Assembly (NCBI RefSeq): GCF_001194135.2
Contig: NC_068982.1
Location: 129,827,534 to 129,891,533, forward strand
Source of the DNA: Octopus bimaculoides
Lineage: Eukaryota
Reading direction: 5' to 3'
DNA length: 64,000 nucleotides
The translations under genes and the position numbers were made by a program. Of the stretch, positions 1 to 64,000 are shown piece by piece. Numbering within the stretch: the stretch's first letter is position 1; the number at the start of each line of letters is the position of its first letter. The notes under the pieces were generated by a model. That model did no database searches and was not told the origin of the DNA. It saw only the letters and a list, made by a program, of their open reading frames with translations.

Positions 1-131
1 TAAAGAAATTCATATTATTAAGTGCTTAGTCCTATCATATGACTAGTGTGCCTTTTATAATGCATGTGAAATTAGTTAATTTATTACATGTTAGGATTAC
101 AACAATTTCCAGAAAATCTCACTAGACCCAC

Positions 132-274
132 ATCAATCTTATCTGTTCCTTCTCTGCATCTTCAGTGATGCGAGTATCATGTTCATAAAAAGCCCCTCGT
201 CTTGGAACATAAGCAGGGTTCCTTCGATCTTCATCATCATCCAGTTCTTTATCTTTATCATCAATTGGTTGTTC
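132..274 (-). CDS. CASC3: CASC3 coding exon 5, start of the Btz/SELOR domain; the gene continues off the left edge
   Basis: Translates to EQPIDDKDKELDDDEDRRNPAYVPRRGAFYEHDTRITEDAEKEQIRL, matching the CASC3 LDDDEDRKNPAYIPRKGLFFEHD motif. Acceptor tttcag, donor gtgggt (phase 2). Confidence 0.93.
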
Positions 275-629
275 CTGAAAGACCAACAGGAAAGAAATTA
301 CATACTTAAAAAATGACAGATAAAGAGGAATCTATTTAGGACAAAAATGTAGATTCCAAGCAAGTAAAATTTGACATTAAGTTTGATAAAAATGTCCACC
401 ACAAACAAAACTATATTAATGTTTACTCCTTTCCAAATATTCATATTCACACTAAATAATTAATCCATGAAAAGGAAAGAGTTTTCTCGAGTTCTTACAG
501 AACACACACCAGATAGATGAATAACCAAACCATTGATTTTTAATATTTACAATATTTTAATATTTTACTAACAAAGTAATCAGGTTTCTCATGACAATTT
601 ATTTTTGTAATGCAGTATTCGCAACATAC

Positions 630-836
630 CTCACCATCACCACTTTGACGTTCTTCATCGATGCCATCTTCTATATATTCTCCTTCACTCTCTACTTCAC
701 TAGATTCTTCTTCACTATCTTCTTCACTTTCTTCCTCACTGTCTTCTTCACTCTCATCTTCCTCATCTTCATCATCATCTTCTTCTTCATCGTCTCCTTC
801 TTCCTCATCTTCCTTTTCTCCATTTTCAGCTTCCTG
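630..836 (-). CDS. CASC3: CASC3 coding exon 4 (acidic E/D tract ending ERQSGDGE)
   Basis: Pyrimidine tract plus tandem acceptor tag/cag, donor gtatgt, phase 0 to 0. ERQSGDG is the conserved CASC3 motif. The plus-strand F/L-rich ORF 591..845 is its antisense shadow. Confidence 0.92.
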
Positions 837-1251
837 CTAGGATAGTTAAAAAATAGAAAGAAATAACCATAAAAATAAAGTTTAAAAATTCAAGGTGAAA
901 ATATGTTTTAGAGCTAATGATAGGAATAATTCCATCATTACAAAGAGGAAATTTAACTAAAAAGCAATGAAAGTGAGACAGTCTAAGATTGAAAAGTGAA
1001 CATATGTTTGATGTGGTTTTCAAAATTAAATATTAACCCTTTTGTTACCATACTTCTGCTGAGATGCTCTGTGGTTCTTTCAATTAATTTTAAATATAAC
1101 AAAGAATTTAGTAAAATAACTTAGTTATCATTAAAGCTAGTGTCAGGAATATAAATTGTGACTAAGGTTTGGTGGAAGATTTTAATTCAGAACTTTTGGA
1201 AACGACATTTGTACTAGAGCTAAAAGCAGTTTCAGGCAGGTTGAAGTAACT

Positions 1252-1470
1252 AATCATCATCATCATCATCATTTAACGTCCGCTTTCCATGCTAGCATGG
1301 GTTGGACGATTTGACTGAGGACTGGAAAGACAGCAGGCTGCACCAGGCTCCAATCTGATCTGGCAGAGTTTCTACAGCTGGATGCCCTTCCTAATGCCAA
1401 CCACTTCGAGAGTGTAGTGGGTGCTTTTACGTGCCACCGGCACGAGGGCCAGTCACACAGTACTGGCAAC
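1252..1470 (-). mobile_element. RTE tail copy
   Basis: Same tail sequence, with (CAT)n at its left end. Confidence 0.8.
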
Positions 1471-2458
1471 TAATATAAGTTGAAATCAGTAGTTCTCAGT
1501 AAGTTCAAGGAATTCTTTGATATATGGTCTCAATGTTTTTCTGGTATCCTTACAACTTTAAACACTTTTTACAAAATGATTTTCTTTTGTTTCACTTCAG
1601 GGATAGATTAGATCAAAAGACCTGGGTACCTTGCATTACACATTTTTATTAGGTATTCATGTAGTTAATATACTGAAAACAAAATATTTGATTTTGATTC
1701 AGTGTTACATTTGTGTGCCAATACTAGGAAACACCAACCGTTTAAAGATATAATTTCATAATTTGAACCACAAAGTTGAGAGATCTTACAGGAAACCCAC
1801 TTTTGAGTTGTAATGATTACATTGGAAACTAAAATTTTCTTTCAAAGAATGTAACTATTTGTAAAGAGTTTCAATGCAGTTATTTTTCCTATGTTGAAAG
1901 TTATTTGGTGCTTCAACATCTCTAATGAAAATACTACACATTATCCAGATTGATACTGCTATCTTAGCAATTAAAACACTTCCATTCCTCACACACATAT
2001 TCATAAATGTAAAATTACTTTTGAACAGATCCTTTCTGTTCACAAAAGAAAACTTTTCTAAATATTTCCCCCCCACTTCAATAAGTTCAGGTTAAATAAT
2101 CAAAATATTTTACCCATCAACTGAATCATCAATGTGGTCCATTGTTTTATAGTTAGTCTGCAATGGTTGTTACACTCGAGAACTTAAAGATTGTTGGGTA
2201 GCCAGTATTACATCTGGTTGATCAGAAAGAACTAAATGAACAACATGGGCTGAATGTTAATTAGCCTAAACTGTTTTTGTTGGTGTTTTGTTAACACTGC
2301 AAATATAACATACCAGGTCACTTAGCAAGTAGCTTGTCAATCATAAAATCTACAATGAAATGTTATTTACCAAATGTTTTTATCTTTCTTTTAACTCTTG
2401 AGAATTTAATCATCCTATTAAACGTCTGTTTCCATCTCATTTATTTGCAAATTATTAA

Positions 2459-2677
2459 CCCTTTCATTACCATATTTCCAACGAAATACACCAGCTGCAT
2501 TTCAATTAAGTTTGAATAAAGAATGTAAGAAAATAATTTTGTTTTTATTAATTAAGCTGGTGTTTGGAACAAATTAAAATAAAATTTTGGTGAAAGGTTT
2601 TAATTTACATCACTTTAAAATTAGAGGTTTCTATCATAGACCTAGAGGCTCTCTCTGGCAAGCTAGTATCAAAAGGG
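2459..2677. mobile_element. piggyBac-type MITE
   Basis: TTAA|CCCTTTCATTAC ... GTATCAAAAGGG|TTAA. A related left end occurs near 1035. Confidence 0.7.
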
Positions 2678-3179
2678 TTAATGTATGGTTCACAGAACTG
2701 AACCAAATGGGCCACAAAAATGGTTGTGGGTGGATGAGAGCATTTAGGCTATTGCATAATCTGTCTGAACAAAGTCAGATGCAGCTCTCTGATGGACATT
2801 TTGTCTATTACAGCTATTATTATTGATATTACAGCTATTATTGTTGATATTATTATTATCATTATTGTTGTTGTAATCATTTGTGTTATAATTGTTGGGA
2901 ATTACTGATGAGGAACAAATAGTCTTAAAAAAAGTGAAATCTTTTAAATTTCTGAATATATGTCTATATTCTGAGACATAGACACTCTGGAGAAGGAAAG
3001 TATGGAAGCAGAAAGATCTCTCAACCAGATATAGCTTGAAAGATGCACTGAGTAATTAGGAGATAGAAACTTAAGACATAGAAGAAAACCTAAGTTTCTG
3101 AAACAACTACCTGTGAGCCACAAACCAGATCTATGGATGGAGAATGAGTGAATCAAGCAGATATGGTGGTAGAATAGTA

Positions 3180-3700
3180 ATGTAGACAGCATTATAAAAG
3201 CTAAGAGATAGGCTTGTAAAGGCTTAATAAAAGGAGCAACAGTGACAATAGTAGCTAGAAGAGAAGCTAGATGTCAGATATAATTAGCACAGAGAATATG
3301 AAAGAGGTTTGCCAATGTTTTGTAATATGGGGTGTTGCACTTGCAAAACAGTGTTCGTGGGATTGAAGACATCATTGGTGAAAAATATGCTTATAATAAT
3401 AGTGGTACACTCACCCTCACTGAAGCCAAGAAAGAAGAAGAATGAAAATGGTACTAAGGAGAACGCATTGGGGAGATGAACCAGTTATTGAAGTTGATAA
3501 CTATATTGTCAGTGGCTGGACTAGATGTCAATGACTAAAAAGGGTAAACAAGATGCTCTAGAAATGAGCAACATTAAATCAATAGACTAAGTTATGAATG
3601 ACTTTGTCAGAAATATGCAAGCCATGTACAGGAGTGCTGTCAGCAGAGTGAGACTTGGTAAGGAGTCCAGTACATAAGGGAGATATCCATTGGAGTTGAG
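3180..3700 (+). mobile_element. Degraded RTE LINE ORF fragment
   Basis: Remnants resembling AKQC.R...DIIGEK and VRNMQAMYRSAVSRVR. Confidence 0.5.
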
Positions 3701-4529
3701 TTTCCAGCCCCCTTCTGTTTATTATAGTTCCCCAGGTCATAAAAGAGAAATTGAACACGAGCTATTGATGGGATTTCCTGTATATCAAAAAATCTATTTC
3801 TCAAAATTGAATTAGCCAAAGTTTCCAAAAGGAAGTAAAATCTAGAGAGATCTAAAAGTAAGCGTAGCAAAGATACAAATTTTACTTAGCAAGAAAAAAT
3901 ACAGAATTTTACTGCCATCTGAAACAAGAGTATGCTTGAGATTAATAGAAGTAGTGAATCATGGGCAGGTGGACAAAAGATTCTGTATGTAGAAAATGCA
4001 GGGGTAGTTAGCTTTAAGAGCACCCATGGAAAACATTTTCCCAAAGAATCAGAAGACTTCCAAGAGGTATTAGATAGCATGTTACCATGGTGACTAAATT
4101 AGCAGCAGAAACAGATATTCAAAAACCAGAGCTATTAACTATGCTGGTAACAAAGAAATTCCCTGAGTAAAGAGCAAACTGCATGAGGCTTATGTAAAAA
4201 TGTGCAATACAGTACGATAGCAAAATATCAGCTAACAGTGTTATGCCTGATTCTAGTTTACACTTAGTTATAAAAGAAAGCATAATTCACAGTCTAATGC
4301 CAACCACTTTATAGTGTACTGATTATATTTTATTATGGAATCATTAGTAGACAGATTGTAATGTCTTTAGAAAACTAAAGAGTTTTCCTGACCCTATGTT
4401 GTCTCCAGTTATTCATCAACTCCTTTACAGAGTACACTGTAAGGTTTTCTTATCCCTTGCAAGTGTCCTCACTATCTTGTCTCTGTTCTTTCAAGACATC
4501 ACTGAGAAGATGAATAGAAGAGTCAGGTG

Positions 4530-5160
4530 AGGTGAGGTGTGGGTGCATGTGCTGTTGCATTCACCATTTATAGGTATATTCCTGGGTCCTCTCAGGCAAC
4601 CCATCAAGCAGAGCCCCAGACAGTCCCCGTCTCTGCAAGATACTTCCTCATCTGTTATGAACATGTGGCATGTGGTTGACCAACATGACCTGTCAACCCA
4701 GCTGGATCCTCAATCAAGAGGACACAGTAAGAAAGGTCTAACTCAGAAAATCAAGCAACACGGCCATACAGTCTGAGCTGGTGTTCCTGAACCAAACAAG
4801 TAACATGATGCATCCCAGTTTCTGAGTAGATTCAGTGGTTGGATATGAAATTCAACCAACGGGGTAACTCATAATCCTGTGATGTGTCCTGGTATCAAAG
4901 GAGTTCTGGCAGATCCTAAGTGTTCTAGTCTCACAACTGTAGAACAGGACAGGGTGAACCAGATATGTAGAATCCTGAACATTTGTCCTTCTGCTCAGAT
5001 ATCGACAGTGCCGAACATCCTCGTTCAATGAGTCAGCAACTGCATCAGCGTGTCCAAGTCTTTTTAGCTAATGCTACTATGTATGTCATTGCTGAGATAA
5101 GTGAAGTGGTCAACAACTTTCAACATTCTCATCCACAACAGACAGAAAAAGAAGCAGGAT
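4530..5160 (-). mobile_element. Degraded RTE LINE fragment (post-RT region)
   Basis: Minus-strand remnants include VVDHFTYLS and an RTE-type C-terminal pattern with many lesions. Confidence 0.55.
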
Positions 5161-5436
5161 GAGAAGGTGAAAAAGTAATGGATGTAATAGCAGCTATATA
5201 TTCTTAACTGGTAAGGAGATTGAATAGAAACTCAGTATGAGTGGTACAAGTGAAATGGGGTAAAAAAAAATGAAAGGAAATGAGATAGTTGATGAAAGAG
5301 GAGGTAATGGAAGTGACAGAGTGGATGTATGTTAACAATAAGTGATTGGGAAGGGTATGTGTGAGAGAGATGGAAAACAATAACTGAAGCTGGGTGATGG
5401 TAAGAGAGATAAAATGTGATAAATAGCACTAGAGAT

Positions 5437-5483
<47 letters not shown>

Positions 5484-5837
5484 AGAGAAAGAGAGAGAGA
5501 TATGGCCGCCAATGAGTGAACTAGGATTGAGGAAGTGATGACTACTAGTACAGAAGGTAGGAAGTAGAGATATTGAGTACAAACAAATCTGAAATGTCAT
5601 CCCATGCAGGTGACAGTGTACATTGAATGGATAATATTGGTGAGTGATAGATGAGAGAGCAACAAAAAGAGAGTTAGTAAATGGAGACTTCAGTAACATG
5701 CAGCAACTAAAAACTAAACTAATTAAAATAGTTTTATTAGGAAGAACACAACTGTGGGGAATTTTGTGATAGGCTATAATAAAGCATTATTCTGGTAGGA
5801 GATATTTCATTAAAAAGGTATACAACCAATGCTTTAA

Positions 5838-6045
5838 CCCTTTAGCATTAAGATTACTTTGTCAACTATTCATATTACTCTAAATTAATCATACATTATC
5901 TCATAGCTCTGAGATTTCAATGATGTAATTGTTTATGATTCGAATGACATTTGTGGGTAGGTGTGAGAGGACTGATCATGTCAGTTTGAACACAGAACAG
6001 GTAGAACATTTAAGGTCAGATATGGCTGGTTTAAGTGCTGAAGGG
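5838..6045. mobile_element. piggyBac-type MITE (second family; another copy starts at 11305)
   Basis: TTAA|CCCTTTAGCA ... TGCTGAAGGG|TTAC. The body aligns with 11305-11520. Confidence 0.7.
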
Positions 6046-6659
6046 TTACAAATGTTATTGATTTGAAAAGTATTTCTATAAATAACTAATAACAATAATC
6101 ATTTCTAGCAGGGGTACAAAGCTACAGATTTGAGGGTGGGAAGGATAAGTTGATTAAACTGACTCAGTACTTTTTGTTCATGCTTGAAGAATGAAAGGCA
6201 AAGTTGACCTTGGTTCAATTGAAACTCAATGTAGAGAGTTAGAATAAATATAAATATTGCAAGGCATTTGTCTGAAGATCTAATGGTTCTGCCAATTCAC
6301 CACCAAATAATTTCTAATTTAAGCACAAGACCAGTAATTTTGAGGGGAAGAGCTAGTCAGTAAATTGACCCAGGTGCTGGATAGTTACTTTATTTTATCA
6401 GCCCGGAAAGGATGAAAGGTAAAGTTAATCCAGGCAGGATTTGAACTCAAAATGCGAAGAGTGTAAACAAATACAGCAAGGTATTTTTCGAATACTTAAA
6501 TGATTTTAGACACAAAGCAGATCTAAAAGTGAACCATCCTTAACAATGTTTAAACACGAATGTTCTTAAAAGATATATCACAGTCAGAATTTGATGATAT
6601 AAAAAGAGTATCAAATAAATAACAATTTGGGGTCAGTGAATCAAGTTGCAGCAATTATA

Positions 6660-7442
6660 TGAGGTGGTGTCAAAAGTTCCCGGACTAGTTTACATTTAAT
6701 AAAAAATAACTTATTTACCTAAGTTTTAACATCATTTCCTTGCATAGCAATACACCGGTCCCAGCATTTCTGTCACTTTTGGAATCCGGCCTGGAAGTCG
6801 TTTTCCATAAATGCGTTGAAGACCTTCTGCGATTCATTCTAGATCTTGACAATGGTGTTAAAGCGGCAACCTTTCAGCTGCATTTTCATTTTGGGGAAGA
6901 CATGGAAGTTTGCAGATGCTAAATCTGGTGACTGTGGAAGTGATACCATGTTGTTTTTGGTAAGAAACTCAAGAGTGAAGAGAGCTTGATGACAGAGTGC
7001 ATTGTTGTGAAGAATCCAATCAAATCTGGTTACTTTTACTGAATGTCCTACTTAAAATGCTTCAAAATGTTGCAGTAGAACAGATTGACAATCTGGCCCT
7101 GGAGGACGAATTCTCGATGCACAATACCGCAGATGTCAGAAAAGACTATGAGCATGCTCTTGATTGAGCTGTGGCTCTGTTGTGCACCTGTGTCAATCGA
7201 AACATTACTTGACCCACTGCCTTGCCGCTGTAAGCTTGCTGAAGCATGCTCAGTATCTCTGTAGCAAACTTCACAAGTTTATCACATGATCACAAAAGCA
7301 CAAATTTCACAACTTGTGAAGTAAATACAGCGATGTCACTTGGAGTACTGCCTCACGAAGGTCACTGCTAGCTCTCACTGAGCACGCAACTGTGTTTGGG
7401 TGCGCTACAGAACTAGTCTGGGAACTTTTTGATACTATCTCA
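6660..7442 (-). mobile_element. Internally deleted mariner remnant
   Basis: Imperfect ~30-bp TIRs (TGAGGTGGTGTCAAAAGTTCCCGGACTAGTT and its inverse) with TA flanks. The minus strand gives PQSPDLASANFHVFPKMKMQLKGCRF...KCWDRCIAMQG, a mariner transposase C-terminus with stops. Confidence 0.85.
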
Positions 7443-7619
7443 TATTTTAAATTACATTTATAATATCTAACTTGCACCAATGATTTCATAGCTTTAGGAT
7501 TGAAACAAAATAAAATTGCCGCTCAATAATATGACTATCAACTGATCAGATGTACACTTTGTCTGCTTCAAGCCACAGAAAACTGGGAAAATATGGCCCA
7601 GCAATGCATTTTATCACAT

Positions 7620-8225
7620 TGGTGAATTTCATCAATGAAAGAATGCCATCATTACTGCTGTTTGGGGATGAATGCTCAGAGAGTGTTACCACTAGAATAA
7701 GAATAGCCTGGGCAAAGTTTAGAAAGCTTCTACCCCTACTGGTGACAAAGGGCCTCTCATTCAGAGTGAAAGGTAAACTGTACAATGCATGTGTGCGAAC
7801 TGCCATGCTTTACGGTAGTGAAACATGGGCCGTGACTGCGGAGGATATGTGTAGGTTCGAAAGAAATAAAAATCAAAATAAAAATCAAATGGAAATTGTA
7901 ATTTGTGATACCCGTACTGGTGGCATGTAAAAAGCACCATCTGAACGTGGCCGATGCTAGTGCTGCCTTGACTGGCTTCTGTGCCGGTGGCACATAAAAA
8001 GCACCAACCGATCGTGGCTGTTGCCAGCTCCCTTTGGCCTTGTGCCGGTGGCACGTAAAAAGCACCCACTACACTCATGGAGTGGTTGGCTTTAGGAAGG
8101 GCATCCAGCTGTAGAAACACTGCCAGATCAGACTGGAGCCTAGTGCAGCCTCCTGGCTTCCCAGACCCTGGTCGAACCGTCCAACCCATGCTAGCATGGA
8201 AAATGGACGTTAAACGATGATGATG
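7620..8225 (+). mobile_element. RTE LINE 3' fragment with tandem-unit 3' UTR and GAT tail
   Basis: RIRIAWAKFRKLLPLL...KGKLYNACVRTAMLYGSETW, then GGTTGGC.TTAGGAAGGGCATCCAGC...GGACGTTAAACGATGATG. Confidence 0.85.
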
Positions 8226-8368
8226 AATATTTTTCTTCAGATTTTTTTTTTTTTTTTGTAATTTACAGACTTAACTGTTCATTGAAAGTATATTAACCAG
8301 AGCAGTTAGTTCTTTCAAAAGATAACAGAGAAATATAATATATTCTTTTAAAAAGTTAATAAACTTAC

Positions 8369-8418
8369 AGTAGATTTTTTTCCATCACCAACACTCTCAT
8401 AATCAGACACTTCAACTT
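8369..8418 (-). CDS. CASC3: CASC3 coding exon 3 (-EVEVSDYESVGDGKKST)
   Basis: Acceptor ctaactttcag, donor gtaagt, 50 nt, phase 1 to 0. Contains the SDYES motif conserved in CASC3. Confidence 0.88.
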
Positions 8419-9333
8419 CTGAAAGTTAGAAATAATAAAATAACTTAGATATGACTATCAATATGATATTTCTTTAAAGTAAGCATGACTGAATTTCTAG
8501 CAGACAACTTACAATTAAGAAGCTAAAAATAAAACAGGAATTGGTTGTATCGAAAATTTGAATAGAAATTGAAGTGATTGAAATTTTAAGCATTTTAAAT
8601 ATCATTTTTGAATAAAGAGGGAAGCCATTACCTATGACTCTTTACAGGGCTTGAGACTTGTGAAAGACATTCAGAAACTGAGGTTTGGTCTGAATACTTG
8701 CAACAGAATGGACTCTACAAAAGGCACCCAAGGTGCCAGATGATAGTGTTAAATGAGGCTGTGTGGTAAATTTACAATACAAGCAGACCATAGTAAGATT
8801 TGAACTCAGAATGTAAATGCTATGAGGTATCCTTTGTGTTGTTCTTACAGTTCCCAAGAAAGGTACTTTTCTTTTTTTTTAACAAATCTGAAGGTTGAAT
8901 AGCAAAGTTCACCGTGGCAGGATTTGGACCTAGAGCACAAAGAGCTGGGCAAAATACCACAAGCATTCTATCCAATCCTAACAATTCAACCAATTTGCCA
9001 CTTATTGATGAAAGAAATTATAATTGGTTAATGGAATCTTGCTTTTAACAAATACCTTACCATGAAGGAAAATGGATTCTCATTGATTTATATTACAAAA
9101 GCCTAAGTACAAAAACATATAGAGAAGATTGATCATGTCAACAAAGTTAATGACAAATGAAAAAAATATATATCAATAAGCTAACTGAATACATGTTATT
9201 TTGGCTTGATATTCTCCATTTAAGTAGTTACAAGACCAAATTGTTTTGTTGATAACCAGCAAGTTTTCTAATAATATCCAGCATTTTTGTAAATAAAAAT
9301 TTATTAAGTTTAAAAAAAAATTTTATTACTTAC

Positions 9334-9358
9334 CATCTGAATGTTCATCTTCACTAAC
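9334..9358 (-). CDS. CASC3: CASC3 coding exon 2 (25-nt micro-exon, VSEDEHSD-)
   Basis: Acceptor ...aatttttccag, donor gtaagt, phase 0 to 1. Frame is consistent with exons 1 and 3. Confidence 0.8.
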
Positions 9359-9892
9359 CTGGAAAAATTACAGTGAAAATGTTACTGATTTTCAACACTG
9401 ATTTTTTTCATAATAATTTTTAAATAAATAACAATAATAACTGAAACTAATGGTTTCTCCCCACCCCACGCCCATCCCATATAGTGAAATGAAGGACCTA
9501 TGAGACTGGTGGGAGAAAGTTATCCCCAGATTAGAGATCTTGCTTGAATGTGTATTCTGCTAAATTGTTCAACTGGTTAACAGTCTGCTACCTGAAAACA
9601 AGAAAGGATCCTCAGAGAAGCTTCCAAGACAGTTTTTGTGTACTAAATTTCAATGAAAAGAATTTGGTCAAGTTAAGGCTATGGTAGGAGACACTTCCTC
9701 AAAGTAACACACAATGGGATCAAACCATAGGCCACATAGCGACAAAAGAATTCAACAATCCAGCAATGCCTACATTCATACAATATTATACAGACTAATA
9801 AAATCCTACATTATTTTTATCATTGCAAGTAATAAAAATCCTTTTCAGTTCTATATTCAAGAGATGAGGAATTATGTACATAATTTACATTT

Positions 9893-10435
9893 CATCATCA
9901 TCATCGTTTAACGTCCACTTTCCATGCTAGCATGGGTTGGACGATTTGATTGAGGACTGGTGAACCAGATGGCTACACCAGACTCCAAACTGATTTGGTA
10001 GACTTTCTACAGCTGGATGCCCTTCCTAACGCCAACCACTCCAAGAGTGTTGTGGGTGCTTTTACGTGCCACCGGCACGAGGGCCAGTCACACGCTACTG
10101 GCAACGGCCATGCTCAAAATGGTGTTTTTTACATGCCACTTGCACAGGAGCCAGTCTAGCAGCACTAGCAACGACCTCGCTCGAATGTCTTTTCATGTGC
10201 CACCGGCACAAGTGCTAGGAAGGTGATGCTGGTAATGATCACGCTCAAATGGTGCTATTTACGTGCCACTGGCACGGAAGCCAGATAGCTGCTCTGGCAA
10301 CGATTACACTCGCACGGTGCTCTTAGCGCTCCACTGGTACAGGTGCCATCACGATTTCGCTTTCACTTGCCCCAAGAGGTCTTCACAAACCGAGTTTAGT
10401 GTCCGGTGAAGGAGACGTTGGCATGGGTGCCAGTT
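9893..10435 (-). mobile_element. RTE 3' UTR/tail copy with several ~55-bp internal tandem units
   Basis: Reverse complement of the tail at 8040-8225, with repeated TTTTACGTGCCAC(C/T)GGCAC units. Confidence 0.8.
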
Positions 10436-10450
10436 GTTGAATTTAGTTCG

Positions 10451-10657
10451 ATTTGATGGATATTTGTCCTCATCTTGTTTGTTGTTAACACAACATTTCA
10501 GCTGCTATACCCTCCAACCATCATCAGGTGTCTTGGGGAAATTTTAGGAATGAGAACCCAGGTTCGAAATTTCCCCAAGACATCTGATGAAGGCTGGAGG
10601 GTATATCAGCTGAAACGTGTTAACAACAAACAAGATGAGGACAAATATCCATCAAAT
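10451..10657. mobile_element. Palindromic Penelope-like terminal element with two degenerate minimal hammerhead motifs
   Basis: Inverted arms 10451-10544 and 10567-10657 with a 22-nt spacer. Each arm has CTGATGA-[GG(C/T)TG...CAGCT]-GAAA. Confidence 0.7.
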
Positions 10658-13600
10658 GCAAATAATGTAAAAATCCTTTTATTTAAGATTGCATTAACTA
10701 GCTCAAAATTAAAAAAAATATATATATATATATATGATTACACATTATTTAAGTGAAAATACTACAAATATTAAAATTTTAGTTTACAGTTAACAAAATC
10801 AATAGTAGTTTAAAATGTATATTGAAAAAAATTAAATGTATTGAAAATAAAACGTTTTGTAAGTAATTAGGTGCTAGAAATAAACTTTAAGACTATAATA
10901 AAAAGGAAAAAAGTTAATTTGGACAATAGCCATAGAAAATTACATCTTATGGACTAATTTTAGGAGGTTAAGAAGTACTGTTGGAGAGACATTATAAGAA
11001 AGAAAGAAACAAACCCATAATCTTAGAGTCAGAAATTAACCTTTGATTATAATAGTTAAGAAAGTACTGGTTTTCACAATACTAGAAAGTACACTAGGTA
11101 TGTAACTTACTTAGAGTGTCCACAAATGTCTACACAGGCAATAATCTAATATTAGAGCATTAACATTTTTATAACCAATATTTTATTGGTTCTGTTTTTC
11201 ATTGCACTTTTTAATGCTGCTTTTATTAGGAGTGTTTATTTTTTTTATTCCATTGAGTATCAAAGTATGATACAGCTGATTTCATCTATTTTTGTCGTCT
11301 TTAACCCTTTAGCATCAAATTACTGTCAAATGTAATATTTATTCACAGTGTTTTGAATTAATTATATATTATTATACATTATCTTGTAGCATTGAGATTT
11401 CAATGATGTGATTGTTTATTTTTAGAATGACATTCTACGATAGCTATGAGAGGCCAGATCTAGCCAGTTTAAACATAAAACAGGTACAATATTTGGGTTG
11501 GATATGACTGAATGAAATGTTTAAGTGATTTAAATTAAAACCTTCCATCAAAGTTTCCTGTTAAATGAGTCAAATACCAGCTTAATAACGACAAAGTTAT
11601 ATTACTAAATTATTCATAATTTTTTAAATTAATTGAAACAGAAGCAGAGTATAGCAACAAAATGATTGAGGGTTTTTCAAATAAAAAAAGAGCAAATTCT
11701 GAAAATTACGCAAAATATAAAGAAAGGGATTTTGTCATATTTACTTAAAGACTATGCAACTGTAGTGACTAAGAATTCACATAAGTTTACCGATTTCTTC
11801 AACTTTATCAGCACAGGGAGTGAGAATGCCTTTAATATACTGAATTTTTTTTATTGTTCAAACAGTGAACAAAACCAATTTACTGCTACTGTTAGTTTGT
11901 TACTCAATTAAAGGCTTTGCTCTCTTAATTATTGCTTTCAGCTTTTTACAAGTTTAAAACTTTGTATGAAACGGAAACTATGACCTTTGAATGTAGAAAT
12001 TCTTAAGTACAATTTAGGTCAGAGACAAGAGACTATAAAACAGAAAAATCATTGAAATATTTTAATGACCATAACTGCAAGTGGCAACTACAAGCCATTG
12101 ATCTACAATTTCTCTGTAGACATGAAGTTCAGCTAATCTTTGTCCAATTAAATATTCTCAAAGTTGTCTGTTAGGATTGTGAGAAATTTCAGCCTCATAT
12201 CTTCTGTTACAGACACCTACATGTGAAATGAAAGTAATATAAAATTCAGTTTTCAATATTGATAGTTGTGATAATCAAATAAATTCTGTTTTAATTATCT
12301 AAGTCTTAATCCTAATTCTGATTTAGGATAACATCAGTAAATTACACAATGTTTAAAGATTAAGCTCCTGATAGACAAGATACTAAATATTATAAATTAA
12401 TAGCAAAGAATAAGATCAGAGAACTTCATAACAGTTTATTTCTATTGTTGCCTTTAAGTCATTAAATCTTTCGTCCAGTATCTTTTCACCCCAATAGAGT
12501 ATCCTGGAAACATGTTAAAACAAGAAAGTGAAAAATGATCAGAACAATGTGTTAGTCAATATGAGCTAAAAATAACCTAACTACTTCCACCACAAAAAAA
12601 AAAGGTGTAATTCTAATTGATTTGTTAAAACATGAAATTATTACTTTTAGTATTTAGCAAATGAAAGTGAAGGATAGATAATTAAAAGAGTTTAAAAATA
12701 TAAAGGTAATATATATATAAGAAAATAGGAAAAATTAGAAACTGAAGGAACTGTTAGAAAGTTAATCATTTTAGAATACCTTTGCTGTCTATTAAGCAAA
12801 CAAGCTGTAGACATTGTAGATATGTACACAATTACAATAATCAAATATATTCTAAAAGCAAACAAATTTTTGTCTTAAAAGACATTGCCTAATTTATTTT
12901 CATGATAATACAACTAAAATCAATGAAGAGGAAATTTCTATTTGTATCAGTGTGAAGGATTAAAAATGCTTCACTTCTTAATGCGATAACCACAGAAATG
13001 TCTGCAGTAAAATAAATTAATCTTCATTCTGTTTACTCGGAGTAAACTAGATACAGAAACCTGATAAGGCCCTCACAAAAGAAATAGATGTGTTGATATT
13101 ATAGGAATCTTAATGAGTACAAAATATCAATGATATTTGGTGATATATATGGTGATATTTTAAAAGCCAATAATTGTAGCAACTAAGTCTCAAACTTGAT
13201 CAAGTCTTGTGAAAATGCAATTTTGTATTTATTTGATGCTAATTTTTCTAACTTGTAAATTAAGAAGAAAAATTCCAAGACTTTTTGGAATGGATATTTT
13301 TTCTAGTAGAAAGCATTCTGCTTTGTAAAGGCAATTGAATAATTGAAGTAATGTGATCCTGTTAAAGTATTAAGCAGTGAAAGGTGAAGGATTTATAAGA
13401 TCCAGTACAGAATTAAATTAACATGATACTAATGCTTGTGTAATACAATTGTTGGGGATTAAATTCAACAGCTTGCTAGCTGTAGTGACCAAGATATTAA
13501 GAGTGAGGTAATTAATCATAAAAGCTTCCCAGGAACATATAGCTCTCATGGAAGATACACTTTCTTAATCTTATGTCAACTACAAGAATTTGCTACTCTT

Positions 13601-16600
13601 CAGAGGTAAAAAAATACTTTAGCATGAGCAACTGTAGATACTATATTGCTCATCAGACTTACTATGTGACACAATTTTAGTTAAATACATCATGAACATG
13701 CAGAAGAAAGTCATCTTTCTGACAGTCTTCAGACCATGGTCTATTACTGTACAAGGTACTCAATGCCCTTTTCACCACTAAAACAACAGACTTTGTTGTT
13801 TCAGCTTGTTAGCTCTACTCCATCCCACTAATACTGTACAACTCTTTGTTCCTCATCATCTACATTACCTGTAAATATTTGTGCTGACCAGACTATACGC
13901 AATACCTTACACTCTTGGATATAATAAAATTCCAGTGGATCATTTATAAGAACCATTCTTTTCAATTATGTAGAATTTAACCTATTGTGATAAAACAAAA
14001 ATTCTAGAACTTGAAACATCATTTTCCGTTAAAAAGCAAATTGTTTTTGGGAGCATGTAAAAAAAATATATAAAAAGCATAAACTAGTTCATTCATCAAC
14101 TATCAGATAAGCTAGAAGCTATTTGCTCCTGTGATTAAAATGGATTCTCTACATCTTTTCTTGAAATAGAGAGTTACACTAATCTTGCCTCGTGTTCCTC
14201 GGTTTACCCCAAATAAAATTTGTCTGATTACTAAAAGAGCTAATAATTACAGAAAAAAAGGACGAAAATTAACTTTAAACTGGTTAAGAGAGTCATCTCT
14301 AAGAAAACTTGTTGATGTATAAAAGTGGACGTTAAAACGACGACAATGATTATATATATAACAGAAACTAACAAACCTTTTCAAATTTCGAAGCTAGAAT
14401 CTTAGAAAATGATTCATTTGAAAATAAATAAATAAACTAAAAAGCAGTAAACGTGAATGGCTCTTAAAAGTTTAAATAGCCTACATGAACACACACTAGT
14501 ATATTGTAAGGAAAGAATGATTTTAAAAATACAAATTACTGATCAGTGACTAACTCTTTTTCGCAAATAAGAATACTTGACAAAATGAAAGTATTTAGTA
14601 TTGCACTGTGTTTCATTTTCTGAACATCGGAAAATGCTTATGTAATTTTTAAAGGAAGTAAATGTAATTACAAATGCAAGCCAAATACATTTATGGTTTG
14701 CAAGCTAGTCATCACTGGTATTGAAAAGGTTGAGAAAATGTTCTTAGACAAATTCTATGATATAAAGAAAGAAAGAAGAAAAAAAAAACGTTTTTGTATA
14801 TGAAAATATAATTATACAAAGTGGTAACCCAAAATAAGAGGTTAATGTTAAGTCCCAGGTCAGTTCTGACAGAGCAGAACTATGTTCAAAAACCTATTCC
14901 AGCTATGACCACCCTGTCTTTTCAAATATGCAGGAACCCATTATCCAACATTTGTAGATTGTGAGTGAAGAGAGATTTTACTGTTATTTCTAGCCAGTGC
15001 AGTGACTCCGAAGACGTTCCCTCGTTGGCTCGAAAATAAGGTTTCCTAAAGAGGTTTGAGAAAAATCCGTCTCTGTATATATATTCAGAGTTACAATGTT
15101 CAAGCAGTTCTTTACTCGTGCCTTTCTGATACCAAGGTGACTCCCCTAGAATGGGTGAGCATTCCGTTATTATTGGGGATCAAAGAATTAGGCTACCTAT
15201 TGATCGCTAATTCAAAAGGTTTCCGGACTCCTGTTAACTAAATCAATGTAAATTATTCCAGGCAAAATGAATAGAAAATTGAGAAATCCAAGACTTTAAA
15301 CCGTTCAAATTGAAAAAATAAGAAGAAATTAACAGTAATGTGGAGTATATTGGAGGGAAAAAAAAATTCCAAGTTGATTTAGATTTGTTACTCATAAAAT
15401 CCGAGCTCATATATCTCTAAATACTTTAAAATAAGAAGTTTGAAAATACAAATTGAAATAAAACGTCAACACAACACTCAACATTAAAACTAGAAATGAT
15501 TCGAACACGATAAATATCGACATATAAAAGATATAATATAGAAGAGATCAAATATGAAGACTTACAAATATCACAGAGTAAATTTGCACGAAAATATTCA
15601 TCAACCTATTTTAAAGTCATACCATATAACTATATCGCCGTAATTACATAAGGAAAACATCACGTAATTAAAATAAAGAGCTCTTAACCTAAAATACTAA
15701 GATTTCTTCAAACAACAAGCACTACTAACTGGAAAATGAACAAAATAACTCCACAGTAAATATATAGATAGCTAAAATGTTAAGCATCTGTAGGGATGGA
15801 GTTCTTCATAATGTTTTACAAGAGATGATTGGTGGGACAGTTTCTATCAGACACAGTACTTCATAGTTTCAACATCAAAAGAAACGAAAATGAGTGAATA
15901 TAAATATAAACTTTATCATTATCGATCGACGAATATTTAAATTGGGTTAAATGAACTGAATAGAAGAAGTTTATATTTTATATGCACGTGGTTTTTAGAA
16001 TGTAGATTAAACAAATTACAAAATGAGTAAATTCTTTATTCTATATAAGTAAATAGTTGTTCCTCATTGTGGAACACTATTTGAGAATTGTCTGAGATAC
16101 AACTGAAACCTGCAAGTTGTTAGTCAGCCTGAAAGAATTTGAGAAAAATGTCTAGCTTAAATTGTAATAACTGTTTTTGTAGTTTAGTATCTGATCTTTG
16201 TTTTAATTTAAAAACGAATATCAAAAGCTCAATCATATCAAAATAAAAGTTTAACTTTATAAACTAAAAGCTTTTAAAAATGCCCACAAGAAATTACTAG
16301 TGCCAATGGGTTATTGACACCGATGACTCCATTCTTGCAAGTGTTCATAAAAGAGCTATTTATTTTCATTTTTTTCTCTTTTGAACAATGATGAGATAAC
16401 ATAAAAAGAACAATCAAAACAAAAACGCCAGAGAAACGCATTTATTTTATATTGGTGCTTCTATGGTGTTGCAAGAAAGAGTTTGTCCGAGAAACCTACT
16501 TGAATACGTCCCGTGTTGTTTGTAGAATCCTATAATTTACGCTCGCTTTCATCGTATTGAAATAACAGAAAAAATCACTGTAATGTTTTACTCCTAATAC

Positions 16601-17047
16601 ACAATCATTACCACCATATTTCGTATAAATGAAATTCCAGTAAGTAGTTAGTACACAAGCAGGCAACAATTTCTTCCTTACCCCAACATTTAGCGAGAAC
16701 AAGCTTTGCTTTATTACCCGGGATAGTTTTTAGGAGTAGAAATCTACATGTACCATATACACACGTAAACTGAGGGGAAAGCCGGAGAGAAATAAACAAC
16801 ACAGAGGAGGCACAGTTGCTGTTAATTAAATCTTAATTGATTTCTCGATGTCGTCTTGGTTTTATTAAGAAAGTAAAAGTCCTTCTGTAGGTTGTTACGA
16901 TCCATGAAAATAAGCAGAACTAACAGAAGCTAATCAGTATTTTAACGCAACCGATCTCTCGAGCAACAGGCGACGAGGTTTCGGTGCATTAACATCGATA
17001 TTACACATTTTAATATCAATAAAAAGAGGTGAAAATAATGTACATAC

Positions 17048-17152
17048 GCATTCGGAAGGACAATCACGCGTCTTAACTTCTTTAGAATCCTCTGATACCT
17101 CTTCACCACTCTCCTCCTCAGATAGTCTCCTACGTCGACGTCTTTCCGCCAT
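17048..17152 (-). CDS. CASC3: CASC3/MLN51/Barentsz coding exon 1 (MAERRRRRRLSEEESGEEVSEDSKEVKTRDCPSEC)
   Basis: ATG at 17152, 35 codons, then a GTATGT donor (phase 0). The N-terminus resembles human CASC3 (MADRRRQR...SEC). It splices in frame to the downstream exons that carry the Btz motif. Confidence 0.88.
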
Positions 17153-18919
17153 TTTAGCTGACGATTTTTACCTAATGCCACACCAACCTCGATTGTTACC
17201 GTTTGATCACGCGAGACTTATATTTCAGTGATAACTTGTATTCCGGCCTATGAGATAAGGATAACCTGACATCCATTTTGATCAGGGCAGAACTAGTTTT
17301 ACATTCTCTTAGCAGAAATTCTAACGGCAGAAAAAGAACAACAATATCCATAATGATAAAAAATACTTTGGTTTTTTACTTTAAGAATAATTATGGAAAT
17401 ACATTAAAGCATAACTGCATTATTCAGTTTGAAAGTCACGCAAGAAACCAACAACTTTGTAATCATTAGCAGAACATATTTTTGAGGTGCTATTAGAGTT
17501 TGTAAAGTAAACTGAAAATTTGTATTTGAAGAATTCCCAAGAAAATTTCAGAAATTTTCTTAATACAGTTCTGATTTGGCATTCATACAATTCTGCCAGT
17601 CTTGTAATATGTTCATAAGATATGTCTATTAACTCTCAGGAATTTTACACAAATTTTATAAGAAACTAAAATAAAAATGTTCATATCCAACTTAACAAAA
17701 AAGTTTCTAATTTTTTTTTTTTACAAGTTAATATAGGTTGGATAATTTTGAAGATTTGTTGAATAAGGATTAACAATTACTGTTTTGTTGTTGTGTGACC
17801 TTTATAAAATCAATCCCTTAAATATAAAAAAAAAATGTATGTATACCCATTCAGCTTATTGATCAGATCAATTTGAGTTCAACAAATATAAATTTAACTG
17901 AAATGAATTATCTTCAGTCTCTACTACAGTTATCACATTTATTGCATACATCAGTTGACCTAATTTATTTTATTAAATCCTAAAATTTAAACTGTCTGTT
18001 TGAAAACACTACGATCCATTGTAAGTGATTCTTATAAAACTTCATAGATACTAATTTTTCTGGTTATAGTTGTTGCTACTATTTCCAGTCAGTTCTTTTC
18101 AAATACACTGATACTACAGACAGTTTATTGACTAAGTAAGATCACCAGCTCACCAATGTAACACTAGATATACAGTACTTGAGTCTGGTCAGACAACTCC
18201 ATCATGTAAAAAGTATTTTTAGATGCAGTATGACTGTCAAGACCTCTCACATTCAGTTTACTATTCAGTCTATACATACAAAATTTTTTATGATGACTGC
18301 AACAGAGAGAGGCAAGCTAGATTTGGTCAGTGGGAGAGAACTGAGGTCTTTAAGAATTTATTACAGGTGCATGGCAACCTAACACAGTTTTTGGCAATGA
18401 TACTGGAGACAAGTTAGTGTGAGTATGCATATGTCTGTGGTTTATGTTTATCTAAATCAGACAGAAGAAGATTGTGATTTCTGGAAGGTGTTTGCAGAAT
18501 GATGGAATGTTGTTAGTGCATGTATGCATTTGTAAGTATTTGTACTTGCAGAATGAGTCTGCACATGGAATAAACATTGTAAACATGTCTCAAGCTAATC
18601 TTTCAATTATATTTTGAATATTGTAATCAGTGGGTGTGTGTAAATTGTTATGGTGTAGAGACATTGATTTGTTAAGTATGGAATTTGTTACAGTGTAGAA
18701 AAGAGAAATTTTATTCTCAGTATTAAAACTGATGGACCTCATATATTGTTTGGAAATCCCTGATAGATTTTTTTTATCAACAATTAGACTGCTGTTTAGA
18801 TAATTAATTGTGTTTTCACTTTGTCAGTTGTCTTCCAGCTATTTTATGAATGTAAGATGTCTTATAAGATTTGCAGGGCTGGAGAAGTGTTCAGGGTATT
18901 AAAGTGGTCATAACATGAA

Positions 18920-19280
18920 AATAAGAGCACTTAGAGTGTGCAAACTTCTGTCAAGGCAATACCAATGTTTAGCCAGAGATGATTTTTAAAATGAGAATAT
19001 TTGAAATAAATTATTGCTCTCATAAATGAGAATACTAAAAATGAATCTGACTGCTCTCAAAAGTTAAATGAAAAACACAGGAAAAATAATCCAGAATCCT
19101 TGTCTGGTACTGGATCAATCCCCAAATCGAATCAGTTTGTGCCATTCATGAGGCCAAATATCCCTGAAAGTTTTATCCGAATCCATCCAGTGGTTCTTGA
19201 GGTATCTTGTCCACAAACAAACAAACAAACAAACACGACTGAAAACAATACCTCTGCCTTCGCTAAAGCGGAGGTAATAA
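18920..19280 (+). mobile_element. Helentron-associated (DINE-1/HINE-like) non-autonomous element
   Basis: 5' AAGAGCACTTAGAGTGTGCAAACTTCTGTCAAGGC, internal (CAAA)n, and a 3' hairpin ACCTCTGCC...GCGGAGGT next to TT. The classification is inferred from architecture. Confidence 0.5.
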
Positions 19281-22200
19281 TTGACTTTTGATAACATGAA
19301 AGTAATAGACTGTCCAAATACATGTTGGAATTCCTTCCCTAACCTCAGTTCAAGGGAAAATGTGGTATAACATTTGTCACTATATTAACTGTATCAGAAG
19401 AAAGACATATAGTCCAGCCATTCATGGTCTAAGCTCTACTCCAGATTTCCTGTCATGTTTAATTTCATTAGCTTTTTCCTTGGCATTCACAGAGTAAGCT
19501 CAATGTCACAACAAAATACTTGTCTTACAAAGTGATATAAAAATGCTCACACACACACTCGTGCAAACTGAGTAGAGTATGTTTCACTGAGGAAGTATAA
19601 TAAAACTGAAACATGCCCATCACTTTCATCAGTTGCCTTTAAAGATGCGGTGCACTCCAACCTGTATCATGTTACAGCCAAAGAATTTTGATTAACTGAT
19701 CTTATTGAAGTTACCTCCCTTATTTTGTTGTTTTTAGATTTTGAACACCCCCTAGGAGATTCTGACTACTAATTGCTTGGATAATACCAATCATTCACAT
19801 TTTTTTTTAACTCACTATATTACATGTATATGAGACTGCATGTTTCAATTTTAGAGTCATGATTATTTTTATATATTGCTTTTAAAGTTGAACTATAAGA
19901 GGAGAAATGAAATAACCGCTTCTATATTCTGGTTACATAACTTCAAGAATAATAGATTTTTATGTTAAAATATTATTGCTCATTAAATATTAGACCATGT
20001 TTGCTAGTCATTGTTTAACCCAAAGAGAACTTTGAGCATACCTAGATTCAAAAACATTCCAACTGCAATCATTGACTTTTTGTGTGGTATTTACCACTAT
20101 ATTATCCCATATGTCTTTTTGCATTTTGAAATAGTAAGGTGTGATTTGAGAGGAGATTTGCCTGCTATTACCAGCAAGGTGAGCCACCATGCAGAGGCTC
20201 TGCCATTGATTCAAAATGCAGTACTTCATTCAAGTTAGTGACTTATTATTAGAATTTTTTGAATATTGATCAGTTTCTTTTCAGTGTGATCATCTGAGAG
20301 TTGTCCTTTAGCATTTGATCAACTATATTCTTGATACAGGACTGCTTGACTATTATAAACATTAATTTTGGCAGGTTCAATAGTTACATTGAAAAGAAAG
20401 AATACAAAAGATAATACAACTTGTAATTGTTTAGTAGTGAATGATTGAGAGCATGACAGCGTATCCACGTTAAACAAAAACCATAAACTATCCTGATAGC
20501 TCACCAGATGTTAATAATTTATGTTATTGGAGAAAGTTATAAAGAAAATATAATGACTGGAGTATGAAAAGAGTGGAAGAACTTTGATGATCTGTTGCTC
20601 CTGGTTGTAACAAAGAATTAATTTTTATTGCTATGTGAAAAGAAGAATATATGAAGCATGTCTAAGAAGTGTAATGCTGTGTGGAAGCAAAACACTGATG
20701 TTATATGTGAATGATCTGTGAAGACTGAAGATATGTGAAACCTTAAACAGATTTATAAAGATGATGTTGATGAGGATGATGAGGAAGAGGAAGAGGAGGG
20801 GAAGAAGAAGATAGGTGGTAGAGAAGCAGGAGGACAACTGGCAAGTGAAACTTAAGATATCATTGAGAACAGTAACACTCACAGCTGAATGAAAGTCATT
20901 TAAAATATTACAGCAGTATATCATGTAGGCATAACAAACAGATACAGACAAATGGAATCTTCCATCTGAATGCAATTCTTCCATTCATAAACTAACAATT
21001 TACAACAAGTATTATTTTATGTCAAAAAATGAAAAAAACATTGATCGACTTGTTTAAGGTTTCATATCTGCTTAAGAAATTACTGTTGTATACATCAGTG
21101 ACATGTGTTTGTCTGTTATAGTCAGTTTGAGTATCTTCATCTGCAAAGTTCCTTGCTAATGTGATGGCTTGCACAAGGATTTTTGTGGAAAACTAGCAGT
21201 TGTTCCTTTTCTATGTCACTGTTGTTGTCTCAGAGAAAGGCTTGGCTGATATAGTTTGGTATAAGTGTTGATGCAGGTTTTGCCTTTGGAATGCAAAGAG
21301 CTGGATTAGATATATCATGATATCCCATTGACATTCTAACAGTTCCATCAGACCTCCATTTTCAACTGGTACTTTATTTACCAAAAGGATGAAACGCTAA
21401 ATTGATCTTGGCTGGATTTGAACTCGATGTGCATTGAATCAGAAAAAAATTAACAAGTCATTAATTTAGGTTCAGTCTCACTGTATGACATGAGTGGGGT
21501 TGGTGGGTGGAAATTGTATGTATGTATGTATGCATTCATGTATGTATGTATGTGCGTGCATGCATGTGTGTGTGTGATAGTTGTAAGTGAGCACAACTGT
21601 CATATAAATGAGGTTCATTTCAAATCTTCCATGAAAACATGTCTGGTTATGGGAAGATATTATCTTGCTTGAAAGCAAATGACGGCTGACAACATGAGGG
21701 GTATCCAGCCGTAAAAAATTTGCTTCAATGAATTCCATCTATGTAGGTAAGCTTAAGCTTACCTACATAGGATTGACAAAGACCAAAATAGCAGTAATTC
21801 CCAATTCTCATTATTAATATAGAGAAAAAAAAAAGAAAGGCTGCATCAGTAATTTGGTTTCATCTCTGAATTGGAATTGATTTTCTTGTTTTGTTATTAT
21901 CTTAAGAAAGACATAGGCATCACACTTCCCAATGCCTTCATATATTCCCAAGAAACTATATCTCAAGTTGCTTGTATGTTTTTCATACACATGAATTTTT
22001 TCAACTGAAACAAGTTACTTGCTCCGGTTTGTTGCCATAATGACAAACAATATCTTAAGATGTTTCAAATGAATGAATAGTTGTACAATTTCATTCTCAT
22101 ATCTTACAATTATTATCTTATTTCTTCTCTTACATTAAATTTCTTTTTTTTAAATGTCCACTCTTATCAAGTTACTAATGAAGAAATCTTGAAATGAATA

Positions 22201-25200
22201 ACTCTAAAATGCTTACCAGCAAAGAAAAGGTGGGTGTGAAAAAAAATGATAATGATAATGATGATGGTGATGACAATGACGACAAACTAGGTGAGCTGAG
22301 CTGAATTGGGTTAAGCTAAATGAGTTGTTCGTGGCCATAACACTTCCATTGTAAAAAAAAAAAAAAAAAGAAATCATCATCATAAACCATGATAATGTTA
22401 GGATGGGAAAATGATCTAATCTGTCTTTATGTGACATCAAGAAATGTAAGAGACCTTAATAAATCTTGCACCATACCATGTTATTTCTCTCTACAAAAAT
22501 GATGGTGGTGGTGGTGGTGATGGCAGCGATTGTTGTGGTGATTGTTGCTGTCGTCATCATCGTTTTTGTGATGATGATGTTCATAATGATGGTATTGATA
22601 ACGATGATGACAACAATGAAAGTAGCTGTGGTGCCAAAGAGGTTACCAACAATGATGACCAGTAAGTAGGATACAGGATATCATCAGAGCAGTAACTCTA
22701 ATAATACTTGTGGAAAAGCATTTGCAATATTCCCCTTGTAAACATAAGGACACAGGAAATGTGTCAAGGCTGGCAGGAAGCGGGCAGCTTCCTAGGTCTA
22801 ACCAACAGTAGTATTATTCCCTTCAGGGGGACTGTCACATTAAGTTGACAGCATAAAACTACTTCATCATATCACTACTGCATAAATCTCTCTGAGAGAT
22901 TTAGAAATGTATTATTTCCATTTGAAATACTGTTTTCATCTCTTGGCACAAGGCCAGAAATTTCTGGGGAGAGGCTAAGTTGGTTATATAGGGCCTAGTG
23001 CTCAACTGGTACTTATTTTCTCAACGCTGAAAGGATGAAAGGCAAAGTTGACCTCAGCAGAATTTGAACTCAGAACTTGAAGACAGATGAAATGCCACTA
23101 AGCATTTTGCCTGACATGCTAATGATTCTACCTGTTCACTACCTTAAAGAATTTGAAATATTACATAGATGTAACAAACAGAGTCTTCTATTTGAATGCC
23201 TTGTTCCAGCCATAAACTAGTCTCTATTTCAAATCAGATGTTATGAATTTGTCAGTTTGTACCTGTTCTATAATAGAAGAGTAAGAAAGACACATTCCTT
23301 TCATTTTTGGAAAGTCATCTTCTACAAGTGATCCTAATATTATACCACATAATGCTGAAAATATATGTTCTAGTTATGTAACTCCTATAGCAGGGATTGC
23401 ATACAGCTCATACAGTTACAGCTTTTAACTTGATGGGAAGTTGTTAGGAAAAGCTGTTTGAATACCAGTTGGGTTTCACTGCAACTTAACAATTTTGAAA
23501 TAGCTTTTGTTATCTCTAAATAGAAATGACTGACATTTGTCGTAATTGCAACGATGTCCTGCTAATTTCCTCACTGCTATGTAGAATCATGAGGTGTGAT
23601 AAACTCAGGAAAATCGAAGCATGTTTCACCTGATGATAAGATATATCATAATCAGGCTGTGTAGTTAAGAAGTTCACTTTGTAACCACAAGGTTTCATGT
23701 TCAATCCCACTACATGATAATTGTCTTTCATTGTTGGACTGACCAATGCCTTGCGAGTGAATTTGGTACATTGAAACTGTGTGGAAGTATGTTATGTGTG
23801 TGTGTGTGTTTGTATTTATGATTGTTTATGTACAACTGGACAACTGCAGATTGATTTATTTATGTCCCATAACCTAGCAGTTTGGCAAAAGAGAATGATA
23901 GCATAAGCACCAGAGTGCAAATAAGTACTGGGGTAAATTCATTCAACTAAGCAGGTACAGTGGTACTCCAGTATGTCCATAGCCCAACAACGGAAACAAA
24001 AAAAAACTTATTTAAAAGGAACTACGAAAAAAAATTAAGTTTATTGATTTCTTTCTCAAATTTCTAAACAAATATTTCAGATCAACTTTCACAATACTTT
24101 GTAGTTTTGTTGAAATAAAGATGAACATTTTTGCTACCATATTTCTGATGGGCAAAACTTTGTTTCCCTGATATGTAGAACAAATTAATATGAAATTTTG
24201 AAAGAAAGTTTTAATCTAGATTTCTAAAAACCATGGAGTTTGTATCATAGAGCCAGACATGGTCTCAAACAGGTTACTATCCAAATGGTTAATAGTTTAG
24301 GTACAAGGACACAAATCTTGCAGAAAAGAACTAACAACAAAGTCAGCTCATGTACTTTATTGGTATTTTATTTTATTTTTTGAAGGATGAATGACAAAGT
24401 TAGCTTTGGAAGAATTTAAATTTAGAACATAAAAGAGATGCAACTAAATACTACAAAGTATTTTCATGTAATGTTGTACTAATTATTCCAGTGTCTATGA
24501 CATTCTTGTGAGAAAAAACCCCACAAATTGCAACAAAAAAAGCTATCATTATGAAGATACATGGCCTTGTGGTTGAGATGTTTGGCTCCTGATTGCAAGG
24601 TCATAGGTTTGATTCCTGAAATGTGTAACAGTTTGTACCCTTGTGCAATGCACTTCATTTCACATTGGCCAAGGCTACACAACTGAAAAGGTATACCAGC
24701 TATCTCCCCTCAGCTGTCATATCCACAATATTCATGGTATCAAGTGGGCTTGTGATTGCTTGCAACTACATAGGTATCCAAAACAACTGGCAAAAGCACA
24801 GTACATGCATCCAGGTCATACTTGCTTGCAAAAACTGGCTCTTTTTTTTCATGAACCTATTTCCTTTAATAGTTTTATTCGGATTAATTTTTTTTTCAAA
24901 TCTTATCATAATCCCCACCAGTTCTTTTGTCCACTAGCATGTAATCTGTCTTCTGCTGCTTTTAAATATTAAGATGAGCAACAAACTTTGTATTGGGGCA
25001 GAATACAGTTAAAAATAAACTTATGTGTTGCTTAAATTGTAAAAACTAGAATTTCCTTACTCAAATATATAATGCAATACTTGCAACTTGTGACTTGATA
25101 TGAAGTTACTTACAAGCTGAGCCCTGATACACTTATCCATTGCATTTTACTGTTCAGAAATGATCAAGTATTAAACAAAATGTAAGACCTAACCTCATAA

Positions 25201-26330
25201 GTTTATTTTCCAGCAATCCATTTAACATTACTTGTGCACTTTCTATAGAAAGTACAGTACAGATAAGCAACACATCCAGAGATACAATACTGACCTTAAT
25301 GTTGGAAGTTTCATACTCAAACTGGAAAACAAACACGTTCAAGTATTTGATCAGCTTTAATATATTATAAGGAAATAGCAAATAGATATGGTTGAGTGAT
25401 AAACTAAATGCATTACAGCATTTAATTTCATGTCTCTAGATATGTTCAGGAATTGTCTGGGCCTCTCATTGCTTAAGAGTTAATAAAATAAGAACTAATA
25501 ATATTCAGGTGTTTATTCAATCACTTCAATAATACTCAATATTGACTTTTGAAAATTGTTGGCTTGATGCCTGCCAAGTCAAAAAAAAATTTGAATGAAA
25601 ATTGAGATTTCAACTGCAAGGGAGGTAACCCTAAACTATTCTAAATGCCCAACATTTAAAAAAGTAATAACTATGTAAAGTAATTTATTTAAAATCCATA
25701 AATTCAGTATATAAATACATCCACTTCATAAGGTACATAACTGGAGCATGGCTAGGGATGGGGGTTGAGAAGTAGAGAGGTAGATATATTAATGTACTGA
25801 CCTATCGTTTTGATAGTCTGAGTTCATTATATTTCTTTTGATTTTTTTGCTCTTACAAATTTCTGGCTCTGTGTCAATTGAGGTATGATCTCTCAAGAAG
25901 TAAGCTTTTGGTAAAACAAGTTAGTGATATACTTTTCATTGTTAGTTGAAGCCAATTCATTTGTGTCTTTAATGATCTGGGGAAAGGCATGCATGTTACA
26001 ACAACCCACTTTTGCCAAAAACACAGAGCTTTGCATGAGTTATGTATTCATATGTTGTTTCTGAAATGGAAATAATTTAAGCTAAATGAAAGTTAATATT
26101 GGTTTCACTTCAGAGATTAGTAATTAGAGTTAAGAAGCTCTTCTTAGATGTTATGCAAATTATAACATGGATCACATGATGTTGGCAGTTAGTTTTTTTA
26201 CATCATATGAAATGGAGTGACTATATAGTTCACAGTTTGAAGCTCTGAGGACATAGTGAGGACAATACAGCTCAGATTTACACTCTGGGAACATAAGATA
26301 ATTGACTACTGCTTTTTTGCTACATGTAAG

Positions 26331-26490
26331 CATCATCTATATATGTATATGTGTATATGGATATATGACCAAATATCTACATGTAAGCATCATCTATATA
26401 TGGATATATGACCAAATATCTACATGTAAGCATCATCTATATGTGTATATGGATATATATGGCCAAATAGCTCGGAAAGCGGACGTTAAA
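26331..26490 (+). repeat. Three ~45-55-bp tandem units attached to a retroposon tail
   Basis: TACATGTAAGCATCATCTATAT...GGATATATGACCAAATATC x3, then GGAAAGCGGACGTTAAACAATGATGATG. Confidence 0.8.
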
Positions 26491-27002
26491 CAATGATGAT
26501 GATGATGATATCTTTGTAATTAAAAAAAATCCTAGTTGTTTTCTTCCATTGTGCAGCAGCATGGGCCAAGTGTCAACACAACCTTAAGAGCAAAATTGGA
26601 AAGACAGAAATAATGAGGAGGCCCCTTGGATGGACTGTAACTATAATTCAAAGAATCTCATGCTGATTCTGCTTGAGAATTACACTAATGGTACAAGTGT
26701 TTGCAAAATATTAAGCAACTTTCACTATAATGATGAATAGGAAGTATCCTTGAGTGAACAACTGGGACATTCGGAATTAAAACTTATACAAGATTCATTA
26801 TCATCTCATTTGTGTGTATGGTTTGTGTAGAATTGAATGTCTTGTGGGTGAATTATTTTTAATCTTAGAAACACAAACTTTCTTTTACAACATTATAGAG
26901 TTTAGGGAAATTATTTTGCAATAATCGATCTTAGAATCTTTGTCAACTTATGATGATAATGGCAATGATGATGATGATGGTGGTGGTGATGATGATGATG
27001 AC

Positions 27003-27322
27003 NNNNNNNNNNNNNNNNNNNNNNNNNNNNNNNNNNNNNNNNNNNNNNNNNNNNNNNNNNNNNNNNNNNNNNNNNNNNNNNNNNNNNNNNNNNNNNNNNN
27101 NNNNNNNNNNNNNNNNNNNNNNNNNNNNNNNNNNNNNNNNNNNNNNNNNNNNNNNNNNNNNNNNNNNNNNNNNNNNNNNNNNNNNNNNNNNNNNNNNNNN
27201 NNNNNNNNNNNNNNNNNNNNNNNNNNNNNNNNNNNNNNNNNNNNNNNNNNNNNNNNNNNNNNNNNNNNNNNNNNNNNNNNNNNNNNNNNNNNNNNNNNNN
27301 NNNNNNNNNNNNNNNNNNNNNN
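27003..27322. other. Assembly gap (320 N) within a (GAT/GGT)n tract
   Basis: N run. Confidence 1.
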
Positions 27323-28135
27323 ATGATGATAATGGCAATGATGATGATGATGGTGGTGGTGATGATGATGATGACAATGGTGTTGATGATGATGGTGGTG
27401 GTGATGATGATGATGATGATGATGACGATCATGATGATGATGATCATCATCATCCTCATCCCCATTATCATCGTCATAATCATCATCAATATCATTATTA
27501 TCCTCAGCAGCAGCAGTAGCAGCAGCAGGCACTATTTAAATAATCATCAGCAGTCTAAAGTGAAATTTTAGAAAGGTTTATATTTTTCTTCATGCCTTAT
27601 CATTCTCATATTCTCCCAAATTCTTATTTCTTTATTGCCCATAAGGGGCTAAACATAGAGGGGACAAACAAAGACACACAAAAGGATTAAGTCAATTACA
27701 TCGACCCCAGTGCATAACTGGTACTTAATTTGTCAATTCTGAAAGGAAGAAAGGCAAAGTTGATCTCGGCGGAATTTGAACTCAGAATGTAAAGACAGAC
27801 AAAATACCGCTAAGCATTTCACCTGGCATGCTAACGTTTCTGCCAGCTCGCCGCCTTATTCTCCCAAATTCTTGAGCCACAATTTGTTGTTTACATAAAT
27901 CATTTGATGATGACTCAACAAATTTATTTATTCAGCAATCTATATTTTATGACATCACAGGTCAGTTTGATGTTATGCAAACTGAGAATGTTGTTTTTGT
28001 GACTTTTCATGTCCTTACTTTTTATTGATATTTTATAGTATTCCTAAAATTGTGTGTTTTCTTAAAAATATTATTTCCTAAAATTGTGTGTTTTCTTAAA
28101 AATATTATTTGTTAATGAATGTATTTCCAGTTTAA

Positions 28136-28914
28136 CCCCTTGCCTGTCTAAATCATTTTCAAAAGTTTGACCTAAATGTCCATGCTTGTTTTCAGAATTT
28201 TAGTTAGCCCTTGTTTTATACCTTCCGTATAATTGTTGTGTCGATGCCCCCAGGCAAAGAAGTAGGATCTCCCAAGACATATAAATAGAGGTAGTCTGGC
28301 CATGGTAGAGTGCTGAGTAACAGTTGAATAGCAGTCGAGTAGCAGTTGTGTAGCGGTTGAGTAGAGATCATCCGAAAGTGTTAGATAGCAGTAGCTTGAG
28401 ACATAACAGTGGCGACGAGGATGAGATGGATATATGGTATGATTTGTTCAAGGTCCCAGAACCACAAGCGAAAGCGGAACCGACACATAGGTCGAGTAAG
28501 AAGAGAAAACCGACAGAAATAATGGAAATAAATGATAAGAGAAAAAGATATGCCAGTTTCTCACTGAGGAAATAAAATTGATAAATTGTTTTTTTTTTTT
28601 TTGTGAAAAAAGAAAAACTCAAAAGGGGGAGGTATTGTGTCGACGGCCCCAGGCGAAGAAGTAGGATCTCCCAAGACATATAAATAGAGGTAGTCTGGCC
28701 GTGGTAGTGTGTTGAGTAGCAGTTGAGTGGCAGTTGTGTAGCGGTTGAGTAGAGATCATCCGAAGGTGCTAGATAGCAGTAGCTTGAGACATAACAGTAA
28801 TATAAAGCTTTCCAAGATGCTCTGGGAGTTGAAAAAAATTGGGAATGTGTGTCATATATGATACATGGATACCAGGAAAATACATCCTGTGTATAATATG
28901 TGATGCACAAAGGG
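28136..28914. mobile_element. TTAA-flanked piggyBac-type MITE hosting the TRIM
   Basis: TTAA at 28132-28135 and 28915-28918; termini CCCCTTGC.../...CACAAAGGG. About 216 bp once the TRIM is removed, matching the size of the other TTAA MITEs here. Confidence 0.6.
28234..28796 (+). mobile_element. Miniature non-autonomous LTR retroelement (TRIM-like)
   Basis: Direct repeats 28234-28408 and 28633-28796 with TGTT...AACA termini. PBS TGGCGACGAGGATG at 28410-28423, PPT AAAAGGGGGAGG at 28621-28632, TATAAATA in each LTR, 224-bp internal region, and a 5-bp TSD ATAAT/GTAAT with one mismatch. Confidence 0.88.
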
Positions 28915-29050
28915 TTAAGAATAGGTACTGCATTCCCAGATGTGGAAAGAATGACTAAAACTGAAACATGTACATGCTGAAAAAAAGAAAAGAATAATAT
29001 TACTCATTCGCTTATATTGTTTTTTCCCATTCATATATTTATATAGTGAA

Positions 29051-29369
29051 GGCACATGGCTTAGTGGTTATGGTATTTGGCTCATGATCATAAGATTGTG
29101 AGTTCAGTTCCCGGTGACACATTGTGTCCTTGAGCAAGACGCTTAATTTCATATCATTCCAATCCACTCAGGTGGCAAAAATGAGTAGTACCTGTATTTG
29201 AAAAGACCAATCTTGTCACTCTGTGTCACACTAAATCTCCCTGAGAACTATGTTAAGGGTACACGTGTCTGTGGAGTGCTCAGCCACATGCATGTTAATT
29301 TCAAGAGCTGGCTGTTTTGTTGATTGGATCAATTGAAACCCTCATCATCATAACCGATGGAGTGCCAGT
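29051..29369 (+). mobile_element. tRNA-derived SINE (family C)
   Basis: TGGCTTAGTGG (A box), GAGTTCAGTTC (B box) and a TGTGTCCTTGAGCAAGAC body. Homologous to the mariner-split copy. Confidence 0.75.
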
Positions 29370-31079
29370 TATATTTTTATATGAATAGATTTTTTTTATG
29401 CCCCCTGCATCAAATATGTCAGTGTTGATTAAACTACTGTTTTGTATGTGAATAACAATGCTTCTGAATTATTTATTTCTAAACAATTTATTTTTTCAAA
29501 CTGACCGCTTGTGCATTTACTCTAAAATTTATGTTATTTCTTCAGCAAGTATAATAAAATCTAGTCTTTTCTAATAGTCAGAATAAGAAGGAAATATGTA
29601 CATAGTTATCTTCCCCCAGTTCCTGTAAAATAAATGAACAAAATAATATTGATTACTTACATAGGTCAAAGGCTTGAAATTTGACAATAAGATTGACACT
29701 AATACCCAAAATAATATTAGTTATTGACTTACTGTTTTTCGTTCACCACATTTGTAATTTTAAATATTCTGTTAGTACTATAAATATTTAACTGGCATGG
29801 CAAAGAGATTAAGAAGTTTGCTTTGACCCTGGTTTCAATTCCTGGGAGTTGTGGAGCACCTTGGGTAAATGTCTTCAGCATCACCATTAGTTGACTTGAA
29901 CTTATGAGTAAATTTTGGTAGATCAAAACTGTGTAGAAGCCCTCTCAGATGAATTATTTCTGTAATTCAAGTCCAGCTTTATCACATTTTTGTGCTGACT
30001 CTGCTTATGAAGTATGGCTGGAATACTCAGTCATTTACATGTGAATTTCACAGGTCAGAGATTTTGTTGATTAAAGAAATAAACACTTGTTTTGGGGACA
30101 TGGAGAATCCATCAGGGTAACACTAAATTAACTTTTTTTGGTGTCATACACTTTCAAATTCTAACATCATCCTTGAAATTTGATAGGTATCAGAATTTGT
30201 TGGATTACAGGTATTTATGTAATTAATTATCTAATCATTTTTAAATGGTTGGTCCAGATTATAGCAGAAGGCACTTGATCAAGGTTCCATGCAGGGGGAC
30301 TGAACCTGAAGCCATGGAGTTGGAAAGCAAACTTTTTAACCACAGCCTGCACCTAATATTTACAGAAATATTTGGTTTCAAAATAACATTTTCTTTTTAA
30401 ACATAGAAATGTAGTTTTGAAATGACGTAGTAGAGGTGGAAAGGAATAAGAGACTGTGTGGAATACATATTTTACCTTCCCAAGAGTAGTTGAAAAATAA
30501 CAGGAGTAGTTTTAACTCTGTGCTAACCTTGGCATAAGTTCATTTTGGGAAAAATAAGACAAATAATAAAGTACAAATGAAATCACTTGATGAATATTGC
30601 AACATAAGTGATTCAGTTGGCTGACTGTAGAATTAACCATTTTTTTTGTTACAGAATTGAAAGGCATTATTCATTGAAGCAAAGCTAAAGTGGACATTTG
30701 TTCCAATGTTTTATTCTGCTAATATTCTCAGAATAATAAAACAGTAGCATATTAGTGCACACAGCAATTTTCTAGTATGTCAATATGGCTTCCATGAAAA
30801 CAACATTGTCCATATTCTCAGGTTTTTCTTACTTCAAACGAAAAAAAAAAAAATGAAAAGCTTAAGGTAGATTGTTAAATATTTTACTAAGATTTCAGTA
30901 AATATTTTAGAACTGACTTTTTTTTTTATGAAAGTAACAATGAAAATTTTATGTTTTGAAAAGAAAAACATTCAAATACTAAATACTCTCTCAAACACTG
31001 CAAGATACTTTGAATTCTAAACATTTGTTTACAATAAGAAAAGAACAATGTGTTTGTTGTTGCATGTGTGTGTGTGTGT

Positions 31080-31117
<38 letters not shown>

Positions 31118-31344
31118 TTTACTGCCCAATTTTCCATGCTTGCGTGGGTCACACAGAATTTGTTGAGGCAGATTTTCTACAGCCAGATGCCCTGCATGTT
31201 GTCAATCTTCACCTGTTTCCAAGCAAATTAATATTTCCTCATGGCCAGAAATATTTTCATAGAAAATTGGAAACGAATGACACCATTTGTATGGCAGTGA
31301 CACTCATTTACAACTAACATACAAATCAAAGACAAGAAGACATA

Positions 31345-31510
31345 AGCATGCATGACTGTATGGTCAGAAAGATTGCTTCCAAACCACATGGTTCTGGGTT
31401 CAGTCCTACTGCATGTCACCTTGGGCAGGTCTTTTCTATTATAACTTTGGACCAACCGAAGCCTTGTAAGTGGATTTGGTAGGTGGAAACTGAAAGAAGC
31501 CCATTGTGTA
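31345..31510 (+). mobile_element. tRNA-derived SINE (family D) with a microsatellite tail
   Basis: GGTTCTGGGTTCAGTCC...CCTTGGGCA...GCCTTGTAAGTGGATTTGGTAG..GGAAACTGAAAGAAGCCC. Related copies near 23620-23790 and 29800-29940. Confidence 0.7.
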
Positions 31511-31779
31511 TATTTACATACATACATACATACATACATAAACATATATATATGTATATTCTTTTATTCTTTTTTCTTTTATTTGTTTCAATCATTTAAC
31601 TGTGGCCATGCTGGAGCACCACCTTTAGTCGAACAAATCAACCCTCGGACTTATTCTTTGTAAGCCTAGTACTTATTCTATTCTATCAGCTGAACTGCTA
31701 AGTTACAGGGATGTAAACACACTGACATTGGTTGTCAAGTGATGGTGGGGAACAAACACAGACGTACAAATACATACAT

Positions 31780-31824
<45 letters not shown>

Positions 31825-31931
31825 NNNNNNNNNNNNNNNNNNNNNNNNNNNNNNNNNNNNNNNNNNNNNNNNNNNNNNNNNNNNNNNNNNNNNNNNNNNN
31901 NNNNNNNNNNNNNNNNNNNNNNNNNNNNNNN
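31825..31931. other. Assembly gap (107 N) within (TA)n
   Basis: N run. Confidence 1.
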
Positions 31932-31960
31932 ATATATGTATGTGTGTGTGTGTGTGTGTG

Positions 31961-32144
31961 TATTAATGGTGTGAAACTGAGTATTACCAGTTGGTTGATA
32001 ACTGATGAAGAATTATGGACCTTCTGTGTTTGTCTCCCATAACTTATACTGAGTGTACAACTGGACGGGAGACAAACACAGAAGGTCCTTAATTCTTCAT
32101 CAGTTATCAACCAATTGGTAATACTCAGTTTCACACTATTAATA
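31961..32144. repeat. Near-perfect hairpin: 78-bp arms and 28-nt loop, extended by (TG)n/(CA)n
   Basis: Arms 31961-32038 and 32067-32144 show 3 mismatches by manual alignment. Confidence 0.9.
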
Positions 32145-32196
32145 CACACACACACACACATACACATAGATTTATACACACACACACACACACACA

Positions 32197-32232
<36 letters not shown>

Positions 32233-32589
32233 AATATATTTATTATATATCACATAAGCATATATACATAGATATATATACAATGATATGTGTGTGTGTG
32301 TAAGGCAGAACTATTTCACCTCAGCTGGCCCTACTGTCTTTAACATCATGCCAAAGCACATAAGAGAAGAAAAAGTATTGCATAACATTCAAATAGTTCC
32401 TGGATGAATATAATGTATGTATGTAAATGTAAACATGTATACATACATATATCATCTTCATTATCATTTAATGGATGCCAAGTGATGATTATGTTGATGA
32501 TGATGATGATGATGATACATGTTCACATATACATACATACATATATATATTTATCCAAGAACTATTTGAATGTTATGGCATCTTTTTCT

Positions 32590-33180
32590 TCTCTTACGTG
32601 TCTTTCATGATGTTAAAGAGAACAGGGCCAGTTGAGGTGAAATAGTTCTGTCTTATTGTTGTGATGTAATGCAAGCATGAGTTTTGTAGAGGGCAGATGG
32701 CACAGGAACCAAATCTAGGATGAATTATAATGTGGGCAATGTTGATGGAATATTTTCTGGTGTTGGAGGGAACAAAATTTGAGCACCTTGAACCAATCCT
32801 AATCATGAAGACCTGTCACATTGTCTATTTTTTATTGATTAATCTCTGGGTTGCTTCAATTTTTATAACAGTTTGTTTATTTTAGAGAGACCACAGGAGG
32901 CAGTAGCATTTAAGGTGAGGCTGGGTGAAAGCAGGGTAGAGAAGGATAATGGTAGGAGTGTCTCCAGGACAAAGTCTTGAGGAGCCAGGAGCATGCCCTG
33001 TGGGCCATGTTAACTTCTAGTTTTATGTGGGCACTCTAGCTTAAGCTATTGGTCAACAGTTATTCCAAGGTCCTTGGCAGTGTTTGATGCCATGAGGTTT
33101 TTGCCTGTGGAAAGAGTGTATGGTAGCTTAAGTGCAGCCTCTTTAACAAAGTGAATAAATTAAAATTTATTCTCACTTAG
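32590..33180 (-). mobile_element. CR1/L2-like LINE 3' fragment
   Basis: HPRFG...ITTIRQNYFTSTGPVLFNIM C-terminal pattern. A short copy in the opposite orientation lies at about 32300-32375. Confidence 0.55.
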
Positions 33181-33737
33181 CAGCTTGTTTGTGCTTTCCA
33201 GCCCATTTATACACATTTGAAGTGTAGCTGTTACTTGTAAATGAGTATGACCTGTTAGCTCACCACTATGCTTTTGTTAATTGTTTTAGGTAGCTGTGTA
33301 GTCAAAAGCAGATATAGACATCCTGCTGGGCCTCCCACTCTCATTGACAAAGAGGAATATCATGAAGGAGTTTGATGATTGGAGGGAAAGAAGGCTGCAC
33401 CAGCAATTGGCTAGTATCTATTTTTAGCTATGTAGATTGGAGATATGTGAAGTAAAGGGCCTTGGCAAAAGACACCCAAAGTTGCCTGGTCCAAGAATCA
33501 AACCTACTACATCATATACCTTCATACACACACACACACACACACACACACATGCACACACACATGCATGCACGCACACACATGCACTCACACACGCGCA
33601 CACACACACTCTTTCACATTCACACACATGCATACACATATGTATGTGAGTTTGAGGTTTTCTATTATAGTTACAATAATGATGATGATGATGACAGCTG
33701 AGTTTATTGTATACAGTGGTCAGATGGTGTATATATA

Positions 33738-34289
33738 NNNNNNNNNNNNNNNNNNNNNNNNNNNNNNNNNNNNNNNNNNNNNNNNNNNNNNNNNNNNNNN
33801 NNNNNNNNNNNNNNNNNNNNNNNNNNNNNNNNNNNNNNNNNNNNNNNNNNNNNNNNNNNNNNNNNNNNNNNNNNNNNNNNNNNNNNNNNNNNNNNNNNNN
33901 NNNNNNNNNNNNNNNNNNNNNNNNNNNNNNNNNNNNNNNNNNNNNNNNNNNNNNNNNNNNNNNNNNNNNNNNNNNNNNNNNNNNNNNNNNNNNNNNNNNN
34001 NNNNNNNNNNNNNNNNNNNNNNNNNNNNNNNNNNNNNNNNNNNNNNNNNNNNNNNNNNNNNNNNNNNNNNNNNNNNNNNNNNNNNNNNNNNNNNNNNNNN
34101 NNNNNNNNNNNNNNNNNNNNNNNNNNNNNNNNNNNNNNNNNNNNNNNNNNNNNNNNNNNNNNNNNNNNNNNNNNNNNNNNNNNNNNNNNNNNNNNNNNNN
34201 NNNNNNNNNNNNNNNNNNNNNNNNNNNNNNNNNNNNNNNNNNNNNNNNNNNNNNNNNNNNNNNNNNNNNNNNNNNNNNNNNNNNNNNNN
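33738..34289. other. Assembly gap (552 N) within (TA)n
   Basis: N run. Confidence 1.
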
Positions 34290-34329
<40 letters not shown>

Positions 34330-34503
34330 CATACACACGCATACACACATATATATATATACACACACATGCATATATATATATCGTGTGTAGAAAACAA
34401 ATCCGGAGAAGAAGCACACTCTAAGGTGTAGAGAAACATATATTTTTTGCTGGGGAAGGCCAGTTAATGGGATCTCATAAACTGGCCTTCCCTAGTAAAA
34501 TAT

Positions 34504-34555
<52 letters not shown>

Positions 34556-34690
34556 AGAAAAAAATGTCAGAATTTTGGAAAAAAAAACTATTTTTGTATT
34601 TCTTCATTATTATTAGTGCTTTCTCAAACTTAAAATTCTGACGACTTTTTTTTTTTCTCAATATTCAATTTCTGTACATCACACCTAACA

Positions 34691-34725
<35 letters not shown>

Positions 34726-36020
34726 TACATACACATGCATATTGTGTAAGTAGTTGTGCATATGTTTGTGTGTCTGCATATCTTATATATTTATAATAAT
34801 TATGTACATGCACACTTATATAACTGGATGTATTTTTATAGCTGTCAGGAGGTTATACAAGTCTATTCATTCAATTATTTCATTTTCCCATCCAATACCA
34901 GTAACTATAATTAGTCTCTAATAGTTTATTAGTTTGAAGGATGTAGTTGCAGTTTGAAGAAGTAACTGATACTAAATAGCTGTTGTTGTTTTGTTTCACA
35001 GTTGGTAGTAGTATAGTATGGCTAGCAAAATAATAGTAGCTTTCTGTTACTGAGTGGCAAGCATTTTTGCAGAGAAGCAAGCCACCGCCATTGCCTTGCT
35101 GCTGTTGTCAGCAACCACTGACAAACTGTACCACTCCCAGCAACTGTCACCACCATCACTACCATAATCACCACCATCATCACAATCATTATCACCACCA
35201 CTATCATCGCCACTGCTGCTGCCGCTTCCATTAACACTACCACCAGGACCACCACGATGACAACCACGACCACCACCATTACTACTGCCCTCCCCACTAT
35301 CATTATATCATTATCAGCAGCAGTAGTACCAGTATACTACTACTGCTGCCTTCAATACTGTTAACTTCTCTGTATCACAACTATTTACCCCCTACCCCAC
35401 ATCATTAACACCTCTGTTTCTACTTCATGCATTTTGTTTGCTCATTTGGTTCAAAGTCTTCATTATTCTTTCATAAATGATCACTCAACATGTGATTTAA
35501 ATGGCTTTCGGTCAAAAGTCTTTAGCATGTGTTCCAATTTATATTTTTTGGCATGCATACTTCTATTGTATCATCCCAACTAAGTTCTCCACCACCATAA
35601 AAAACAAACAAACAAAAAAAAAGCAAATTAAACCAGTTCAAATTTCATTTTTTTTTTTGCAATCCTTGATTCCAATAGAAGCTACTTGACATATCTCAAA
35701 TCCTCTAATCCATTTTAACTTGAAGCTAATTAGTGAAAGAATCCTACATTTAGTCTGCTGCTGTTTCAATCAATTAGTGATACCATTCCAATAGAGGATT
35801 CTTTTTATGACTTATACTGGCAATTTTATTCATTATTTATAACATAATATAGCAAATAATAAAGACCTAGACTCATATACCGAGTTCTAGACAAAGGTTG
35901 TAAATATAGTGTAAAAGTTTGTATTCTCTATGGCTTGCTTTCTAAAGTAAAAGGGAAGGTGGAAACAGTTGATGGATAGAATCCTATTTATTCTGGTCCT
36001 TATTCTATCAACTAAAGTTT

Positions 36021-36730
36021 TGGATCTAGTTCAAAACGGGGGCACCAGTTTTCATTTATGTTTTATATAGTGTTTTTGGTACCGAAAGACTTTCAAACTT
36101 CGTATACTTATCTATTTTGTGTTATAGAACATAAAAAAAAAATTTTTGTATTCGAAGTTATTTCATGTAAAAAATTGTCTTATTTCGATAATTTCAACCA
36201 ATCACTGACAAGTATTCAGCCGTTTACAGTTACTCCTTTGGCAGTTTAAGCGGTGTAAAGCGTATTTAATCTCCATTACTTCTGACATTTTGCAGAGAGG
36301 CAACATATGTGTGTTCGTTTTCCTTCGTTTTATTTTTAATATAATTTCGTTAACATCTGCCTGAACTGTATGTGTACAACATTTGCCCTAACCCTAACCC
36401 TTCCCTCAAAAACCAGGCCTTGTGCCTATAATAGAAAGGTTTATTAGCTACTGCCAATATGCTTCAGCCATTTTTTGACAAGGAAATAATAATTTTATCA
36501 CCGCCAGAATCATTTGAGAATCGTTTGTTTATGTAGTCAGCACTTACTGTATCCGGCTGAATGGACGTCAGAAATACGACAACTTTAACATGAAATAAGT
36601 TGCAATATAATAATTTTTCTTAAGAAGACTAAGAGAAAATGATGTTTTATATGACACATTCTACCAGTGTCCCAAGTTTCAAAGTGTTTCGTTAAGAAAA
36701 TACTGGCGCCCCCGTTTTGAACTAGATCCA
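36021..36730. mobile_element. 710-bp non-autonomous TIR element (MITE) with TG...CA ends and a 6-bp TSD
   Basis: TIR TGGATCTAGTTCAAAACGGGGGC[A/G]CCAGT (28/29 match). AAGTTT is duplicated at 36015-36020 and 36731-36736. Contains an internal CCCTAACCCTAACCC. Confidence 0.85.
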
Positions 36731-36961
36731 AAGTTTTCATATGGCCTCTCTATGTACCAGTTGTAACATTTCATAGTCATAGTGTTAGTAACAGCAGCTT
36801 CCTTGTTCAGTGGATATTGGTTTTTAACTTGGGCTAATCAAAGCACAGCTCCGATGGATTGGCAATTGTAAAATTAGGGAATTGAAAAGGTATGAGCAAA
36901 TCTTGTACATGGAAATTGCAGATGTGCCCCACTTAGCTAGAGGTGCTCCTCAGAAACATCG

Positions 36962-37595
36962 GCATCATTATCATCATCATCGTTTAACATCTGCTTTCCA
37001 TACTGGCATGGGTTGGACAGTTTGACTGGGGACTGGTGAGCCAGATGGCTGCAACAGGCCCCAGTCTGATCTGGCAGAGTTTCTACAGCTGGATGCCCTT
37101 CCTAATGCCAACCACTCCAAGAGTGTAGTGGGTGTTTTTACGTGCCACTGGCACGAGAGCCAGTCAGGCGGTACTGGCAACGGCCAAGCTCAAATGGTGT
37201 TTTTACATGTCACCTGCACAGGAGCCAGTCCAGCGGCACTGGCAACGCCCTCGCTCAAATGCTGTTTTTCACGTGCCACCGGCACAAGCGCCAGTAAGGT
37301 GATGCTGGTAATGATCATGCTCGAACGGTGCTTTTTACATGCCACTGGCACGGGAGCCAGTCAGTGGCCCTGGCAACGAGCATGGATCCCAGTCATGCTG
37401 TGTTGTCATTGAATTTGATTTCGATTTCACTTGCCTCAACAGGTCTTCGCAAGCAGAGTTTAGTGTCCAATGAAAGAAAGGTACGCCTAAGTGGGCTGGT
37501 TACACCACTGGCATAGGCCATGGGTTAGGTCTCACTTGGTTTGCTGGGTCTTCTCAAGCACAGCACATTTCCAAAAGTCTCGGTCACTAGTCATT
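36962..37595 (-). mobile_element. RTE 3' end (last codons MTSDRDFWKCAVLEKT plus tandem-unit UTR)
   Basis: Same tail family. The ORF end aligns with the C-terminus at about 47830-47880. Confidence 0.8.
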
Positions 37596-37597
37596 GT

Positions 37598-38049
37598 TTA
37601 ATACCACAGATTTGCTTGTCAGTTGTTTGACCTTAGCCAGTTGAGCATGTCCCTTGGTGGCTGACGATATGTGCATCTCTGATCATGAACAGAAGTAGTG
37701 GGGGAGCATCATAGCCATGTGTTGAGAGGAATTCTTTGGGGTTTGAATAATTCACCTTTGGAAACATGGGTGTTTTGCTCAACATCCTTAAACAAACCTT
37801 ATTCAGGGACCTTTTGAGCAGGATGAGCTACTCGACCTGAAGAAAATTCTAACTAGGCCTCACTTGCGAGGTCATGCACTGTTTATCTTGATATGAGATC
37901 ACCATGTCGTGCACATATGGTTGTGATATATGTGCCTTGTGCACCCTTATCAGACTGATAGTCATGATGGGTATAATGGACTTCGTATATTTTACCCCAG
38001 TGTCACTTTGATGGCATGCACTGCTCTCTCACTCAATAATAATAATAAT
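37598..38049 (+). repeat. Unclassified dispersed retroposon ending in (AAT)n; second copy at 41189-41578
   Basis: About 390 bp of clear colinear similarity between the two copies, with no coding signal. Confidence 0.75.
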
Positions 38050-38600
38050 GAGATTGAAACTATAGACCACCTAATCTCAGGTTGTAGAGTCTTAGCACCT
38101 GTAGAACATAAAGCAAGACATGACAGAGTCAGCCAGTATTTATACTGGACAATATGTCGGCATTATAAAATCAAAACCACTGACAAATGGTATAAACACC
38201 ATCTTGAAGCTGTGACTGAGGGAGAAAATGTGTTGACATACCGACAAAACTATAAAAGCTAATAAACTGGATATTATTATAAAAGATCAGACAAAAAAGA
38301 TGTGTTTATTAATTGACATGAGTATTCCTTGTGATCACAATATAGCAGCGAAAGAATTTGACAAGATCAGTAAATATAAAGACTTGCTAATAGAAATTGA
38401 AAAAATGTGGCATCTCAAGGCGACTACCATACCAGTGATTGTAGAATCTCTAGGAATGATAAAAAAGGTACTGAAGCCTATTTGAAAATGAAACCAGGCC
38501 TACCAACCATCCCTACAGGAAGTGCAAAAAAATTGTGTTAACTGAAATGACTCATGTACTGAGAAGAACATTATCACTGTGAAAACAACATCCATTCATG
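38050..38600 (+). mobile_element. 5'-truncated R4/Dong-like non-LTR retrotransposon (zinc-knuckle and RLE endonuclease region)
   Basis: ETIDHLISGC...HDRV..YLYW.IC followed by CLLIDMSIPCDHNIAAKEFDKISKYKDL.IEIEKMW.LK....PVIV..LG, typical of restriction-like-endonuclease LINE C-termini. Flanked by (AAT)n/(TAA)n. Confidence 0.8.
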
Positions 38601-39018
38601 AATTTATTTATTTATTTATTTATTTTAAATACATATTTTACCTGTAAATTTGCATGTGTAAACTGGGAATGCATACAGTGAGCTTCTCTGCCCTAGGTGT
38701 ACGGAAAACACACGGCAAGAAATGGAAGAAAATTTGAAGAAAGAAGAAAAAAAAACAACATAATAATAATAATAATAATAATCCTTTCTACTATAGGCAC
38801 AAGGCCTGAAATTTGGGGGAGGGGGATAGTTGCTTACATCAACTCAACTGGTACTTATTTTCAATACTCAACTGGTACTTATTTTATCCACCCTGAAAGG
38901 TTGAAAGGCAAAGCGAACCTCAGCAGAGTTTCAACTCAGAACATAAAGATGGGTGAAATACCACTAAGCATTTTACCCAGCATGCTAACGATTCTGCCAG
39001 CTTACTAACTTAATAACG

Positions 39019-39107
<89 letters not shown>
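39019..39107. repeat. (TAA)n microsatellite
   Basis: About 30 uninterrupted units. Confidence 0.97.
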
Positions 39108-39109
<2 letters not shown>

Positions 39110-39655
39110 CAACTGCTTTTAGCATAGCCTCAAGTCCTAAATGTGAGGGGAAGAGTTAATCAATTAAGTAAATTACCTGTCAAAGACAAGGAGCAATTAA
39201 TTAACCCTAACTCTTGAAAGGTATTTTATTTTATTGATCCCTGGAAGGATAAAAGGTAGAGTTGTGTATGACAGGATACGAATGCAGAACATAAAAAGCT
39301 GGAACAAATACCACAAGGCATTTTTTTAATATGCTAATGAAGTGAATTATTATCATGTATAGTGTGATGACTGTGCAAGTTGTGGGAAGCTGTATGACTG
39401 CGAAATACAAATAGTCAATATATAAGACAAACAATAGCTAAATGTGTAGGAGCTGATTATAATCAATTGGATAAATTTGGGTGACAGTATGATTCATTGG
39501 ACAAAGTCGAATGAGAGGCTGTGTATGTATGATACACTGAATTAAGGTGAGTGATTGACTGAATCATTGTCATGGCCACCACCACTGCTGTTACCAGTGT
39601 TGCTATCATTGTCATCATTTTAATGTCTAAATTTCCATTCTTACATGGGTTAGGT

Positions 39656-39886
39656 CAGTGGTTCTCAACCAGGGTTCATATGGCCCTTGGGGATCTATAT
39701 AAGATTTTGATGTTAAAATATGTGCAAAAAATTGGTTATACTTCTACAATGCACAAAATATTTTAACAATTTTGTTTATACAATTTCTAATAATATCTAA
39801 TTATAAAGATTGAATGGTTATAGGGTCAACACAAATAAAATAGGAACCAAAGAGGTCCACTGGCAAAAAATGGTTGAGAACCATTG
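39656..39886. mobile_element. hAT (Charlie/MER5-like) MITE, 231 bp
   Basis: TIR CAGTGGTTCTCAACC / GGTTGAGAACCATTG and an 8-bp TSD GGTTAGGT/GGTTAGAT. Confidence 0.85.
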
Positions 39887-40032
39887 GGTTAGATGGAATT
39901 TGTTGAGGTAGATTTTCTTCTGCTGGAAGTCCTTCCTGTTGTTAGCCCTGACCTGTTTGCAAGCAAAATATTTCCCCATGACTAAATATGTTTCCATGGA
40001 AGATTAGAAACAAACAATATTGCTTGTACAAG

Positions 40033-40247
40033 ATGACGGGAAGCTGGCAGAAATGTTAGCATGCTGGGCAAAATGCTTAGCGACATTTCATCTGTTTTTA
40101 CATTTTGAGTTCAAATTCTGCTGAGGTAGATTTTGTCTTTCATCCTTTTGGGGGTCAATAAATTAAGTACCAGTTGCATACTGGGTTGATCTAATCGACT
40201 GGCCCCACCTCCACCAAAATTTCAGGCCTTGTGCCTAGAGTAGAAAA
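40033..40247 (+). mobile_element. tRNA-derived SINE (family A), near full length, with a 17-bp TSD
   Basis: A-box-like TGGCAGAA and B-box GAGTTCAAATTC. AATATTGCTTGTACAAG is duplicated at 40016-40032 and 40248-40264. Further copies near 6320, 22940, 27620, 38785, 40900, 43120, 61130, 62350 and 62925. Confidence 0.88.
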
Positions 40248-40328
40248 AATATTGCTTGTACAAGGATGATGATCATTTACAAATATTGTGTGATGTCAGG
40301 ACAAAGGGACACAAACACACCCTGGTGT

Positions 40329-40378
<50 letters not shown>

Positions 40379-41734
40379 TGATTTCCTTTCAGTTCTTCCT
40401 CACATGACTTTAGTCAGCCTGAAGCTAGAGAAGAAGATGCCCAAGTGTTAAACAGTGAGATTGAACCTGAAAACTTATGCTTCTAGGTTCATTTTACTTG
40501 ATATATTAGATGAAGTTGAGTGACAGAGTGATTATATATGATTCATTGAATAAAGTTGAGTGACAAGCTGATTATGACTCATTCTATGAGTTTGATGGAT
40601 AAGAAGTCATGGGATCTGAGAATTAGACTCAGAATATAAAAGGGACGGCTAAATACCACAAGGTATTTTATCTAGAGCTCCAGTAATTCTGCAGTTCGCT
40701 ACTATTATCTAATGTGTCCAAGGACTGCAACATGCTCCAAAACAGACGCTGGAGCACAATGCAGTCCTTGAACACATCAGATCTTGTCAAACCATCCAAG
40801 TCATACCTGTATGAAACACAGATATCAAATGATAATGATGATGACGATAATGATGATGAAAACAATAATAACAATAATAATAATTTCTCATTTTAACTCA
40901 AATTTAGTGATTTTGAGGGGAGTGAATAAGTTGATTACATCGACCCCAGTGGTCAGCTGGTACTTATGTTATCAAGCATAAGAGGATGAAAGGTAGAATA
41001 GATCTCAGCAGAATTTGAACTCAGGACATAAAGAATTAGAAGCACCTCTAAGAATTTTGTCTGATGTTCTAACGCTTCTGTTAGTTTTCTGCCTCACTAC
41101 AACTTCTAATAATACTTTCAAATTTTGTTGCAAAGCCAGTAATTTTAATGAGAGAGGGTTTGTTGATTACATCAACTCTAGTGCTCCATACCACAGATTT
41201 GCTTGTCATTTGCTTAACCATAACTGGTTGAGTATATCCCTTAAAAGCTGTCAATATGTACTGCTCTGATCACAAGCAGGAGTAGTGGGGCAGCATCATA
41301 GCCATGTGTCGAGAGGAATTCTTTAGGAGTTGAATGATTCACCCCTGGGAACATGGCTATTTTGTATATGATCCTTGACAACCATTATTCAGGGACCTTT
41401 TGAGCAAGATGGGCTATTCGACCTGAAGAAAATTCTAACTGGGCCCCCACCTGCAAGGTCATGCACTGATTATCTTGATATGAGGTCACCATGTCGTACA
41501 CATATGGTTGTGATGCATGTGCCTGGTGTACCCTTATCAGTTGACCAGTCATGGTGGGTATATTGGGCTTCATATATCACTGTTTTCCTTTGGTTGGGTT
41601 GTAAGAAGATATACCCTGCCCTAAAAAACAGGATCATAACAGTTTTTGTAACTTACTCTTGCTAATGGATGAATATTATACTGTTGAAAACATATAAGAA
41701 AGGAAATTAATTCACCCTATACACATGTGTATCT

Positions 41735-42040
41735 TTTGCAAGCGAGTTTGCTGCCAGTACTGCTGGACTGGCTCCTGTGCAGGTGGCACGTAAAATACAC
41801 CATTTTGAGTGTGGCCATTGCCAGTACCTCCTGACTGGCCTTCGTGCCGGTGGCACGTAAAAGCACCCACTACACTCTCGGAGTAGTTGGCATTAGGAAG
41901 GGCATCCAGCTGTAGAAACTCTACCAAATCAGATTGGAGCCTGGTGTAGCCATCTGGTTCACCAGTCCTCAGTCAAATCGTCCAACCCATGCTAGCATGG
42001 AAAGCGGATGTTAAACGACAATGATGATGATGATGATGAG
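41735..42040 (+). mobile_element. RTE tail copy
   Basis: Same tail family, ending in (GAT)n. Confidence 0.8.
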
Positions 42041-43656
42041 ACATTGACTAATGACAAATACAGCAAGGTACCATCTCCATATCACCAAAGGAGACAAAGT
42101 GTTGAGAAAGGGAGTAAATTTCTTGTAGCAACTAACATTGTGTGAATGAGACAGAATGATGGTGAGGATGACGATGAAAATAATAGTGATGTTTATTTTA
42201 GGTTCTTAGAACACAATTAGTTGCTAGCTCTAAGCAAGTGGTTAGTCAAGATTAGTAAATAGATAGAACAGACATTGTATTATGCTCCAAGAATAGTTCA
42301 ATAAAGAGACAATTTTTTTTGCTACCAACTGCTTGTCTTGGAGTTAATTGCTGTGAGGTAACAAGTAGTCATGATCTATGATTAATTAGAAAATAAAGAT
42401 ATGTTGATCTAATTAAATGTCGTTAATCAGTGGGACATAGCTTGTAGGATTTTGATGAAGCATGGTGTGGTGTTACAAGTTAGAGAATAGAATTTTGTTG
42501 ATAAAAAGATGTTTAATTAAAAGTATATTTCCATTTGAATGTAAATTATGTATGAAGCTGCTTAAAATTTTAAGAGGCATAATATGGAAAATGTGACATT
42601 TATTGGCTTTCTTTATGTTATAATGAAGTGAAATAATTGCAATCAAAAATGTGTTTCAATTAGCTGGTTGGTTAATCAGGGCGCTCACATTTCAGCTGAA
42701 ATGTTGCTTGCTTATATTGTCACCAACACTGTTCTGTCCTTGAAAATAAAAAAAGACATTTAAATTACTGTTTTATGTAATGGCTGATATTAGGAATTAT
42801 AAAGAAAAATGAAAACCATTTTCTAATACTTATAGAATTCAAGAATTAATTTCAGTTACTCAATAGCAAATTTTATAAAAATAGAACTAATTTATGACAT
42901 ATGGACATACTAATTACTTATTGTCATTTAGAAAGAGAGATACTATTTTCAGTTGTTAGTGTAATTCCTGAATTACAAAATATAGTCAAAAGAAAGATGG
43001 AAAAAAGAGAATGCCCAAATTCTAATTTTTTAACAATCAAATTCAAGTTTGCAGAGTTTTGTAACTCAGAAATTGTAAACTGATCCAGAATGTCATATGA
43101 ATAATTGATTAGTAATATTGGTTTCAAATTTTGGCACAAGGTCAGCAGTTTCAGCAGAGGGAAATAGTTGATTACATTGACCCCATTGCTCAAATAGTAC
43201 TTATTTTATCGGCCTTGAAAGGATGAAGAGCAAAGTCAATCTCAGCAGGATTTGAACTCAAAATGTAAAGATGTACAAATGCTGCTTAGCATTTTGCCTG
43301 GTGTGCTAATAATTCTGGCTTTAATTGAGCAGTGATATTGTGAAGGTATGTGACATAATGGTTTGGGCCTTAGGCTCATGATTGTTAAGGTTGTGAGTTT
43401 GATTCTTGGACTGGGGTACACATTGTGTCCTTGAACAAATACACTTCAATTGATGTTGCTTTAGTTCATTCACCTGAAATGAGTACTAATGACAACTGCA
43501 AATATTAACCCTGCAACAGACTAGCAATTGGCATCCTGTTCAGTAAATTATGTACTCTCAGTTGCTTAAACACCATAAAAAATTGTAATTAACTCTGGTC
43601 TTTTGAGCTTTTAGGCTTGAGACATTTTTTTCCTAACTAGTAACATTTCTTGCAAA

Positions 43657-45266
43657 GGCACATGGCTAAGTGGTTAGGTTATTCAGCTCATGATTATAAA
43701 GCTACGAGTTTGATACCTGGTGGTGAGTTGCATCCTTGAACATAACAATTTATTTCATGTTGCTTCAGTCCATTCAGCTGGCAAAAATGGGTAGTACCTA
43801 TATTTCAAAAGGCCAGCTTTATCACATACTGTGTCATGCTGAGTATCCTGAGAACTATTGGGTTGGCAACTAAGTTCCTGCCATTTAAAAAAATTTTGGA
43901 ATTTATTGCGTTTTTAAATTTTGGAATCTATTTTTTTCGAGAATTCTATTTTTGAATCATTTTGGAATCTATTTTTTTCTAGTTAATTTTAGTTAATTTT
44001 TGTTTATTTTCAGATCATTAAAATGGAATGTCAAGTTTAGAAAAATGAGCATTTTTGACACCTCTTTTTTGCTTTTAATCAAGGTTCTAAGGTCGCAAAA
44101 GCTGCTTGTGACATTTGTGCTGCATATGGAGAGAGTGCCATAGCTGAAAGAACCACTCGTGATTGGTATGTCAAGTTCAAAAATGGAAATTTTGACCTCA
44201 AACACGCACCTCGTTCTGGCTGTCCAGTTGAGATCAATGAAGAGCAATTAAACCTTAAACCAACTTTTGCATGAAAATTCTCATCAAACAACAAGGGAAC
44301 TGGCAGAGAAAATGGAATGCTCCCACACCTGTTATAGAGAAGCATCTTCACTCGATGGGTGAGGCTCAGAAGTATGGAGCATGGGTTCCGCATGCTTTAA
44401 GTAACAACAACAAAAATCAACAAGCCACAATCTCTGTTGGTTTGCTTGCTCATCACCGCACAACTCATGGACACAAGCAAGAATTTCTTTACCGAATTGT
44501 TACTGGCGACAATAAATGGTACCTGTACATCAATATGAAGCAGTGTAAGGAATGGCTTAACCCCGGTAAACAAGTGACACCGCGCGTGAAACAAGATCTT
44601 CATCTGCGTAAAACGATATAAGTATGGTGGGACTGGGAAGGGATTATCCATTATGAATTGCTTGAACAGAACCAAACAGTCAACACGGAACTCTATGTTC
44701 AACAGATGGAGTGACTCAACACAGCTATTCAAGAGAAAAGACCTAATTGGCAGCATGGAGTTCTGCTGCACAACAACGCCCGCCCTCATATCGCCAATAT
44801 GACCAAGGAAGCCATTCAAACGCATGGCTGAGAAGTGCTGCCACACCCGCCATACTCTCCTGATTTGGCACCAACGGATTTCCACCTCTTTCAATCGCTT
44901 TCATATGCTATACGCAGAGTTTCGTTCAATACTGATGCAGAATTGAGAGCTTGGCTGGATTATTTTTTCGAGTCGAAATCAGGTGATTTCTACCAACGAG
45001 GTATTGAAAATCTTGTTGAACGTTGGGAAGAAGTTCTAAACAACAAGGGTGAATACATTATTGATTAATTAGTTGTTATTTTTTATTAAACCTTTTAAAA
45101 AATTTAAATTAAAAAAAAACAGCAGGAAATTAGTTGCCAACCCAATACATTAAATGTACATATGTTTGCAGAGTGTTCAGCCACTTGCACATTAAGTTCA
45201 CAAGCAGGCTGTTCCATTGATTGGATCAACTGGAACCCTCATTGTCATAACCGGTGGAGTGCCACT
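43657..45266 (+). mobile_element. tRNA-derived SINE (same family as 29051-29369) split by the mariner
   Basis: The 5' half 43657-43857 and the 3' half 45148-45266 join at GAGAACTA|CATTAA to give a sequence colinear with the intact copy at 29051. Confidence 0.8.
43858..45145 (+). mobile_element. Full-length (1288 bp) defective mariner (DD34D) transposon
   Basis: 24-bp TIRs with 23/24 identity (TTGGGTTGGCAACTAA[G/T]TTCCTGC) and TA duplication at 43856-57 and 45146-47. Transposase remnant 44023-45068 shows WVPHAL, IVTGDNKW, LHNNARPH and HPPYSPDLAPTD, with stops and frameshifts. Confidence 0.95.
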
Positions 45267-45599
45267 TAATTAGCTAGTGACATTGCTAGTGGTGTTTGAA
45301 AAGTATGTCATAAAGAATAACACTGAATATATAAAAAATACTACCTAGATGATGCAAGCACTTGTTCTACAGTTTGTTTTGATAATCTAATATCACAGAT
45401 GTGAAGTGTAGAGCCGTTGTTTTTTTTATTATTCAGAATGTTTGAATATTCTTTAATATTTTTCATTTTTTATTTCACTAGGCTTCAGCTGAAAGAAGGA
45501 GATCAGTCTTTCCATTAAATTTGCAGATTCTCTTGGATTGGTGAGATTAGTGGAATTAACTTTCCTCTTGAAAAGATGCAAGTCGACAAAAGTAGGAAA

Positions 45600-46560
45600 A
45601 ACATTTGTAGGGAGGACATCTTAGGGTCCTAATATTTTAGGTAAGGTGGACCAAGTATACTGTTTCAAGTGAGGCCTGCAGTTCCTTCAGACAGGTTGTC
45701 TTGAACTCCTTTTTATAATCTGGAGAACTATAATAAATAGGAAGAAAATGAGAATTGAACCCTGATAGACCCCTACATGAGTGCTGAATGCATTGCTGAA
45801 CATGTTGCTCTCTCTTTGCAGATAGTACTCATGGACATGGTTTTCACATCACTGAAAAACTAATCATCAACAATATTTTTAGTGATACAAGATAGAATCC
45901 CGTAAAAGTTTTTTTCCAGATCAACAAATGTTATGTATAGAGAACATCTATTGTAGTTGTCTCATTAATAAGACATCATCTACATTTCCTCTGATTTTAC
46001 TTCCTAATTAGCTGTATTATATTATTTCTGTTACTTTCTTAACTTGATCCATAAGTTAGATGCACCTGCAGCTGCTACTTTGCCTTTGCAACAGCTAATG
46101 ATCTTACTACTACTTCAGTCATTAAGAAATTAACCACCTTGCACTGCAAGAAATATTATGTGAGTAACTGAAACTAAATATCTTACTGTGTCAGATATTT
46201 TCAAAGTTTCTGCAACTATTCCTGATGTTTTCTTGCCTTCACATCCTTAACGGTCCTTTTGACTATACAGGTGTCAACTTCTCTAGTTGTCCCTGTCTCT
46301 GCTATTCATTTTCCTCATACAGCAACATCTTAAAGTAACATATCCTTACTTTGTTCTTCCTGGAATCAGTGAGAGCAAGTGTGCTGCAATTATTCTGTAC
46401 ACATTTTCCATCGACAGTATTCTAATTTCTACTGATACATTACTTTGCAATTTGGTTTACATTGCACTCAGATCATCAATAAATAGAATTTTGGTAAACT
46501 TTTAACTTCATCTTCTCTCTTTGTTAAGTGTGCCAAATGCTGAGATCCTTTTATAGTTAC
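45600..46560 (-). mobile_element. Highly degraded RTE LINE fragment
   Basis: The minus strand gives LMRQLQ...FVDLEK and GKC...LALTD...LL.EENE remnants with many stops. Confidence 0.6.
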
Positions 46561-46639
46561 CTCACATTTTCCATGCTACTACTCTTTTCTCTAATCATTT
46601 TAGGTCTATCAGTTAGTTTCTTTCTATGTCTATTTAGTA

Positions 46640-48196
46640 TGCTATTTTACCACAGCTGCTAAAAAAGTATTTGGTCAAAAGTAAGCCACTGTACTTAGTT
46701 TCTGTTGACCTGGAGAAAGCCATCGGTAGAGTGTCCACTCTGTTATATGGTGGTCTCTAAGGAAGCTAGGAGTAGAGGAATGGCTTATTAGAGCTGTACA
46801 AGCTATGTACAGTGGTGATATCAGTAAAGTGAGAGTCAGACATGAATACAGTGATGAATTTAGTGTACAAGTAGGGGTTCACCAGGGCTCAGTTCTTAGT
46901 CCACTCTTATTCACCATAGTCCTCCAAGCCATAACAGAGGAATTAAAAACTGGATGCCTGTGGGAATTATTATATGCTGATGACCTCACGCTCTTATTGC
47001 AGAATCTAAAGTAGAATGGGAGAAGAAATTCCAGGTATGGAAGCAAAACCTGGAATAAAAGGGCATTAAAGTTAAACTAGTAAAGTTGTTAGCAAGAAAG
47101 CAGACAAGACTTTCTTTCTGTCAGGTAAACAGCCCTGTTCAATATGTAGGAAAGGAGTGGGAAATAATTCCATTTGCTGCACCCAGTGTAAGCTATGGAC
47201 ACATAAGAGGTGCAGTGGAATCACAGGTAGATTACCAAATAGGGCCACCTTCTTGTGTGGCTGATGTGCAGGAACGATAAGCACTAAAAGCACACAGGAC
47301 TTAGAATCTTCAAAATGCCCAGGGAGTAGATAGTTTCTGTTACATAGGTGACCAAATTAGCAATGGTGGTGGATGCTCTGAAAGTAGTTTCTAGAATAAG
47401 AATAGGATGGAGGAAGTTCAGAGAGCTATTACCTCTGTTGGCAACAAAAAGACTCTCTCTCAGAGTGAAAGGTAGATTGTATGATGTTTGTGTATGATTG
47501 GCTATACTCCATGGTAGTGAGACATGGGCTCTGAATGCAGAGGACATGCATAGACTAGAGAGGAATGAAAGCAGTATACTCCACTGGATATGCAGCATTA
47601 GTGTGCATGAATAACAAAGCGCAAATGTGTTGAGAGAAAAGTTGGGCATAAGAAGAATCAAATGCAGCATGCAAGAGAGGAGACTAAGTTGGTTTGGGCA
47701 TGTGATGCATATAAATGAAGGCAGCTGTATAAAGAAATGCTTGTCACTGAAAGTGGATAGTACCTGTGGAAAAGGAAGGCCTAGGAAGACATGGGATGAA
47801 GTGGTGAGGGCCAATCTCAGGATGTTGGGCTGACAAAGGAAATGACAATGGACCAAGATGTTTGGTGATATGAGGTTCTGCCCAGATCAGCAAAACCGAG
47901 TTCTAGAAGCATTGTGTCCCATTCACATGTAACAATAAAATTTCACACACCCTACCCCAACAAACCAAACTACATCTCCTCTCCCAAACAGTGTCTTTTA
48001 TCTTCCTCGCATTTCCTCTGAATACACTATGACTATCTCCCACTCTAAGGTGGTTGGCATTAAAATGAGCATCCAGCTGTAAAAACCATGCCAGAACAGA
48101 CAAAGTCTGGTGCAGTCTTCTGCCTGGTCAGCTCCTGTCAAACCGTCCAACATATGCCAGCATGAAACACAGACAGTAGATGGTGGTGATGATGTA

Positions 48197-48229
<33 letters not shown>

Positions 48230-48230
48230 A
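46640..48230 (+). mobile_element. 5'-truncated RTE-clade LINE (RT, 3' UTR and (GAT)n tail)
   Basis: VDLEKA, GVHQGSVLSPLLF, LLYADD, KGRLYDV...LHGSETW, RRLSWFGHVM and GKGRPRKTWDEVV, followed by the shared tail and GAT repeats. Confidence 0.9.
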
Positions 48231-50748
48231 GGAGCATTGCTCTGTTCTCAAGATCTGATTTGTGACTTGCAATTGGGTTAGTCTATGACGACTTGTCCAA
48301 CCAATACCATCAAGAAATTTAATGCAAAATGGTGATGAAAATATTTTTACACTGAAATATTCCATCATCATCATCATTTATGTTTGGTCTTTGTGCTGAT
48401 ATACATTGGACAAGCTACTGTGATCTGAATTAGTTCTTAATTTGAAATTACTGCTCTCCTAGATGTGTTAGAGGACCATATCACACTGAGAAATTGTTTC
48501 ATTTTTGGTATGGTTTCCATGGCTGGATACCTTTTCTAATACCAACTACTTTACAAAATGTACTGTGTGCTTTTTATCAAGACACCAGCATTATTAGAGA
48601 ATCGTCCCTAAGATGATTCTCCAAGAGAATCATCCCTATTCGATGTCTCCATTTGTTCAAAGTAACATGACCAAGAGGGCGAAAAGAAGGGAGAGTAGTA
48701 GGGACAAGAGCACAATGGGGAAAACAGCGGAGTGGAGGAGAGATAGTGGAAGGAATAGTGGATGAGATACAGAGCTGGAGTTAGGGTAGTACGCAGAGAA
48801 ACAGCATGGTGTTACAGTGAATATTAAAGGGGCTGAGTAGCAAAGATATTGAGTGAGAAAAAAAAAGGGTATCAGAGAGCATTATGGGAGAAACAGAATA
48901 ACAGTGAAATATACTGATGCAATTAAATCAATGTGTTTGAATAAATGTCTGATATATTGAAGAGAGAAGAAATAAGGTAACAATTTAGTTAATTTTTATT
49001 TGATATATGTATCATATGGATAAAAAAAACAGCTTTCTTCTGCATGGAAAGTTGCTTTACTTACGAAGTCATATGATTATTTTTTGATATTTTTTTTTAA
49101 GAAGTATATGTCTCATTGAGTCAGGGACTACTACTGCTGATTGCGTTTACACTTCATTTACAGTATGTACTAAAGAAAGATACACTTGAATAATGTGACA
49201 CTGTCTTTTCAAGTTATGTATTCACATAATTTTCAGAGGTCTGGTGCATATTTAATAGCTAAGGCATGTAGAGTTATGTGCTCTTCCAAGAAACACCTGT
49301 GAAACATCAGTAAGACACCTGAATATGTCTTATTCACTTTGTTAGTTCACTTCTTGTAGTTTTTAAAAATCTCATATTTTGGAGGAAATAAATGCATTTG
49401 TAAATGGCTTAAAACAAGAACTATTCAGTTCATTTTCTCATCAGTTGTTGTTGTTCAGATACAGATCAACCCTCATTGAACAGGCATTTCAGCCTTATCA
49501 TCCCATCTTTTTCTATATACAGGACTACATTGTCCAATGTATATGTCTATTCTATTTTTTAAGATGGTAGAGTGTAATTTGAAGGAATCTTGTTGCTATC
49601 TCTAGCAAGTCAAAAATCAATTGTTAGCTTGTTTTCCCATCAGTTTATCCTGATGAAAATGTCAGTTGAATATTAACCATCAAACAAGCTTTTGTAAAAC
49701 TTTCTCTGTATGTATCACGTAGTAGATATTATACCGTGCATATATATATTATTAAACAATCTATTAATAACATGAGGATATGAGACTTTGAAATAGTACA
49801 TGTTTGAAAATAATTGTAAACTACAAAGTTCCTTGCAGGCACTTCACCAGTGAACCAAATGATCAACAGAAGAAATATTCCAGAAACAAAAAAAAAAAAA
49901 AATTATATTAATAATAATATATAATTTACTACTACTAAAATCTTTTGAAATAGGGTTAGGAGTTTCTGAATAGATATCTAACTTATTGGAAGCAAAGATA
50001 AGCAACTGAATAGGAATGTATTAAAAAAAAAAATCTATCACATTGCAGACAGTAAGCTTACAGAGGTTGGAATTCAAGCATTGAGACATGGGGAAAATAG
50101 AAACCACAGTTGCAACGTTACAGTTACCTGGTGAGGGAAAAATGATTTCCTGTTTCATTTTCTACGACAGGTTAGAAAATATTGAATATGTAGATAATAT
50201 TAAGTGTTTTGCACATATATACACACACACACACATACACATACATATATATGATATATATATGTTGGCAATGTCTTGAAAGTATAGACATATACAAGTC
50301 TTGAATCCAAATATCTTCCATAGGATCAGATGATAATTAAAGGAATGCTTTTCTAGAAGAATATTTATTAAGTAGAGCTTTTCATTCATTTTGGGTAACG
50401 TTTCAACAGGGTATTACATAAGTTATATTTTTTAAATGGACATAGGATTTAAATGGTAGGCAAACAAGTGGGAACGAGAATGACAGAGCTAAAGTTAAGT
50501 AAAAGGAGCCAACAACGATAGATGGCTTAGTTTAAAAACACTAGCAAAAGCTAGTTTGCAATTAAAAGAACCTATATATCAGCAGAACATTCTTCTATTT
50601 GAAAAACTCATAGCAGAATTTAAATTAAAATTTTCACAGAGAAGGCTATTTTATATAAACAAACAGAGTGTGTGTTGCGCTACATGGATGTAATGCAAAT
50701 ATCCTAAGTATATTACATATGATGTTATATACATGTATTATATCTGTA

Positions 50749-50779
<31 letters not shown>

Positions 50780-50805
50780 ATGTATGTATGTAATATATAT
50801 ATATA

Positions 50806-51999
50806 CACACACACAGGGTGGAATGGGTAAATTGTTGCCATTTTATATTTTTAATTTCGTGCATGCACATTGTTTTTGATTTTGTCAACTACAGTATAGT
50901 TGGAACAGTTGGGCATCATGAGACAATTCTCTCTGCCAGAAATTTGGAAACAGCATGCTGTACTGCTTGGCAATTCATGCCAGAAACTCCAATATGAACA
51001 TTTCAGAGTGTTTGGGTGTTAATCTGAGGACAGTGCAGAGGATTTGGAAAGAGTTGGAGGAGTCTAATGGTGATTACAAAGGTATGGTAGCTCGGAAAAC
51101 TCACTCTGATTGTTCTAAGAAAAGAACTCCTAAATTTATTGGCGAGATCTAGGCCATGATTGACAACGATCATTCCAAGTCAACCAGGTCCATGAGAGTG
51201 TCTGAGTTTCTTATTAGGCAGGTAGTGCATGATAACATTCGGTATTCCTCATACAAGATGAGAAAAGGCCAATTTTTATATGAAGCTATCAAGGACAAGA
51301 GGAAAGACTGTGCTATGAAGCTTTTGAACGAACATGCTTTGGTTTTTCTCAAACGAGAAAAATTTCTACCAGGATCAGATGGTGAATGCAGGACAACTGT
51401 ACTGAGAATGATAAAAGTCAAACATACAATCAACATCATGGTGTTTGGAGTGATCATTAGTGATGGCAATGTTATACCTCCATTCATCTTCCCACAGACT
51501 CTATACAGAGGCCTACATCAAGTGCCTGGAGGAGGTAGTGCTGCTGGAAGACCCTATATCTGGCAATAGGACTCTGCACTATGCCACACAGGCAGGAAAA
51601 CTGAGTCATGGCTATCAGACAATTTTTGTGACCACATCACCCCTAACAACTGGCCACCTATCTCCCCAGACTGCAACCCCTTTGATTATTATGTGTATGG
51701 TGGAGTTGAGAGAGAGACCAACAAAACTCCTTGTAACACCAAAGATGAATTGACGGCAAGGATTATGGCAGCATTCACAGACTTAAACAAGGGGACTGTC
51801 CAGAAGAGTTGAAGGAGATTCCGAAGTCGACTAGAGGCCATGGTAGAAACCAATGGCGATTTTATTGAATAAATTTACTCTTTAGTATTTCAAGACATTT
51901 TTATGTAATCTTTGTAAATATATCTGTTAGAATGAGATGTCAGTGTTATTCTCATTTTTGTGTAATTTAGATGACAATTTATTGACCACACTGTGTGTG
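50806..51999 (+). mobile_element. Defective Tc1/mariner-superfamily DD37D (maT-type) transposon
   Basis: Imperfect TIRs CAGGGTGG...ATAAATTG. Fragmented transposase 50955-51870 includes WQ*DSALCHT...WPPISPDCNPFDY, with exactly 37 residues between the last two catalytic Asp. TA at 50804-05 and 52000-01. Confidence 0.85.
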
Positions 52000-52240
52000 T
52001 ATATATATGTATAAACATGTGTATGTATATATGTAAGTATATATGTATGTGTGTGTATATATAGATATATGATATAGACAATACACGCTACATATAACAC
52101 GTGTATATATGCATGTATTAGTATGCATATATATTGTGTATATATATGTGTGTATGTAAATAATGTGAATGTGTGTGCATTTATACACACACACGTGTAT
52201 ATATATATATAAATAAATAATGTGTATGTGCATGTATGTA

Positions 52241-52289
<49 letters not shown>

Positions 52290-53588
52290 GCAAAAAAACA
52301 AGCTTAATCAGAAATCAATAATAATATATAATCCATTAAATGTGATTTATAGTTAGAAATACTGTGACAAAAACAAAATATCTTTTAAATGAAATTCAAC
52401 TCAAGGCAAAGGAATATATATTTACATGTAGAACCAGGTTTTATTACAGATGGAGAGAGAGAGCGCAGCATGCTAGTTGCAGTCTCACTCTAACAAATAA
52501 ATAAAGATGATAAAAATATTTTAAATTATGTTATGTAATAACAGTATTTAAAAAATAAAACCTTTCGGTAAATTTTAAAAATTGGATGCAAATACCAAAA
52601 GATATAAATAAATATACAAGGAAATTCTACAGAATGTAATATAGATATAATTTTATATGAGCAAGCATCAGTTTTGAATTACTAGGTCTGCTGAATGTGT
52701 AAATAAGTCAGAATATTTTACAACTATCACAACTATTGAGGAAATTGAAGCAATTTAAAGAGGGTAAAAAGCAAGAAATAATAATTTTGAAAATAAAGCT
52801 TGAGATCTGTATAGATAATACAAACTATATTTGCTTCAAAATATTCTCAACAAACCTGGAGTAAATAAGTTATATGCTTTACAGGATAATGAGGATAGCT
52901 GATTATTTCTTCTCTGTTAACAAACATCTTCTGCAGAAGATAAATCTAATATAGTTAAAGACCTGTGTCATATGTAGTAGACGAATACTACATCAAAGGT
53001 AGGTCAATAGTGATAAAATCTTTCAAATTGCTCTTTTGGTTTTGCTAACTTGTAAACATTAATATCACTAAAAAAAGAACTTCCTTTCATTACTTAACAT
53101 TTAACGATACTTTAAAATTTCAACAATGTTTTGATTTGCTTAAATGGAAGAAATTTACAGAATCAACCAACAACATACTTTAAATACATTAAGTAGAGCT
53201 TCAAGAGCAAAATTATGTTGCAGCTGAGTTTTAGGTAAGAGGGTGGAAGCCACTTTTCTTTGAAGTGCAGGAAGATTAATTTGGCTTGAAATGGCAACAG
53301 GATGTAAAGCCTCCTTGAAAATATATTATAAACACTCTCAAAAGAGAAATATTAGTAAATATAATATTCATATATAAATAAATTTAAAAGTAAAGACTAT
53401 TGATCACAAATGCTGGATTTTAAAAGAAGAGAAAAAGAAAGAAAAATAAGTTACATTTAAGCCAAAATAAAGGGTTTGAGATTTAGTTAAAATTACTTTG
53501 TTATAAATGATGGGGAAATAAAAATAACCATATCATCAATACATAACATAAATTTGAAAAGAAACCAGATGCCTGCTGCAGTGAATAG

Positions 53589-55829
53589 TCATTGCAAGAA
53601 GCTCTCTAGTTCAGAATCTCGTTTCTTCTTTTTGGAGGATTTTGGCCGGGATAATACCTTCGGGTGATGCAAAGATTTCATCATCTTGCAGGTTTTAGAC
53701 CTAAGTGCTTGAGCTGCACCTTCTGGAGTGTATGCTAGAAAAACACCTGTAAGATCAACATCTACACAGGTTTCTTTGTGCTTTTCAAGCATAGGAGTAT
53801 GTTTACGCATGTTATTACCAGTGTAAGCAACACATTTCAGTTGCCATTCACCTATGTCATCATTCCAATGTACATAATGTTCTATCACATTTTGAAACTC
53901 TGGAGGGATAAAGTTGTCAATGACAAGCATCTGTAACTTCAGTTCACGAGTTAGTTGTCTTATATTCTCTAAAAGGCCTTCCATTTCTCTCTGATGTTCT
54001 TGTTGAAGATCAGCCATCTCAGATTTGGCTTGCATCAACATTGTCCAACACTTTTTCAACTTTTTTGTTTTTCCTACAATTTCATCTTGTAAAGAAGAAT
54101 ATTTTTCTTCAATATCAATTCTTTCCTGTTCTTTCTCTTCAAGAGCTCTTCGTAATTCTTCTTCTCTTTTTTTACGTTCTTCTAACTCAATAGCACTCTC
54201 TCCGAGAAGGCGTTCTTGTTCTTCAGCTTTCTCTAAAAGATTTTCACCACCAACAATTATCTTTTTTTCAATTGCTGACAATTTTTGCTGAAGTTGATCT
54301 TGTTCTTCTTGATAACGCTTCAACTCATTTTCTTTTTCATCCAAACTTTCCTTCATTTGGTTGCGTTCTTCTTCAGCCATGTCTTTCTTCTCTTCTAAGA
54401 ATTTTCGATCATTTTCAATTTTAGTGAGGATTTCAGTCATTTTTTCTTTAGATATTTTACGGCATTTTTTTTCTTTCCATTTCTTTTTACTATTCTCCAT
54501 AAATTCCATACTTTGCTCATTATCCATTTCTTCATCTGGGCTAGTATCTCCATCTGATATATTATCTTCAAGTTGTTTCTTCAGTTCCTCAATTTCCTTT
54601 TGAAATTGTCTTAAAAGTGCATCTTTAGGATCTTCATTAATTTTAGCTTTGTTTTTAATATTCTTAGCGCGGTTAGCGTACCTTAAAGTACTGATTGTCT
54701 CATCATAATTATAGTCAGCAGGCCCAATATTAGCAATCATTATAGTTTTCGAGTTACCTCCTAAAGAATCTTGTAAAAGTCGAGTAAGTTTTGAATTTCT
54801 ATATGGAATATGACTACTTTTCCCATCAACTAATGCAGAAATGACATTACCAAGTGTAGATAAAGAAAGGTTAATTTTAGACGCTTCTTTTAATCTCATT
54901 CCAGTGGCACCTGTCTTGGCCTGTCTTTCAGAACCGGCAAGATCTACAAGATGTAGCTTCCCCATTCGGACATGCTGTTTTCCATCAATTCCTTTCACAC
55001 TGCATTCTACAGTAACAGTGAAAATAGCATGGGACCTAGAGCTATGGGCATTCATATTGGTAGCACCAACCGCGCGATTTTTATTACCGAGAGTCATTAT
55101 TCTATCCATATCATCAGCATTATTCACTACAAATGCAGACAAATCCTTAACGTAGACACCAACATCGGGCCGTTCTTTGACTTCTAATCGCATGTTTTGA
55201 TCTTTTGCAAGCAAATCTCGAACTTCTTCATTATATATTTCCATGTAAGAGACACGAACTAAAAAGCAATTATCTTCACCAGCTTTTGCTATAGCTCCAA
55301 AGATATGAGCAAATGAATTAGGAATAATACCACGAACCTCAAGCGTTGTCCGTAAGCCTTCCATAGTGAATGTTTTACCTGTGCCTGTCTGTCCGTAGGC
55401 AAAAATGGTGCCATTGTAACCTTCTAAAACACAATCAACAATGGGTCGAGCGACTTCATTATAGACATCAACTTGTTTACACCCAGGTCCAAAAACTGTG
55501 TCGAAAGTAAACATTTTTATGGGTTCCTCTTGGCTTGCCGAGGGGTTTTCCACTGACACTGTACCCCGCAGGACATCGACAGTCACTAGATTACGACATG
55601 AAATCGACAGTTCTTTTTCATTGAGCGGACGACAACGGACGGCCACTCGCACATTATCAGAGTCTTTGCTGTTGTTGCTACTGCTGCTACGCGAAGTAGA
55701 ACTATGATTACTTGTAGTAGCCGAGGCAGAGCTGTTGCTGGTTATTATAGGACTGGAATTGGTTGTACAACTTGTGTTGTTACTGAAGAGACTTTGGTAT
55801 GAACTGCTGGTATTCTTGTTTTCAGGCAT
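53589..55829 (-). CDS. KIF3A: Kinesin-2 motor subunit KIF3A (KRP85-like), 746 aa, intronless CDS
   Basis: First ATG at 55829 (MPENK); the track start at 55850 is TTG. Motifs: GQTGTGKT P-loop, [34 protein letters not shown] and a coiled-coil stalk. The tail [26 protein letters not shown] is characteristic of KIF3A rather than KIF3B/C. Confidence 0.96.
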
Positions 55830-56137
55830 TTTCTTTGTTGTTTCTTTCAATACTAAATAAACCTGTAAGTAACGAAAGACGGTCGCTATTTATGTTTCAC
55901 AGTAAAATATGTAGGTGTTGATAAAAATCAACACGATGAATTGAGCAGATTAAAAACGAAGCAGTACAAGCTGCTGATGCTTCTGGTACTCCAACTGAAG
56001 TGCAGTCAGTGTAAAATTTAGAAATATCGGCGGTACCGTATAAAATGACTGCTCGGATACCATCTTTTGTACAGCGTAAGTAGCCCTTCCTCTGCTATTA
56101 TGCAGTGTCACTAAATGTCAGATAAGCTGGCGCGTCC

Positions 56138-56145
56138 TGACGTCA
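56138..56145. promoter_or_regulatory. Perfect CRE/ATF palindrome TGACGTCA in a CpG-richer patch upstream of KIF3A
   Basis: Exact TGACGTCA about 310 bp upstream of the KIF3A ATG, next to GGCGCG. Function is inferred only. Confidence 0.4.
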
Positions 56146-58039
56146 CAATCATGTGGCTTTACTTTCCTGTCTGCTACTATTTACAGCTCTTGACTACAAT
56201 CTACCTTCAAACACTAGAACACGTATATCTAAGGAAAGATAAATCGTAATATTCACTTCACAGTAATATTTTCTTGATAAATCTAATCTCGTGTATTTTT
56301 CAAATATAAGAGTAACTGTTTAAATAATAATACTTTCGACGAATATAAGTAGTATAAAAAATAAAAATAAAACAATTACTAAAGTGATATCTAAGTCAGC
56401 TTAGATCTATAACTAAATACATCAGTGATATGAATGGTGATTCGAATGAAATGGCAAGGGGGTGAGGGGTAGGAATCTTGATGGAACTTAATCTTTTTAA
56501 AATGTTACAACTGGGGAGATTAGAATAAAGACATTTAATTAGAATATTAGTGAAGTGAGAGGAAAAAAATTCATTTCTTTTTATATATAAACGTTTCTAA
56601 TATCCCTAACAGAGATCATTGGAAACCACTTTTTATTTTTGTAAGATTAAAAAAAAGAAATTAATATTTTGAATTTAGTTACTTGCTTTTATGTCAAGAT
56701 TCAAAAATTGGCAGCTATTAGTTTTTATCGTTAGACACCTGCGCTTCATTATGTTATGTCAAAGGCACTTTCCAGCAGTGTAAACCACTAACTGTAAGCA
56801 GGCTAATGAATACTTGTTATAGATCCAAACCAGTTGTGAAATGTAACTCCATTTCAAAGTACATATCACATATTTTTAGTAATCAATCCTAATTACAATT
56901 CATGTCTTGGGAGCTGTTATATTCTTAAACATATAATGTACAGGAGGTATTTAATAATCAACTGTGAACAATTTGTAAGAGAGGTCATTCTTTGCCACAG
57001 GGTCTTGCTTTGTTTCTAACTGGTAATAGAAAGTTCCTTCAAAATTGTAAGCTCATGCCAATGTCACCAGGTGGGGTTACCAATGTCACAATGTCATATA
57101 ATGAAAGATGTGAGAAGCTGGTGGTTGAGTTGAGGTCTGGCTGCATATAATGAATGCACAACACTCATGAACAGTTAACAGAATTTTATTTGTTGTACAA
57201 AATGCTCTCCGTGTTGGTCTTGAATATAACAAGTTACACTCTGTAGTTATTACAAATAGTTGGTTAAATAGGCTCTGTAAATAAGCTGTCACAACACGAG
57301 AACATACTATGCTGGGGTCATGACTGCAAAATTGTAGTTGCTGTCTGCTTGGTTGAACAAGGAGTTGTTAGAATGGGTGTTAAATTCAGCAAAATGAGAA
57401 TGTGGTTTGCATGGTGGCAATTGTCCACAAAGGGAAATTTGGTACCCAAATCATGCATATTTAAGCTACTTAAACCTTGAAAGGGGATGTTCTAGAAGAT
57501 TCTAGAAAGTTGCATCACATAAAGTAGCAATGCTGATCGGTCAATTATTCAGCTGATTGGTCAATTATTCAGCTGATCGCATAAGATAGCTTAGTAAAGC
57601 TGTAATTTTAATTTGGTAATTTGTTGATTTGGTTTTAAAACTACAACACCAAATTGTCCACTTCAAAACCTGACCTCTACATAAGTTTAGCTGTTAGCAG
57701 GTACCAAATAAAAACATATTTTAAATCAGTTCAGTAGCCTAACAAAAATGTTTTAACCTAAAACAGGAGATATTCCTTTGTTACTTAATGCTGGGATTGT
57801 TTCCCGACAGTATTCAACCATACCTTCAATATCACACAAAACGTTAATGAGAAAGAAGTATTTTGCACTCTGTAAAGTGGTTGGTATTAGGAAGGGCATC
57901 CAGCTGTAAAAATCATTCTGTGGAAGAGCGTAGGCTCGAAATGTTAAAGACTTTTTCAATTCCCGAGCATTATACTAATACATTTGTTTGTTTTCTACAC
58001 CACCTGTCTTCGTCTGTTGTTTTTTTCTCCCTATATATA

Positions 58040-58900
58040 TATGAGGTTCTGGAGAAGGCCCACCCACATCAGCAAAACTGAGTTCTAGAAGCGCTGTGTT
58101 GCACCCACACATAACAAGGAAACTTCTCAAACACCCTACCACAACAAACCAAACTACATCTCTATATCTCTTCTCTTCCTCACATTTCCACTTCATGCAC
58201 TATGCTTACTTCCCACTCATGAATCTTGTCCTCTTGGCCCTGACTCACTGTATCATTGCTATCCGCTAGCCCCCAACCTGTGTGTTCCACCCACATGTAA
58301 CAAAAAAACTTTTCATATACCCTACCCCCAACAACCCAATCTACATCTCTTCTCTTCCTCACATTTTCTCCTTCATGCCCTATGCTTACCTCTCACTCCC
58401 CAATCTTGTTCTCACAGCCCTGGTTCTCTGTATCATTGTTATCTGGTAGCCACCCCCTCTATATACCCAGGTTTTCATTACTCATTTCCCCTCCTCACTC
58501 TCTAATCATGCTTCTTTGGCAATATCCTGCCACTTATATTATGAGCTTCGAACCTCAAGAGTATGCCCTGGCACTTACCACCATCTATATCTCTTTCTGC
58601 CTTTACTCAACCATCCCATTTATATTCTGATCCCTGTCCTTTATGAGTATGCCCAGCACTTTGCCACCATTACAGTCCCGCTGTCTCCCACTCTCTCCCC
58701 TTCTCTTGCACTTCCCTCAGGTTGGGTAACCATGTATCTCCTTTGTGGCAGCACACCTGTTTCTGTCTTCATTCCTGATCTTTCTCACACTCACTCACTC
58801 ACTCACTCTCTCTCTCTCTCCCTGCTGGGTAACCTTATACCTACTCTACAGCAAGACACCTGTTTTTGTCTCTCTGTCTCACTATAACCTTTCATCATCT
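58040..58900 (+). repeat. RTE-subfamily 3' UTR with internal tandem duplications (~190 bp and ~100 bp)
   Basis: 58040-58200 aligns with 47870-48040. Unit 58095-58285 is repeated at 58285-58460, and a second duplication lies at 58720-58880. Confidence 0.6.
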
Positions 58901-59899
58901 GACACATATTTACTAAGTGATTTGTTGACTAACACTTTCACAAACTGTGGCAAAACTATACCACTGAAGAAATTAAGGAAAAAAAAAAAATAAAGAAACA
59001 TGCCCACAGTTGTCTCCCATGTTTGCTAGAAAAATATCGATATTAGTCATCAACTATTTTAATGCTTTCTTGCTGTATATTTTACCCTACTTTGGGTTTA
59101 TAATTTGTCATCCATTAAATATACTCATATCACATATGTACTGCAGTGTTATTGCTCATCCCAAGATCAGTCCTGATTAAGCAAATTGTTGATCAAAAAT
59201 CTTCCAACCATGAATATCCTGTCTTTTTTCCTGTCAATGCGTCCAGGATTTAATTTTTTTTTAAAACTGACACAAAATCTCTTTCATTAGTTATTGTTTA
59301 TTCTGCAGATGGTATTTCAGAATCCTGAAAGTTTTGAACTGTTTAATATTTCTAAAATTGTCAAACATCTAATAAATGTCTTGTCAATTTATAAAAAGTT
59401 TTGATAAAACCCCACCAAAAAGCAAAGAAAAAGCACTAATGAACTCATATATACATGCGTGTACATGCATGCATACATGCGCGCATACACACTTACATAC
59501 ACAAAAATCTGCAAATGTATTTTTTTTATAATCCAGGCGTATCAATAGACTTTCTAGGTTCATCTGTGTCAAGTGAAGTTTTGCAGTACTTATATTCATG
59601 TAGGATGTATCTAAGTACCACTGAAATAGTAAGGTCTTAGATCTGTAGTGCATATGATGTGTGTGTATATGTGAACTAACATAGCTAGAGAGTGTGCTGC
59701 CTGGGGTGGTGGATATTCATTTTGCTGCTCCTGGAATCTCACAAAAAATACAGTGCCTACAGCATCCCCAAAAGTGGTGCCACAAAAGTGAAGCCTGGTG
59801 TGTGCCACTCCCTCCGCACCCACCTCTAGCTACGCTAGTGTGTGTGTAGGTAGCTGCATGGCTGTGTAGTGAACTACATGGTCTTGGGTTCAGTTTTAT

Positions 59900-60430
59900 T
59901 AGGTTCAATTTCTTGAAGTCAGTCTTCATTGCTTCATTCCATATCTTTCTAGATTTCCTCTTTTCACAGGTTCCACCCTCTTCCAATGATTGGTGCTTCC
60001 TTATATAGCTGATATCCTCAATACAAATCACATCCTCATACTAGCAGGGTGTTCTCTCTCTCTCTCTTGTACACTACATCTGATTCCTTTTATATCCAGC
60101 TGTGATGTCAACTCATTTGTGCTCTGTTGAACACAAATATTACACATCCAGTGGAGCATGCCCACTTCATTTCTTTCTTGCCATTGCAAATCTTCCACAT
60201 GCAAGGCCTATGTGTCTCACAACCATGCAACATTGCACATTGTACATAAACAATGTGTAATCTACTCTTCACGCTAAAAGAGAAACCTTTTGCTGCCTGC
60301 TTGTGCAACAGGTTCTTGAACTTTTTTGACTCTGTTCCCATTTTGTCTATTATACCTTCAGCATGCCCTCCTCCACTTCTAATTATGTTGCCTTGGTAGC
60401 AAAAGTTATAAGCTACTTCTAACGAGCCTA
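59900..60430 (-). mobile_element. Degraded RTE LINE fragment
   Basis: SLEVAYNFCYQG...GGG...KGFSFSVKSRL...AMLHGCET and RKIWNEAMKTDFKKLNL. Confidence 0.7.
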
Positions 60431-61620
60431 TAGAATGAAAGATAGATAGACACACACATACATTCATTCATATTTTATGTACTCCATGTAAATATATATC
60501 AAGCTTAACTGTGTTTATCTTCATTACTATCTCTATATACATACATACATATATATATGTATTCTACAATTGACTATTTTTAAAGTCAGGTACTTATTCT
60601 ATCAGTCTTTTTTGTTCAGTCTGTAAGTTACAGGAACATAAACAAACCAACACTGGTTGCCAAGTGGTGTTGATGGTGGTGGAACGAACTTTGACACAAA
60701 GTCATACGCACATATAATACATACACACATGCTCACCACACACACATAGATACTTGTGTATGTGTATGTATGTTTTGTGTGTTGAGTAATGAACGTGTAG
60801 AATATTTGCTATGTGAATTTGCATAGAAACTGTATTGGGTGATTTGCACTGTTGAACTGAAAGTGTCTTGCAAAGATGCTGCTTGTGCCTTATAGAATTC
60901 TGTTATTGGACTATGTTTAGAGTTGTAAGCCCTGGTATTATTTCATGTTATTGTTCATGATTTAAAAATTTTTTATATAGTTACTATCATTGCCACTCTG
61001 TTTACTCTCATAATAACAATAATTCATTATAAATGAAAAAAAAGAAATGACTTAAATCAAATATTTGCTACAGTTACAGAATGATATTGGGAGAGAAGGG
61101 TGGTGTACTCTTTAAGAGGAAAATAATGGCTTCAAAATTTGGCACAAGGTCAGCAAGTTCGGGGATGGGGGTAAGTTGGTTACATTGACTCCAGTGCTGA
61201 ACTGGTACTTATTTTATAGACCCTGAAAGGACGAAATGCAATGTCAACTAAAGTGGAATTTGAACTCAGAGCGTAAAGATGGAAGAAATGCTTCTATGCA
61301 GTTGGCCTGGTGTGCAAACAGTTCTGCCAGTTTGCTGCTTTAATAATAATTATTACAACTTTATTATCCTTAAGCATTCATGCACTGTACTCTGTCAGAA
61401 TCATTCAATAACTGTAAAATGGAGTAGATTTGCTTTTCAAAAAAGAATTATAGTGTTTTACGTAGAATAAAAGTAATTTAGAGAAGCGCTATTGTCTGGA
61501 TGTCACTAGAATTTTACTACCATTTGTAACAGCTGCAGCAATAATGGCTTAGTGAAAAGTTGATACAAATAATAGAACAAGGGGCATAACTACAGAACTG
61601 TGTCTCACCACCAAGTTTAT

Positions 61621-62210
61621 TTCGTCGTAGCTTTCTTAAAAATGCATATTTTTAAATGAAATTTTCCAGAGACAATTTTTCGAATGATGCGAACAGTTGT
61701 CTTGATAAAATTTGAGCACATCTTTTTTTGAGTTTCTAAAAATACCAACCTCCCGACATTGTTTCCCCATTAAATTTCGTTAAAATCGATGTTTTTTCTA
61801 TACATTTTCCAGAGGTGCGTTTTTATGGTGTAGATTACAATTAAAAACAAAGAAAAGAAAAGAAAAAAAATCAAAACCCTCGGAAACGTATCTAAAGAAA
61901 AAATTCCTACAAAAATATGCACTTTTAGGAAAATTATGAAAATTCAAAGTCGAAAGGGCACGTTTCAAAAAAATCTTTATCAAATCTTAAAAAAATATAT
62001 TATCGTAATCTACAAACTCAAAAACATATTCCTGGAAAATTTCATAGAAAAATATGAATTTTTAACGAAAACCGGTTGATTGGGGGATGAAACCCACCTC
62101 ATCAATTTATCGCCCCTCATCCTATAAGATAATCGTAATCCATACCACCAAAAACATATTTTAGGAAAATTTCATTTGAAAGTATGAATTTAAAGAAAGG
62201 TATGGTAGAA
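61621..62210. mobile_element. Degenerate foldback-like element with modular inverted arms
   Basis: A ~55-bp module (AAAACATATTCCTGGAAAATTTCAT...AAATATGAAT) occurs twice forward (62002, 62132) and twice inverted (61641, 61791). Confidence 0.5.
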
Positions 62211-62677
62211 CAAATTCGATGGAAGAAAGTCGGGGACATTTGTGAAGTTCTGTCGAACTAGGATTCCGCATACTCTATTTCTTGCTCTAGAATTCAAGCA
62301 CTCAAGAGTTCGTCTAGATCCCATTTTATCTTTCCAATATGTTTGAAATTACCTTCAAATTCCACCGAGGTCGACTTTGCACCTCATCCTTTCGAGGTCA
62401 ATAAAATAAGTATCAGTTGAGCACTGGGTTCGATGTAAACGACTAACCCCATCCGCCAAAAACTTCAGGCTTTGTGCCGATAGTAGAAAGGAATAATGCA
62501 TGAAATAACTTCCAATACACTAAAAATTACTAAAATAACTTCTTCCAGGTTAAGAAGAATTAATTACTGTAAGTCAATGTTGTTAGTGTATTTAGATGAA
62601 CTATTTGAGGTAAGTCATATATATTGACGATCATCCAGTCTATTATGAACTCTTCTTAATGCATAAGTATCTCATAC

Positions 62678-62680
<3 letters not shown>

Positions 62681-62758
<78 letters not shown>

Positions 62759-62770
62759 GGAGAGAGAATG
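62681..62770. repeat. (GA)n microsatellite; another at about 5440-5500
   Basis: Read directly from the sequence. Confidence 0.97.
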
Positions 62771-63220
62771 AGTTTGTAGAAAGGGAATAGAGTTAGATTG
62801 CAGCCAAGTATTGGTGAATGGCTAAGAAATTCACTTCGTAATTGTTGGGACTCAGATTCAATCCCGCTGGAGTGACACTTTGAAGCCAGGGAAGAAAAGT
62901 AACAGAAAAGAAGTTACGAGATAAAATCTTTTCTACTCTAGGCACAAGGCCCGAAAGTTTGGGGGAGAGGGCCAGTCAATTAGATCGACTCCAGTACGCA
63001 ACTGGTACTTAATTTATTGACCCCGAAAGGATGAAAGGCAAAGTCAACATCGGCAGAATTTGAACTCAGAATGTAAAGACAGCCGAAATACCGTTAAGCA
63101 TTTCGCCCGGCGTGCCAACGTTTCTTTTTTCTTTATTGCCCACAAGGGACCAAACATAGAGGGGACAAACAAGGACAGACAAAGGGATTAAGTCGATTAC
63201 ATCAATCCCAGTGCGCAACT

Positions 63221-64000
63221 GGGACCTTTATGATTTGACGGGCAACATTTTTTTATGTAGTGTTTTTGGTACCGAAACACTTTCAAACTTCTTATACTTG
63301 TATATTTTGTGGTATAGAACAGATAAAAAAATTTGTATTCGAAGTTATTTCACGTTAAAAATTGTCTTATTTCGATAATTTCAACTAATCACTGACGTCT
63401 ATTCAGTTGAATACAGTTAGTGCTGTGACGGTGTATATGGTATTAATCCCCGTTAGTTTTGACATTACCGATTAACTAGACTGTTCGTAAACAAAGGGGA
63501 AAAAGCCATCAAAGTACTTGAATATTGCCTGCACTTGTTATTGGAGCTACCAGAATTATCAATGCACCTCCCCCAAGTGCTTCATTTCCTGGAAATAGCA
63601 GCCAAATCTTCTTCAAATCAAACTGTAGTTTAGGGTTAGGGTTCGGGTTCTAGAGTTAGGGTTATGAATGAGGTTATGGCAAAAATATACACACACAGAT
63701 ACGCACAGCGTAATTTATTATATAAACAATATATGTGTATAAATTACGATTAAACCGGATGAAATATGTCACAGGGAATAACACACTTAACACCGGCAGA
63801 AATTTATTGTTTACAAAAGAGCACTGACTGTATTCAGCTGAATAGACGTCAGTGATTGGTTGAAATTACAGAAATACGACAACTTTAACATGAAATAACT
63901 TGCGATGTACAATTTTTTGTTAAGAAGGCTAAGAGAAAAAGTTGTTTTGTATGACACATTCTACCAGTGTTCCAAGTTTGAAAGTGTTTCGTTAAGAAAA
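63221..64000. mobile_element. Relative of the 36021 MITE, truncated by the window edge
   Basis: Both arms align with 36060-36230 and 36560-36700 (GTGTTTTTGGTACCGAAA.ACTTTCAAACTT...; ...GACACATTCTACCAGTGT.CCAAGTTT.AAAGTGTTTCGTTAAGAAAA). Internal TAGGGTTAGGG. Confidence 0.8.

What the first reader, a model, noticed from the sequence alone, without database searches (positions are those of the whole stretch)
28234..28796. A 563-bp TRIM: miniature LTR retroelement with intact priming signals, nested in a TTAA MITE
Seen: two LTRs (175 and 164 bp) with 9-bp inverted termini (TGTTGTGTC / GACATAACA) and a TATAAATA box. A PBS TGGCGACGAGGATG sits 1 nt after LTR1, a PPT AAAAGGGGGAGG abuts LTR2, and the TSD is 5 bp (ATAAT/GTAAT). 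Only 224 bp lie between the LTRs, containing a 49-aa basic ORF (28426-28575) but no gag/pol motif. Known: the PBS is complementary to the 3' end (...ATCCTCGTCG-CCA) of metazoan tRNA-Ser(GCU), recalled as the primer type of Mag-like Ty3/gypsy elements. TRIMs are common in plants and reported only sporadically in animals. Inference: this is a trans-mobilised TRIM family of a Mag-type partner, and I do not recall one described from cephalopods. The insertion postdates the host piggyBac-type MITE (28136-28914).
Basis: partly seen in the sequence, partly recalled or inferred. Interest (0 to 1): 0.8.

Follow-up and report, generated by a model that had tools for sequence, protein, structure and literature searches.

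The report
Miniature deleted gypsy retroelement in octopus
This is a real 563-bp miniature LTR retroelement in the Octopus bimaculoides genome, an old stripped-down derivative of a gypsy-type retrotransposon; whether it ever multiplied as a family could not be tested here.

Summary
The window is Octopus bimaculoides chromosome CM046602.1. It carries two LTRs of 175 and 164 bp (93% identical, plus one 11-bp indel). It also has TG..CA ends, a 14-nt site matching the 3' end of tRNA-Ser(GCU), a polypurine tract abutting LTR2, and a 4/5-matching 5-bp target duplication.

The new result concerns the "49-aa basic ORF". It is not a novel gene. It is the last 49 codons of the pol (integrase) reading frame of a Ty3/gypsy element. 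Two diverged relatives on Logan contigs of unidentified species carry the same tail (78-79% nt identity). There it sits behind RT, RNase H and integrase domains and ahead of a PPT and an LTR starting TGTTGTRT.

The internal region is therefore PBS fused to the 3'-terminal ~210 bp of an autonomous element. The junction is a 4-nt microhomology (GATG) inside the PBS. This is TRIM anatomy produced by one deletion, most likely a reverse-transcription strand-transfer error.

None of the available tools can search the octopus genome, so family status is untested. No second copy lies in the 64-kb window. The "Mag-type partner" and the "piggyBac MITE host" are plausible but weakly supported. It is an ordinary, well-preserved transposable-element relic of modest interest.

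The parts
28132..28135 (+). TTAA flanking the putative host MITE (left)
   Evidence: Sequence reading.
28136..28233 (+). Left arm of the putative piggyBac-type MITE (CCCCTTG...)
   Evidence: only 6/7 terminal match to the reverse complement of the right end. No other copy in the window.
28229..28233 (+). Upstream target-site duplication ATAAT (or 4-bp TAAT, 28230-28233)
28234..28408 (+). 5' LTR, 175 bp, TGTTGTGTC...GACATAACA
   Evidence: blastn E 7e-61 against LTR2.
28280..28287 (+). TATAAATA box in the 5' LTR (second copy at 28679-28686). A similar ATATAAAT sits in the LTR of relative L003.
   Evidence: Promoter function is inferred.
28314..28364 (+). 11-bp tandem array (4.6 units) inside the LTR. 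LTR2 has one unit fewer (28711-28752).
   Evidence: TRF; alignment.
28410..28423 (+). Primer-binding site TGGCGACGAGGATG, complementary to the 3' end of tRNA-Ser(GCU) including CCA
28420..28425 (+). Deletion junction. GATG (28420-28423) is both the last 4 nt of the PBS and the first 4 nt of the pol-tail homology (relatives read GATGAG-CCA-ATGG).
   Evidence: blastn homology starts at 28420.
28426..28575 (+). 49-codon ORF, a relic of the C-terminal tail of the pol/integrase frame of the parent Ty3/gypsy element, ending at the pol stop codon
   Evidence: It is 73% aa identical to the end of P0002 and 55% to P0001; nt identity is 78.0% to L003 and 78.7% to L002.
28576..28620 (+). 3' untranslated stretch with a T14 run and an A-rich tract upstream of the PPT
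   Evidence: A-rich equivalents in L002 and L003.
28621..28632 (+). Polypurine tract AAAAGGGGGAGG abutting the 3' LTR
   Evidence: Relatives read AAATGGGAGG (L003) and GAAAAAGCGGAG (L002) at the same place.
28633..28796 (+). 3' LTR, 164 bp. Its first dinucleotide has mutated from TG to TA.
28797..28801 (+). Downstream target-site duplication GTAAT (or TAAT, 28798-28801)
28797..28914 (+). Right arm of the putative MITE (...CAAAGGG)
28915..28918 (+). TTAA flanking the putative host MITE (right)

Best explanation
The 563-bp unit is a dead, non-autonomous derivative of a Ty3/gypsy LTR retrotransposon with TRIM-like anatomy.

Structure (shown). Its internal region has two pieces: the first 14 nt of the tRNA-Ser(GCU) primer-binding site, and the last ~210 bp of the parent's internal region. 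That second piece is the final 51 codons of pol/integrase, the stop codon, a short 3' UTR and the polypurine tract. The two pieces are joined at a 4-nt microhomology (GATG).

Origin (inferred). The most likely origin is a single error during reverse transcription. Either the plus-strand strong-stop DNA, whose 3' end is the PBS copy, annealed by microhomology to an incomplete minus strand. Or the minus strand switched template from the pol tail to the PBS. The partner's integrase then inserted the short cDNA, making a 5-bp (or 4-bp) target duplication in an AT-rich site inside a probable TTAA-flanked MITE.

Mobility (inferred). With both LTRs, a PBS and a PPT, the element could have been copied again in trans by partner Gag, RT and integrase. 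tRNA-Ser(GCU) would prime the minus strand and the PPT would prime the plus strand.

Current state. The LTRs have diverged by K2P 0.071, so the insertion is old. Depending on the unknown octopus mutation rate, that is roughly several million to a few tens of millions of years. The 3' LTR has lost its terminal TG, which progeny would inherit at both ends.

Open question. Whether the 563-bp form multiplied into a family is untested. My estimate is about 40-45%.
For: - LTR pair, PBS, PPT and TSD are at canonical positions.
- The PBS matches the published tRNA-Ser(GCT) primer 14/14.
- The 49-aa ORF hits one protein among 1.84 billion representatives: P0001, also 49 aa, E 1.8e-7. A profile search then found P0002 (115 aa, E 6.7e-45).
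- In P0002 the same tail is read in one frame with the integrase C-terminus.
- On contig L003 the order is RT_RNaseH (PF17917, 1e-11), rve (PF00665, 6.5e-10), tail, stop, A-rich stretch, PPT, then LTR TGTTGTGTTGA.
- L002 carries RVT_1 with a YLDD motif upstream of the tail.
- DNA homology between the window and L003/L002 runs from 28420 to about 28585 (E 1e-32 and 4e-33). It resumes at the PPT and the LTR start.
- There is no similarity upstream of 28420, where the window has PBS and LTR and the relatives have pol.
- The LTRs of L003 and L002 are about 180 bp. They share the termini TGTTGTRT.GA...(G)ATAACA with the window LTR.
- Microhomology at the junctions of large internal deletions is a recognised signature of RT template switching or MMEJ (PMC13427564).
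Against: - The relatives are about 22% diverged in the tail, their LTR bodies barely align with the window LTR, and they come from an unidentified species. The actual parent family of this copy has not been seen.
- The reverse-transcription origin is an inference from breakpoint position. A genomic MMEJ or slippage deletion would leave the same sequence.
- The window lacks the CCA codon that both relatives have after GATGAG, so the exact junction is uncertain by a few nucleotides.
- No octopus tRNA-Ser(GCU) gene was available. The PBS was checked only against the human sequence.
Confidence: 0.8

Rival explanations
1. One reading: this is one copy of an amplified TRIM family, with many ~560-bp copies sharing the same PBS/pol-tail junction, repeatedly mobilised in trans by a Mag-lineage gypsy partner. 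This is compatible with the origin proposed above. It adds the claims of amplification and of partner identity.
For: - Complete TRIM anatomy.
- All cis signals needed for trans-mobilisation are retained.
- A sampling argument (inference): an element met in a random 64-kb window is more likely to belong to an abundant family.
- Gypsy was the only LTR superfamily found by LTRharvest in O. bimaculoides, and the Mag lineage makes up more than a third of mollusc gypsy elements (PMC6238403).
- Mag elements in Culex use tRNA-Ser or tRNA-Leu and have short LTRs.
Against: - No second LTR, internal region or solo LTR in the 64-kb window.
- No close homologue of the ORF or of the antisense frame in the protein collections. 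These negatives are weak, because octopus non-coding ORFs are barely sampled and the word index missed P0002.
- tRNA-Ser is not specific to the Mag lineage.
- No RT is linked to this LTR family.
Confidence: 0.42
2. A full-length gypsy element inserted here. It later lost about 4-5 kb of internal sequence in situ, through microhomology-mediated end joining or replication slippage between GATG in the PBS and GATG in the pol tail.
For: - A 4-nt microhomology at the junction.
- The insertion is old (K2P 0.071), which leaves time for deletions.
- Post-integration deletion is considered the main source of defective HTLV-1 proviruses (PMC13427564).
Against: A random genomic deletion would have to place its 5' breakpoint within the last few nucleotides of a 14-18-nt PBS, out of about 5 kb of internal sequence. 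That is of the order of 1 in 1000 (inference). A strand-transfer error puts the junction at the PBS by construction.
Confidence: 0.12
3. It is not a retroelement. It is a local ~399-bp tandem duplication that happens to resemble LTRs.
For: There are two direct repeats 399 bp apart.
Against: - The repeat ends are TG..CA.
- A 14-nt tRNA-Ser match lies 1 nt after repeat 1.
- A 12-nt purine run abuts repeat 2.
- The repeats are flanked by a TSD.
- The spacer is homologous to the 3' end of gypsy pol, PPT and LTR start in independent contigs.
Confidence: 0.01

Closest known systems
TRIMs (terminal-repeat retrotransposons in miniature; Witte et al. 2001). In animals they are reported from Hymenoptera, taeniid cestodes and bivalves (PMC10886601, PMC6934838).
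   Same: Total length under 1 kb, terminal repeats of 100-250 bp, an internal domain that starts with a PBS and ends with a PPT, no mobility proteins, and a short TSD.
   Different: Multi-copy status is not shown here. The internal domain is recognisably the 3' end of a gypsy pol, so it looks like a recent deletion derivative rather than a long-independent lineage.
biv-TRIM of bivalve molluscs (PMC6934838)
   Same: A mollusc host, miniature size, and terminal direct repeats.
   Different: biv-TRIM has no identifiable canonical PBS and no known partner. The octopus element has a canonical tRNA-Ser(GCU) PBS, and its partner lineage (Ty3/gypsy) is visible through the pol tail. No sequence similarity between the two was tested.
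TRIMp3 groups Helenus, Ajax and Cassandra (PMC10886601)
   Same: Non-autonomous LTR elements with a PBS and PPT. Some bivalve Helenus families use tRNA-Ser. TSDs are 4-5 bp.
   Different: Their LTRs carry tRNA- or 5S-derived pol III promoters. An Rfam scan of 27800-29300 at E up to 10 found nothing of that kind in these LTRs, which instead have a TATA box.
Mag-lineage Ty3/gypsy elements (for example the cqgypsy families of Culex, PMC3286476)
   Same: A tRNA-Ser (or tRNA-Leu) PBS, short LTRs (145 to 287 bp in the Culex entries seen, against 164-180 bp here), and 4-5-bp TSDs.
   Different: Lineage is defined by RT/IN phylogeny, which could not be done. tRNA-Ser is also used by errantivirus clades (PMC13524379).
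Internally deleted defective proviruses with microhomology junctions (for example HTLV-1; PMC13427564)
   Same: A large internal deletion between the LTRs with a 4-nt microhomology at the breakpoint.
   Different: This is a retrotransposon of an invertebrate germline. The breakpoint sits inside the PBS itself.

Membership tests
TRIM | Total length under 1000 bp | tested here: met
   563 bp, 28234-28796.
TRIM | Terminal direct repeats of about 100-250 bp | tested here: met
   175 and 164 bp, 93% identical.
TRIM | Internal domain begins with a PBS complementary to a tRNA 3' end | tested here: met
   28410-28423 matches the tRNA-Ser(GCT) primer of PMC9072684 14/14 and is unique in the window. The octopus tRNA itself was not available.
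TRIM | Internal domain ends with a polypurine tract | tested here: met
   AAAAGGGGGAGG at 28621-28632 abuts LTR2.
TRIM | No coding capacity for Gag, RT or IN | tested here: met
   Only a 49-codon relic of the pol tail remains. It has no Pfam domain.
TRIM | Target-site duplication | tested here: inconclusive
   ATAAT versus GTAAT (4/5), or a perfect 4-bp TAAT if the LTR ends ..ACAG. No empty site is available.
TRIM | Multi-copy family mobilised in trans (copies with the same internal region and different TSDs) | not testable with these tools
   No other copy in the 64-kb window. The octopus genome is not searchable. The collection scans found nothing but hold no cephalopod DNA.
Ty3/gypsy-derived element | Homology to an element with RT, RNase H and IN in that order | tested here: met
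   The tail, PPT and LTR start are homologous to L003 (RT_RNaseH then rve then tail) and to L002 (RVT_1 with YLDD).
Mag lineage of Ty3/gypsy (as partner) | RT/IN phylogenetic placement with Mag, SURL and the A/B/C clades | not tested
   No reference set and no protein searches remained. Only the compatible traits are known: tRNA-Ser PBS, ~170-bp LTRs and a 4-5-bp TSD.
TRIMp3 (Helenus/Ajax/Cassandra) | tRNA- or 5S rRNA-derived sequence in the LTR | tested here: not met
   No tRNA or 5S match inside the LTRs at E up to 10.
piggyBac-type MITE (host of the insertion) | TTAA target duplication at both ends | tested here: met
   TTAA at 28132-28135 and 28915-28918.
piggyBac-type MITE (host of the insertion) | Terminal inverted repeats starting CCC...GGG, and multiple copies | tested here: inconclusive
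   Only CCCCTTG versus CCCTTTG (6/7); beyond that 8/15 match. No other copy in the window. A different 227-bp TTAA-CCCTTT...AAAGGG-TTAA unit exists at 2455-2681.

The most novel reading that the evidence does not exclude
The element is one copy of a genuinely amplified TRIM family in octopods. That would be the first TRIM described in cephalopods. It would also be one of the few animal TRIMs with both a canonical tRNA PBS and a recognisable Ty3/gypsy partner lineage. Its PBS-microhomology junction would record how a TRIM can be born in a single strand-transfer error.
Probability: 0.4. Interest if true: 0.4.

Novelty: new member of a known kind. Interest (0 to 1): 0.27.

Why it matters
If copies with the same junction exist, this would add cephalopods to the short list of animals with TRIMs. 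It would also give a clean example of TRIM birth, because the parent sequence (pol tail, PPT and LTR ends) is still recognisable and the breakpoint lies in the PBS. If it is unique, it is simply a well-preserved defective gypsy insertion. In that case it is useful for repeat annotation of the octopus genome and as a dated marker nested in a DNA transposon. Neither outcome changes current understanding of LTR retrotransposition.

Tried and rejected
- Other copies in the window: blastn of the LTRs, the internal region and the MITE arms found only the element itself.
- tRNA genes: none in the window or in loci L001-L003, so the PBS could not be aligned to an octopus tRNA.
- Exact look-ups of the 49-aa ORF and of its 72-aa TTG-start version: not on record.
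- Word-index protein searches with the 49-aa ORF and with the 142-aa antisense frame: nothing. These negatives are weak. P0002 shares five 5-residue words with the ORF and was still missed.
- Exact-pattern scans of the metagenome, GTDB-genome and IMG/VR collections: I used the LTR-end plus PBS, the LTR core, and a degenerate pol-tail pattern. All returned 0. This was expected, because these collections hold no cephalopod DNA.
- Rfam scan for a small-RNA-derived LTR of the TRIMp3 type: nothing relevant.
- Organism of runs SRR11869384-94: no paper mentions them.
- eLife supplement with PBS tables: not held.
- Gag N-terminus hypothesis for the ORF: considered and rejected, because the ORF aligns to the end of pol, not the start of gag.
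- Tandem-duplication origin: considered and rejected.

Full report
**Source.** The 746-aa kinesin ORF at 53589-55829(-) is encoded exactly on CM046602.1 of assembly GCA_001194135.2, near 129.88 Mb. I recognise that accession as the Octopus bimaculoides chromosome-scale assembly; no tool named the organism. It is AT-rich (34% G+C), has gaps of N, and is full of repeats.

**Observation.**
- Everything described is present at the stated coordinates.
- LTR1 is 28234-28408 (175 bp) and LTR2 is 28633-28796 (164 bp).
- Over 164 aligned positions they differ by 9 transitions and 2 transversions (K2P 0.071). They also differ by one 11-bp indel, which is one unit of an 11-bp tandem array inside the LTR.
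- The ends are TGTTGTGTC...GACATAACA, inverted at 8 of 9 positions. LTR2 now starts TA.
- A TATAAATA box lies at 28280-28287 and 28679-28686.
- TGGCGACGAGGATG (28410-28423) follows LTR1 after one nucleotide and is unique in the window.
- AAAAGGGGGAGG (28621-28632) abuts LTR2.
- The flanks are ATAAT and GTAAT. Because both LTR copies are followed by G, a perfect 4-bp TAAT duplication is an equally valid reading.
- A tRNA 3'-end match, a purine run, TG..CA ends and a flanking duplication, all at the canonical positions, cannot reasonably be chance.

**PBS.** A published primer complementary to the 3' end of human tRNA-Ser(GCT) reads 5'-TGGCGACGAGGATGGGATTCG... (PMC9072684). The element matches its first 14 nt exactly, and 17 of its first 18. 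No octopus tRNA gene was available. The assignment therefore rests on the conservation of this tRNA among metazoans, which is general knowledge.

**What the internal region is.**
- The word-index protein search with the 49-aa ORF found nothing.
- The exhaustive HMMER search of 1.84 billion representatives returned one hit, P0001. It is also 49 aa, 55% identical, with E 1.8e-7.
- P0001 lies on Logan contig L002, from run SRR11869384. There the ORF does not follow a PBS.
- In L002 it is the in-frame continuation, after a single stop codon, of an integrase-like C-terminus (...KGQKYERKRHFNQLKKRY...). A reverse-transcriptase fragment with YLDD lies upstream (RVT_1, E 1.4e-8). Downstream come an A-rich stretch, GAAAAAGCGGAG and TGTTGTATGG.
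- A profile of that region plus the window ORF found P0002 (115 aa, E 6.7e-45). It is encoded on five near-identical contigs, L003-L007, from five runs of the same accession series.
- In P0002 the tail MDIWYDIFEVPEPQMKAEPT...KRKRYTNLSLRK* is 73% identical to the window ORF. It is read without interruption from the integrase C-terminus.
- L003 carries, in order, RT_RNaseH (PF17917, 1e-11), rve (PF00665, 6.5e-10), the tail, the stop codon, an A-rich stretch, the PPT AAATGGGAGG, and an LTR starting TGTTGTGTTGA.
- At the DNA level the 150-nt tail is 78.0% (L003) and 78.7% (L002) identical to the window. blastn E-values are 1e-32 and 4e-33.
- The "basic ORF" is therefore the last 49 codons of a Ty3/gypsy pol. 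Positions 28426-28632 are the 3' terminus of an autonomous element's internal region.

**The junction.**
- Homology to L003 begins at 28420.
- The relatives read GATGAG-CCA-ATGGATAT. The window reads TGGCGACGAG-GATG-AG-ATGGATAT.
- GATG (28420-28423) is at once the last four bases of the PBS match and the first four of the pol-tail homology. This explains why tRNA complementarity stops at 14 nt.
- Upstream of 28420 the window has PBS and LTR where the relatives have pol.
- The element is thus LTR, truncated PBS, [deletion of essentially all of gag-pol], pol tail, PPT, LTR, with a 4-nt microhomology at the breakpoint.
- Microhomology at such junctions indicates either template switching during reverse transcription or MMEJ (PMC13427564).
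- I favour a reverse-transcription error, because the PBS copy is the 3' end of plus-strand strong-stop DNA and is the sequence used in the second strand transfer. A mis-annealed transfer therefore places the breakpoint in the PBS by construction.
- A random genomic deletion would hit those few nucleotides only about once in a thousand. This step is inference.

**Partner lineage.**
- The LTRs of L003 and L002 are about 180 bp. They share the termini TGTTGTRT.GA...(G)ATAACA and a TATA-like ATATAAAT with the window LTR, but their bodies barely align.
- The three tails are roughly equidistant from one another (78-81% identity).
- These are three related families of one short-LTR Ty3/gypsy lineage. 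Neither L003 nor L002 is the true parent of the window copy.
- Mag-lineage elements in Culex use tRNA-Ser or tRNA-Leu, have LTRs from 145 to 287 bp in the entries seen, and make 4-5-bp TSDs (PMC3286476).
- Gypsy was the only LTR superfamily LTRharvest found in O. bimaculoides, and the Mag lineage is common in molluscs (PMC6238403).
- tRNA-Ser is also used by errantivirus clades (PMC13524379), and I could not build an RT tree. "Mag-type" is compatible but untested.

**Family or one-off.** This is the decisive question, and the tools cannot answer it.
- No further LTR, solo LTR or internal region lies in the 64-kb window. That says little, because a family would need well over ten thousand copies for a second one to be expected in 64 kb.
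- The public collections that can be scanned hold no cephalopod DNA.
- The protein-based negatives are weak.
That alone does not separate a founder that multiplied from a dead-on-arrival cDNA.
- I put amplification at about 40-45%.

**Present state (inference).**
- The insertion is old (K2P 0.071).
- Three of the nine transitions are CpG/TpG changes.
- The 3' LTR has lost its terminal TG. U3 is templated from the 3' LTR, so progeny would inherit the defect at both ends.
- This copy is very likely immobile.

**Host MITE.** TTAA flanks 28136-28914 on both sides, and the ends read CCCCTTG and CAAAGGG (6/7). Nothing further is inverted, and no other copy lies in the window. A different 227-bp unit at 2455-2681 has the same TTAA-CCCTTT...AAAGGG-TTAA ends. 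That makes a piggyBac-type MITE plausible but not demonstrated.

**Comparison and verdict.**
- The element meets every structural criterion of a TRIM except the untested multi-copy one.
- It is not a TRIMp3 (no small-RNA module in the LTR).
- It differs from biv-TRIM in having a canonical PBS (PMC6934838).
- TRIMs are known from Hymenoptera, cestodes and bivalves (PMC10886601).
- I found no report from cephalopods in the searchable library.
- It is a new member of a known kind: a well-preserved miniature deletion derivative of a Ty3/gypsy element, of modest interest unless genome-wide searches reveal a family.

Noticed in passing
window 53589-55829 (-): A single uninterrupted 746-aa ORF encodes a KIF3B-like kinesin-2. 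The best PDB match is 3b6u, KIF3B motor domain, E 4e-160. It is annotated as a gene in GCA_001194135.2. An intronless kinesin-2 in a repeat-rich region may be a retrogene.
   Followed up: partly
window 29047-29375; also 43335-43438, 43655-43858 and 45150-45268: A tRNA-derived SINE-like repeat lies just downstream of the element (weak Rfam tRNA hit at 29055-29116, 16.7 bits). Its two halves match the window at 43655-43858 and 45150-45268. Those two pieces flank ORFs at 44059-45065 that look mariner-like by eye (PYSPDLAPTDFHLF motif; no Pfam hit). The SINE may have been split by a DNA transposon.
   Followed up: partly
window 2455-2681: A 227-bp unit flanked by TTAA on both sides, with CCCTTT...AAAGGG termini. 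It is a second putative piggyBac-type MITE, unrelated in its body to the one hosting the LTR element.
   Followed up: partly
window 28041-28110: A perfect 34-bp tandem duplication (2.1 copies, 100% identical) lies about 20 bp upstream of the TTAA of the putative MITE.
   Followed up: no
window 46730-47011 (+); also 7535-7927 (+) and 60111-60467 (-): Non-LTR-type reverse-transcriptase fragments. 46730-47011 hits RVT_1 at E 9e-9 and carries a YADD motif. The other two share a ...LYGSETW/...LHGCETH C-terminal motif. A repeat encoding ...LQSDLAEFLQLDALPNANHS... recurs at 7764-8270(-), 37026-37409(+), 41715-41972(-) and 47906-48127(-).
   Followed up: no
L002 (SRR11869384) and L003-L007 (SRR11869384/85/90/91/94): Two decayed gypsy elements, 75% identical to each other, coexist in the same unidentified sample. 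L002 has itself lost RNase H and most of integrase (RT is joined to the IN C-terminus within about 400 bp). L003 has stops and frameshifts in RNase H and IN but keeps the last 115 codons open.
   Followed up: partly
tool behaviour, versus 58: The word-index protein search reported that no candidate shared three 5-residue words with the 49-aa ORF. Yet P0002 shares five such words: MDIWY, DIWYD, VPEPQ, KAEPT and KRKRY. Negative results from that index should be treated as weak evidence.
   Followed up: yes
window about 26990-27330, about 31990-32100, and about 33700-34300: Assembly gaps (runs of N) bordered by microsatellites or low-complexity sequence: CAT/ATG-type repeats, and CA/TG and TA dinucleotide repeats.
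   Followed up: no
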